DNA of 40,000 nt from an uncultured Planctomycetota bacterium (GTDB lineage: Bacteria; Planctomycetota; Planctomycetia; Pirellulales; Lacipirellulaceae), in NCBI GenBank assembly GCA_963807935.1, contig CAWEDY010000004.1, positions 76,522 through 116,521 on the forward strand, read 5' to 3'. Position numbers and translations under genes: made by a program. Position 1 is the stretch's first letter; each line of letters begins with the position of its first letter. The notes below the pieces were generated by a model. It was not told where the DNA came from. It did not search any database and was given only the letters and a program-made list of their open reading frames with translations. Positions 1 to 40,000 of the stretch are shown in pieces.

Positions 1-105
1 CAGGATTTCGCCTTCGATCGCTTCGGACTCTTGACCGCACGGAAGGGCGGCGGCAAGCCTCACGCGATTTACTTCGACACGCTCACTTACACCGTCGCGC
101 CTTGA
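1..105 (+). CDS. 3' end of an unidentified protein-coding gene (partial, ...YFDTLTYTVAP*)
   Basis: Frame is open from the window edge to TGA at 103-105. The 34 residues are too few to assign a family. Confidence 0.3.
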   Translation, partial: QDFAFDRFGLLTARKGGGKPHAIYFDTLTYTVAP

Positions 106-245
106 GCACGCGGGATGCCTTTAATAAGCTCTCGCCGGCGCGCTCGTCTGCAGGCCTCGCGGGCATCGACGTAGATTCCTGGATTTGCGGCACGGCAATC
201 GTCAATGCCGGAACGATCCGGGTCGAATCTAGAGCGTTTTTCAAG

Positions 246-688
246 TTACCGGGGCTCCAGAAAAGGGGTCAGACCTGCTCTGTCGAAAACCTTTTGGCGG
301 GGGAGAATCATTACGTTCAGCGTGAGCGCTTTGAGGATGATCTCGCGTGATTGGGACCAGTAGTTGCGCGGTCGCAGCCCAGCGCCCAGCACGCGTAAAG
401 CTACTATCCACCAGTGCGGAAACTGCACACGAAAATCAGTCGTGTACTGGTCGCGATACAAATGAAAGCCCAATGCGTTGTCGTCCACGCGCATGAGCTG
501 CGCAACTCCTTGCGCTTCGCGATTCTTTGGTGGAACGAAACCGTATTCAATGCCCGCACGAACCAGACTCGCCCCGTTGCCGACTGTAGGTCGAATTTCT
601 TGCCTTGTACATGAATCGCGTACAGGTCATTCCAGTAGTAACTACGCACCCAAAAGGCAACTACAAGCGCAGGCCATAAGACATACAA
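246..688 (-). pseudogene. Hypothetical membrane-anchored protein (WVRSYYW ... PHWWIVAL type), split by a frameshift
   Basis: ORFs 404..688 and 246..494 overlap in different frames and read as one protein with an N-terminal TM helix plus WVRSY motif and a C-terminal FPHWW hydrophobic segment. The second frame is open upstream to about 620. The shift is plausibly at the GGG run near 552-555. Confidence 0.35.
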
Positions 689-738
689 CGGACACGGCGA
701 TTCGCACCTTGCGGAATCTCAAGGGCAGCTCCAAATGG

Positions 739-964
739 AGAACAACGTTGCAATCGGAATTCTAGAGCACAACGCAACCACTGTTGTAGTTGTGTATCCG
801 ACTACGGCGCTTGTTACGGATTCAAAAATTCAAAATCCGCCACGGCAAATGGGCTTGAAGGGCATCAAGAATTGCCTATATTTGACCGGTGAGAATGTCT
901 TATCGGCGGCTAGCGCCCAACGTCATAGTCGGATTTTTTGGTGCGGGGTGGAAACGTTGTGCTC
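739..964. repeat. Three partial copies of the tRNA-Gly D/anticodon arm, plus CGGATT/AATCCG hairpins
   Basis: 739-757 (+) matches tRNA 1106-1124 at 16/19. 763-774 (+) tagagcacaacg is identical to tRNA 1104-1115, with weaker similarity continuing to about 812. 950-964 (-) gagcacaacgtttcc matches tRNA 1106-1120 at 14/15. Confidence 0.5.
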
Positions 965-1058
965 AAAAATCCGGCGCAATCCGGTCGGATTTGGGGTGCA
1001 AACCTGGGTTGCACCCTAATCTCGGATGGACCCACTTTTATGGTAAAACGTGACCCGG

Positions 1059-1064
1059 TATAAT
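1059..1064 (+). promoter_or_regulatory. Possible -10 box (TATAAT) for the tRNA-Gly gene
   Basis: Perfect TATAAT lies 20 nt upstream of the tRNA 5' end. The -35 region (TTTTAT at 17 nt spacing) is poor. Confidence 0.3.
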
Positions 1065-1084
1065 CAAAAGACTTTTGACGTTTC

Positions 1085-1157
1085 GCGGGTGTAGCTCAGT
1101 TGGTAGAGCACAACGTTGCCAACGTTGTTGTCGTCGGTTCGAATCCGATCACCCGCT
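1085..1157 (+). tRNA. tRNA-Gly (anticodon GCC)
   Basis: Cloverleaf by eye: acceptor GCGGGTG/CACCCGC, D arm GCTC..GAGC, anticodon stem CAACG/CGTTG with loop TTGCCAA, T arm GTCGG-TTCGAAT-CCGAT, discriminator T. CCA is not encoded. Confidence 0.95.
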
Positions 1158-1231
1158 CTGGGAAAAGTTGTCAGCCGGGAGCTTTCAGGCGTTGCCAGAA
1201 GTTTGGGCTGCGAGCTGGCGGCTTTCACGGT

Positions 1232-1276
1232 GGCCCGCGCTTTTTGGGGATTAAAGGGGCGCGGGCCGTTTTGCTT
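1232..1276 (+). terminator. Intrinsic terminator candidate downstream of tRNA-Gly
   Basis: GGCCCGCGC (1232-1240) pairs with GCGCGGGCC (1259-1267) and is followed by GTTTTGCTT. The 18-nt loop is long for a terminator. Confidence 0.5.
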
Positions 1277-1307
1277 GGGGCAGCTTTTTACAGGGTAAGT
1301 GAGGCAC

Positions 1308-2816
1308 ATGGCCGGAGATCGAGCCGAGGACGAAAAAGTTGACGGTGGATCGGAATCGTCCGCCGTGGCGGTCGAGACAAACGGCGAGGAGGAAGCCCCG
1401 CAGAAGTTGGATCTCGACGTTCAGGTTACGAACCCCAGCGCGTGCGAGCGTCACGTGACGGTGACGATCGCCCGGGGCGATATCGACCGGTATTTTGATG
1501 ATGCGTTCGGCGAGATGATGCCGACGGCGGCGGTGCCGGGGTTTCGGATTGGCCGGGCGCCGCGGAAGGTCGTCGAGCATCGTTTTCGCGACGAAGTCTC
1601 CGACCAGGTGAAAAGTGCGCTGTTATTAGACAGCTTGGAGCAGATCAGCGAGGAGCAGCGGTTCACGGCGATCAGCGAGCCGAACTTCGATCTGGAAGCC
1701 GTCGAAGTTCCCAAAGACGGTCCGATGACGTTCGAGTTCACGATCGAAGTACGGCCCGAGTTCGAGATGCCGAAGTGGAAGGGGCTGAAGCTCAATCGCC
1801 CGGTGCGCGAATTTACAGATGCGGATGTCGATGAGCAGCTCGAGCAAATGCTGTCGCGATACGGGCAATTGGCGCCGTACGAGGGCGCAGCCTCTGCCGG
1901 CGACTATGTGTCGTTGAACATTACGTCGACGGCGGATGGCCAACAGGTAGCGCGCGAAAGCGAAGCTGTGGTGCGGATTCGTCCGGCGCTGAGCTTCCGC
2001 GACTCGCGGCTGGATGGATTCGCCGGGTTAATGAAGGGCGTGAAAGAGGGCGACCGCCGTACGGCCGAGGTAACGCTCAGCAAAGATGCGCCGAATGCAG
2101 AATTGCGGGGCAAGAAAGTTCATCTGGAATTTGAAGTGCTGGGCGTGAAGAAGCTGAAACTGCCCGAACTGACCGAGGATTTCTTACAGGAGCTGGGCGG
2201 ATTTGCGACGGAAGCGGAACTGCGCGAGGCGATTCGCAAGAATCTCGAGCGGCAGATGGAATACCAGCAGCAGAAGATCGCGCGAAGCCAAATCTCGTCG
2301 TTGCTCACCAAGAGCGCGGACTGGGAACTTCCGCCCGGCCTGTTGCAGCGGCAAAGCGCCCGCGAATTGGAGCGGGCGGTGATGGAGCTGCGGCGCAGCG
2401 GCTTCAGCGAAGCGGAAATTCGCGCTCGCGAGAACTTGTTGCGGCAAAACAGCACGTCGAGCACGGCCACGGCTCTCAAAGAGCATTTCATTTTGGAGCG
2501 GATCGCCGAAGAAGAAAAAATCGACGTGGATGAAGGCGATTACGAGAAAGAAATATTCTTGATCGCGGCGCAGAGCGGGGAGTCTCCGCGGCGCGTGCGA
2601 GCTCAATTGGAAAAACGAGGGCTGATGGACGTGCTGCGGAATCAGATCGTCGAGCGCAAAGTGCTCGAATTGGTGCAATCGGAGGCCAAATTCAAAGACG
2701 AGCCGTACCAACCTGAAAAAACCGACACGGAGGCAATTTCAATGGCGGCCGGTGGCGGAACGGGGGGCGAGATTCCCGTGATCACCGAGAAGAATGAAGA
2801 AAGCGAAACGGAGTGA
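1308..2816 (+). CDS. tig: Trigger factor (ribosome-associated peptidyl-prolyl isomerase/chaperone)
   Basis: Full-length ORF (track start 1299 is GTG; first ATG is 1308). Trigger-factor architecture with an N-terminal ribosome-binding region (VTVTI..FGEM..VPGFR.GRAP). Classic tig-clpP gene order. Acidic N- and C-terminal extensions. Confidence 0.92.
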   Translation: MAGDRAEDEKVDGGSESSAVAVETNGEEEAPQKLDLDVQVTNPSACERHVTVTIARGDIDRYFDDAFGEMMPTAAVPGFRIGRAPRKVVEHRFRDEVSDQVKSALLLDSLEQISEEQRFTAISEPNFDLEAVEVPKDGPMTFEFTIEVRPEFEMPKWKGLKLNRPVREFTDADVDEQLEQMLSRYGQLAPYEGAASAGDYVSLNITSTADGQQVARESEAVVRIRPALSFRDSRLDGFAGLMKGVKEGDRRTAEVTLSKDAPNAELRGKKVHLEFEVLGVKKLKLPELTEDFLQELGGFATEAELREAIRKNLERQMEYQQQKIARSQISSLLTKSADWELPPGLLQRQSARELERAVMELRRSGFSEAEIRARENLLRQNSTSSTATALKEHFILERIAEEEKIDVDEGDYEKEIFLIAAQSGESPRRVRAQLEKRGLMDVLRNQIVERKVLELVQSEAKFKDEPYQPEKTDTEAISMAAGGGTGGEIPVITEKNEESETE

Positions 2817-2907
2817 GCGCACTGGCCTTGTTTAGAGGCTGTGCGTGGGCACACAATAGTGGCCGCTTGGAGGCCGGCGAACCGTCGGCGCCATGATTTG
2901 GCTACAA

Positions 2908-3003
2908 GCGGTTTCAAAACGGGGGGCTAGCACCCCCGCGGCTGACCGGATCAGCCGGAACGCGCTAGCGTCCGGTTGATGGGGGTTGAGTTTTGAAACT
3001 GCT
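2908..3003 (+). other. About 95-nt multi-hairpin element in the tig-clpP spacer (function unknown)
   Basis: Closing helix AGCGGTTTCAAAAC (2908-2921) / GTTTTGAAACTGCT (2990-3003) matches 13/14. It encloses hairpins GGGGG..CCCCC, GGCTGA-CCGGA-TCAGCC and GGAACGC-GCTA-GCGTCC. Confidence 0.3.
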
Positions 3004-3139
3004 GATAGTCAGTAAAGTGACCAGTCCGCACCACGGGTGTCCGCGACGCTGAGCGTCGAGTTATCGCGTTCCCAGGCCGAGCGTGGGAAGGCGAAACGCT
3101 GCCCCTTGACGTTTGCCGCCGCACACAAAGGATTCTCCT

Positions 3140-3775
3140 ATGAAGAGCACCAGACATGAGCCGATTGCAGCGTTCGGTGAGGTAGCGTCCCAGGCGATGC
3201 GCGATTATCAGCGTCAGCGGCAGATGACGCTGGGCGATCTGTTGTTGGAAAACCGCGTGATCTTCCTGCAGGGAGAGATCTACGACGGCAACGCCAACGA
3301 GCTGGTGATGAAGCTGCTGTATTTGCAGAGCGAAAATCGCCGCAAAGAGATTCATTTTTACATCAACTCTCCCGGCGGCAGCGTCACGGCTACGCTGGCA
3401 ATTTACGACACGATGCAGATGATCTCCTGCCCAGTGGCGACTTATTGCGTCGGCTTGGCGGCCAGCGGCGGGGCGGTTCTATTGGCCGGCGGCGAGAAAG
3501 GCAAGCGGTTCGCGCTACAACACGCCAAAGTGATGATTCACCAGCCGCACGGCGGCGTCGGCGGGCAGGTCTCGGATATCGAGATTCAAGCCAACGAAAT
3601 CATCCGCACCCGCATGGCGCTGAACGAGATACTGGCCCAGCACTCCGGCAAAACGGTCGAGGAAATCGCCAAGGCCTGCGACCGCGACTACTACATGACC
3701 CCGGAAGAGGCCAAAGCGTTTGGCATCGTGGACGATATTCTGTTGAAGCAGCCGGTGAGCGAGGATGAAGAGTAA
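3140..3775 (+). CDS. clpP: ATP-dependent Clp protease proteolytic subunit, divergent paralog
   Basis: ClpP motifs INSPGGSV, Ser in GLAASGGAV, His in MIHQP, Asp in DRDYYM. ATG at 3140 is preceded by AAGGA (track start 3113 is TTG). N-terminal extension relative to the second copy. Confidence 0.9.
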   Translation: MKSTRHEPIAAFGEVASQAMRDYQRQRQMTLGDLLLENRVIFLQGEIYDGNANELVMKLLYLQSENRRKEIHFYINSPGGSVTATLAIYDTMQMISCPVATYCVGLAASGGAVLLAGGEKGKRFALQHAKVMIHQPHGGVGGQVSDIEIQANEIIRTRMALNEILAQHSGKTVEEIAKACDRDYYMTPEEAKAFGIVDDILLKQPVSEDEE

Positions 3776-3896
3776 CGTTTTTCAACCACACCGGCGCAAC
3801 GCCCAGGACGAGAAATGACCAATTGCGAAAGCTCATAAAAGTTACTCGTCGTGCCGCCGTGGTTCCATTTAATCGCATTTGAGCGCCTAAAATAAC

Positions 3897-4502
3897 ATGT
3901 CTCTAATTCCCTACGTAATCGAAAAGAGTGGCCGCGAAGAGCGGGCGATGGATATTTACAGTCGCCTGCTGAAGGACCGCATAGTAATGCTCGGCTCCGC
4001 GGTGAACGACGACGTGGCCAACAGCCTCGTCGCGCAGCTATTGTTCCTGCAATCGGATGATCCGAAGTCGGACATTCATTTGTACATCAACTCGCCCGGT
4101 GGCAGCGTGACCGCCGGTCTGGCAATCTACGACACGATGCAGTTTGTTTCTTGCGACGTAGCGACGTACTGCGTGGGCCAGTGCGCGTCGATGGGAGCGG
4201 TGCTGCTGGCGGCCGGGGCCGAGGGCAAACGCCACGCCCTGCCGAACGCCCGGATCATGATTCATCAACCATCTGCGGGTATGGAGGGCTCGGCCGAAGA
4301 TATTCTCATTCATGCCACGGAATATAAGCGGACCAAGGAGCGGCTGAATCGCATCCTCTTCAACCATACGGGGCGCTCGCTCGAGCAAATCGAGAAGGAT
4401 ACGGACCGCGACAAATTCATGTCGGCTGAGGAGGCGATGGAGTATCGGCTCATCGATAAGGTGATTACGAGTCTGTCGCAGAGCAAAGGGATGACAGCTT
4501 AG
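3897..4502 (+). CDS. clpP: ATP-dependent Clp protease proteolytic subunit, canonical
   Basis: Near-consensus ClpP: [44 protein letters not shown]. Confidence 0.95.
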
Positions 4503-4507
4503 CGGGC

Positions 4508-4535
4508 GGATGCGGGATACGGAGAGCAGGAAAAG
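4508..4535 (+). repeat. Heptamer tandem array, GGATGCR family
   Basis: GGATGCG GGATACG GAGAGCA GGAAAAG begins 6 nt after the clpP stop codon. Confidence 0.6.
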
Positions 4536-4650
4536 GACATCTGGTTCGACCCCACTCCGTGCATGCGTCGTCCTCAACCCTTCATTGCTAGCGTCGTTTC
4601 GGCTTGACGCTGGCGCGGCGATTTTCTATTGAATGGCCCGGGAAAGCTGA

Positions 4651-5028
4651 TTGCCGGCCTCACCCGCTCATCTGCGGCGCTGCGCCGCGAAGTCTCTTCA
4701 GGTCATTGTCTTGCATTATCGTGGACAAACAACGCGATCGAGCCGCGCGAGATCTTCGCGGCTGCTCTGGGCTGCGCTGTTGCTGCCATGCCTTGGCGGC
4801 TGTCAGAACAACTCGGAGCGGGACTTGATTGCTCGCAATCGCCGGGCCCAAGAAGACCAGCTTTACGCGCTGGACGATTACGTTTCGCAGTATCAGCAGC
4901 TTGTTTGTCGGTATCGGTCGGAAAATAGCTCATTGCGACGGCAGTTGGCCCAAGAACGTGGCGGCGCACCCGCGCAGGCGCGAGCCGCGACCGATGCCAA
5001 GTCCGCCAAGCAACGTGCCCGCAACTAA
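4651..5028 (+). CDS. Lipoprotein N-terminal portion (signal peptide, lipobox, coiled-coil-like segment)
   Basis: RSSRLLWAALLLPCLGGCQ is a lipobox (LGGC). The probable real start is TTG 4711. The Q/R/L-rich segment reads as genuine coding. It ends at TAA 5026-5028 while overlapping the next ORF. Confidence 0.5.
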   Translation: MPASPAHLRRCAAKSLQVIVLHYRGQTTRSSRARSSRLLWAALLLPCLGGCQNNSERDLIARNRRAQEDQLYALDDYVSQYQQLVCRYRSENSSLRRQLAQERGGAPAQARAATDAKSAKQRARN

Positions 5029-6019
5029 CCACGGTCCGAAGATCGAAATCCCACCGTCTCCTGGCGGCGGAAAAAAACAAACGCCGACCCCCGAGCTCGA
5101 AGTGCCTGAAGTTCCACCGCTCAAGCAAACGACATTGGACGATGCGGATCCCCACTCGCCGGCGGAGGCGGCAAATATCAACGGGCAAGCCAAACAAGCC
5201 ACGGGTGTGCTGGCCAGCAGGTATGAGGGACAAACCAAAACACGGATCGAAAGCGAACCATCGCAAGACGTGCTATTGTCCGGCGAAGTCGTTGCCAACG
5301 GCGGCGGGGGGCCGCGGATGATCGTCGATATCGAGCCGTTCGATCGCTCCGGCCACACCGACCGGTTTGAGGGCAACATATCGATGATGCTTGTGGCGAC
5401 CGATGCGGACGGCCAGCATCGGAGCCTGGCGCGCTGGGACTTCTCCCCCCACGATGTACCTTCGGCGATGGACCCGGCCGCGAACGAACCGGCCATGCGG
5501 TTCCACCTTGAATTGCCTGCCGGCACTTTGGTGGACGACGATTCGACCGAGCTGTGGGTGAGATTGGCGCCGACGAACGGCGACAAGCTGCTAAGCCACG
5601 CGCGGGTCGATCTTTCGCAGCCGGGTGGTTTCTCATCGCGGACCAATAAAATTTGGCCATCGGAAGAATCGGTCGTGGCGGCGAGCTACGTCGACACGCC
5701 GACCCAACCGAGCGACATCGCGGCCACCGGGAACGAAGGAAAGTGGGCGACCGCCCAGCCCGGCAAGCCGGCGAATTTGCCGGTGGATCCCGAGCGTGCA
5801 GGAGGCGGTTGGCGGGCATCGAGCGAGCCCTTGCCGGCCGTTGTTGCCAGTGCGACGCCGGCGGCTCCAATACATAGCGGCCCACAGAAGAGCTCCGATA
5901 CGAGTTCGACTAGCACCGTCACGCCCCACATCGCCCCCAAAACGTCGTGGTCGCCCGAACGGCTTACTCGGGCGTCGCATGATACCGCCGCGCGACCGAG
6001 TTGGTCGGCGACGCGGTAA
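4994..6019 (+). CDS. Pro-rich linker plus beta-rich domain protein; probably the C-terminal part of the preceding lipoprotein
   Basis: The +1 frame relative to 4651..5028 reads as coding from about 4960 onward. ATG 4994 is the first in-frame Met. There is no signal peptide of its own. Confidence 0.5.
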   Translation: MPSPPSNVPATNHGPKIEIPPSPGGGKKQTPTPELEVPEVPPLKQTTLDDADPHSPAEAANINGQAKQATGVLASRYEGQTKTRIESEPSQDVLLSGEVVANGGGGPRMIVDIEPFDRSGHTDRFEGNISMMLVATDADGQHRSLARWDFSPHDVPSAMDPAANEPAMRFHLELPAGTLVDDDSTELWVRLAPTNGDKLLSHARVDLSQPGGFSSRTNKIWPSEESVVAASYVDTPTQPSDIAATGNEGKWATAQPGKPANLPVDPERAGGGWRASSEPLPAVVASATPAAPIHSGPQKSSDTSSTSTVTPHIAPKTSWSPERLTRASHDTAARPSWSATR

Positions 6020-6130
6020 AAGTGCGCAGGCGCGTCCTCACCCTTCCCTTGCTTAGCGGGCTTGGAACGATGGCTAGTTCGAGCGTCGCGTGCGTTGTCA
6101 CGAGGTTTGGCGTAACTTAAACTCGTCTGC

Positions 6131-7975
6131 ATGACCGATGTCGAGCCACTGGTTGCCGCCGAACCCGCTACGCGCCTGAATGTTGCGGACAGACTCGCGG
6201 CGGTCGCGGCTGCAAATCCACACGCCTTGGCGGTTGCGGTGGCGTGCCCGGCGCTACGATCATCCCGTCGCGTACACTCTCATCGCGGCGAATCGGGTGC
6301 CGTTTACGCGACTGCTACGTTCGCGGAGTTGGATGCAGACGCGACGCGAATCGCGCGGGGGCTTTTGGCCTGGGGCGTGCCGCGTGGGACGCGGTTGGCG
6401 CTGTTGGTGCGGCCTGGCATCGAATTTGTGACGCTGGTCTTCGGGCTGCTTCGGGCCGGCATGGCGATCGTACTCGTTGACCCGGGATTAGGTCGCCGCA
6501 ATTTGACTTGCTGCCTGGCGGAAGCGGCGCCGGGCGGATTCGTGGCGATTAGCGTCGCGCAGGCAGCACGCCTATTGCTGCGACACAAATTTCCACACGC
6601 GCGGTGGAATGTGACCGTCGGCAAACGATGGTTGTGGGGCGGGTTGACGCTCGACGAATTGCGGACGATGGGCGAGCAGCAACAAAGCCGGCCGGGTACC
6701 AACGGCGCTGCCAGTACCGAGCATCTCAACACACCGGCGGAGCCATTGTCACCGACACGGCCCGATGATCCGGCGGCGATAATTTTTACTTCGGGCAGTA
6801 CGGGGCCGCCCAAGGGAGTGCTGTACACCCATCGGATGTTTGACACACAGGTTGCGGAGATTCAAACGGCATACGGCATCGAGGCGGGCGGCGTGGATTT
6901 GGCATGCTTTCCGTTGTTTGCGCTGTTCAATGCGGCGATGGGCGTGACGACCGTCTTTCCTAACATGGATTTTTCGCGGCCCGCGACGGCCGATCCCGAA
7001 AAGTTACTATCCGCTGCAAACAAGTGGCATGTGACGCAAGCCTTTGCGTCGCCCGCGGTGTGGCGCGTGCTGAGCGGTTATTGCGCACGGACTAGTAAAC
7101 AGATAGAGTCGTTGCGGCAAGTGTTTTCGTGCGGCGCGCCAGTGCCGGCGGATGTGCTGCGGGCCACGCTCGGGTGCGTCGCAAAGGATGCGAAGATGCA
7201 TACACCATATGGTGCAACCGAGTGCTTGCCGGTATCGACGATTGAAGCCGCGGAAGTGCTGGGCGAAACGGCGGCTAAAACGGATCAAGGCGCGGGCGTT
7301 TGTGTGGGTCGAAAGTTCGATTCAATTGAGTGGCGGGTGATTCGCATTACGGACGAACCGATCGCGAGCATCGATGACACGGACGAATTGCCAGTCGGTG
7401 ATATCGGCGAGCTGATCGTGCGTGGGCCGCAAGTGTCGGCACGCTATGTTACGCGGGTGGAAGCGAACGCGCAATCGAAGATTACCGATCGAGATACGTT
7501 TTGGCATCGCACCGGCGACGTGGGATACCTCGACGACGTTGGCCGTTTCTGGTACTGCGGCCGCAAGTCGCAGCGGGTAGTAACGCCGGCTGGCCCATTG
7601 TTCACCGAGTGCGTAGAAGGGGTGTTCAACCGGCATCCCGACGTGGAACTATCGGCACTGGTCGGCGTCGGTCGAGCGGGCGATCAGCTTCCCGTGATTG
7701 CGATCAAGTTCAGGGCGCGCGAGACGCAGACGCTCGTACGATTGTCGCGCAATTCGGGGCGAGAGGTTTTCGCCGATTTCGGCGCGCTGGCTGCAACGGC
7801 AATTCCAGCACACACGGTGTGCGATTGGATGGACTTCGAGGAAATGCCGGTCGACATCCGTCACAACTCGAAGATCAACCGCGAATTCTTGCGCGAAGGT
7901 GTCTCGATCCGTATCATGGCCGAACCGAAACTGTTTCATCCTGAGCTTGTGGCCCGAGTGAGACAAAACTCGTAA
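6131..7975 (+). CDS. oleC: AMP-dependent synthetase of the OleC (olefin beta-lactone synthetase) type
   Basis: Adenylate-forming motifs IIFTSGSTGPPKGV, YGATECLPV, WHRTGDVGYLD, GRFWYCGRKSQRV and C-terminal PVDIRHNSKI. The overall pattern matches OleC as I remember it. Confidence 0.75.
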   Translation: MTDVEPLVAAEPATRLNVADRLAAVAAANPHALAVAVACPALRSSRRVHSHRGESGAVYATATFAELDADATRIARGLLAWGVPRGTRLALLVRPGIEFVTLVFGLLRAGMAIVLVDPGLGRRNLTCCLAEAAPGGFVAISVAQAARLLLRHKFPHARWNVTVGKRWLWGGLTLDELRTMGEQQQSRPGTNGAASTEHLNTPAEPLSPTRPDDPAAIIFTSGSTGPPKGVLYTHRMFDTQVAEIQTAYGIEAGGVDLACFPLFALFNAAMGVTTVFPNMDFSRPATADPEKLLSAANKWHVTQAFASPAVWRVLSGYCARTSKQIESLRQVFSCGAPVPADVLRATLGCVAKDAKMHTPYGATECLPVSTIEAAEVLGETAAKTDQGAGVCVGRKFDSIEWRVIRITDEPIASIDDTDELPVGDIGELIVRGPQVSARYVTRVEANAQSKITDRDTFWHRTGDVGYLDDVGRFWYCGRKSQRVVTPAGPLFTECVEGVFNRHPDVELSALVGVGRAGDQLPVIAIKFRARETQTLVRLSRNSGREVFADFGALAATAIPAHTVCDWMDFEEMPVDIRHNSKINREFLREGVSIRIMAEPKLFHPELVARVRQNS

Positions 7976-7979
7976 CGAT

Positions 7980-9032
7980 ATGCACGCACTGGTCACCGGC
8001 GGCGGGGGATTCTTGGGCGGCTACATCGTCGATGCGCTGCTGGCCCGTGGCGATCATGTACGGAGCTTTGGTCGCGGCGATTACCCGCAATTGAGGGCGC
8101 GGGGCGTCGAAGTGATCCGTGGCAATATCCGCGATGGCGCGGCGTTGGCGGCGGCGTGCGCGGGCATCGAATGTGTGTTTCACACGGCGGCACAGCCGGG
8201 CATCGGACTGGACCGAAATACCTACGAATCGGTGAATCGCACGGGCACCGAGTTGCTGCTGTCGAATGCCCGCCGGTGTGGCGTGTCGCGATTCGTTTAC
8301 ACGAGCAGCCCCAGCGTTGTGTTCGCGGGCCAGGATCAATGCGGCATCGATGAAACGGCACCGTACGACTTCGCCTGGATGGAGGCTAACCGGGCGTATT
8401 ACTCATACACGAAGGCGTGTGCCGAGCAGGCCGTGCTGGCTGCCGATGGTGATGCGTTGCGGACTTGTGCGCTTCGGCCGCATTTGATTTGGGGGCCGGG
8501 GGATAGGCACTTGGTGCCGCGGTTGCTGGCACGGGCTCGAGCTGGCCGGTTGCGGCGGGTGGGGGATGGAACGAACCTTGTGGACGTAACGTATGTCGAG
8601 AATGCCGCGGAGGCACATTTGCGGGCGGCGGATGCGCTGGGTGCGGGGTCGGGAGACGCGCGCACAACAGGGCCGAATACGCCGTCCGCTGAAGCGGGCT
8701 CGCCCGGCGGGAAGGTGTATTTTATTAGTCAGGGCGAGCCGGTGAATTGTTGGCAATGGATCGATCAGATCCTCGCCCTCGTAGGCTTGCCGCCCGTGCG
8801 AAAAACGATATCGCTGAAGTCAGCTCGGCGGGTCGGTCGTGTTTGCGAAGGCGTCTATCGACTGTTTGGACTTACGAGGGAACCGCCGATGACGCGGTTC
8901 CTGGCATATCAACTCAGCGCATCGCATTGGTTCGACCTATCGGCGGCGCGGCGCGACTTGGGATATGAGCCGCGCGTGTCGATGGATGAGGGGATGCGGC
9001 GGCTGGGAGAATGGCTGTGCAAGAAACGCTAG
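7980..9032 (+). CDS. oleD: NAD(P)-dependent reductase of the 3-beta-HSD/epimerase family, OleD-like
   Basis: Rossmann VTGGGGFLGG, catalytic YSYTKACAE (YxxxK), LRPHLIWGPGD, YFISQGEP, PPMTRFLA. It starts 4 nt after the oleC-like stop, so the two likely form an operon. Confidence 0.75.
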   Translation: MHALVTGGGGFLGGYIVDALLARGDHVRSFGRGDYPQLRARGVEVIRGNIRDGAALAAACAGIECVFHTAAQPGIGLDRNTYESVNRTGTELLLSNARRCGVSRFVYTSSPSVVFAGQDQCGIDETAPYDFAWMEANRAYYSYTKACAEQAVLAADGDALRTCALRPHLIWGPGDRHLVPRLLARARAGRLRRVGDGTNLVDVTYVENAAEAHLRAADALGAGSGDARTTGPNTPSAEAGSPGGKVYFISQGEPVNCWQWIDQILALVGLPPVRKTISLKSARRVGRVCEGVYRLFGLTREPPMTRFLAYQLSASHWFDLSAARRDLGYEPRVSMDEGMRRLGEWLCKKR

Positions 9033-9122
9033 GCCGCAAGCGGCGGAAGCATCGCGCCCTAGCTCAATATTGACGATGGCACTACAATCGCCGCATTACG
9101 GAAACATCGAGGAAAATACCCC

Positions 9123-10895
9123 GTGTTGCGAACTCATACGTGCGGCGAATTACGTCGCGAACATGTTGGTCACGAAGCCACACTTTGCGGCTGGGTCGAT
9201 AGCTATCGCGACCATGGCGGCGGGTTGTTCGTCGATCTGCGCGACCGGTATGGCATGACGCAGGTGGTGTTCAATCCGCCCGATACGCCGCAGGCCATTA
9301 TCGACGAAAGCAAATTGCTGCGCGCTGAATATGTGATCCAGGTGACGGGCAAAGTTGCCGAGCGGCCGACGGGCATGGCCAATTCGAAACTGTCCACCGG
9401 AGCGATCGAGCTGCGCGTCACCGGATTCAAGCTGTTCAATAAGAGCCTGACGCCGCCGGTTTCTCCGAACGCCAACGCGCAGGATTTGCCGAACGAGGAG
9501 CTGCGGCTTGAGCACCGCTATCTCGACTTGCGCCGGCCGGTGATGCAGCATACGCTGCTGCTGCGTGACCGCATCGTTAAAGCCATGCGCGACTATTTTG
9601 GGGCTCTCGGTTTCATTGATGTCGAAACGCCGGTGCTCGGCCGCAGCACGCCCGAAGGTGCTCGCGACTACCTGGTGCCCAGCCGCATCAGCCGCGGATC
9701 GTTTTACGCGTTGCCGCAGTCGCCGCAACTGTACAAGCAGATTTTGATGATGGCAGGGTACGACCGCTACGTGCAAGTGGCCCGCTGCTTCCGCGACGAA
9801 GATTTGCGAGCCGACCGGCAGCCGGAATTCACGCAGCTCGACCTGGAAATGTCGTTTGTTGAGGCGGCAGATGTGATTGACGTGATCGATGGCCTGGTGC
9901 AAAAGATCGCCAAGCAGGAGCTGAAGCTCGATGTGCGGCTACCCCTGCCGCGGATGACTTACGACGAGGCGATGGAGCGATTCGGGCACGATGCGCCCGA
10001 TTTGCGCTTTGGTCTGGAATTGGTGGATTGCACCGACCTGGCGGCGAAAAGCGAGTTCCGCGTGTTTTCCGGCGTGGCCGCCAGCGGCGGGCGCGTGCGG
10101 GCCATCAATGCAAAAGGGGGCGGCGAGCACTATTCGCGGCGCGGCATTGATGAACTGACCGAATATGTAAAACAATTTGGCGCGAAGGGGTTGGCGTGGT
10201 TCAAGGTGGAAAGCGACGGCACGTTGGCTTCCACGATCGCCAAGAACTTCAGGCCGGAATTGCTCCAGGAAATCGGCGCGCGGCTGCGGGCGGCGCCCGG
10301 CGACTTACTCCTGTTCGTGGCAGACCAATGGAAGGTCACCTGCAAAGCGCTGCACGCCCTGCGCACCAAGCTCGGCGCGGAGATGAAGCTATACGATCCG
10401 CGGGCGATGCACTTCTCGTGGGTCGTCGAGTTCCCAATGTTCGATTACGATGAGGAAGAGCGTCGCTGGGTGGCCATGCACCATCCGTTTACATCGCCGC
10501 GCGACCTGGATTTTGGACTGCTGGAATCTGACCCCGGTAAGTGCCGGGCGAAAGCGTACGACCTGGTCATCAACGGCAGCGAGGCGGGTGGCGGCACGAT
10601 TCGAATTCACGATCCGAAAATTCAGCAACAGGTGTTCTCTCTGTTGGGAATTGATGAAAAGTCGGCCGAGGAGCGGTTCGGTTTTTTGCTGCGAGCACTG
10701 CGGTACGGTGCGCCGCCGCACGGGGGGATTGCGCTGGGTATCGACCGCTGGATCATGCTCTTTGGTGGACTGGACAATATCCGCGATTGCATCGCGTTCC
10801 CAAAAACTCAGCGGGCGAGCGACCTGATGACGGGCGCCCCCGGGGCCGTTGAATCGAAGCAGCTCAAGGAGCTGGGAATTAGACTGGATATATAG
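9123..10895 (+). CDS. aspS: Aspartate--tRNA ligase (bacterial type)
   Basis: GTG start. MLRTHTCGELR.., class II motifs FRDEDLRADRQPEFTQLD, GGGTIRIHD, PPHGGIALGIDR. Full length, 590 aa. Confidence 0.95.
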   Translation: MLRTHTCGELRREHVGHEATLCGWVDSYRDHGGGLFVDLRDRYGMTQVVFNPPDTPQAIIDESKLLRAEYVIQVTGKVAERPTGMANSKLSTGAIELRVTGFKLFNKSLTPPVSPNANAQDLPNEELRLEHRYLDLRRPVMQHTLLLRDRIVKAMRDYFGALGFIDVETPVLGRSTPEGARDYLVPSRISRGSFYALPQSPQLYKQILMMAGYDRYVQVARCFRDEDLRADRQPEFTQLDLEMSFVEAADVIDVIDGLVQKIAKQELKLDVRLPLPRMTYDEAMERFGHDAPDLRFGLELVDCTDLAAKSEFRVFSGVAASGGRVRAINAKGGGEHYSRRGIDELTEYVKQFGAKGLAWFKVESDGTLASTIAKNFRPELLQEIGARLRAAPGDLLLFVADQWKVTCKALHALRTKLGAEMKLYDPRAMHFSWVVEFPMFDYDEEERRWVAMHHPFTSPRDLDFGLLESDPGKCRAKAYDLVINGSEAGGGTIRIHDPKIQQQVFSLLGIDEKSAEERFGFLLRALRYGAPPHGGIALGIDRWIMLFGGLDNIRDCIAFPKTQRASDLMTGAPGAVESKQLKELGIRLDI

Positions 10896-10929
10896 CGCCG
10901 CGGATCCGCGGTATACATAGGCAAGCAAC

Positions 10930-11835
10930 ATGATGCGTCAATCAGCCTGGCTACCGATCGCGGCGGTATGCATCGTAATACCATTCGTTGGGTGCCAATC
11001 CAAAACGCAAACGTCCGCGCCGAAACCAGAGGCATTCAAGCCGGTCGCAACGCCGGCGGCTACAGCGAGTGCGCCGCGCACGAGCGCGCTGAAGACGACT
11101 GAGCTGGCGGCGAATGGGCCTCGGCTAGTAGCGCCGGCCATCAATCCAACAGAGTCCCCACACTCAGAAGCGGCTCACGCAGAGCCGGCTCACGCAGAAG
11201 CGGCTCACGCAGAGCCGGCTCACGCAGAAACGGCCCCCGCAGAGCCGGCTCACGCAGAGCCGGCCAAAAAAGGGAAAGCAGCGGGTCCGCAAACGCGAAC
11301 GGCGTTTTACCGGGCAGACAAAGCGCCGGCGGCGATCCCACGCGTGTTGATGTCGAAAGGAAATGAGGCGTCGTGTCGCGTGAAAGTGGGTGACACGATG
11401 CCGGCCATCGCGCTGCCGAAAATCGGCGGGGGCGGCGAAACGAACCTCGCGGATTTGTTCGGCAAGAAGGCCACTGTCGTTGTGTTTTGGAAGAGCGATC
11501 GGCGGATGGCGCTCCAGGAACTGTCCGACCTCGGGCCAGACGTCATCGAGCCATTTGGCCAACAAGGTGTGACCGTCGTCGGCATCGCGGTGAAAGAATC
11601 AGATGCCAGTGCTCAAGCGGAGCTCAAGAAGGCCGGCGCTAGTCTTACTAACTTGCTCGATGCCGATGGGAAAGCGTTCGCGCAGGTGGGCAGTGGAAAG
11701 TTGCCGCGTACGTATGTGCTGGACCCGGCGGGCAAGATTCTGTGGTTCGATATCGAGTACTCCCTGGCCACCCGCCGCGAGCTGCACCAGACGCTGCGCG
11801 CCGTCGCCGGCAACGCCGGTTCGCGGCAGGAGTAG
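10930..11835 (+). CDS. Thioredoxin-fold (TlpA/redoxin-like) lipoprotein lacking the CxxC motif, with an (AHAEP)n repeat linker
   Basis: Signal peptide plus lipobox (PFVGC). The C-terminal redoxin-like domain has VVVFWKSDRRMALQEL where WCxxC is expected. Confidence 0.75.
   Translation: MMRQSAWLPIAAVCIVIPFVGCQSKTQTSAPKPEAFKPVATPAATASAPRTSALKTTELAANGPRLVAPAINPTESPHSEAAHAEPAHAEAAHAEPAHAETAPAEPAHAEPAKKGKAAGPQTRTAFYRADKAPAAIPRVLMSKGNEASCRVKVGDTMPAIALPKIGGGGETNLADLFGKKATVVVFWKSDRRMALQELSDLGPDVIEPFGQQGVTVVGIAVKESDASAQAELKKAGASLTNLLDADGKAFAQVGSGKLPRTYVLDPAGKILWFDIEYSLATRRELHQTLRAVAGNAGSRQE
11161..11265 (+). repeat. Seven tandem 15-bp units (CACGCAGAGCCGGCT) encoding (H-A-E-x-A)n inside the lipoprotein gene
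   Basis: Direct reading gives units starting at 11161, 11176, 11191, 11206, 11221, 11236 and 11251, each with 0-3 substitutions. Confidence 0.9.
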
Positions 11836-11840
11836 GCTGG

Positions 11841-13136
11841 ATGGATAAGACGAAAGTCGCGATCATCGGCTTGGGCAACGTGGGACAGGGCGTTGCGAAG
11901 TTGCTCTTGGAGCATGGTGACCGTACGGCCCGGCACGCCGGCCGGACGCTGTGGCTCGAAAAAACGGTGGTCAACGACTTGAAGAAGGCGCGCGGCTGCG
12001 ACCTGCCCAAGGGCGTACTGACCGATAAGCTCGATGATGTCGTCAACGATCCGGATATCAAGGTCGTCGCGCAGCTCATCGGCGGATTGGAGCCGGAGCG
12101 GACGATCATGCTGCGGCTGTTGGAAAGTGGCAAGGACGTGGTCACCGCCAACAAGGCGCTGTTGGCGGAGCACGGACCGGAGCTTTTCGACCGGGCTCGC
12201 GAGCTGGGCCGGTCGATTGCGTTCGAGGCTTCGGTGGCAGGCGGCATCCCCATCGTCGCGAACATCAGCCAATGCCTGTCGGCCAACCAGATCGTGTCGC
12301 TGGACGGCATTTTGAATGGCACGACGAATTTCATTCTCAGCAAGATGCACGAGGAAGGCGTCGCGTATGGCGATGCGCTGAAGGAGGCGCAACGGCTAGG
12401 CTACGCGGAGGCCGATCCGGCGCTCGACGTGGATGGCAGCGATGCGGCGCAAAAGCTGGCGATTCTGGCCCACCTGGCATTCGGCGCGCGCGTGCATTGG
12501 AAAGAGATTCCGCGAATGGGGATCGACCGGCTGGACGTGAGCGATGTGCGCTTTGCCCAGGAAATTGGCTACCGGATCAAGCTGCTGGCGGTCGCGGAGT
12601 TGGACGGTGACACGCTGGAGCTGCACGTATCGCCGACGTTGGTGAAGCGTGGCCGGCCGCTGTCGGATGTGAGCGGGCCATTCAATGCGATTCGCGTTGT
12701 GGGTGACGCGGTGGGCGAGTTGATGTTTTATGGCCAGGGCGCTGGGCAGATGCCGACGGCATCCGCCGTGGTGGCCGACATGATCGATACGGCTGTCGGC
12801 CGGGCAGGCATTACGTTTCGCACGCTGGAGTTGTGGTCGAACCGCAAGGCCCGTGTTACGCCGCGCGAGCATGCCAAGGCAGATGGGCGGTTTTATATTC
12901 GTATCAATGCGGAGGACCATCCCGGTGTGCTGTCCCAGGTGACCAACGTGCTGGGGCAGAGCCAGATTTCCATTTCGAGTGTACTGCAACAGGAGTCGAC
13001 TACGGCTGACGGCACAGTGCCGCTCGTAATTATGACGCACGTGACGACAGAAGGTGCAACCCGCAAAGCGTGCTCGGAGATCAACAAGCTGTCGTGCGTG
13101 CGGGGCAAGACGGTGCGGATGTGGGTGAGGGATTAG
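11841..13136 (+). CDS. hom: Homoserine dehydrogenase
   Basis: MDKTKVAIIGLGNVGQG (NAD-binding), VTANKALLA, EASVAGGIPI, LNGTTNFIL, C-terminal ACT domain. ATG 11841 lies 5 nt after the upstream stop; the track start 11742 is an upstream extension. Confidence 0.93.
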   Translation: MDKTKVAIIGLGNVGQGVAKLLLEHGDRTARHAGRTLWLEKTVVNDLKKARGCDLPKGVLTDKLDDVVNDPDIKVVAQLIGGLEPERTIMLRLLESGKDVVTANKALLAEHGPELFDRARELGRSIAFEASVAGGIPIVANISQCLSANQIVSLDGILNGTTNFILSKMHEEGVAYGDALKEAQRLGYAEADPALDVDGSDAAQKLAILAHLAFGARVHWKEIPRMGIDRLDVSDVRFAQEIGYRIKLLAVAELDGDTLELHVSPTLVKRGRPLSDVSGPFNAIRVVGDAVGELMFYGQGAGQMPTASAVVADMIDTAVGRAGITFRTLELWSNRKARVTPREHAKADGRFYIRINAEDHPGVLSQVTNVLGQSQISISSVLQQESTTADGTVPLVIMTHVTTEGATRKACSEINKLSCVRGKTVRMWVRD

Positions 13137-13141
13137 GTATA

Positions 13142-13212
13142 AAGTCGTAAGTCTTAAGTCGTAAGTTTCGATGCCATCGGTTCCACTTACGCCTTACGAC
13201 TTACGCCTTACA
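13142..13212. repeat. Inverted pair of heptamer arrays (AAGTCGT x4 / NCTTACG x4) forming a long hairpin
   Basis: Arm 13142-13166 is complementary to arm 13185-13209 at 22/25. It lies between the hom stop (13136) and the next ATG (13219). Confidence 0.7.
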
Positions 13213-13218
13213 GCTAAA

Positions 13219-14397
13219 ATGAAATACGCAATCGTAATACCCGATGGCGCCGCGGATGAGCCGCAGGAGTTGCTGGGCGGCAAGACGCCGCTGGAGGCAG
13301 CGCGGACGCCGAATATGGATCGCGTTGTGGCGCTCGGGGTTGTTGCGCGGGCGTTGCACACGCCGAATGCTTTGCCGGCGGGGTCGGAGATCGGGAATCT
13401 TAGTTTGTTAGGATACAACCCCTTCGAGAACTTCACGGGGCGGGCGCCGATGGAGGCGGCGGCGCAGGGCATTCAGCTTGGGCCGGCGGATTGGGCCGTG
13501 CGATGCAATCTGGTCACCGTCGAAGACCAGGTGATGCGCGATTTTACGGCCGACCATATCAGCACGGAGGAAGCAACCAAATTACTGGCGAGCGCGCAGG
13601 AGCAGATTGCGAGCGATCCAAAATATCGCGGGGCAATTGAGTTTGTGCCGGGCGTCAGCTACCGTAACTTGTTGCTGTGGCGTGGCGCGAAGCTGCCGTG
13701 TCCGTTTACGACCGAAACGCGAACGCGGGCGCCGCACGATATTACGGATCAGCGCGTGCTCGAGGATTATCCGCGCGGCCCGGGGAGCGATGTGCTTTGC
13801 GATCTTATGGCTGCTAGCATCGGAGTTTTTCAAAATCATCCGATGAACGCGGTAAGACGGGCTGCCGGCAAGCGGCCGGCGACAAACGTCTGGCTATGGG
13901 GCTTGGGTCAGGCGCCGCGTCTGCGGCCGTTTGCGGACGAATACGGGCCACGTGGCGCGATGATTACGGCCGTGGACCTGCTGCGCGGCATCGCGGCGCT
14001 GATCGGCTGGGATCGAATCGAGGTGGCGGGGGCGACAGGCTATTTAGATACCGATTACGCGGCCAAGGGGCGGGCTGCGGTCGAGGCGCTCAAGCATTAC
14101 GATATCGTATGCGTCCACGTGGAAGCATCGGATGAGGCTTCGCACGAAGGACGCGGCGACGCGAAGGTGAAGGCGATCGAACAAATCGATCAGCACATCG
14201 TTGGGCCGCTGCTGGAAGCGTTGAAAACGCATGGCAACTGGCGGATCATGATTTCGCCCGATCATCCGACGTTTCTTCGCACAAAAGTTCACACGCACGG
14301 GAATGTCCCGGTGGCGATGGCCGGAACGGCCATCATGGCAGACGATTTCAAAGACTATGGCGATACGAACGCGGCGCAGTCGCAAATTAGCATTTGA
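13219..14397 (+). CDS. Cofactor-independent phosphoglycerate mutase homolog, archaeal ApgM type (proposed homoserine kinase subgroup)
   Basis: MKYAIVIPDGAADEP..GGKTPLEAARTPNMDR, and VHVEASDEASHEG for the metal/phosphoserine region. Homology begins at ATG 13219 (track start is 13171). The gene is flanked by hom and lysC. Confidence 0.85.
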   Translation: MKYAIVIPDGAADEPQELLGGKTPLEAARTPNMDRVVALGVVARALHTPNALPAGSEIGNLSLLGYNPFENFTGRAPMEAAAQGIQLGPADWAVRCNLVTVEDQVMRDFTADHISTEEATKLLASAQEQIASDPKYRGAIEFVPGVSYRNLLLWRGAKLPCPFTTETRTRAPHDITDQRVLEDYPRGPGSDVLCDLMAASIGVFQNHPMNAVRRAAGKRPATNVWLWGLGQAPRLRPFADEYGPRGAMITAVDLLRGIAALIGWDRIEVAGATGYLDTDYAAKGRAAVEALKHYDIVCVHVEASDEASHEGRGDAKVKAIEQIDQHIVGPLLEALKTHGNWRIMISPDHPTFLRTKVHTHGNVPVAMAGTAIMADDFKDYGDTNAAQSQISI

Positions 14398-14434
14398 TGA
14401 AGGATGGAAATTGATGCCGTGGTTTATTGGAAGG

Positions 14435-14583
14435 AATTAGCCACAGAGTTCACAGCGGACACCGAGAAGAGTTCCAGGAATGCAAATGCGAAACAAATAT
14501 AAAATCGCTTCATCAACTCTGCATTTTGCATTTTCAATTGAACATTTTTCCCTCTGTGCTCTCTGTGTCCTCTGTGGCTAATT
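14435..14583. repeat. 149-bp AT-rich element bounded by perfect 14-bp terminal inverted repeats (AATTAGCCACAGAG)
   Basis: 14435-14448 is the exact reverse complement of 14570-14583. Inner imperfect inverted repeats are GAATGCAAATGCGAAA / TGCATTTTGCATTTTC. The element is markedly lower in GC than its surroundings. Confidence 0.5.
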
Positions 14584-14608
14584 GTCAGTTGGAAGAAAAG
14601 AGCAATCA

Positions 14609-16387
14609 ATGCGTTTGATCGTACAAAAGTTCGGCGGCACGAGTGTCGCGAATGCGGAAAAGCTTCGTGTGGCGGCGCGGCGGGCGATTCGCGCGCAGCA
14701 GGATGGCAATCAGGTCGTCATGGTTGTGAGCGCGATGGGTCACCAGACCGATACGCTGGTGGACCTGGCGAAGCAGATCACGGACGACCCGTCGGGCCGC
14801 GAGATGGATATGCTGCTATCGACTGGCGAGCAGGTGAGCGTTGCCCTGATGGCGATGGCGATTCATTCGCTGGGGGCCGATGCGGTGAGCTTGACGGGCG
14901 GACAGATCGGCATCCGCACCGACAGCTCGCACACCAAGGCCCGCATTCAGTCGATTTCGACCGAGCGGATGAAGAAGCTGCTCGACGCTGGCAAGATTGT
15001 GATCGCGGCCGGTTTTCAGGGCATCGACGAGGACTTCAACATCACGACGCTTGGCCGCGGCGGCAGCGATACGACGGCGGTCGCGCTAGCGGCAGTGCTC
15101 AACGCCGATGCGTGCGAGATTTACACGGATGTGGATGGCGTGTTTACGACCGACCCGCGGTTGGTGGCCGAGGCCCGCAAGCTCGATCGCGTCAGCCACG
15201 ACGAGATTCTGGAATTGGCCAGCTTGGGCGCCGGCGTGATGCACAGCCGGTCGATCGAGTTCGGCAAGAAGTTCAATGTCCCCATTCACGTCCGCAACAG
15301 CCAGAGCTTCAGCGACGAGCCGGGAACGGTGATCGGCAGCCAATCGGAATCGGCCGACCGGGCAGTCAGCGGAGCAGCGCTCACCAAAAACGAGGCCCAA
15401 ATCACGATCGGGGGCGTGCCGGATCAACCGGGTGTGAGCTACGCGGTTTTCTCGAAGCTCGCTGACGTCAACGTGGCCGTCGATATGATTGTGCAGAATG
15501 CCGGTGCGGATGGGACGGCCGATATATCGTTCACCGTCCTCGAAGACGACTTGCCAAAAGCGCTTGCCGCCTCGAAGCGAGCGGCAAAGGAGCTCGGTGC
15601 ACAAACGGTCGCGCACGATGCCGGTGTATCGAAAGTATCGATCGTCGGCCTCGGCATGGCGACGCAATCGGGCGTGGCGGATCGCATGTTCCGCGTGCTG
15701 GCCGATGCGGGGATCAACATTGAGGCAATCACGACGAGCGAAATCAAGGTTTCTGTGCTCGTCAAGCGCGACCAGGCGCTGGCCGCGCTGCGGGCGGTGC
15801 ATGGCGAGTTCGAGCTCGACAAGGAGCCCCGCGACCGAGTGAAATTCGGCGAGAAGCAGTCGGCATCGCCTCGGCCGGATGCGGTCGATATCGTGGCGCG
15901 GCTGCAACGGATGGAAGACCTGGCCATCGAAAGCGTTTCGCTTGACGAGTCGCAGGGCCAGATGACGCTTTTCGACGTGCCGGACCAACCGGGCATCTCC
16001 GCCCGCATCTTCGAGGCGATTGCGTCCGACGGCATTCTGGTCGACACGATCGTGCAAAGCATCGGCCGCGATGGGCTCGCTGATATCAGCTTCACCGTGC
16101 CGCGCAGCTCAGTGGAAAAGTCGCGGCAAGTCCTCAAACGCCTTTCTCAAGAACTTGGCGGCGAGGAAAAGGATGAGCCGGAGGTGGCGATTCTCTCCGT
16201 GAAAGGCGTCGGCATTCGCAGCCACACGGGCGTCGGGCTGCGGATTTTCAAGGCGCTGGCGGAAGCGGGCATCAATGTCGAGATGGTCAGCACGAGCGAA
16301 ATCCGCGTGAACGTGATCGTTGACGCAAAGAAGGGCCCGGCTGGGCTGGCGGCACTGAAGGAGGCGTTTGCGGATGTCTTAGGATAG
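14609..16387 (+). CDS. lysC: Aspartate kinase with a duplicated regulatory region (four ACT domains)
   Basis: MRLIVQKFGGTSV, the kinase core, then two tandem ACT-ACT modules (about 15395-15830 and 15962-16384). ATG 14609 is preceded by GGAAGAAAAGAG. Confidence 0.93.
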   Translation: MRLIVQKFGGTSVANAEKLRVAARRAIRAQQDGNQVVMVVSAMGHQTDTLVDLAKQITDDPSGREMDMLLSTGEQVSVALMAMAIHSLGADAVSLTGGQIGIRTDSSHTKARIQSISTERMKKLLDAGKIVIAAGFQGIDEDFNITTLGRGGSDTTAVALAAVLNADACEIYTDVDGVFTTDPRLVAEARKLDRVSHDEILELASLGAGVMHSRSIEFGKKFNVPIHVRNSQSFSDEPGTVIGSQSESADRAVSGAALTKNEAQITIGGVPDQPGVSYAVFSKLADVNVAVDMIVQNAGADGTADISFTVLEDDLPKALAASKRAAKELGAQTVAHDAGVSKVSIVGLGMATQSGVADRMFRVLADAGINIEAITTSEIKVSVLVKRDQALAALRAVHGEFELDKEPRDRVKFGEKQSASPRPDAVDIVARLQRMEDLAIESVSLDESQGQMTLFDVPDQPGISARIFEAIASDGILVDTIVQSIGRDGLADISFTVPRSSVEKSRQVLKRLSQELGGEEKDEPEVAILSVKGVGIRSHTGVGLRIFKALAEAGINVEMVSTSEIRVNVIVDAKKGPAGLAALKEAFADVLG

Positions 16388-16456
16388 GATGCGGGATGCA
16401 GGGGGCGGGGACAAGGCATCGCATTTGTTTGCCTGCTCCCCTGCATCCCGCGTCCT
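16386..16456. terminator. 19-bp hairpin built from the GGATGCR heptamer array and its inverted copy, between convergent lysC and the DUF151 gene
   Basis: AGGATGCGGGATGCAGGGG (16386-16404) pairs with CCCCTGCATCCCGCGTCCT (16438-16456) at 18 Watson-Crick pairs plus one G-U. There is no U tract, so terminator function is inferred from position only. Confidence 0.45.
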
Positions 16457-16457
16457 T

Positions 16458-16868
16458 CTACTGTTGCTCGCCCATCACGTCGTTGAGCACGTCCTCGGCC
16501 ACGTAGATGGGCAGCGGCGGGTCGCAGGTGACGGCCACGGCGATAGCGTCGCTGGGGCGGGCGTCCACTTCCACCAGCTCGCCTTCGTGTCGCACCCGGA
16601 GCTTGGCGAAATAGGTGTGCTCGCGGAGCTCGTTGATGACGACATCCTGGAATTCGCCTCCCAACGCCTCGACGGCTCCCACCAGCAGATCGTGAGTCAG
16701 CGGCCGCGGGGCTTCGAAGCCTTTGACCCGGCGGTCGATGCTGGTGGCTTCGAAGATGCCGATGAGGATGGGAAACGTGCGCGGGCCATCAACCTCTTTG
16801 AGATAGATCACCTGCTGATCGTTGATCTCGCTGATGATGATGCGAGATAATTCCATCGCGACGGGCAT
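16458..16868 (-). CDS. Bifunctional nuclease family protein (DUF151)
   Basis: MPVAMELSRIIISE..QVIYLKE..R.FPI.IG..EA..I....G....RPLTHDL ... ARPSDAIA.A. ATG 16868 is chosen over the track start 17036 because homology begins here. Confidence 0.8.
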   Translation of the reverse strand: MPVAMELSRIIISEINDQQVIYLKEVDGPRTFPILIGIFEATSIDRRVKGFEAPRPLTHDLLVGAVEALGGEFQDVVINELREHTYFAKLRVRHEGELVEVDARPSDAIAVAVTCDPPLPIYVAEDVLNDVMGEQQ

Positions 16869-16998
16869 GGCGGCGTATCCTTTGCGGCAAAACACGAACA
16901 GATTCGCACGGCTGTTCTTATTATAGTCCAACGGAGGTGCAGGAGGAGGGTCGCAGCGTGTTGACGCCCGCAGTTGATTCGGCCGCAACTTCGCAGGG

Positions 16999-17253
16999 AT
17001 GGAATCGGTTGCTGCGGCGGAATATGATTCCGACATGGCGGCGTACCTTTTGGGAATGACGCAGTTTTCAGCATACGTCTTCTATTTACTGGCGGCGCTG
17101 TACGTCGGCCTGGCAACGTACATTGTGCTAGGGGGATGGGTACGAACGGCCAAGCGGCAGCGCTTTCGCCTGCTCTGGATTCTTGTGCTGCCGACAGCCA
17201 ACTTCGTTATGCTCTGGTTCTGTGGGCGCGGGATCTGGGCCATCCTGTTCTGA
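16999..17253 (+). CDS. Small hypothetical membrane protein (2 predicted TM helices)
   Basis: Coding-like codon usage with two hydrophobic helices. Alternative ATG at 17035. It ends at TGA 17251-17253 in the same frame as the next ORF. Confidence 0.45.
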   Translation: MESVAAAEYDSDMAAYLLGMTQFSAYVFYLLAALYVGLATYIVLGGWVRTAKRQRFRLLWILVLPTANFVMLWFCGRGIWAILF

Positions 17254-17259
17254 TCGTTT

Positions 17260-17853
17260 GTGTTCGGCGACGCCGGTCCGTATGAAGAATATGGCCGATG
17301 GGTAGCCGCAATTGTCGCCCTGCTGGTTGCGGCAACAATCTTGGTTCGGCTGTCGTGGGGATTCGCCAGCCGGCGATACGTGCGAATTTGCTTCGCCGGC
17401 ACGATTTTGCTGGCGGCCGTATTCAGCGCCATGTCGGCGCAAGAGTTTGCCAGCCGCATTTATGGTTGGTCAGCACGCGGTGCGGCGGAAAACTATCTGG
17501 GAAAGGTGCGATTGGCGGATCCTAGTGCGCCGCGACGCATCCTTGAGGTGAACACTCCAATTCAAGATCAGCAGTCGCCGCGGGTAAGGCGATTTATCCT
17601 CTACTCCGGTCAATCCCCAATACAGGAAGTTCGGGTCGCACGGTATAGCTGGTGGTGGTGGACGCTCGCCGGTTCGGGGCCAGCATACAGCACCGAGTTG
17701 GATTGGGCAGTCGAACATTGGGAAACCGATCAAGAAGAGGCGGCGAAGCAACTCAATGAAATCATCAGAAACTATCCGAATAGCGTAGTATCACGAATGG
17801 CGGCGAGAACACTGGAGATGCTTCGACACGACGGTGCGCCCCGACGGAAATGA
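17260..17853 (+). CDS. Hypothetical membrane protein (2 TM helices plus a soluble C-terminal domain)
   Basis: GTG start 6 nt after the upstream TGA and in the same frame. No recognisable family. Confidence 0.5.
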   Translation: MFGDAGPYEEYGRWVAAIVALLVAATILVRLSWGFASRRYVRICFAGTILLAAVFSAMSAQEFASRIYGWSARGAAENYLGKVRLADPSAPRRILEVNTPIQDQQSPRVRRFILYSGQSPIQEVRVARYSWWWWTLAGSGPAYSTELDWAVEHWETDQEEAAKQLNEIIRNYPNSVVSRMAARTLEMLRHDGAPRRK

Positions 17854-17915
17854 TGAGGAGACCCTGCGAGGAAACTATCAAAGTTGAAAAAAAAGAAGAT
17901 TGGCGCTCGATGATT

Positions 17916-20900
17916 TTATCCGCTACTCTTTGCGAGCTTCTCGAGCGCCGAGTCGACCGATGCTAGTTGGCCGCGAAGTTCGGCAAGCTTGCCTCGCTGT
18001 TGCTGGACAACTTCGGCGGGCGCTTTCTCGACGAAGGCGTTGTTAGCGAGCTTGGCCTCGATCGATTTGATTTGTTTTGAGACGTTCTCGCGATCCTTTT
18101 CGAGGCGGTTTCGTTCGGCCGCGACATCAATGAAGCGGCTCACGTCGACGTGCACTTCGAACGGCCCGGCTTGGCCGGCAAGCGTGATGCTAATAGGCAC
18201 ACCAGTTGGCCGAGCGGCCGGTCCGAATTCGGCGGCCGTTGCGCGGGCCATTTGGGCGAAGTACGGCTGCATCGGTTCGAGCAATTTGGCGGTCGCTTCG
18301 TCGCAACGCACCGTGAAGCTGAGTTCCTCTTTAAACGGAATGTTCTGACGTTGGCGGGCTTCGCGGACGGCGCCAAGCACAGCTTGGAAGCCGGCGAACT
18401 GTTGTTCGATCGTCGCATCCAAATGATTGGGACTGTGTTCCGGCCATGTAGCAATGCAAACGCTCTCTTCGGCGCGCCGTACCTGCTCTATACCGCGGTC
18501 TGGCGCCGCCTGCCCTAATAACTGCCAAACCTCTTCCGTCAAAAATGGCATCATGGGGTGCAGCAATCGAATGAGCACGTCGAGGGCGTGGGCCAACACT
18601 CGTTGGGCCGTTTCGCGGTCACGTGGCCGCGTCTCGCCGAGACGCGATCCCGAGGCTCGGAGAGACTCGTCCACGTGGACGAACCGAGCTTTAGTCATCT
18701 CCACGTAGAAGCTGCAGAATTCGTTCCAAGCAAAATCATATAGCAATCTAGCCGCATCGGCATACCGGTACTGATCAAGGGCTCTTCGCACGTCGAGAGT
18801 TACGGTCGAAATGCGGGAGAGCAGCCAGCGATCTTCCAAGAGTAAGGAACCGGGATGGAGGGCGCGCGGTTGAGGGCTGTCTTCCCCTGCCCCCTGCATC
18901 CCGCATCCTGCATCCTCTCCCGCAAGATTAATCAACGAAAACCGCGCCGCGTTCCACAACTTGTTCGCGAAGTTGCGGCCGAGTTCGAAGCGCTCGCTGA
19001 CCACCGCGCCGCGGGGCAGGGCTTTGTCCTCCGCCTTCTCGGCCCATTGGGTGCTGAACGGTTTTTGGCATTTTTCGCATTCGACGCGCGCCAATTGGCG
19101 GTTCTCTTTGGTTTGCGGAAACATCGCGCCGCAATGCGGACACTCAAATTCGACCGGCATCCGCACGTCCTGCGTTTCGGTCGTCAGGTGCGCAAGGCCA
19201 AAGCGGAGTGCGTCGGCGCCGAACTTATCGATCACATCGAGCGGATCGACGCCGTTACCCTTCGATTTGGACATCGTTTCGCCATAGCCGTCGAGGATTT
19301 TGGGCGTGATGTAGACCTCGTGGAACGGCACTTCGCGGACGTTGTAGAGGCCCGAAATGACCATCCGGGCGACCCATAGCGTAATAATGTCGCGCGACGT
19401 GATGAGCGTGCTGGTGGGATAGAATTTTTTCAGTTCCGGCGTTTCCTCGGGCCAACCCATTGTGGAGATGGGCCAGAGGGCGGAGGAGAACCAGGTATCG
19501 AGTACGTCGGATTCGCGAACAAAGCCTTTTGATTCGATCAATGCAATGACTTCTTTGTCACTTTCATTTGCGCACACAAATCGATTCGCCAGGAAGCTCG
19601 TTTTGCAAATCCTCTTTACTTTCGACCGTAGTCGGTCGCCTGTCGCAATGCGGCCCTCGTGTTCCCACGCATTGAGTTTATTTTCAAATGCGACGTATGC
19701 ATCATCGACCAACGCGCCAATAGCGGGCTCAGTCCATACCGGAATCCGATGTCCCCACCAGAGTTGCCTGCCGATGGGCCAGTCGCGTTTCTCGGCGAGC
19801 CAGTCGAGGTAACCTTTGGCGTAGCGATCAGGGACGATCTTCACGCGGCCCGTGGTGACGGCGTCCATGGCGGTTTGGGCCAGTTTGTCCATCTTCATGA
19901 ACCATTGGTCCACGCGGCGTGGTTCGATCGGTTTCTTGCTGCGGTCGGAGTGGGCCAGGTCGATGTCGCGGTCTTCGATTTCGACGAGCAAATCGGCGGC
20001 TTCGATATCGCCGACGACAGCTTCGCGAGCCTTGGTGACTGTCATGCCGCGGTACTTTTCCGGCGCGCTGTCGTTGAGCGTGCCATCATCGTTCAGGAGG
20101 TCGATGACGCCGATTTCGGGGTGACGCTGCCAAACGTCGTAGTCGTTGGCGTCGTGGCCGGGGGTGATTTTTACGCAGCCGGAACCAAGTTCGGGTTTTG
20201 CCCATTCGTCGGTGATGAGGGGAATTCTGCGGCCGGTGAGGGGGAGTTCGAGCATTGTACCGCGGGTAGCCATGTCGCGGAGGCGGACGAGTTGTGGGAG
20301 GACCGCCTGGCGGCGGCCGCTAAGGAATTCGATTTCGACCTCGATGGCAGCCTTCTCTTTTGCCGGCGCAGAGTAAAGTTTTTCACGAAGCACGGCGCCC
20401 GCTTTGTCGAGCGCGGCGGCCGGGTCGGGATGCACGGCCACGGCGGTGTCGCCGAGCATCGTTTCGGGCCGCGTGGTGGCGATCGTGACGAACCGCGGCT
20501 CGCCCGGTTTGGGATCGACCACCGGATATTTGAAATGCCAGAAGTGGCCTTTTACGGCCTCGTGGAAGACTTCATCGTCGCTGACGGCGGTTTGCAGGAA
20601 CGTGTCCCAATTGACGAGCCGTTTGCCGCGGTAGATTTTGCCGTCCGCAAACAGGCGGAAGAACCATTCGCGGACGGCGCGGGCACATTGGTCATCGAGC
20701 GTGAAGCGGGTGCGGGCCCAGTCGCAACTGCAGCCCATTTTTTTTAGTTGCGACAGGATGCGGGCTTCGTACTGGTCCTTCCATTGCCAGATGCGCTTCA
20801 CCAACCCGTCGCGGCCCAGGTCGTGGCGAGTTTTCTTTTCCTCTTCGAACAGCCGGCGTTCGACCACGGCTTGCGTGGCAATGCCGGCGTGGTCGGTACC

Positions 20901-21152
20901 GGGCATCCAGAGCGTGTTAAAGCCTTGCATCCGCCTCATGCGGATGAGGATGTCTTGAAGCGTGTTGTTGAGCGCGTGGCCAAGGTGGAGGGCGCCCGTC
21001 ACGTTCGGCGGTGGAATGACGATGCTGTAGACGGGCCGCTTGTCGTCGGGATCCGCGTTGGCGTGGAAGTAACCGCGCTGCTCCCAGTAGGTGTACCACT
21101 TGGCCTCCGCGGCGGCGTGATCGTATTGGGAGGGTAAGTCTTTGAAGTCCAT
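17916..21152 (-). CDS. valS: Valine--tRNA ligase (1078 aa, with lineage-specific insertions)
   Basis: Class I signatures PPPNVTGALHLGHA and TMSKSKGNG, a CP1 editing domain, RNFANKLWNAARF and a C-terminal coiled coil. Confidence 0.95.
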   Translation of the reverse strand: MDFKDLPSQYDHAAAEAKWYTYWEQRGYFHANADPDDKRPVYSIVIPPPNVTGALHLGHALNNTLQDILIRMRRMQGFNTLWMPGTDHAGIATQAVVERRLFEEEKKTRHDLGRDGLVKRIWQWKDQYEARILSQLKKMGCSCDWARTRFTLDDQCARAVREWFFRLFADGKIYRGKRLVNWDTFLQTAVSDDEVFHEAVKGHFWHFKYPVVDPKPGEPRFVTIATTRPETMLGDTAVAVHPDPAAALDKAGAVLREKLYSAPAKEKAAIEVEIEFLSGRRQAVLPQLVRLRDMATRGTMLELPLTGRRIPLITDEWAKPELGSGCVKITPGHDANDYDVWQRHPEIGVIDLLNDDGTLNDSAPEKYRGMTVTKAREAVVGDIEAADLLVEIEDRDIDLAHSDRSKKPIEPRRVDQWFMKMDKLAQTAMDAVTTGRVKIVPDRYAKGYLDWLAEKRDWPIGRQLWWGHRIPVWTEPAIGALVDDAYVAFENKLNAWEHEGRIATGDRLRSKVKRICKTSFLANRFVCANESDKEVIALIESKGFVRESDVLDTWFSSALWPISTMGWPEETPELKKFYPTSTLITSRDIITLWVARMVISGLYNVREVPFHEVYITPKILDGYGETMSKSKGNGVDPLDVIDKFGADALRFGLAHLTTETQDVRMPVEFECPHCGAMFPQTKENRQLARVECEKCQKPFSTQWAEKAEDKALPRGAVVSERFELGRNFANKLWNAARFSLINLAGEDAGCGMQGAGEDSPQPRALHPGSLLLEDRWLLSRISTVTLDVRRALDQYRYADAARLLYDFAWNEFCSFYVEMTKARFVHVDESLRASGSRLGETRPRDRETAQRVLAHALDVLIRLLHPMMPFLTEEVWQLLGQAAPDRGIEQVRRAEESVCIATWPEHSPNHLDATIEQQFAGFQAVLGAVREARQRQNIPFKEELSFTVRCDEATAKLLEPMQPYFAQMARATAAEFGPAARPTGVPISITLAGQAGPFEVHVDVSRFIDVAAERNRLEKDRENVSKQIKSIEAKLANNAFVEKAPAEVVQQQRGKLAELRGQLASVDSALEKLAKSSG
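18881..18915 (-). repeat. GGATGCR heptamer array lying in frame inside valS
   Basis: The minus strand reads GGATGCA GGATGCG GGATGCA GGGGGCA GGGGAAG. A 21-nt stretch is identical to the intergenic copy at 16386-16406. Confidence 0.65.
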
Positions 21153-21252
21153 TTCCGAATTATGGCGTTTTGTGAGTTAGAGCTAAACCGCAAGTGAGGG
21201 GCGACACGTGCCCGCGGAAGATTCGGCGTGGCCGCCGACGCTAAATATCTCG

Positions 21253-21269
21253 CGCGACCGGCGGTCGCG
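21253..21269 (-). terminator. Perfect 7-bp hairpin just downstream of cimA (weak terminator candidate)
   Basis: CGCGACC-GGC-GGTCGCG lies 4 nt after the cimA stop, followed on the minus strand by GAGATATTT. Confidence 0.3.
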
Positions 21270-21272
21270 TCC

Positions 21273-22840
21273 TTATGCGCTCTCCTTACACAACTTGTAT
21301 TCGATGCTATCCACGAGCGCGTCCCAACTGGCTTTGATGACATTTTCGTTGACGCCGACGGTACCCCAAGTCGTACCATCAGCGTCTTGGCTTTCGATCA
21401 CGACTCGCACGGCGGCTGCGGTGCCGGCATCGCTGTTGATGACGCGGACCTTGTAGTCGACAAGCTGCACGCCGCGGAGGTTCGGAAAACGCCCATTAAG
21501 CGCTTTTCGCAGCGCGGCGTCCAGGGCGTTCACGGGGCCGTCGCCCTCGGCCACTTCATGGCGAACCTCATCGCCGACGCGGAGCTTCACGGTGGCTTCG
21601 GTGGTGGTTTCGCCATCGCCATTGGTTTCGACATCCACGTGATAATGCAGCAGGTCGAAGTGCGGGTGGAAAGTGCCGGCGAGGCGCTGTACGAGCAGGT
21701 CGAACGACGCCTCGGCCGCCTCGTACTGGTAGCCGCGGTTTTCGAGCTCGACGACTTCCTTGAGCACGCGCTCGGCGAGTGCCGAGTCGTGCTGCAAATT
21801 GCGCTTCATCGCCAGCGCCATGATGTTCGAGCGGCCGGAGAGCTCGCTCACCAGCACGCGGCGCTCGTTGCCGACCTTTTCGGGCGCGATGTGCTCGTAG
21901 CTATGGGCCGCCCGGCTCACGGCATGCACGTGCATTCCGCCTTTGTGGGCGAATGCGCTGGGGCCGACGAACGGCTGATTCGTGCGGAAGTGCATATTGG
22001 CAACTTCGTACACGTAGCGCGATAACTCGGTGAGGTGCTCGACGCCCACTCCACCGAGCACGACGTAATCTTTTTTCTTGAGCGCAAGGTTGGCGATCAC
22101 CGAGATGAGATCGACATTGCCGCAGCGTTCGCCGAGGCCGTTGATCGTGCCTTGCACGTGGACGGCGCCGGCGCCGATCGCGGCGAGCGAATTGGCCACG
22201 GCCAGCTCGCAGTCGTTGTGCGTGTGGATGCCGAGCGGAACATCGACAGCGGCGGCAGCTTCTGTTGTAAGGGCGGCCACCTCCTCCGGCATGCTGCCGC
22301 CGTTCGTGTCGCACATCACGACGAGCATGGCACCGCCTTCGACCGCTGCCTGAATCGTTTGGCGGGCGTAATCGGGGTTTGCCTTCCAGCCATCGAAAAA
22401 GTGCTCGGCATCGTAGATGACGTCGCGGCCCATTCGCGCAAGTAAGAGACCGTTTCGCGGATCATCGCGAGGTTTTCTTCGAGCGAAACGCGGAGGACGT
22501 CGGTGACATGGAAATCGTGCGTCTTGCCGACAATCGTGATGACGGGGGCGTGCGAATCGACGAGCGCTTTCATGCCTGGGTCGTCTGCCGGCTTGGCGCC
22601 GCGGCGGCGCGTCATGCCGAAGGCACAAAGCCGTGCGTGCTTTAGCGGCTCGGCAGCCAGGCGTTGGAAGAACTCGGCGTCCTTCGGGTTGGATAGCGGA
22701 TAGCCACCTTCGACGAAGTCGAAGCCGCAGGCATCGAGGCGGCGGGCGATGAGGAGCTTGTCTTGCAAGGAGAAGTTCACGCCTTCGCCTTGGGCACCGT
22801 CGCGGAGCGTGGTGTCGTAGATTTGGATGGATTGTCCCAT
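21273..22840 (-). pseudogene. cimA: (R)-citramalate synthase (CimA / LeuA-family), interrupted by one frameshift
   Basis: N-terminal fragment 22316..22840 (IYDTTLRDGAQGEGVNFS, GFDFVEGGYP) and C-terminal fragment 21273..22628 (DAEHFFDG, HTHND, C-terminal regulatory domain) join at about 22430-22436. One extra A in GAATGG would restore ...SYLRE-MGRDVIYDAEHFFDG. Confidence 0.85.
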
Positions 22841-22897
22841 GGAATTTGGCGTGTATTCAATAGAGCGGTCGACGGCGGAAGGGTGGATACTACCACC

Positions 22898-22930
22898 AAT
22901 AAAAAACCCCGAGGCTTTGTGGCCTCAGGG
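22898..22930 (-). terminator. Canonical intrinsic terminator in the cimA 5' leader (attenuator candidate)
   Basis: The minus strand reads CCCUGAGGC-CACAAA-GCCUCGGGG followed by UUUUUUAUU. It sits 57 nt upstream of the cimA ATG. Confidence 0.7.
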
Positions 22931-22961
22931 TTGGTGTGTTTCGATTCGGTCGAACCGACCC

Positions 22962-23048
22962 TCAAGGCCTCTTCTTCGCGCTAATAATCACGATGATGCC
23001 GGCATTGCCGGTAATGGCGACGAGAGGTTTGGGCGGTGTAGCCAACAT
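22962..23048 (-). CDS. Candidate 28-codon leader peptide MLATPPKPLVAITGNAGIIVIISAKKRP
   Basis: Hand-translated; too short for the supplied track. ATG 23048 has GGGGA 4 nt upstream. Codons 18-22 are AUC AUC GUG AUU AUU. The stop is TGA at 22962-22964. Confidence 0.5.
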   Translation of the reverse strand: MLATPPKPLVAITGNAGIIVIISAKKRP

Positions 23049-23090
23049 ACGATCCCCGGAAAATTGATCGCACGAATGGATCATCATGCA

Positions 23091-23119
23091 AAGATAGCGG
23101 GCGGTTAGTGGGGCGTCAA
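23091..23119 (-). promoter_or_regulatory. Sigma-70-like promoter candidate for the leader/cimA transcript
   Basis: The minus strand reads TTGACG (23119-23114), 17 nt, TATCTT (23096-23091). It is about 45 nt upstream of the leader ATG. Confidence 0.4.
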
Positions 23120-23134
23120 GTTGCTGGCGGCGAA

Positions 23135-23188
23135 GCCGCTTTAGCGGCCGGGTGTATTTTCAACCGCATTCGCGGCCGCTAAAGCGGC
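23135..23188. repeat. Two 14-bp palindromes, GCCGCTTTAGCGGC and GCCGCTAAAGCGGC, 40 bp apart
   Basis: 23135-23148 and 23175-23188 are reverse complements of each other. They lie in the divergent region between the cimA leader and the DUF1559 gene. Confidence 0.5.
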
Positions 23189-23337
23189 CCGGCTGCCCCA
23201 CATTTTCCGCCAATTCGCGGTTGACCCGCGGCGCTGCTTCAGCTTATGGTGCGGACAGTAAGTAATCCCACCTTCGTCCGCCGCACACCCTACCCACCTG
23301 GCGGACCGTTGTACCCTTTCTTCGAAAGGAGCATGCT

Positions 23338-24300
23338 ATGCGCAAATTAGCAGGCGCACGCGCTTCCGTTACGGCACGCGGAGCGTGCCCACGACGTGGT
23401 TTCACCCTCGTCGAAGTGCTGGTCGTGATCGCGATCATTGGCATACTGGTCGCGTTTTTGCTGCCGGCCGTCCAGGCCGCCCGCGAAGCGGCACGACGCA
23501 TGCAATGCCAGAACAATCTCAAGCAGATCGGCGTGGCGATTCAAAACCATCACGACACGCGTAAAGCGTTCCCGATGGGCCGCAATCGTTGGGACCAGTT
23601 TGCGGTGTCGTGGGCGTTTTTCTTGTTGCCGTATATGGAAGAGACGGCGGTCTACAACAGTTGGGATCCAAATGCGAAGTCTTTTGATCCACAGAACGAT
23701 CAGACGATGCGAACGCCGATCGAGACCTATGCGTGCCCGAGTCGCCGCAAAGCAGCGGCGGACCGGAATTTCGACAATAACGATTCACCGCCGCCCGCAG
23801 ACGCCGTGGGCGTTGCTACGCTGTCGGATTATGCCGCGAATGCGGGAACTAAACTGATGACCGGCATGGTGGGCGACGACAAATCGGCAACCGTCTTCGG
23901 TGGTTACAGCCGCCTGGAAGCTGGGCCGATATTCAGCGGATCGCATATCAGCGCTCGCCAAGTGGAAGACGGCCTCTCCCATACAATCGCCGTGGGCGAG
24001 CGGCACCTGCCACCAGTGCCGGCCAACACAGCCGATGACATGAAAGACTTCGCCATCGGCGATACTGCAGCCATCCCGGGCGATACTCCGCACACCACGT
24101 TTCGTTGTTCGGAAGACGGACTGGCGACTGGTCTAGAAGATACAGATCGCGAGAAGTTCGGCAGCTCCCATGCTGGGGGAGTGGTTCAGTGTGTATTTTT
24201 AGACGGCCACGTGCGCGGCTTACGGCCCGATATCGCGGTCGCGGTGCTCAAAGCGCTGAGCACGATCGGCGGCGGCGAAACTGTGCCGGACAACGAATGA
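23338..24300 (+). CDS. DUF1559 protein with prepilin-type N-terminal methylation motif (H-X9-DG class pseudopilin-like)
   Basis: RRGFTLVEVLVVIAIIGILVAFLLPAVQAAREAARRMQCQNNLKQIG.A..N and C-terminal SSHAGGVVQCVFLDGHV. AAGGAG Shine-Dalgarno before the ATG. Confidence 0.9.
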   Translation: MRKLAGARASVTARGACPRRGFTLVEVLVVIAIIGILVAFLLPAVQAAREAARRMQCQNNLKQIGVAIQNHHDTRKAFPMGRNRWDQFAVSWAFFLLPYMEETAVYNSWDPNAKSFDPQNDQTMRTPIETYACPSRRKAAADRNFDNNDSPPPADAVGVATLSDYAANAGTKLMTGMVGDDKSATVFGGYSRLEAGPIFSGSHISARQVEDGLSHTIAVGERHLPPVPANTADDMKDFAIGDTAAIPGDTPHTTFRCSEDGLATGLEDTDREKFGSSHAGGVVQCVFLDGHVRGLRPDIAVAVLKALSTIGGGETVPDNE

Positions 24301-24356
24301 TATCGGGCTCGTGCGGACTGGTCGCTTCGCGGGCCCGTCCGTCTTACAATGGGCGG

Positions 24357-25310
24357 ATGCCAGCACTTAATCAGCGCGCGTACGAGCTATGCAACGCGAT
24401 GGCCGCCGATGCGGAGCGGCTTGGGATCGCGGTCAGCATGCTTCCCTGCGGCACGCGGCTGATCGATTGCGGCGTGAAGGCGCCGGGCAGCATGGAAGCG
24501 GGCCGCCGGCTGGCGGAGGTTTGCATATCCGGTCTGGGGTCGGTCCGGATGATTGAAATCGACTCTGCTTACTTGCCGAGGAAGCGGGTGGAAGTCTCGC
24601 CGAATCCGACCGTTGCGGCATGCTTGGCATCGCAATACGCTGGCTGGGAAATTACCAGTGATGGCTTTTTCGCAATGGGCTCGGGGCCGATGCGAGCCGC
24701 CGCAGGCCGAGAGGAACTGTTCAATACGATCGGTCACCGAGAGCGGCCCGATGTGTGCGTTGGTGTGCTGGAGACTAGCAACTTCCCTCCGGACGATGTG
24801 TGTATCGACATTGCAGCCAAATGCGGCATAAAACCCGCCGGTCTGACGCTATTGGTCGCGCGAACGGCGAGTCCCGCCGGAATGGTGCAGATCGTGGCCC
24901 GCAGCGTCGAAACTGCTTTGCACAAACTGCATACGCTTAAATTTGATCTCGGCCGGATCGAATATGGTTTCGGAAATGCTCCTTTGCCGCCGGCGCCGAA
25001 GGACGATCTAACTGCGATCGGAAGAACAAACGACGCAATCCTTTACGGGGCATTTGTCGCCATTCTCGTTCACGGCGATGATGCTTCGCTCGCAGAGATT
25101 GGGCCGCACACACCGAGCAGTGCGTCGCCCGATTTCGGCCGTCCATTTACAGAGATTTTTGAGCACTACGGTCGCGATTTCTATCGGATTGACCCCGCGA
25201 TCTTCAGCCCTGCCGCGATTACGTTCTATAACTGCGACACGGGGAACTCGTTTCGATACGGGCACATGGCGCCAGAGGTGTTGGCCCAGTCGTTTGGCAG
25301 CACGAGCTAA
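24357..25310 (+). CDS. mch: Methenyltetrahydromethanopterin cyclohydrolase
   Basis: Mch-like throughout (LN.RA..L...M..........GT.IDCG, ACLASQYAGW, AMGSGP.RA, GRTNDAILYG). ATG 24357 is chosen; the track start 24105 is an upstream extension overlapping the previous gene. Confidence 0.88.
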   Translation: MPALNQRAYELCNAMAADAERLGIAVSMLPCGTRLIDCGVKAPGSMEAGRRLAEVCISGLGSVRMIEIDSAYLPRKRVEVSPNPTVAACLASQYAGWEITSDGFFAMGSGPMRAAAGREELFNTIGHRERPDVCVGVLETSNFPPDDVCIDIAAKCGIKPAGLTLLVARTASPAGMVQIVARSVETALHKLHTLKFDLGRIEYGFGNAPLPPAPKDDLTAIGRTNDAILYGAFVAILVHGDDASLAEIGPHTPSSASPDFGRPFTEIFEHYGRDFYRIDPAIFSPAAITFYNCDTGNSFRYGHMAPEVLAQSFGSTS

Positions 25311-25347
25311 ACCGCCCGCTGGTCGAGGGTTGTTGTCGCGCACAGCG

Positions 25348-27776
<2,429 letters not shown>

Positions 27777-27867
27777 GAATCCATCGCGTCGGCCGCTACG
27801 CCGAATTTAATGCAGGTTGGTTGAGATTTGGCATTGCTGCCAACGCCAAATCATTATTGCGCGTCGA

Positions 27868-28227
27868 TCAACCTGCCGATTCGATCGTGCTGTGCATGGA
27901 GCCGGTGCAGTTGCGGATGAGCTCATCCTTGCCGTAGGCCAGAATCTGGTCGCGCTTCAGTTCGGCGTGTTCCTTGGTTGTGGTGAGGACGATGACCTTG
28001 CCTTGCGTGTCGACAGTTTCGGCCATCTTATGGCACTCTTCGGGCGCGTGGCCGAAAAGTTCGTGAAGCATCCGCTCGACGTACTCGTACGAATGCGAGT
28101 CGCTGTCCCAGAGCACGACGTGATACCGGGGCACTTCGCGCTCCTTGCGTTGGGCCTTTTTCTTCGGTTCGGCAACCATTGTGGGCGCCTGCTCTTCTTC
28201 GGCGACGACGGTTTCTTCGGAATCCAT
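27868..28227 (-). CDS. clpS: ATP-dependent Clp protease adaptor ClpS
   Basis: PRYHVVLWDSDSHSYEYVERMLHELFGH..E.....A..V...G..V is the ClpS core. ATG 28227 is chosen. Confidence 0.9.
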   Translation of the reverse strand: MDSEETVVAEEEQAPTMVAEPKKKAQRKEREVPRYHVVLWDSDSHSYEYVERMLHELFGHAPEECHKMAETVDTQGKVIVLTTTKEHAELKRDQILAYGKDELIRNCTGSMHSTIESAG

Positions 28228-28288
28228 GGTTGCACCTGCGGAAGATTTGTAGGGTGGGCAGCACCCGCTACGATTCGCGGTAACCAAT

Positions 28289-28325
28289 GGTGGGCCGTAC
28301 CCACCGTACCGCCACCTGCGGTGGC
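28289..28325. repeat. Two adjacent GGTGG/CCACC hairpins in the clpS / M20 divergent spacer
   Basis: GGTGGG-CCGTA-CCCACC (28289-28305) and GCCACC-TGC-GGTGGC (28311-28325). CACCTGCGG also occurs at 28234-28242. Confidence 0.4.
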
Positions 28326-28386
28326 CTATCGGCTACCAACGCATTATATTGTACGCCCATTGGAACAACCAGAAAGCACCACCCCC

Positions 28387-29763
28387 ATGGACAGCGTAAA
28401 AACATACCTCCAGTCGCAACGAAAGGCGTTTGAAAACGACCTGGCGGAGCTGCTGCGGATCGCGAGCGTGAGCGCCGATTCGCGTCAGCGGGCAGAAACC
28501 CGACGGGCCGCCGAATGGGTCGCGGCGCAGTTCAATGAGCTTGGGCTTGCGACGGAGCTGATCTCGACGGGCGGCCACCCGCTCGTGTACGCGGAGTCGC
28601 CCGCCGTGCCGGAGAAGCCCGTTGCCCTGGTTTATGGCCACTACGACGTGCAGCCGCCGGAGCCGCTCGAGGAATGGATCAGCCCGCCGTTTGAGCCGAC
28701 CGTGCGAGACGGCAACATTTACGCTCGGGGCGCGACCGACGACAAAGGCCAAATGCTGACGCATGTGAAAAGCGTCGAGGGGTGGATCCGCACGGCGGGC
28801 AAGTTGCCATTGCAGGTGAAGTTTCTGATCGAGGGCGAAGAAGAGGTCGGCAGCGAGCATGTTACACCGTTTGTGAAGAAGCATCGCGACAAGCTGGCGT
28901 GCGATTGCGTAGTCATTAGCGATTGCGGTCAATTCGCGCCCGGCGTACCGGCGATCACGTATGGCCTGCGCGGCATCGCCTACTACGAGCTGCGGCTTCG
29001 TGGGCCGCGCCAGGATTTGCACTCGGGCACGTTCGGCGGGGCGGTGACGAATCCGGCCAATGCGCTGGTTGCGCTGCTGGCTGCGCTCAAAGGCCAGGAC
29101 GGCCGCATCCAAGTTCCCGGCTTTTACGACGATGTGGTTCCACTTACCGAGCGCGAACGGGAAGAATTTCGCGCATTGCCGCTGACAGATAAAGACTTCA
29201 TGCAGCAACTTGGCGTGAGCGGCCTGAGCGGCGAGGCGGGTTTTACGCCGCTGGAACGGCGCTGGGCGCGGCCGACGTGCGACATCAATGGATTAACGAG
29301 CGGATATCAGGGGGAAGGGGCAAAAACCGTGCTGCCTGCCCGCGCTAACGCCAAATTCAGCTTTCGGCTGGTGCCAAATCAAGATCCAAAAAAAATTGCC
29401 GCATCTCTGCGCAGGTTTCTCGAAGAGCGACTGCTACCGGGTATCGAGATGGAGCTGGTGGATCATCACGGCGCGCCGGGAGTGGTGATCTCGTTGGATA
29501 GCCCGTACATCCGTGCGGCGGCCGCAGCCATTGAAACCGGATTCGGTCGAGCGCCCGTGTATATCCGCGAAGGCGGCTCGATCCCGATCGTAAACACGTT
29601 TGCCCACGAGCTGGGGGCTGACGTGTTGCTGTTGGGCTGGGGTCAGAACGACGACAATACGCACAGCCCGAACGAAAAATTCTGCCTCGACGATTACCAT
29701 CGTGGCACGCTGGCAAGCGCGCAGCTTTGGGAAGAGCTTGCGAAGCTAAAAACCAGGGATTAA
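28387..29763 (+). CDS. M20-family metallopeptidase (dipeptidase / ArgE-DapE-like)
   Basis: YGHYDVQP..P...W..PPF.P....G.IYARGATDDKGQ, EGEEE.GS, and a C-terminal HSPNE motif. Homology begins at ATG 28387; the track ORF extends upstream to 27817. Confidence 0.85.
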   Translation: MDSVKTYLQSQRKAFENDLAELLRIASVSADSRQRAETRRAAEWVAAQFNELGLATELISTGGHPLVYAESPAVPEKPVALVYGHYDVQPPEPLEEWISPPFEPTVRDGNIYARGATDDKGQMLTHVKSVEGWIRTAGKLPLQVKFLIEGEEEVGSEHVTPFVKKHRDKLACDCVVISDCGQFAPGVPAITYGLRGIAYYELRLRGPRQDLHSGTFGGAVTNPANALVALLAALKGQDGRIQVPGFYDDVVPLTEREREEFRALPLTDKDFMQQLGVSGLSGEAGFTPLERRWARPTCDINGLTSGYQGEGAKTVLPARANAKFSFRLVPNQDPKKIAASLRRFLEERLLPGIEMELVDHHGAPGVVISLDSPYIRAAAAAIETGFGRAPVYIREGGSIPIVNTFAHELGADVLLLGWGQNDDNTHSPNEKFCLDDYHRGTLASAQLWEELAKLKTRD

Positions 29764-29846
29764 CCGCCGAGAAGGCAAAGTACGCGAAGGTACCGAAGTG
29801 ACTTTGCATTTGCATTTCTTGGCGTATTTGGCCGTTCAATTTCATT

Positions 29847-31133
29847 ATGCTTGATAAACGATTCATACTCGAGTATCCGCAAGCGGTTCAGGAGAACTGC
29901 GACCGCCGTGGCGTGAAGGTTGATGTTGCGCGGTTCGTGGAGCTCGAGTCGCAGCGGCGGCGGTTGCAGGCAGATGTCGAGGAGCTTTCGCGTCAAGCGA
30001 ATTTGGTGAGCAAATCGATCGGACAGGCGAAGGACGATGCAGAGCGAAACGCGCGGAAGGATGAAGGGCGACGGCTACGAGAAAAGAAGGAGCAGATCGA
30101 AGAGGAAATGCAGCGGCTCGCGGCCGAGGCCGCGGTGATCCACAACGCGATGCCGAACATGTCGCATCCGGAAGCGCCCGTCGGCGGCGAAGATGCAAGC
30201 AAGGAGCTGCGTCATGGAAATGCCGATGTCCGGCCGCTGGGCTTTCCAGTGCTCGATCATGTCGCGCTGGCTGAACAGCACAATTTGATCGATTTCGAAG
30301 GCGGCGCCCGAGTGGCGGGGCACGGTTTTTACTTCCTTAAGTACGAAGCAGCCCTATTGGAACTCGCACTGCAACACTACGCGTTGGAAGTTTTGGTGCG
30401 CGAGGGCTTCACGCCGATGGTGACGCCCGATTTGGCCCGCGGCGACGTGCTGAAGGGGATCGGCTTCATTCCGCGCGGGCCGGAGACACAGATCTACAGC
30501 ATCGAGAATCATGACCTGAATCTGGTGGCGACGGCAGAGATCACGCTCGGCGGGCTGTACGCAGGGCAGGTCTTGGAAGCCGAACAACTGCCGATCAAGT
30601 TGTGCGGGATCAGCCACTGCTTTCGCACCGAGGCGGGGGCGGCCGGGCGGGCGTCGCGCGGGTTGTATCGCGTTCACCAGTTCACGAAGGTCGAGATGTT
30701 CGCGTTCACTTTGCCGGAGCAAAGCGAGGACGTACATAATTATTTCCGCGATCTGGAGTGCGAAATCTTCGACGGCCTGGGCATTCCGTACCGTGTGCTC
30801 GACATCGCCACGGGCGACCTTGGCGGCCCGGCCTATCGCAAATACGATCTGGAAGCCTGGATGCCCGGCCGCGGCACGGCGGGTGAGTACGGAGAAGTCA
30901 CCAGCGCATCGAACTGCACCGACTACCAATCGCGCCGGCTCGATATTCGCTACAAAGTGAAAGGCGAGAAGGGGACGAACCTGGTGCACACGCTCAACGG
31001 CACCGCCGTGGCGATTAGTCGGGCGCTGATTGCCATCCTCGAGAATTATCAGCAAGCCGACGGGTCGATTTTGATTCCCGAGGTACTTCGCAAATGGGTC
31101 GGCAAAGAGCGCATCGGCGGGAACGGGCGGTGA
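29847..31133 (+). CDS. serS: Serine--tRNA ligase
   Basis: MLDKRFI.. N-terminal coiled-coil arm. Class II motifs CFRTEAG, YRVHQFTKVE, NGTAVAISRALIAILENYQ. Confidence 0.95.
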   Translation: MLDKRFILEYPQAVQENCDRRGVKVDVARFVELESQRRRLQADVEELSRQANLVSKSIGQAKDDAERNARKDEGRRLREKKEQIEEEMQRLAAEAAVIHNAMPNMSHPEAPVGGEDASKELRHGNADVRPLGFPVLDHVALAEQHNLIDFEGGARVAGHGFYFLKYEAALLELALQHYALEVLVREGFTPMVTPDLARGDVLKGIGFIPRGPETQIYSIENHDLNLVATAEITLGGLYAGQVLEAEQLPIKLCGISHCFRTEAGAAGRASRGLYRVHQFTKVEMFAFTLPEQSEDVHNYFRDLECEIFDGLGIPYRVLDIATGDLGGPAYRKYDLEAWMPGRGTAGEYGEVTSASNCTDYQSRRLDIRYKVKGEKGTNLVHTLNGTAVAISRALIAILENYQQADGSILIPEVLRKWVGKERIGGNGR

Positions 31134-31227
31134 ACTCCATCATCGGACTGAGTCTGGCGGCGCCTGCGCGTGGGGCCAGGGCCAGCAAATCCCGAATTCC
31201 GGAAATAAACACGATCGCCGGTTTACA

Positions 31228-32082
31228 CTACAACCGGCAATTGGTGATCGTCGTTTCGAGAATCGCCGTAGCTCCGAGCCTTTCGAGGCGTTCCATGATC
31301 TCAATCACTTCGCTGCGTTTGACCATCGCGCGGATGGCGAACCAGCCGGTTTCTTCGAGCTTGGAAATCGTGGGCGATTCGAACCCGGGTGTGATCTTTT
31401 CCGCGTCGCGTAGCTTCGACTCGGGCACGTTGTATTCCAGCAGTGAATAGCTGCGGGCGATGACGACGCCTTCCAGGCGGCGGACGACGCGGTCGGCCAA
31501 CGGTGCGTGGCGCGTCGTTGGGTTTTGAACGAGGGTGGCTTCGTACCGGCCGATCTCGTCGAGCACGACGAGCCGATTGGCGGCGAGCGTGCTGCCGGTT
31601 TCCACGAGATCGACGATCGCATCGGCCACGCCCAGCGCGATCATCACTTCGACCGAGCCGGTGAGTTCGACGATGTGGGCGGCGACTTGGCGGCGATCGA
31701 GATAGGCCTGCGTGACGCGTGGGAAACTCGTGGCAATGCGGCGGCCCGCGAGGTCCGTTGGCGTACGAATCTCGCTCTCTTCGGGCACGCAGATCGCAAG
31801 CTGCCAATTGCCCATCCCCAATGACAGCCGGTTAACCAGGTCAACGCCCGTTTCTGCAATGAGATCGCCGCCGGTGATGCCCATGTCGATCGCGCCTTCG
31901 GCGCAGAGGACGGGAATGTCGTCGGTGCGGAGAAACGTGATTTCGACCGGCATGCCGCGGACGCGGGCGAAGAGGCTGCGTTCCTGCCGCCGGAATTTGA
32001 GGCCGGCGGCAATCAGCAGCTCGGCCGCCATCTCGGCCAAGCGGCCCTTGCTCGGAATGCCAATGCGAAGGTTATCCGACAT
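31228..32082 (-). CDS. hisG: ATP phosphoribosyltransferase, long form with C-terminal regulatory domain
   Basis: LRIGIPSKGRL, DIPVLCAEGAIDMGITG.D, DLVETGSTL, 284 aa. Confidence 0.93.
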   Translation of the reverse strand: MSDNLRIGIPSKGRLAEMAAELLIAAGLKFRRQERSLFARVRGMPVEITFLRTDDIPVLCAEGAIDMGITGGDLIAETGVDLVNRLSLGMGNWQLAICVPEESEIRTPTDLAGRRIATSFPRVTQAYLDRRQVAAHIVELTGSVEVMIALGVADAIVDLVETGSTLAANRLVVLDEIGRYEATLVQNPTTRHAPLADRVVRRLEGVVIARSYSLLEYNVPESKLRDAEKITPGFESPTISKLEETGWFAIRAMVKRSEVIEIMERLERLGATAILETTITNCRL

Positions 32083-32087
32083 AGAGA

Positions 32088-32165
32088 GGATTCAGGATGC
32101 GGGATGCCGGGTACAGAGCCGGAAATCGAATGCTTCTACTAACGCCTTACGCCTTATGCCTTTTT
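32088..32165. repeat. Adjacent heptamer arrays of both families in the hisE-hisG spacer
   Basis: 32088: GGATTCA GGATGCG GGATGCC GGGTACA. 32138: ACTAACG CCTTACG CCTTATG CCTTTTT. The second array overlaps the last hisE codons. Confidence 0.6.
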
Positions 32166-32485
32166 GTTTTTTCCTCTAAACCAGAGACGCCGAAACGACG
32201 GGCAAGTTCGGCCTCCAGGTCGGCGAGCGAGCATTTTTGCTGCTGCATCAGCACCATCAGGTGGTACACCAGGTCGCCGACCTCGCGAAGAAAGTGTTCG
32301 CGGCCAGCTTTGCCGGGCTCGCCGGCGGCCTCCACCACTTCGGCGGCTTCTTCCACGATCTTGGCGCCCATCATCTCGACGCCGCCGGCCAGGAGCTGGC
32401 TGGTGTACGATTTCTCGGTCGGATTGGCTGCCCGGGCTGCGATCGTGCGTTCCAATTTATCGAGCGGTTGCGGTGCGTCGGTCAT
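32147..32485 (-). CDS. hisE: Phosphoribosyl-ATP pyrophosphatase
   Basis: L..LE..I..R......SYT..L...G......K..EEA.E...A and DL.YH..VL. 112 aa, immediately upstream of hisG on the same strand. Confidence 0.9.
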   Translation of the reverse strand: MTDAPQPLDKLERTIAARAANPTEKSYTSQLLAGGVEMMGAKIVEEAAEVVEAAGEPGKAGREHFLREVGDLVYHLMVLMQQQKCSLADLEAELARRFGVSGLEEKTKRHKA

Positions 32486-32593
32486 GAAGCCTCATCTTCC
32501 CCTGCGGCGTGTCGCTCACCAGAATAAACGTGCAGATAGTTTAGGTTTGATGTAGCTAAACTGCAAGCGACTGGCGGTGCATAACGGATATTG

Positions 32594-33529
32594 ATGTCTG
32601 AATTGTTTGATGGTTGCTGGTTTCTTACGGGGGCCACCGCCGTCGGCAAGACGGCAGTGGGCATTGCGCTTGCGCGGCGGATCGGGGCGGAGATCGTGTC
32701 ACTCGATTCGATGGCGATCTATCGCGGAATGGATATCGGCACCGCAAAGCCCTCGCGCGCAGCGGGCGGCCGTGCCGCATCATTTGGTGGACATTGTGGA
32801 TCCGAGCGCCGAATTCAGCGTCGCCCAATACATCGAGTCAGCCAAGGCAGCGGTGGCAGACATTCGCTTTCGTGGAAAGGAATCGCTGTTCGTCGGCGGC
32901 ACGCCGTTGTATCTAAAAAGCTTGTTGCGTGGTTTGTTCGATGGCCCGCCCGCCGATTGGCAGCTTCGGCACGACATCGAGGAAGAACTGGCACATGTCG
33001 GCCAAGCGGCATTATATGAACGGCTGGTGCAGGTTGACCCGGTGGCCGCATCGCACATTGATCCGCACGACACGCGCAGGCTGATCCGTGCGTTGGAGGT
33101 TTTTGCGCAACCGGCGAGCCGATCAGTCATCAGCAATCGCAATTTGAAGAAGGCCGGCCGGCGGAGCAGTGCCGCGTGTTTGTGCTGCGCCGCCGCCGCG
33201 AGGAGCTGCACACGCGGATCGAAGGGCGCGTCGAGGCAATGATCGAATGCGGACTTGTGGACGAGGTGCGCGGGCTCACGTCGAATGGTCGCCAACTTAG
33301 TCGAACCGCGCGGCAAGCCGTAGGCTACCGGGAGGCACTGGCGTACCTGGATGATGAATACGATCGCGAGGAAATGATTGCCCACGTCAAAGCCCGCACG
33401 CGGCGCTTCGCCAAGCGGCAGGGCACCTGGTTTCGGAGCTTGAGCGAATGCCGATTTTTAGACGTCGTGGGCGAGGTGGATGCGGAGGCCGTCTCCGAAA
33501 CGATTGCTAAGCACGGCGCGGTCACTTGA
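32594..33529 (+). pseudogene. miaA: tRNA dimethylallyltransferase interrupted by two compensating frameshifts
   Basis: P-loop [27 protein letters not shown] | [16 protein letters not shown] ... ALEVFAQ | TGEPIS..LRRRREELH.RIE.R...M...G..DEV. Frame changes at about 32752-32758 (CGCGCGC run) and about 33107-33110 (AA run). Confidence 0.85.
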
Positions 33530-33643
33530 TGTCACAACGACTAAGCTCTGATTTGGCGGCCATGCTGGTGGTGGGAAGGTGTCGTCGCGGCGCCGTGATC
33601 GAAATGGGTTTCACGCCCCAAACCTCCCCCAAATCTAAATTGG

Positions 33644-34351
33644 CTACTTTTCGCGAAACTTCTTCGGAAACAGCAGCGAGCGCTTCATCTTCATGATCGA
33701 GTCGGTGAGGTTGATGTTTTTGGGGCAGGCGGCAACGCAATTGAACTGGGTGTGACAGCGCCAGACGCCGTTATCGTCGTTGAGGACCGCTAAGCGGTCG
33801 TCGACGTTGCCGTCGCGCGGGTCGAGCAGGCGGAGCATGGCGCGATTGATCGCAGCGGGGCCCAGGTACGCCTCGTTGCTGCCGACAATTCCGCACACGC
33901 TGTAGCAGGCGCCGCAGGTGATGCAGTCACGCTTGACCAGGGCCTGCTTGCCGAACTCGCTGTCGGGACGCACGATGGCGAGCTCTTTGGAGGCTTTGTT
34001 CTTGGGGTGCAGTGCCGGCCGGACTTTTTTCCACTTGGCGAAGAATGGGCCGAGATCGACGACGAGATCTTTCGCCACGGGAAGCGATGCAAGCGGTTCG
34101 ATCGTGATGGATTCTGCGTTAAGCGTTTCCACGCGTGTCTGGCAGGCCAGCCGCGGCATCCAATTGATCCGCATGGCGCACGTGCCGCACATGCCGACGC
34201 GGCAGGAGCAGCGGAACGAAAGACTCGGATCGTGCTCGCGTTGAATGATGAACAATGCATCGAGCACCGTCATCCGGCTGTCGAGCTCGAGCGTGAAGTG
34301 CGCTGGCGCATTCGCATCGGAGCGCGCGAGCTTGAAACGGTATGTGGCCAT
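33644..34351 (-). CDS. sdhB: Succinate dehydrogenase / fumarate reductase iron-sulfur subunit homolog
   Basis: [2Fe-2S] CSCRVGMCGTCAM..(11)..C, [4Fe-4S] CITCGACYSVC, [3Fe-4S]/[4Fe-4S] CHTQFNCVAACPKNI. Confidence 0.85.
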   Translation of the reverse strand: MATYRFKLARSDANAPAHFTLELDSRMTVLDALFIIQREHDPSLSFRCSCRVGMCGTCAMRINWMPRLACQTRVETLNAESITIEPLASLPVAKDLVVDLGPFFAKWKKVRPALHPKNKASKELAIVRPDSEFGKQALVKRDCITCGACYSVCGIVGSNEAYLGPAAINRAMLRLLDPRDGNVDDRLAVLNDDNGVWRCHTQFNCVAACPKNINLTDSIMKMKRSLLFPKKFREK

Positions 34352-34465
34352 GATCCGCCGGTTGAAAATCGAAAGTTGAACGTTTAGAGTATAACATAGA
34401 TTAGCCGTCGTTTGATCCCGCCTTTCTCCCTCCTTTCGGCCGTCCGCCCGCGGTTATCTCCGGCC

Positions 34466-37400
34466 ATGCGTTGTTTCATCATCTTGCAATTAGTATTATC
34501 GGTCGCTGCTTTCGCCTCTAGCGCTCGTGCGCAGCCACTCATTGCGGATACCCCGCCACTGACGCCGACGGAGGAGCAGAAGAAATTCCATTTGCCGCCG
34601 GGCTTCGAAATTCAACTGGTGGCACAGGAGCCGCAAATTCATAAGCCGATGAACATGAAGTTCGATGCCCACGGCCGACTGTGGGTAACGCACAGCTTGG
34701 AGTATCCGTTTCCCGCTAAGTCCGACGAAAAGGCCCGCGACGCGATCAGCATCTTCAGCGAATTCAGCGCGGATGGACGAGCGCAGAAAGTCGAGCGTTT
34801 TGCCGAGCACTTGAATATCCCCATCGGCGTTTTGCCGCTAAGCGACAAAGAAGCGTTGGCCTGGTCGATTCCCAACATTTGCCGGCTGGTGGATTCGGAC
34901 GGCGACGGCGTGGCGGATAAAAAGTCCGTTGTATTTGGTCCGTTCGGAGTCACCGATACACACGGCGATCAAAACGCGTTCACGCGGTGGATCGACGGCT
35001 GGGTGTATGCCAACCACGGCTTCAACAACCACAGCCACGTCAAACTAGGCGGCAAAGGTCCCGACGTGCTCCACATGCAGTCTGGAAACACGTATCGCTT
35101 TCGACCAGACGGCACAGCCATCGAGCAGTACAGTTGGGGACAAGTGAATCCGTTCGGACTGAGTTTCGATCCGCTTGGAAATTTGTATTCAGCCGATTGC
35201 CACTCGTCGGCCGTTACGCTGCTGCTGCGAGAAGGTTACTACCAAAGCTTTGGCAAGCCGCACGACGGCTTGGGATTCGCGCCCGAAATAACGCACATCG
35301 ATCACGGTGGCACCGGCATCGCCGGCGTCGTGTACAGCACGCTGCCAACATATCCGCCCGAATATCGGGATGTGCTGTTCGTGGGCAACGTGATCACGAA
35401 TCGCGTGCATTGCGATCGACTGAAATGGACCGGTTCAACGCCGATCGTGAGCAAGGTCGAGAATCTTCTCACCAGCGACGACCCCTGGTTCCGGCCGGTG
35501 GACATGCAGCCGGGTCCGGACGGGGCGCTTTACCTGGCCGATTTCTACAACTGTATCATCGGGCATTACGAGGTCCCGTTGACGCATCCCAAGCGGGATC
35601 GCGAGCGCGGACGTATATGGCGAATTGTGTACAAGGGCCAGCCTAATGAACGAGCATCGGTTGAGCGAAAACACTCGATGCCGGACTTGCCGGCGCTCGA
35701 TGCCGCTTCGCTTTTCGGCCTGCTCGCCGATCCGAATCAGACCGTCCGAGTGCTGGCCACGAACTACCTTGTCGATCACTTTCCCAAGGAAGCGGCCGCG
35801 ATGTCGAGCAAGCTACTATTCAAAGATTTGGCTGGCAGTTCGCAGGACGACCTCCATGGTACGCCCGAATCGACGCAAGCTTGTCACGCCGTTTGGTTGT
35901 TGCAACGGACGTCTGGCATATCGGAACCCATAGGCCGCAAGCTTTTTACAACGAGCGAGCCGGCGAATGTGCAGGTTCATGCGGCTAAAGCACTCGGCGA
36001 GACGGCCGATTGGCGGCATTGGCAGTTCGATGTGTTGCGAGCCGCGCTGAAGGACGCGGACCCGTTTGTTCGTCGTGCTGCCGCGGAAGCCCTTTCCAAG
36101 CATCCGGCGATTGAAAATATCTCACCGCTGCTGGCGTTGTTGAACGCGACCGACCCGCAAGATGCGCAGCTCTACCACGAGATTCGCATCGCATTGCGCG
36201 ACCAATTGCGAAGCCCCGCGGTCGCGGATCATTTGTTGACGCTCAACCTGCCGCCCAAAGATAGCAAACAACTTGTCGCATTCGCGGCCACGGCCCCCAC
36301 CGGTCCGGCAGCGATCTTGGTCTTTGACGAAGCGCTACGCGGCCGCATCAGCGACGAAGTGCTCGCCAAAGCCCTGCCGTCGGCGGCCCGGTATGTCGAT
36401 GCGACTCGCGTCGATGCGATGGTGGGTGTCCTGCAGAAAAGGTTTGCAGGGAACGCGATTCAAGAAATCTCATTGCTGCGATCGTTGGCCGAGGGCATGA
36501 CCGAACGCGGGCTTCCGCTCACCGGAAAGCTGCGTTCGACCTTGAGCGGGCTCATTCGCACTACGCTTGCGGACGATTCGAAGATTGAATGGTACAACAC
36601 GCCGTTAATGGGTTACCAGTCGACACCCAGCCCGTGGACACCACAGCGGCGAGCATACCGCGATGGGAGCTCAGTCCCGATGATGAGTTCGCTTCCGGCG
36701 GGAGGCGAGCGTTTGGGTGGCGTGCTTCGCAGTCCCGTGTTTAGACTGCCGGCCAGACTTAGCTTCTGGATGTGCGGACACAATGGACCGCCAGGCGAGA
36801 ACGACCGGAAACAAAACTATGTGCGGCTGGTGCTGGAAGGCGGCGCCGAAATCGCGCAGCTATCCGCCGCGCGACGACATCGCACATCGCTTCGACTGGA
36901 ACTTGTCGCAGTATGCGAACCAATCCGGTCACGTGGAGGTCGTCGACGGCATGACAGATCTGGATGGCTTTGCCTGGATCGCCGTCTCGCGCTTTGAGCC
37001 GGCGGTGATATCTGTGCCCAATCGTCCGATCGGCGAGGCCGGCACATATCGCGCAGATTTGTTTCGGCTAGCCGGGCAGCTTAAGCTGAACTCGCTCGCA
37101 AATGAAATGGCGGCTGCGGCCGAGTCGCCGAGCGAGAAACTCGTGTCTCGCTTGGGGGCTTGTGAAGCGCTACTGATGCTCGATCCAAATCGGGCGGTGC
37201 CGCCGCTAACTCGGATTCTGGCCGATTCGAGTGTGCCGACCGCTGCCCGCGAGCAAGCGGCACAGCAGCTTGGTCGCATCGATCGGACGAATGCCCGTGC
37301 CGCGCTGCTGGCACAATTGAAGTCGGCGCCGGAATCGGTGGCCGTCATCATAGGGGCGGGGTTGGCGGGCAACCGGGATTCCGCCGCAGCCCTGCTAAAG

Positions 37401-37999
37401 GAGATTCGCAATGGGCAAGCGCCGCGGAGCTGCTCAACGAGCCGACCGTCGTCGATCGCCTGAAATCCTCCGGTCTTCCCGATGTAGACAAGCAAACTCG
37501 CGAACTGACGGCCGGTCTTTCGCCGGTCGATAATCGCATCGCGAAGCTGATCGCCACGCGGCGTGCCGGTTTTCTGGCCGGTAACTACAGTGCCGAAATC
37601 GGGCGCGGCGTTTTCGCCAAAAGCGTCTGCGCCAACTGTCATCGAATTGGCGACGTCGGGAAAACGATTGGCCCTGCGCTGGATGGCATCGGCAATCGCG
37701 GTCTCGATCGGCTTCTCGAAGACACGCTCGACCCGAGTCGAAACGTCGACGTCGCATTCCGGACGTACACGATCGAAACCGATGCTGGACAGGTCCTTAG
37801 TGGCTTCGGTCTTCGCGAAGAGGGAGCAACCCTGGTCTATAACGACACCAACGGCCAGTCGGCCCGCGTGCCGCTGGCAGAAGTGGCGAGCCGCACGCAG
37901 TCGACACTTTCGCCGATGCCCGGCAATATCATTGAACAGATGCCGGCGAGTGACTATTACTCGCTGTTGGCGTATTTGCTAAGCCTGAAGAACAAGTAG
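34466..37999 (+). pseudogene. PVC-type heme-binding CxxCH protein (dehydrogenase-like N-terminal domain, HEAT repeats, C-terminal cytochrome c) with two compensating frameshifts
   Basis: Signal peptide MRCFIILQLVLSVAAFASSARA. F.LPPGFEI.L.A.EP..HKP..M.FD..GRLWV; HEAT-like repeats (D.FVRRAAAEAL). C-terminal CANCH heme motif at about 37630. Frame 2 changes to frame 0 near 36848-36856 and returns to frame 2 near 37421-37427. Confidence 0.8.
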
Positions 38000-38028
38000 C
38001 GATCCATGCGGCCGTGCGGCGCTATCGT

Positions 38029-39741
38029 TCAGCGGGAATGCGTCACGGTTGGGTGCGGATCGCGGTTGCCAGGCGGCGCCGTGCGTTCCGACGCGTAGTC
38101 GGTCACGCCAACCGCTGGCCGGTTTTTGTCCGACGGATCGATTTGGACCGCCGATAGGAACGACGGCCTCGGTGGTTTAATAATGTAGCCAACTTGCTGC
38201 AAATACTTGATCTCGGCCGCCGGTCGGCCAGGTTCGGCGTAAAGCTCCAAGCCGCCTTCAGTGTGCAGGCGCGGTTCGGTTGCCGCTTCCTGAAGGCTGC
38301 TGCCATCGGCGATTAGTGTTAAGAGGACTTCGAACACGGCATTCGGGATGCGGCGGCCGCCCACCGCACCGATTGCCAATGCCGGCTTGCCGCCCTTGAG
38401 CACAATGGAGGGGCACATGTTGTCGAGCGGTCGCTTGCCCGCGGCGATCGAGTTGAGCTTGCCCGGGGCCGGCTCGAACCGCGACATGCCGTGACCCAAC
38501 ACGAGTCCTAGTCCGTCCACGGTCACTTGCGCGCCGAACGCGTCGCCATGGGTGAGCGTCATGGCGACCGCCATGCCCTTTGCATCGACGACCGACAGGT
38601 TCACGGTGCCGCTGGCCGTGCTGCCGCCGGTCGTGACGGGCACGGGCCGCTTTTCGGCAATCGCCGTTCGGACTTTTTGGGCCGATTCGAGCGCGTACTT
38701 TTCGGACAACAATCGTTTGACCGGAACGTCCACGAATCGCGGATCGCCAAAAAGGCGCAGCCGATCGCCCCAGGCGATGCGCAGCGCTTCGAGCCAGGCG
38801 TGCGTTCGCGTGGGGCTATCCTTCGGCAGCCGATTCCAATCGGGCCCAAGAGCTTTTAGGTCGGCGATGGTTTGCAGAATGGTGAGGCCGCCCGCGGTGA
38901 GCGGCGCGGTGGCGATCGTGTGACCCCGCCACTCCATCGTCAACGGGTCAAGCTCGAGTGCGCGGTACGATGCCATATCTTCGGCCGTGACGAGGCCGCC
39001 GTTTTTCTTGAACGCGTCGGCAATCTGCCGGGCGATCGCGCCGCGGTAAAAATCCCAGACCGAACCTTTCTCGGCAAGCTTCTGCAGCAAGTCGGCCAGA
39101 TCCGGATTGCGGAATGTGTCGCCCTTAGCGAGCGGCTTGCCGTTGCGAAAGAAGAGGCGGGCCGAGCCGGGATCGCGCCGCAGATTGGCTGCCGAAGGAT
39201 CGAGCCAGAATTTGAACGTGGCGTCGAGCGGAAAACCATGGCGCGCATAGCGAATTGCCGGCCGCACCACGCGAGCGAACGGCTGCGTGCCGTACTTGTC
39301 GAGCGCCAGTTGCAGGCCGGCCAGTGTGCCCGGTACGCCAGTCGCGAGCCACCCGTGCACGTTCACATTGCCCTTGACGCGACCTTTTTCATCGAGCGGA
39401 AACATATCGGCCCGCGCGGCGGCGGGTGCTTCCGAATTGAAGTCGATAGAGGCGAGCTTGCCGCTGGGCAGGCCGATCGTCATGTGCCCGCCATAGCCCC
39501 CGACCCCGCACTTGGGCACGGCCACCACCCCCGCCACGAGTGCGGCCGCCACGATCGCATCGATTGCATTGCCGCCATCCGCCAACACGGCCATACCCGC
39601 GTCGGCTGCTTCCGGATGACCGACCACGAGGCCATGACCGCCGGAAGCTTCTCCGGCCTGGATAATCCGACTTGCTGCCAAGCTGGTTAGCGCGCCGCCG
39701 GTAATTCCCAAGAAGGAGCGTCGATCGAATCGTCTTGTCAT
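38029..39741 (-). CDS. ggt: Gamma-glutamyltransferase with a twin-arginine signal peptide
   Basis: MTRRFDRRSFLGITGGA (Tat motif). GGNAIDA..A, the autoprocessing region GTVNLSVVDAKGMAVAMT.T, and GGRRIPNAV. ATG 39741 is chosen over the track start 39981. Confidence 0.9.
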   Translation of the reverse strand: MTRRFDRRSFLGITGGALTSLAASRIIQAGEASGGHGLVVGHPEAADAGMAVLADGGNAIDAIVAAALVAGVVAVPKCGVGGYGGHMTIGLPSGKLASIDFNSEAPAAARADMFPLDEKGRVKGNVNVHGWLATGVPGTLAGLQLALDKYGTQPFARVVRPAIRYARHGFPLDATFKFWLDPSAANLRRDPGSARLFFRNGKPLAKGDTFRNPDLADLLQKLAEKGSVWDFYRGAIARQIADAFKKNGGLVTAEDMASYRALELDPLTMEWRGHTIATAPLTAGGLTILQTIADLKALGPDWNRLPKDSPTRTHAWLEALRIAWGDRLRLFGDPRFVDVPVKRLLSEKYALESAQKVRTAIAEKRPVPVTTGGSTASGTVNLSVVDAKGMAVAMTLTHGDAFGAQVTVDGLGLVLGHGMSRFEPAPGKLNSIAAGKRPLDNMCPSIVLKGGKPALAIGAVGGRRIPNAVFEVLLTLIADGSSLQEAATEPRLHTEGGLELYAEPGRPAAEIKYLQQVGYIIKPPRPSFLSAVQIDPSDKNRPAVGVTDYASERTAPPGNRDPHPTVTHSR

Positions 39742-40000
39742 AGTTTGTCGGAGCGAAAGGGAATCGGGCAAATTGCGGGTGTCACCGACCGATTGTAAGC
39801 ATGTGGAAGCACGCGGTCGAGCATCGCACAAATCTGACGTGGCGCAAGGGTACTCGCTACCAGGTATCCGCCGGTCAGAGCGCATTCTGCTCGTGCACCG
39901 GCACCTTACGAAGCATGAGCAACTCGCCTGGCTCGACTTGAGCCTGCTGATGCTGCTGCGGTGATGCCAGGGAAAAGCCAAGACGCTCCAGTAGCCGCAG

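Follow-up and report, generated by a model that had tools for sequence, protein, structure and literature searches.

The cimA-valS locus and its leader region

We analysed a stretch of 40,000 nt (hereafter the window) from an uncultured planctomycete of the family Lacipirellulaceae, in which the genes for citramalate synthase (cimA) and valine-tRNA ligase (valS) lie one behind the other on the minus strand, preceded by a leader with a promoter, a short ORF and an intrinsic terminator (Table 1). The citramalate route, which leads to 2-oxobutyrate and isoleucine, has CimA as the enzyme of its first committed step. The window copy of cimA shows a 1-nt deletion near 22433, where CGCGAATGGG stands against the CGCGA(A/G)ATGGG of relatives; it may be an assembly error or mark a pseudogene. 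The resulting frameshift leaves two overlapping ORFs; the protein, frameshift-repaired in the analysis, scores 663 bits against TIGR00977 (cutoff 450), which bears out the initial annotation of the gene downstream of the leader as cimA.

Table 1. Features of the cimA leader and of the genes behind it in the window (positions counted from the first letter of the window)
Feature	Coordinates	Strand	Details
Sigma-70-type promoter	23091..23119	-	-35 TTGACG 23119-23114; 17-nt spacer; -10 TATCTT 23096-23091
Leader peptide ORF, 28 codons + UGA, MLATPPKPLVAITGNAGIIVIISAKKRP	22962..23048	-	ATG 23048, TGA 22964-22962
Regulatory codons AUC AUC GUG AUU AUU (Ile18-Ile22)	22983..22997	-	read in leader ORF
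Antiterminator 5' strand AGGCCUUGAGGGU, leader UGA (22964-22962) inside	22958..22970	-	in the window, forms the best duplex with the terminator 5' arm
Antiterminator loop region with small inner hairpin (UCGGU-UCG-ACCGA type)	22932..22957	-	nascent-RNA folds
Intrinsic terminator, stem-loop AACCCUGAGGCC-ACAAA-GCCUCGGGGUU, then U6AUU	22898..22932	-	11 bp, 7 GC pairs
cimA (citramalate synthase), predicted regulated gene	21273..22840	-	TIGR00977
valS (valine-tRNA ligase)	17916..21152	-	NF004349, 1009 bits; 120 nt downstream of cimA

The promoter, the 28-codon ORF and the terminator that the initial annotation had proposed were verified at their coordinates, and its run of five Ile and Val codons was located within the ORF. 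The promoter shows 9/12 matches, and no other promoter-like site was found on the minus strand between 21000 and 25000. Its -10 element lies 42 nt 5' of the leader ATG, the corresponding distance in other loci being typically 28-58 nt. A longer, 41-codon version of the ORF, from an in-frame ATG at 23087, is unlikely: that ATG stands 4 nt past the -10 element, 5' of the likely transcription start, and orthologous leaders begin 28-58 nt downstream of theirs. The terminator stem (22932-22905) has a computed energy of -17.4 kcal/mol, with a U-run that reaches 22898, and the structure ends 57 nt 5' of the cimA ATG at 22840. The GGGGA that had been read as a Shine-Dalgarno sequence is indeed present 4 nt before the leader ATG; it has no conserved counterpart in the orthologous leaders, and the failure to find a conserved Shine-Dalgarno sequence 5' of the ATG across orthologues was counted against an attenuator.

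Elsewhere in the window, the regions upstream of hisG and lysC showed no His-rich leader or terminator that would indicate a second attenuator; a hisE-like ORF precedes hisG.

A recurrent leader family upstream of cimA

That the ORF, the Ile run and the helices should be conserved in relatives had been named beforehand as a test of the attenuator proposal, and all of them recur across about 30 species-level genomes. Among the 80 cimA loci that were compared, about 30, mostly from Pirellulales and including the cultured Bremerella cremea JCM 17758 (L020, with its leader at 3821-3936), carry both a leader ORF and a terminator; the detailed counts below refer to 29 leader-bearing loci. The order of the parts is constant in the carriers, namely promoter, Ile-rich ORF, a GGCC..GGG segment at the stop codon and the terminator, which in its family form reads CCCUGAGGCC...GGCCUCAGGG-U7 and lies 21-32 nt past the GGCC..GGG segment. 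The distance from stop codon to terminator stem is 29-35 nt in most loci and 22-49 nt overall. The promoter too is kept in relatives: in about 25 of 30 loci the best promoter match 5' of the leader ORF is TTGACN-N17-TAnnnT, whose spacer is invariably 17 nt long, and in L002 both hexamers are retained while the sequence of the spacer has diverged.

The occurrence of this ensemble upstream of cimA is far beyond chance. A detection rule for the whole ensemble, run on both strands of 1.41 Mb (the window and the loci), gave 29 matches among 297 terminator-like hairpins, and 26 of these 29 are the cimA leader. Likewise, a covariance model of the family (R1) yielded 33 full-length matches at E<1e-3 in 81 sources, only upstream of cimA, and found no second copy in the 40-kb window. 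Three features of the distribution were counted against an attenuator: the element is missing from the close relatives Bythopirellula (L003 and L005) and Botrimarina (L008) and from L010; a gene for a 692-aa TPR membrane protein stands between leader and cimA in L001 and L002; and no start codon lies in frame at the expected distance in L004.

Mutually exclusive helices and their covariation

The proposal that the segment around the leader stop codon acts as an antiterminator is upheld by its pairing with the terminator 5' arm and by compensatory changes in relatives. In the window, the arm at 22931-22921 is common to both structures; its duplex with 22970-22958 is worth -14.3 kcal/mol, a value equalled by 4 of 200 shuffles, and the antiterminator fold as a whole reaches -23.9 kcal/mol, against the -17.4 of the terminator. 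In 27 of the 29 loci, no other segment pairs better with the terminator 5' arm than the one around the stop codon, and in 28 of 29 the nascent RNA, folded from 13 nt beyond the last Ile codon, adopts the antiterminator. The inner hairpin of the antiterminator loop also appears in the nascent folds of many orthologues, with variable sequence.

Covariation was scored on a MAFFT alignment fitted to no structure, with statistics that ignore phylogeny. On this alignment of cimA upstream regions, 84.8% of antiterminator cells pair and 6 of the 11 pairs are altered on both sides; no shuffle out of 500 matches this and slid alignments leave only 22-61% of cells paired, phylogeny again being ignored in these controls. 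In the terminator, bases pair in 90.4% of cells, and both sides are altered in 5 of 11 pairs, with the same disregard of phylogeny. Examples of compensatory change in the antiterminator are GACCG:CGGUC in L061, GACC:GGUC in L029 and GGCG:CGCC in L020. Further, cognate antiterminator duplexes are stabler than non-cognate ones (p ~5e-5, phylogeny ignored). Thus, both helices of the leader show the compensatory changes that the initial annotation had suggested looking for.

Two elements of the classical design are not conserved in this family. The CCGGC-AAU-GCCGG hairpin, previously suggested as a pause site, exists in the window; as a family feature it was rejected, there being no conserved counterpart, and shuffled sequences fold as well as the 48 nt 5' of the Ile run do (mean z +0.26). 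Similarly, the 5' part of the ORF shows no significant pairing with the antiterminator strand that would amount to an anti-antiterminator, or 1:2, helix (mean z -0.38). The lack of both hairpins was itself counted against the attenuator reading. With no conserved anti-antiterminator, an untranslated leader would default to read-through.

A ribosome-mediated attenuator as the predicted mechanism

A leader-peptide attenuator before cimA is supported by its conserved parts, by the two covarying helices that exclude each other and by the codon bias. Judging by the sequences, we consider this likely to be a ribosome-mediated transcription attenuator through which cimA, and probably valS, would be expressed according to how much charged tRNA-Ile and, secondarily, charged tRNA-Val is available. 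The footprints of the ribosome, the timing of events, the response to Ile and the co-transcription of valS are parts of this scheme that we infer.

Transcription would start about 35 nt 5' of the 28-codon ORF. With Ile plentiful, the ribosome would run on to the UGA, midway along the antiterminator 5' strand, and mask that strand during synthesis of the next ~60 nt by the polymerase; the terminator and its U-run would then form and the RNA would end ahead of cimA. Under a shortage of charged tRNA-Ile, the ribosome would instead stall on the AUC AUC GUG AUU AUU run, the last Ile codon being far enough upstream to leave the antiterminator strand exposed. The exposed strand would pair with the terminator 5' arm as it emerges, no terminator would form, and the polymerase would enter cimA.

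The geometry that had been postulated for this masking is found throughout the family, if the ribosome footprints are taken to be of the size known from E. coli. The stop codon falls within the antiterminator strand in the core group and 4-10 nt 5' of it in L017, L022, L025, L029 and L047, so that a terminating ribosome would mask the strand whereas an Ile-stalled one would not. In the window, the last Ile codon begins 15 nt 5' of the strand and is at least 13 nt away from it; the strand should thus stay exposed during a stall.

What the leader may sense and which gene it would serve

The codons of the leader single out isoleucine. Relative to the cimA genes, the leaders are enriched 4.7-fold in Ile and 1.6-fold in Val and hold Leu at 0.4 times its frequency; on this composition, Ile is the dominant signal of the predicted switch. 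The run itself reads IIVII in the window, most orthologues have III or more, and AUU, a minor codon, makes up 73% of leader Ile codons as compared to 24% in cimA genes. 

The Val codons may matter because, in about 48 of the 80 loci, cimA is followed by valS. Together with the failure to find a U-tailed terminator between the two genes on the minus strand of the window, this suggests that valS is probably co-transcribed with cimA and so belongs to the regulated unit. It also opens the way to a different and rather unlikely emphasis, in which the attenuator mainly serves valS, its Val codons providing tRNA-Val autoregulation with cimA secondary, or acts as a two-signal sensor of Ile and Val. 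The presence of Val codons in nearly all leaders would suit such a role, as would the attenuators reported or predicted for aminoacyl-tRNA synthetase genes, namely pheST and the trpS and leuS of Streptomyces (PMC1262725). Against it, Ile is enriched far above Val and the conserved core consists of three Ile codons; the cimA-valS synteny extends to Brocadiia, Isosphaerales and Gemmatales, where it persists without any leader; and a GC-rich hairpin follows the cimA stop codon, with an internal valS promoter being possible. We tentatively entertain, with the same low degree of belief, a two-signal attenuator of a conserved cimA-valS operon, in which the demand for the citramalate pathway would be read from the Ile codons and an insufficiency of ValRS from the Val codons; one leader would then control a biosynthetic enzyme and a tRNA ligase for different amino acids.

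Whether the leader is translated at all is the point on which a ribosome-mediated attenuator parts from control by a metabolite (a riboswitch), an RNA-binding protein or uncharged tRNA, any of which could stabilise the antiterminator with the ORF being incidental. Short ATG-initiated ORFs of 17-58 codons, homologous to that of the window, are found in 28 of 29 leader-bearing loci; their Ile codons always fall in the only open frame, their lengths vary by multiples of 3 nt such that the frame is preserved, and the variation in their codons is synonymous or Ile-to-Val. This coding signature, the specific bias towards Ile and away from Leu, and the fixed position of the stop codon relative to the antiterminator all argue against an incidental ORF; moreover, apart from the two helices the RNA has no conserved fold complex enough to provide a ligand pocket, and neither a T-box nor any other relevant Rfam family was matched by the leader region of the window (E up to 10) or by 13 leader-bearing loci (gathering thresholds). 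Non-ribosomal control does draw on the conservation of the alternative helices and inner hairpin as RNA, on the unconserved Shine-Dalgarno sequence and on precedents from S. coelicolor in which the leader codons proved irrelevant: mutation of the candidate regulatory codons in its ilvB and leuA leaders is reported not to have yielded the behaviour of classical attenuation (PMC1262725), which also calls for caution with the attenuator reading. On balance, we regard non-ribosomal control as improbable.

Very improbable is an independent small hydrophobic protein that has a terminator of its own and simply adjoins cimA, or a constitutive insulator or partial terminator without conditional read-through: the C-terminal half of the peptide is hydrophobic, the terminator is strong and the gene next to the leader in L001 and L002 is not cimA, but the N-terminus and length of the peptide vary freely and conservation is confined to the Ile-rich C-terminal run and to residues that overlap the RNA helix, there is a depletion of the Leu that membrane peptides typically contain, the covarying antiterminator would be left without a role, and a strong, conserved promoter followed by a strong terminator, with no other evident cimA promoter, would silence an essential biosynthetic gene unless read-through were conditional.

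Relationship to known regulatory systems

The predicted cimA attenuator resembles the multivalent leaders of ilvGMEDA (ilvL) and ilvBN (ivbL) in E. coli and Salmonella. Both have a short ORF with Ile/Val codons in tandem; in both, the first structural gene is preceded by an intrinsic terminator whose 5' arm can also pair into an antiterminator, and the pathway concerned is that of branched-chain amino-acid synthesis. In contrast to these leaders, the sequence of the cimA leader is unrelated and matches no Rfam leader family, the gene behind it is cimA, with valS following, rather than an ilv gene, its ORF is depleted in the Leu codons that they include, its stop codon lies inside the antiterminator strand, it has no conserved protector or pause (1:2) hairpin, and its hosts are Planctomycetota. 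The 1:2 hairpin, which serves pausing and anti-antitermination, is present in the canonical trp, his and leu attenuators and is not universal. As in E. coli trpL, the position of the ribosome on the leader ORF would choose between antiterminator and terminator; however, trpL has segments 1-4 with a 1:2 pause/anti-antiterminator and terminates when untranslated, whereas the cimA leader keeps three functional segments and its untranslated RNA is predicted to read through.

Outside Proteobacteria, close parallels are lineage-specific uORFs found by comparative means: the Corynebacterium ilvB-II uORF, the ilvB-OMG and Leptospira ilvB motifs (PMC10272879) and the actinobacterial ilvB leaders (PMC1262725). 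They share branched-chain codons and a terminator with an antiterminator, and differ in target, lineage, sequence and structure. For valS, there is a possible analogy to the E. coli pheST leader (pheM) and to the predicted Streptomyces trpS and leuS attenuators (PMC1262725); unlike in pheM, the synthetase gene comes second, behind that of a biosynthetic enzyme for a different amino acid, and its co-transcription is a prediction. The Ile/Leu/Val T-boxes of Firmicutes (leuA/ilvB, PMC12452182) are alike in using tRNA charging as the signal and a choice between terminator and antiterminator as the output, but they bind uncharged tRNA directly and need no translation, unlike the cimA leader with its clear coding features.

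A search of Rfam 15 with positions 22000-24000 of the window, at E up to 10, gave no relevant family, T-box included, and 13 leader-bearing loci gave no match at gathering thresholds. The sole weak matches were microRNA-like and fell on an unrelated palindrome at 23126-23197. The initial annotation knew of no earlier description of such a leader for cimA or for Planctomycetes, and our literature search for cimA or planctomycete leader peptides, which did not cover the broad attenuator survey of Lopatovskaya et al. 2010 (Mol Biol 44:128), found none either.

Implications for planctomycete biology

While the mechanism is classical, the cimA leader family is apparently undescribed, being a well-supported cis-regulatory RNA family that Rfam 15 does not contain and for which we found no report. 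Almost no RNA-level regulation has, to our knowledge, been described in Planctomycetota, and we know of no leader-peptide attenuator previously assigned to cimA. The 28-codon type of ORF, the promoter TTGACA-N17-TAnnnT and the terminator consensus may also aid the annotation of planctomycete genomes, and Bremerella cremea offers a cultured carrier in which the prediction is directly testable.

If the attenuator operates as proposed, the citramalate route would be feedback-controlled through the charging of tRNA-Ile, as is the classical ilv pathway. Ribosome-mediated attenuation requires that translation follow closely behind transcription; therefore, the element would be a genomic marker of transcription-translation coupling in Pirellulales. 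Should the more tentative two-signal reading hold, the leader would represent a minimal three-segment design whose default state is ON, and its presence in about 30 genomes of Pirellulales would be direct genomic evidence of obligatory coupling in Planctomycetota.

A putative Ile/Val attenuator upstream of cimA

The initial annotation had placed an Ile/Val leader-peptide transcription attenuator in front of cimA, the citramalate synthase gene, and each of its elements, i.e. promoter, ORF, regulatory codon run, small hairpin (CCGGC-AAU-GCCGG), terminator and antiterminator, was recovered on the minus strand where it had been positioned. The duplex between the antiterminator segment and the terminator 5' arm, the strand shared by both structures, has an energy of -14.3 kcal/mol, equalled in 4 of 200 shuffles; the last Ile codon starts 15 nt 5' of the antiterminator strand, and 57 nt separate the terminator end from the cimA ATG at 22840. 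As the upstream prepilin-type gene is divergent, the leader region must carry its own promoter.

Features of the cimA leader and its neighbours in the window
Feature	Position	Strand	Remarks
Prepilin-type protein gene	23338-24300	divergent from leader	upstream neighbour
Promoter-like site, TTGACG-17-TATCTT	23119-23091	minus	sole minus-strand one in 21000-25000
Leader ORF, ATG to UGA (22964-22962)	23048-22962	minus	encodes MLATPPKPLVAITGNAGIIVIISAKKRP
Regulatory codons AUC AUC GUG AUU AUU	22997-22983	minus	
Antiterminator segment	22970-22958	minus	spans stop codon; best duplex partner of terminator 5' arm
Terminator, 11-bp hairpin then U6AUU	22932-22905 (hairpin)	minus	-17.4 kcal/mol
cimA	22840-21273	minus	split into two overlapping ORFs, 22840-22316 and 22628-21273
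valS	21152-17916	minus, same as cimA	starts 120 nt downstream of cimA

Two further features overlap or flank this region. A 93-codon ATG ORF (22827-23108, plus strand) runs antisense to the entire leader/terminator region; it is very likely spurious, and an automatic gene caller could pick it and hide the leader. Just upstream of the -35 hexamer, between the prepilin-like gene and the leader promoter, lies a perfect 17-bp inverted repeat, GGCCGCTTTAGCGGCCG ... CGGCCGCTAAAGCGGCC (23135-23188; spacer about 22 nt; -25 kcal/mol as a DNA hairpin, z -3.0), from which weak microRNA-like Rfam matches stem. It may serve as an operator or represent a small insertion; no second copy was found in the window or in 80 related loci.

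Conservation and distribution of the leader

Our comparison set comprised 80 cimA loci (one genome scanned per species; CimA at 51-87% protein identity). In about 27 of these, cimA is preceded by a short ORF with an Ile/Val-rich end (e.g. GIVIIIRQRRP, GIVAISIIIREVRP, VIGIIIIREVRP, GAIVIIIPEVRP, SIIAISIIIGTGKA), and after each such ORF comes a terminator that is conserved in sequence (CCCUGAGGCC-loop-GGCCUCAGGG-U6-9) and whose stem mostly begins 29-35 nt (all loci, 22-49 nt) past the stop codon. Searched against 81 sources, a covariance model trained on 18 of these sequences matched over its full length 33 times (E<1e-3), once per locus and always upstream of cimA, with a single match in the 40-kb window. 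Further, a rule demanding a terminator-like hairpin and, 15-60 nt ahead of its stem, the end of an ORF in which 5 or more of 8 codons are Ile/Val returned 29 hits among 297 terminator-like hairpins on both strands of 1.41 Mb, of which 26 are the cimA leader. The initial annotation had named conservation in relatives as one test of its proposal, and the ORF, the Ile run and the helices are conserved in about 30 of the 80 loci.

The carriers are mostly Pirellulales (Lacipirellula, Lacipirellulaceae, Thermoguttaceae and the cultured Bremerella cremea JCM 17758). Within the 80-locus set the leader was not found in Brocadiia, Isosphaerales, Gemmatales, Alienimonas or any non-planctomycete locus, nor in some close relatives, namely Bythopirellula (L003 and L005), Botrimarina (L008) and L010. 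The locus L035 (CAZFDW010000015.1), labelled 'uncultured Chitinophaga sp.', combines a planctomycete-like CimA (65% identity) with a Pirellulales-type leader and terminator; the contig was probably mis-binned. L001 and L002, the two closest relatives, have a leader almost identical to that of the window (ending in GSIVIISATGRP and stop) and the same promoter hexamers; in both, a gene for a polytopic membrane protein of 692 aa that carries TPR repeats at its C-terminal end (L001, about 1990-3990; L002:1869-3947) separates leader and terminator from cimA. The Ile attenuator there directly precedes this TPR membrane-protein gene, for which an isoleucine link is not evident. Another locus, L004:3600-3802, keeps promoter, Ile run, antiterminator and terminator, and lacks an in-frame start codon where other leaders usually have theirs: the sole nearby ATG is in the +1 frame, and its terminator lies 194 nt from cimA, versus 14-134 nt elsewhere. 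This may reflect either a long-read MAG's indel error or decay of the leader.

The leader ORF bears a coding signature

The Ile codons always fall within the sole open frame, the spacing between Ile run and stop codon varies by multiples of three, and changes inside the run are synonymous or Ile-to-Val. The ORFs are 17-58 codons long, 28 of 29 starting with ATG. Relative to cimA, their last 20 codons are enriched in Ile (4.7x), Val (1.6x) and Pro (3.0x, largely because of the CCN of the GGCC helix) and depleted in Leu (0.4x). Their Ile codons are AUU (73%), AUC (25%) and AUA (2%), with AUU at 24% in cimA of the same loci; attenuator leaders commonly use the less favoured codon. Many leaders end in Arg/Gly-Pro-stop, in part because the GGCC helix forces the sequence; speculatively, such ends might also slow termination and lengthen masking.

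A conserved TTGACN-N17-TAnnnT site is the best promoter match in about 25 of 30 loci, with the leader ATG typically 28-58 nt downstream, a spacing that disfavours the in-frame ATG at 23087 and favours that at 23048 as the window's leader start. The GGGGA 4 nt 5' of the latter, part of the original description, is indeed there, without a conserved counterpart in other leaders; no conserved Shine-Dalgarno sequence is visible before the ATG in the 29 leaders.

Two competing helices with compensatory changes

In 27 of 29 loci, nothing else in the 75 nt before the terminator 5' arm pairs with that arm as stably as the segment homologous to the window's antiterminator, GGCC-N-stop-GGG, which ends 17-32 nt (21-32 nt in 26 of the 27) 5' of the arm. 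Nascent RNA beginning 13 nt past the last Ile codon and extending to the terminator loop was folded to mimic a stalled ribosome with the 3' arm untranscribed; the minimum-energy structure was the antiterminator in 28 of 29 loci (-14 to -29 kcal/mol; window -23.9).

Eighteen sequences were aligned with MAFFT alone, without fitting to structure. In this alignment 84.8% of antiterminator cells are paired, versus 22-61% with partner columns slid, and 6 of 11 pairs are changed on both sides, a count reached by 0 of 500 shuffles; for the terminator the figures are 90.4% of cells and 5 of 11 pairs, these statistics being uncorrected for phylogeny. GGCC:GGCC becomes GACC:GGUC in L029 and L061 and GGCG:CGCC in L020, and next to GGG:CCC one group has a U:A pair and another C:G, the terminator 3' arm following suit. 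Cognate duplexes of antiterminator strand and arm are the more stable (-18.0 versus -15.8 kcal/mol for non-cognate ones; permutation p about 5e-5, likewise uncorrected for phylogeny). The proposed antiterminator role of the stop-codon segment is supported by its best-partner status and these compensatory changes.

The exceptions to the partner rule are the L023/L028 variant; L050 is divergent. These three leaders (L023:3854-3956, L028:3853-3957, L050:3708-3817) keep the Ile/Val-rich ORF and the terminator and are a structurally divergent subgroup, in which the apical part of the terminator, rather than its base, appears to be the partner of the antiterminator strand (AGCAGG with CCUGCU in L023 and L028).

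A putative three-segment switch

The CCGGC-AAU-GCCGG hairpin, suggested as a pause site, exists in the window and has no conserved counterpart in related leaders, where the 48-nt stretch before the Ile run is no more stably folded than shuffled sequence (mean z +0.26) and no significant upstream pairing with the antiterminator strand was found (mean z -0.38). Given this lack of conserved upstream structure, the family is, as judged from its sequences, a three-segment attenuator (antiterminator strand, shared arm, terminator 3' arm), lacking the 1:2 element that the trp attenuator has; an untranslated leader is predicted to read through.

We infer the following mechanism. With well-charged tRNA-Ile, the ribosome would reach the stop codon inside the antiterminator strand (or, in L017, L022, L025, L029 and L047, 4-10 nt before it and still within the ribosome footprint) and cover that strand during the next ~60 nt of transcription, so that the terminator would form and transcription halt. 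With poorly charged tRNA-Ile, it would stall on the AUU/AUC run, leaving the antiterminator strand free to capture the terminator 5' arm, and polymerase would run on into cimA and probably valS. Through its Val codons the leader could also respond to tRNA-Val, an input of relevance to valS.

The downstream genes

The downstream gene is a citramalate synthase: its frameshift-repaired protein scores 663 bits against TIGR00977 (cutoff 450), and isopropylmalate synthase models fall far under their own cutoffs. Comparison of CGCGAATGGG (22428-22440, minus strand) with CGCGA(A/G)ATGGG in L001, L002 and L007 traces the split of cimA to a 1-nt deletion near 22433, either an assembly/homopolymer error or a recent pseudogene. 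cimA is followed by valS in about 48 of 80 loci (e.g. L002:6428-9547), and no U-tailed terminator was found between the two in the window. A GC-rich hairpin without a U-tail, GCGACC-GCC-GGUCGC, directly follows the cimA stop (21255-21272, minus strand) and could either influence RNA stability or act as a weak, factor-dependent terminator. The gene pair is kept across Planctomycetota, including Brocadiia, Isosphaerales and Gemmatales, all without the leader, and its pathway rationale is not obvious. The other window genes are housekeeping (tig, two clpP, aspS, hom, lysC, mch, gap, serS, hisG, miaA). Taken with the prepilin-type protein and the nearest CimA relatives, mch assigns the window to Pirellulales (Planctomycetota).

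Relation to known attenuators

In its logic the element follows the enterobacterial attenuators ilvL, ivbL and trpL. Nearest to it among recent analogues are upstream ORFs that are lineage-specific and contain many codons for branched-chain amino acids: Corynebacterium ilvB-II, ilvB-OMG and Leptospira ilvB (PMC10272879), together with actinobacterial ilvB leaders (PMC1262725). As a caution, classical attenuation behaviour was not obtained when candidate regulatory codons were mutated in the ilvB and leuA leaders of S. coelicolor (PMC1262725). No Rfam 15 family matches the window's leader region (E up to 10) or, at gathering thresholds, 13 leader-bearing loci. Our full-text literature searches turned up no leader peptide described for cimA or for Planctomycetes; one survey includes Planctomycetes only in statistics on leader-gene to structural-gene distance (PMC4833913).

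Thus, comparative sequence evidence supports the Ile/Val attenuator interpretation, save for the pause hairpin and Shine-Dalgarno details. The cimA leader adds a well-conserved new member to a classical regulatory class and is of interest for its phylum, for the citramalate-route gene that it precedes and for the conserved link to valS, and it carries an implication for transcription-translation coupling in Pirellulales.
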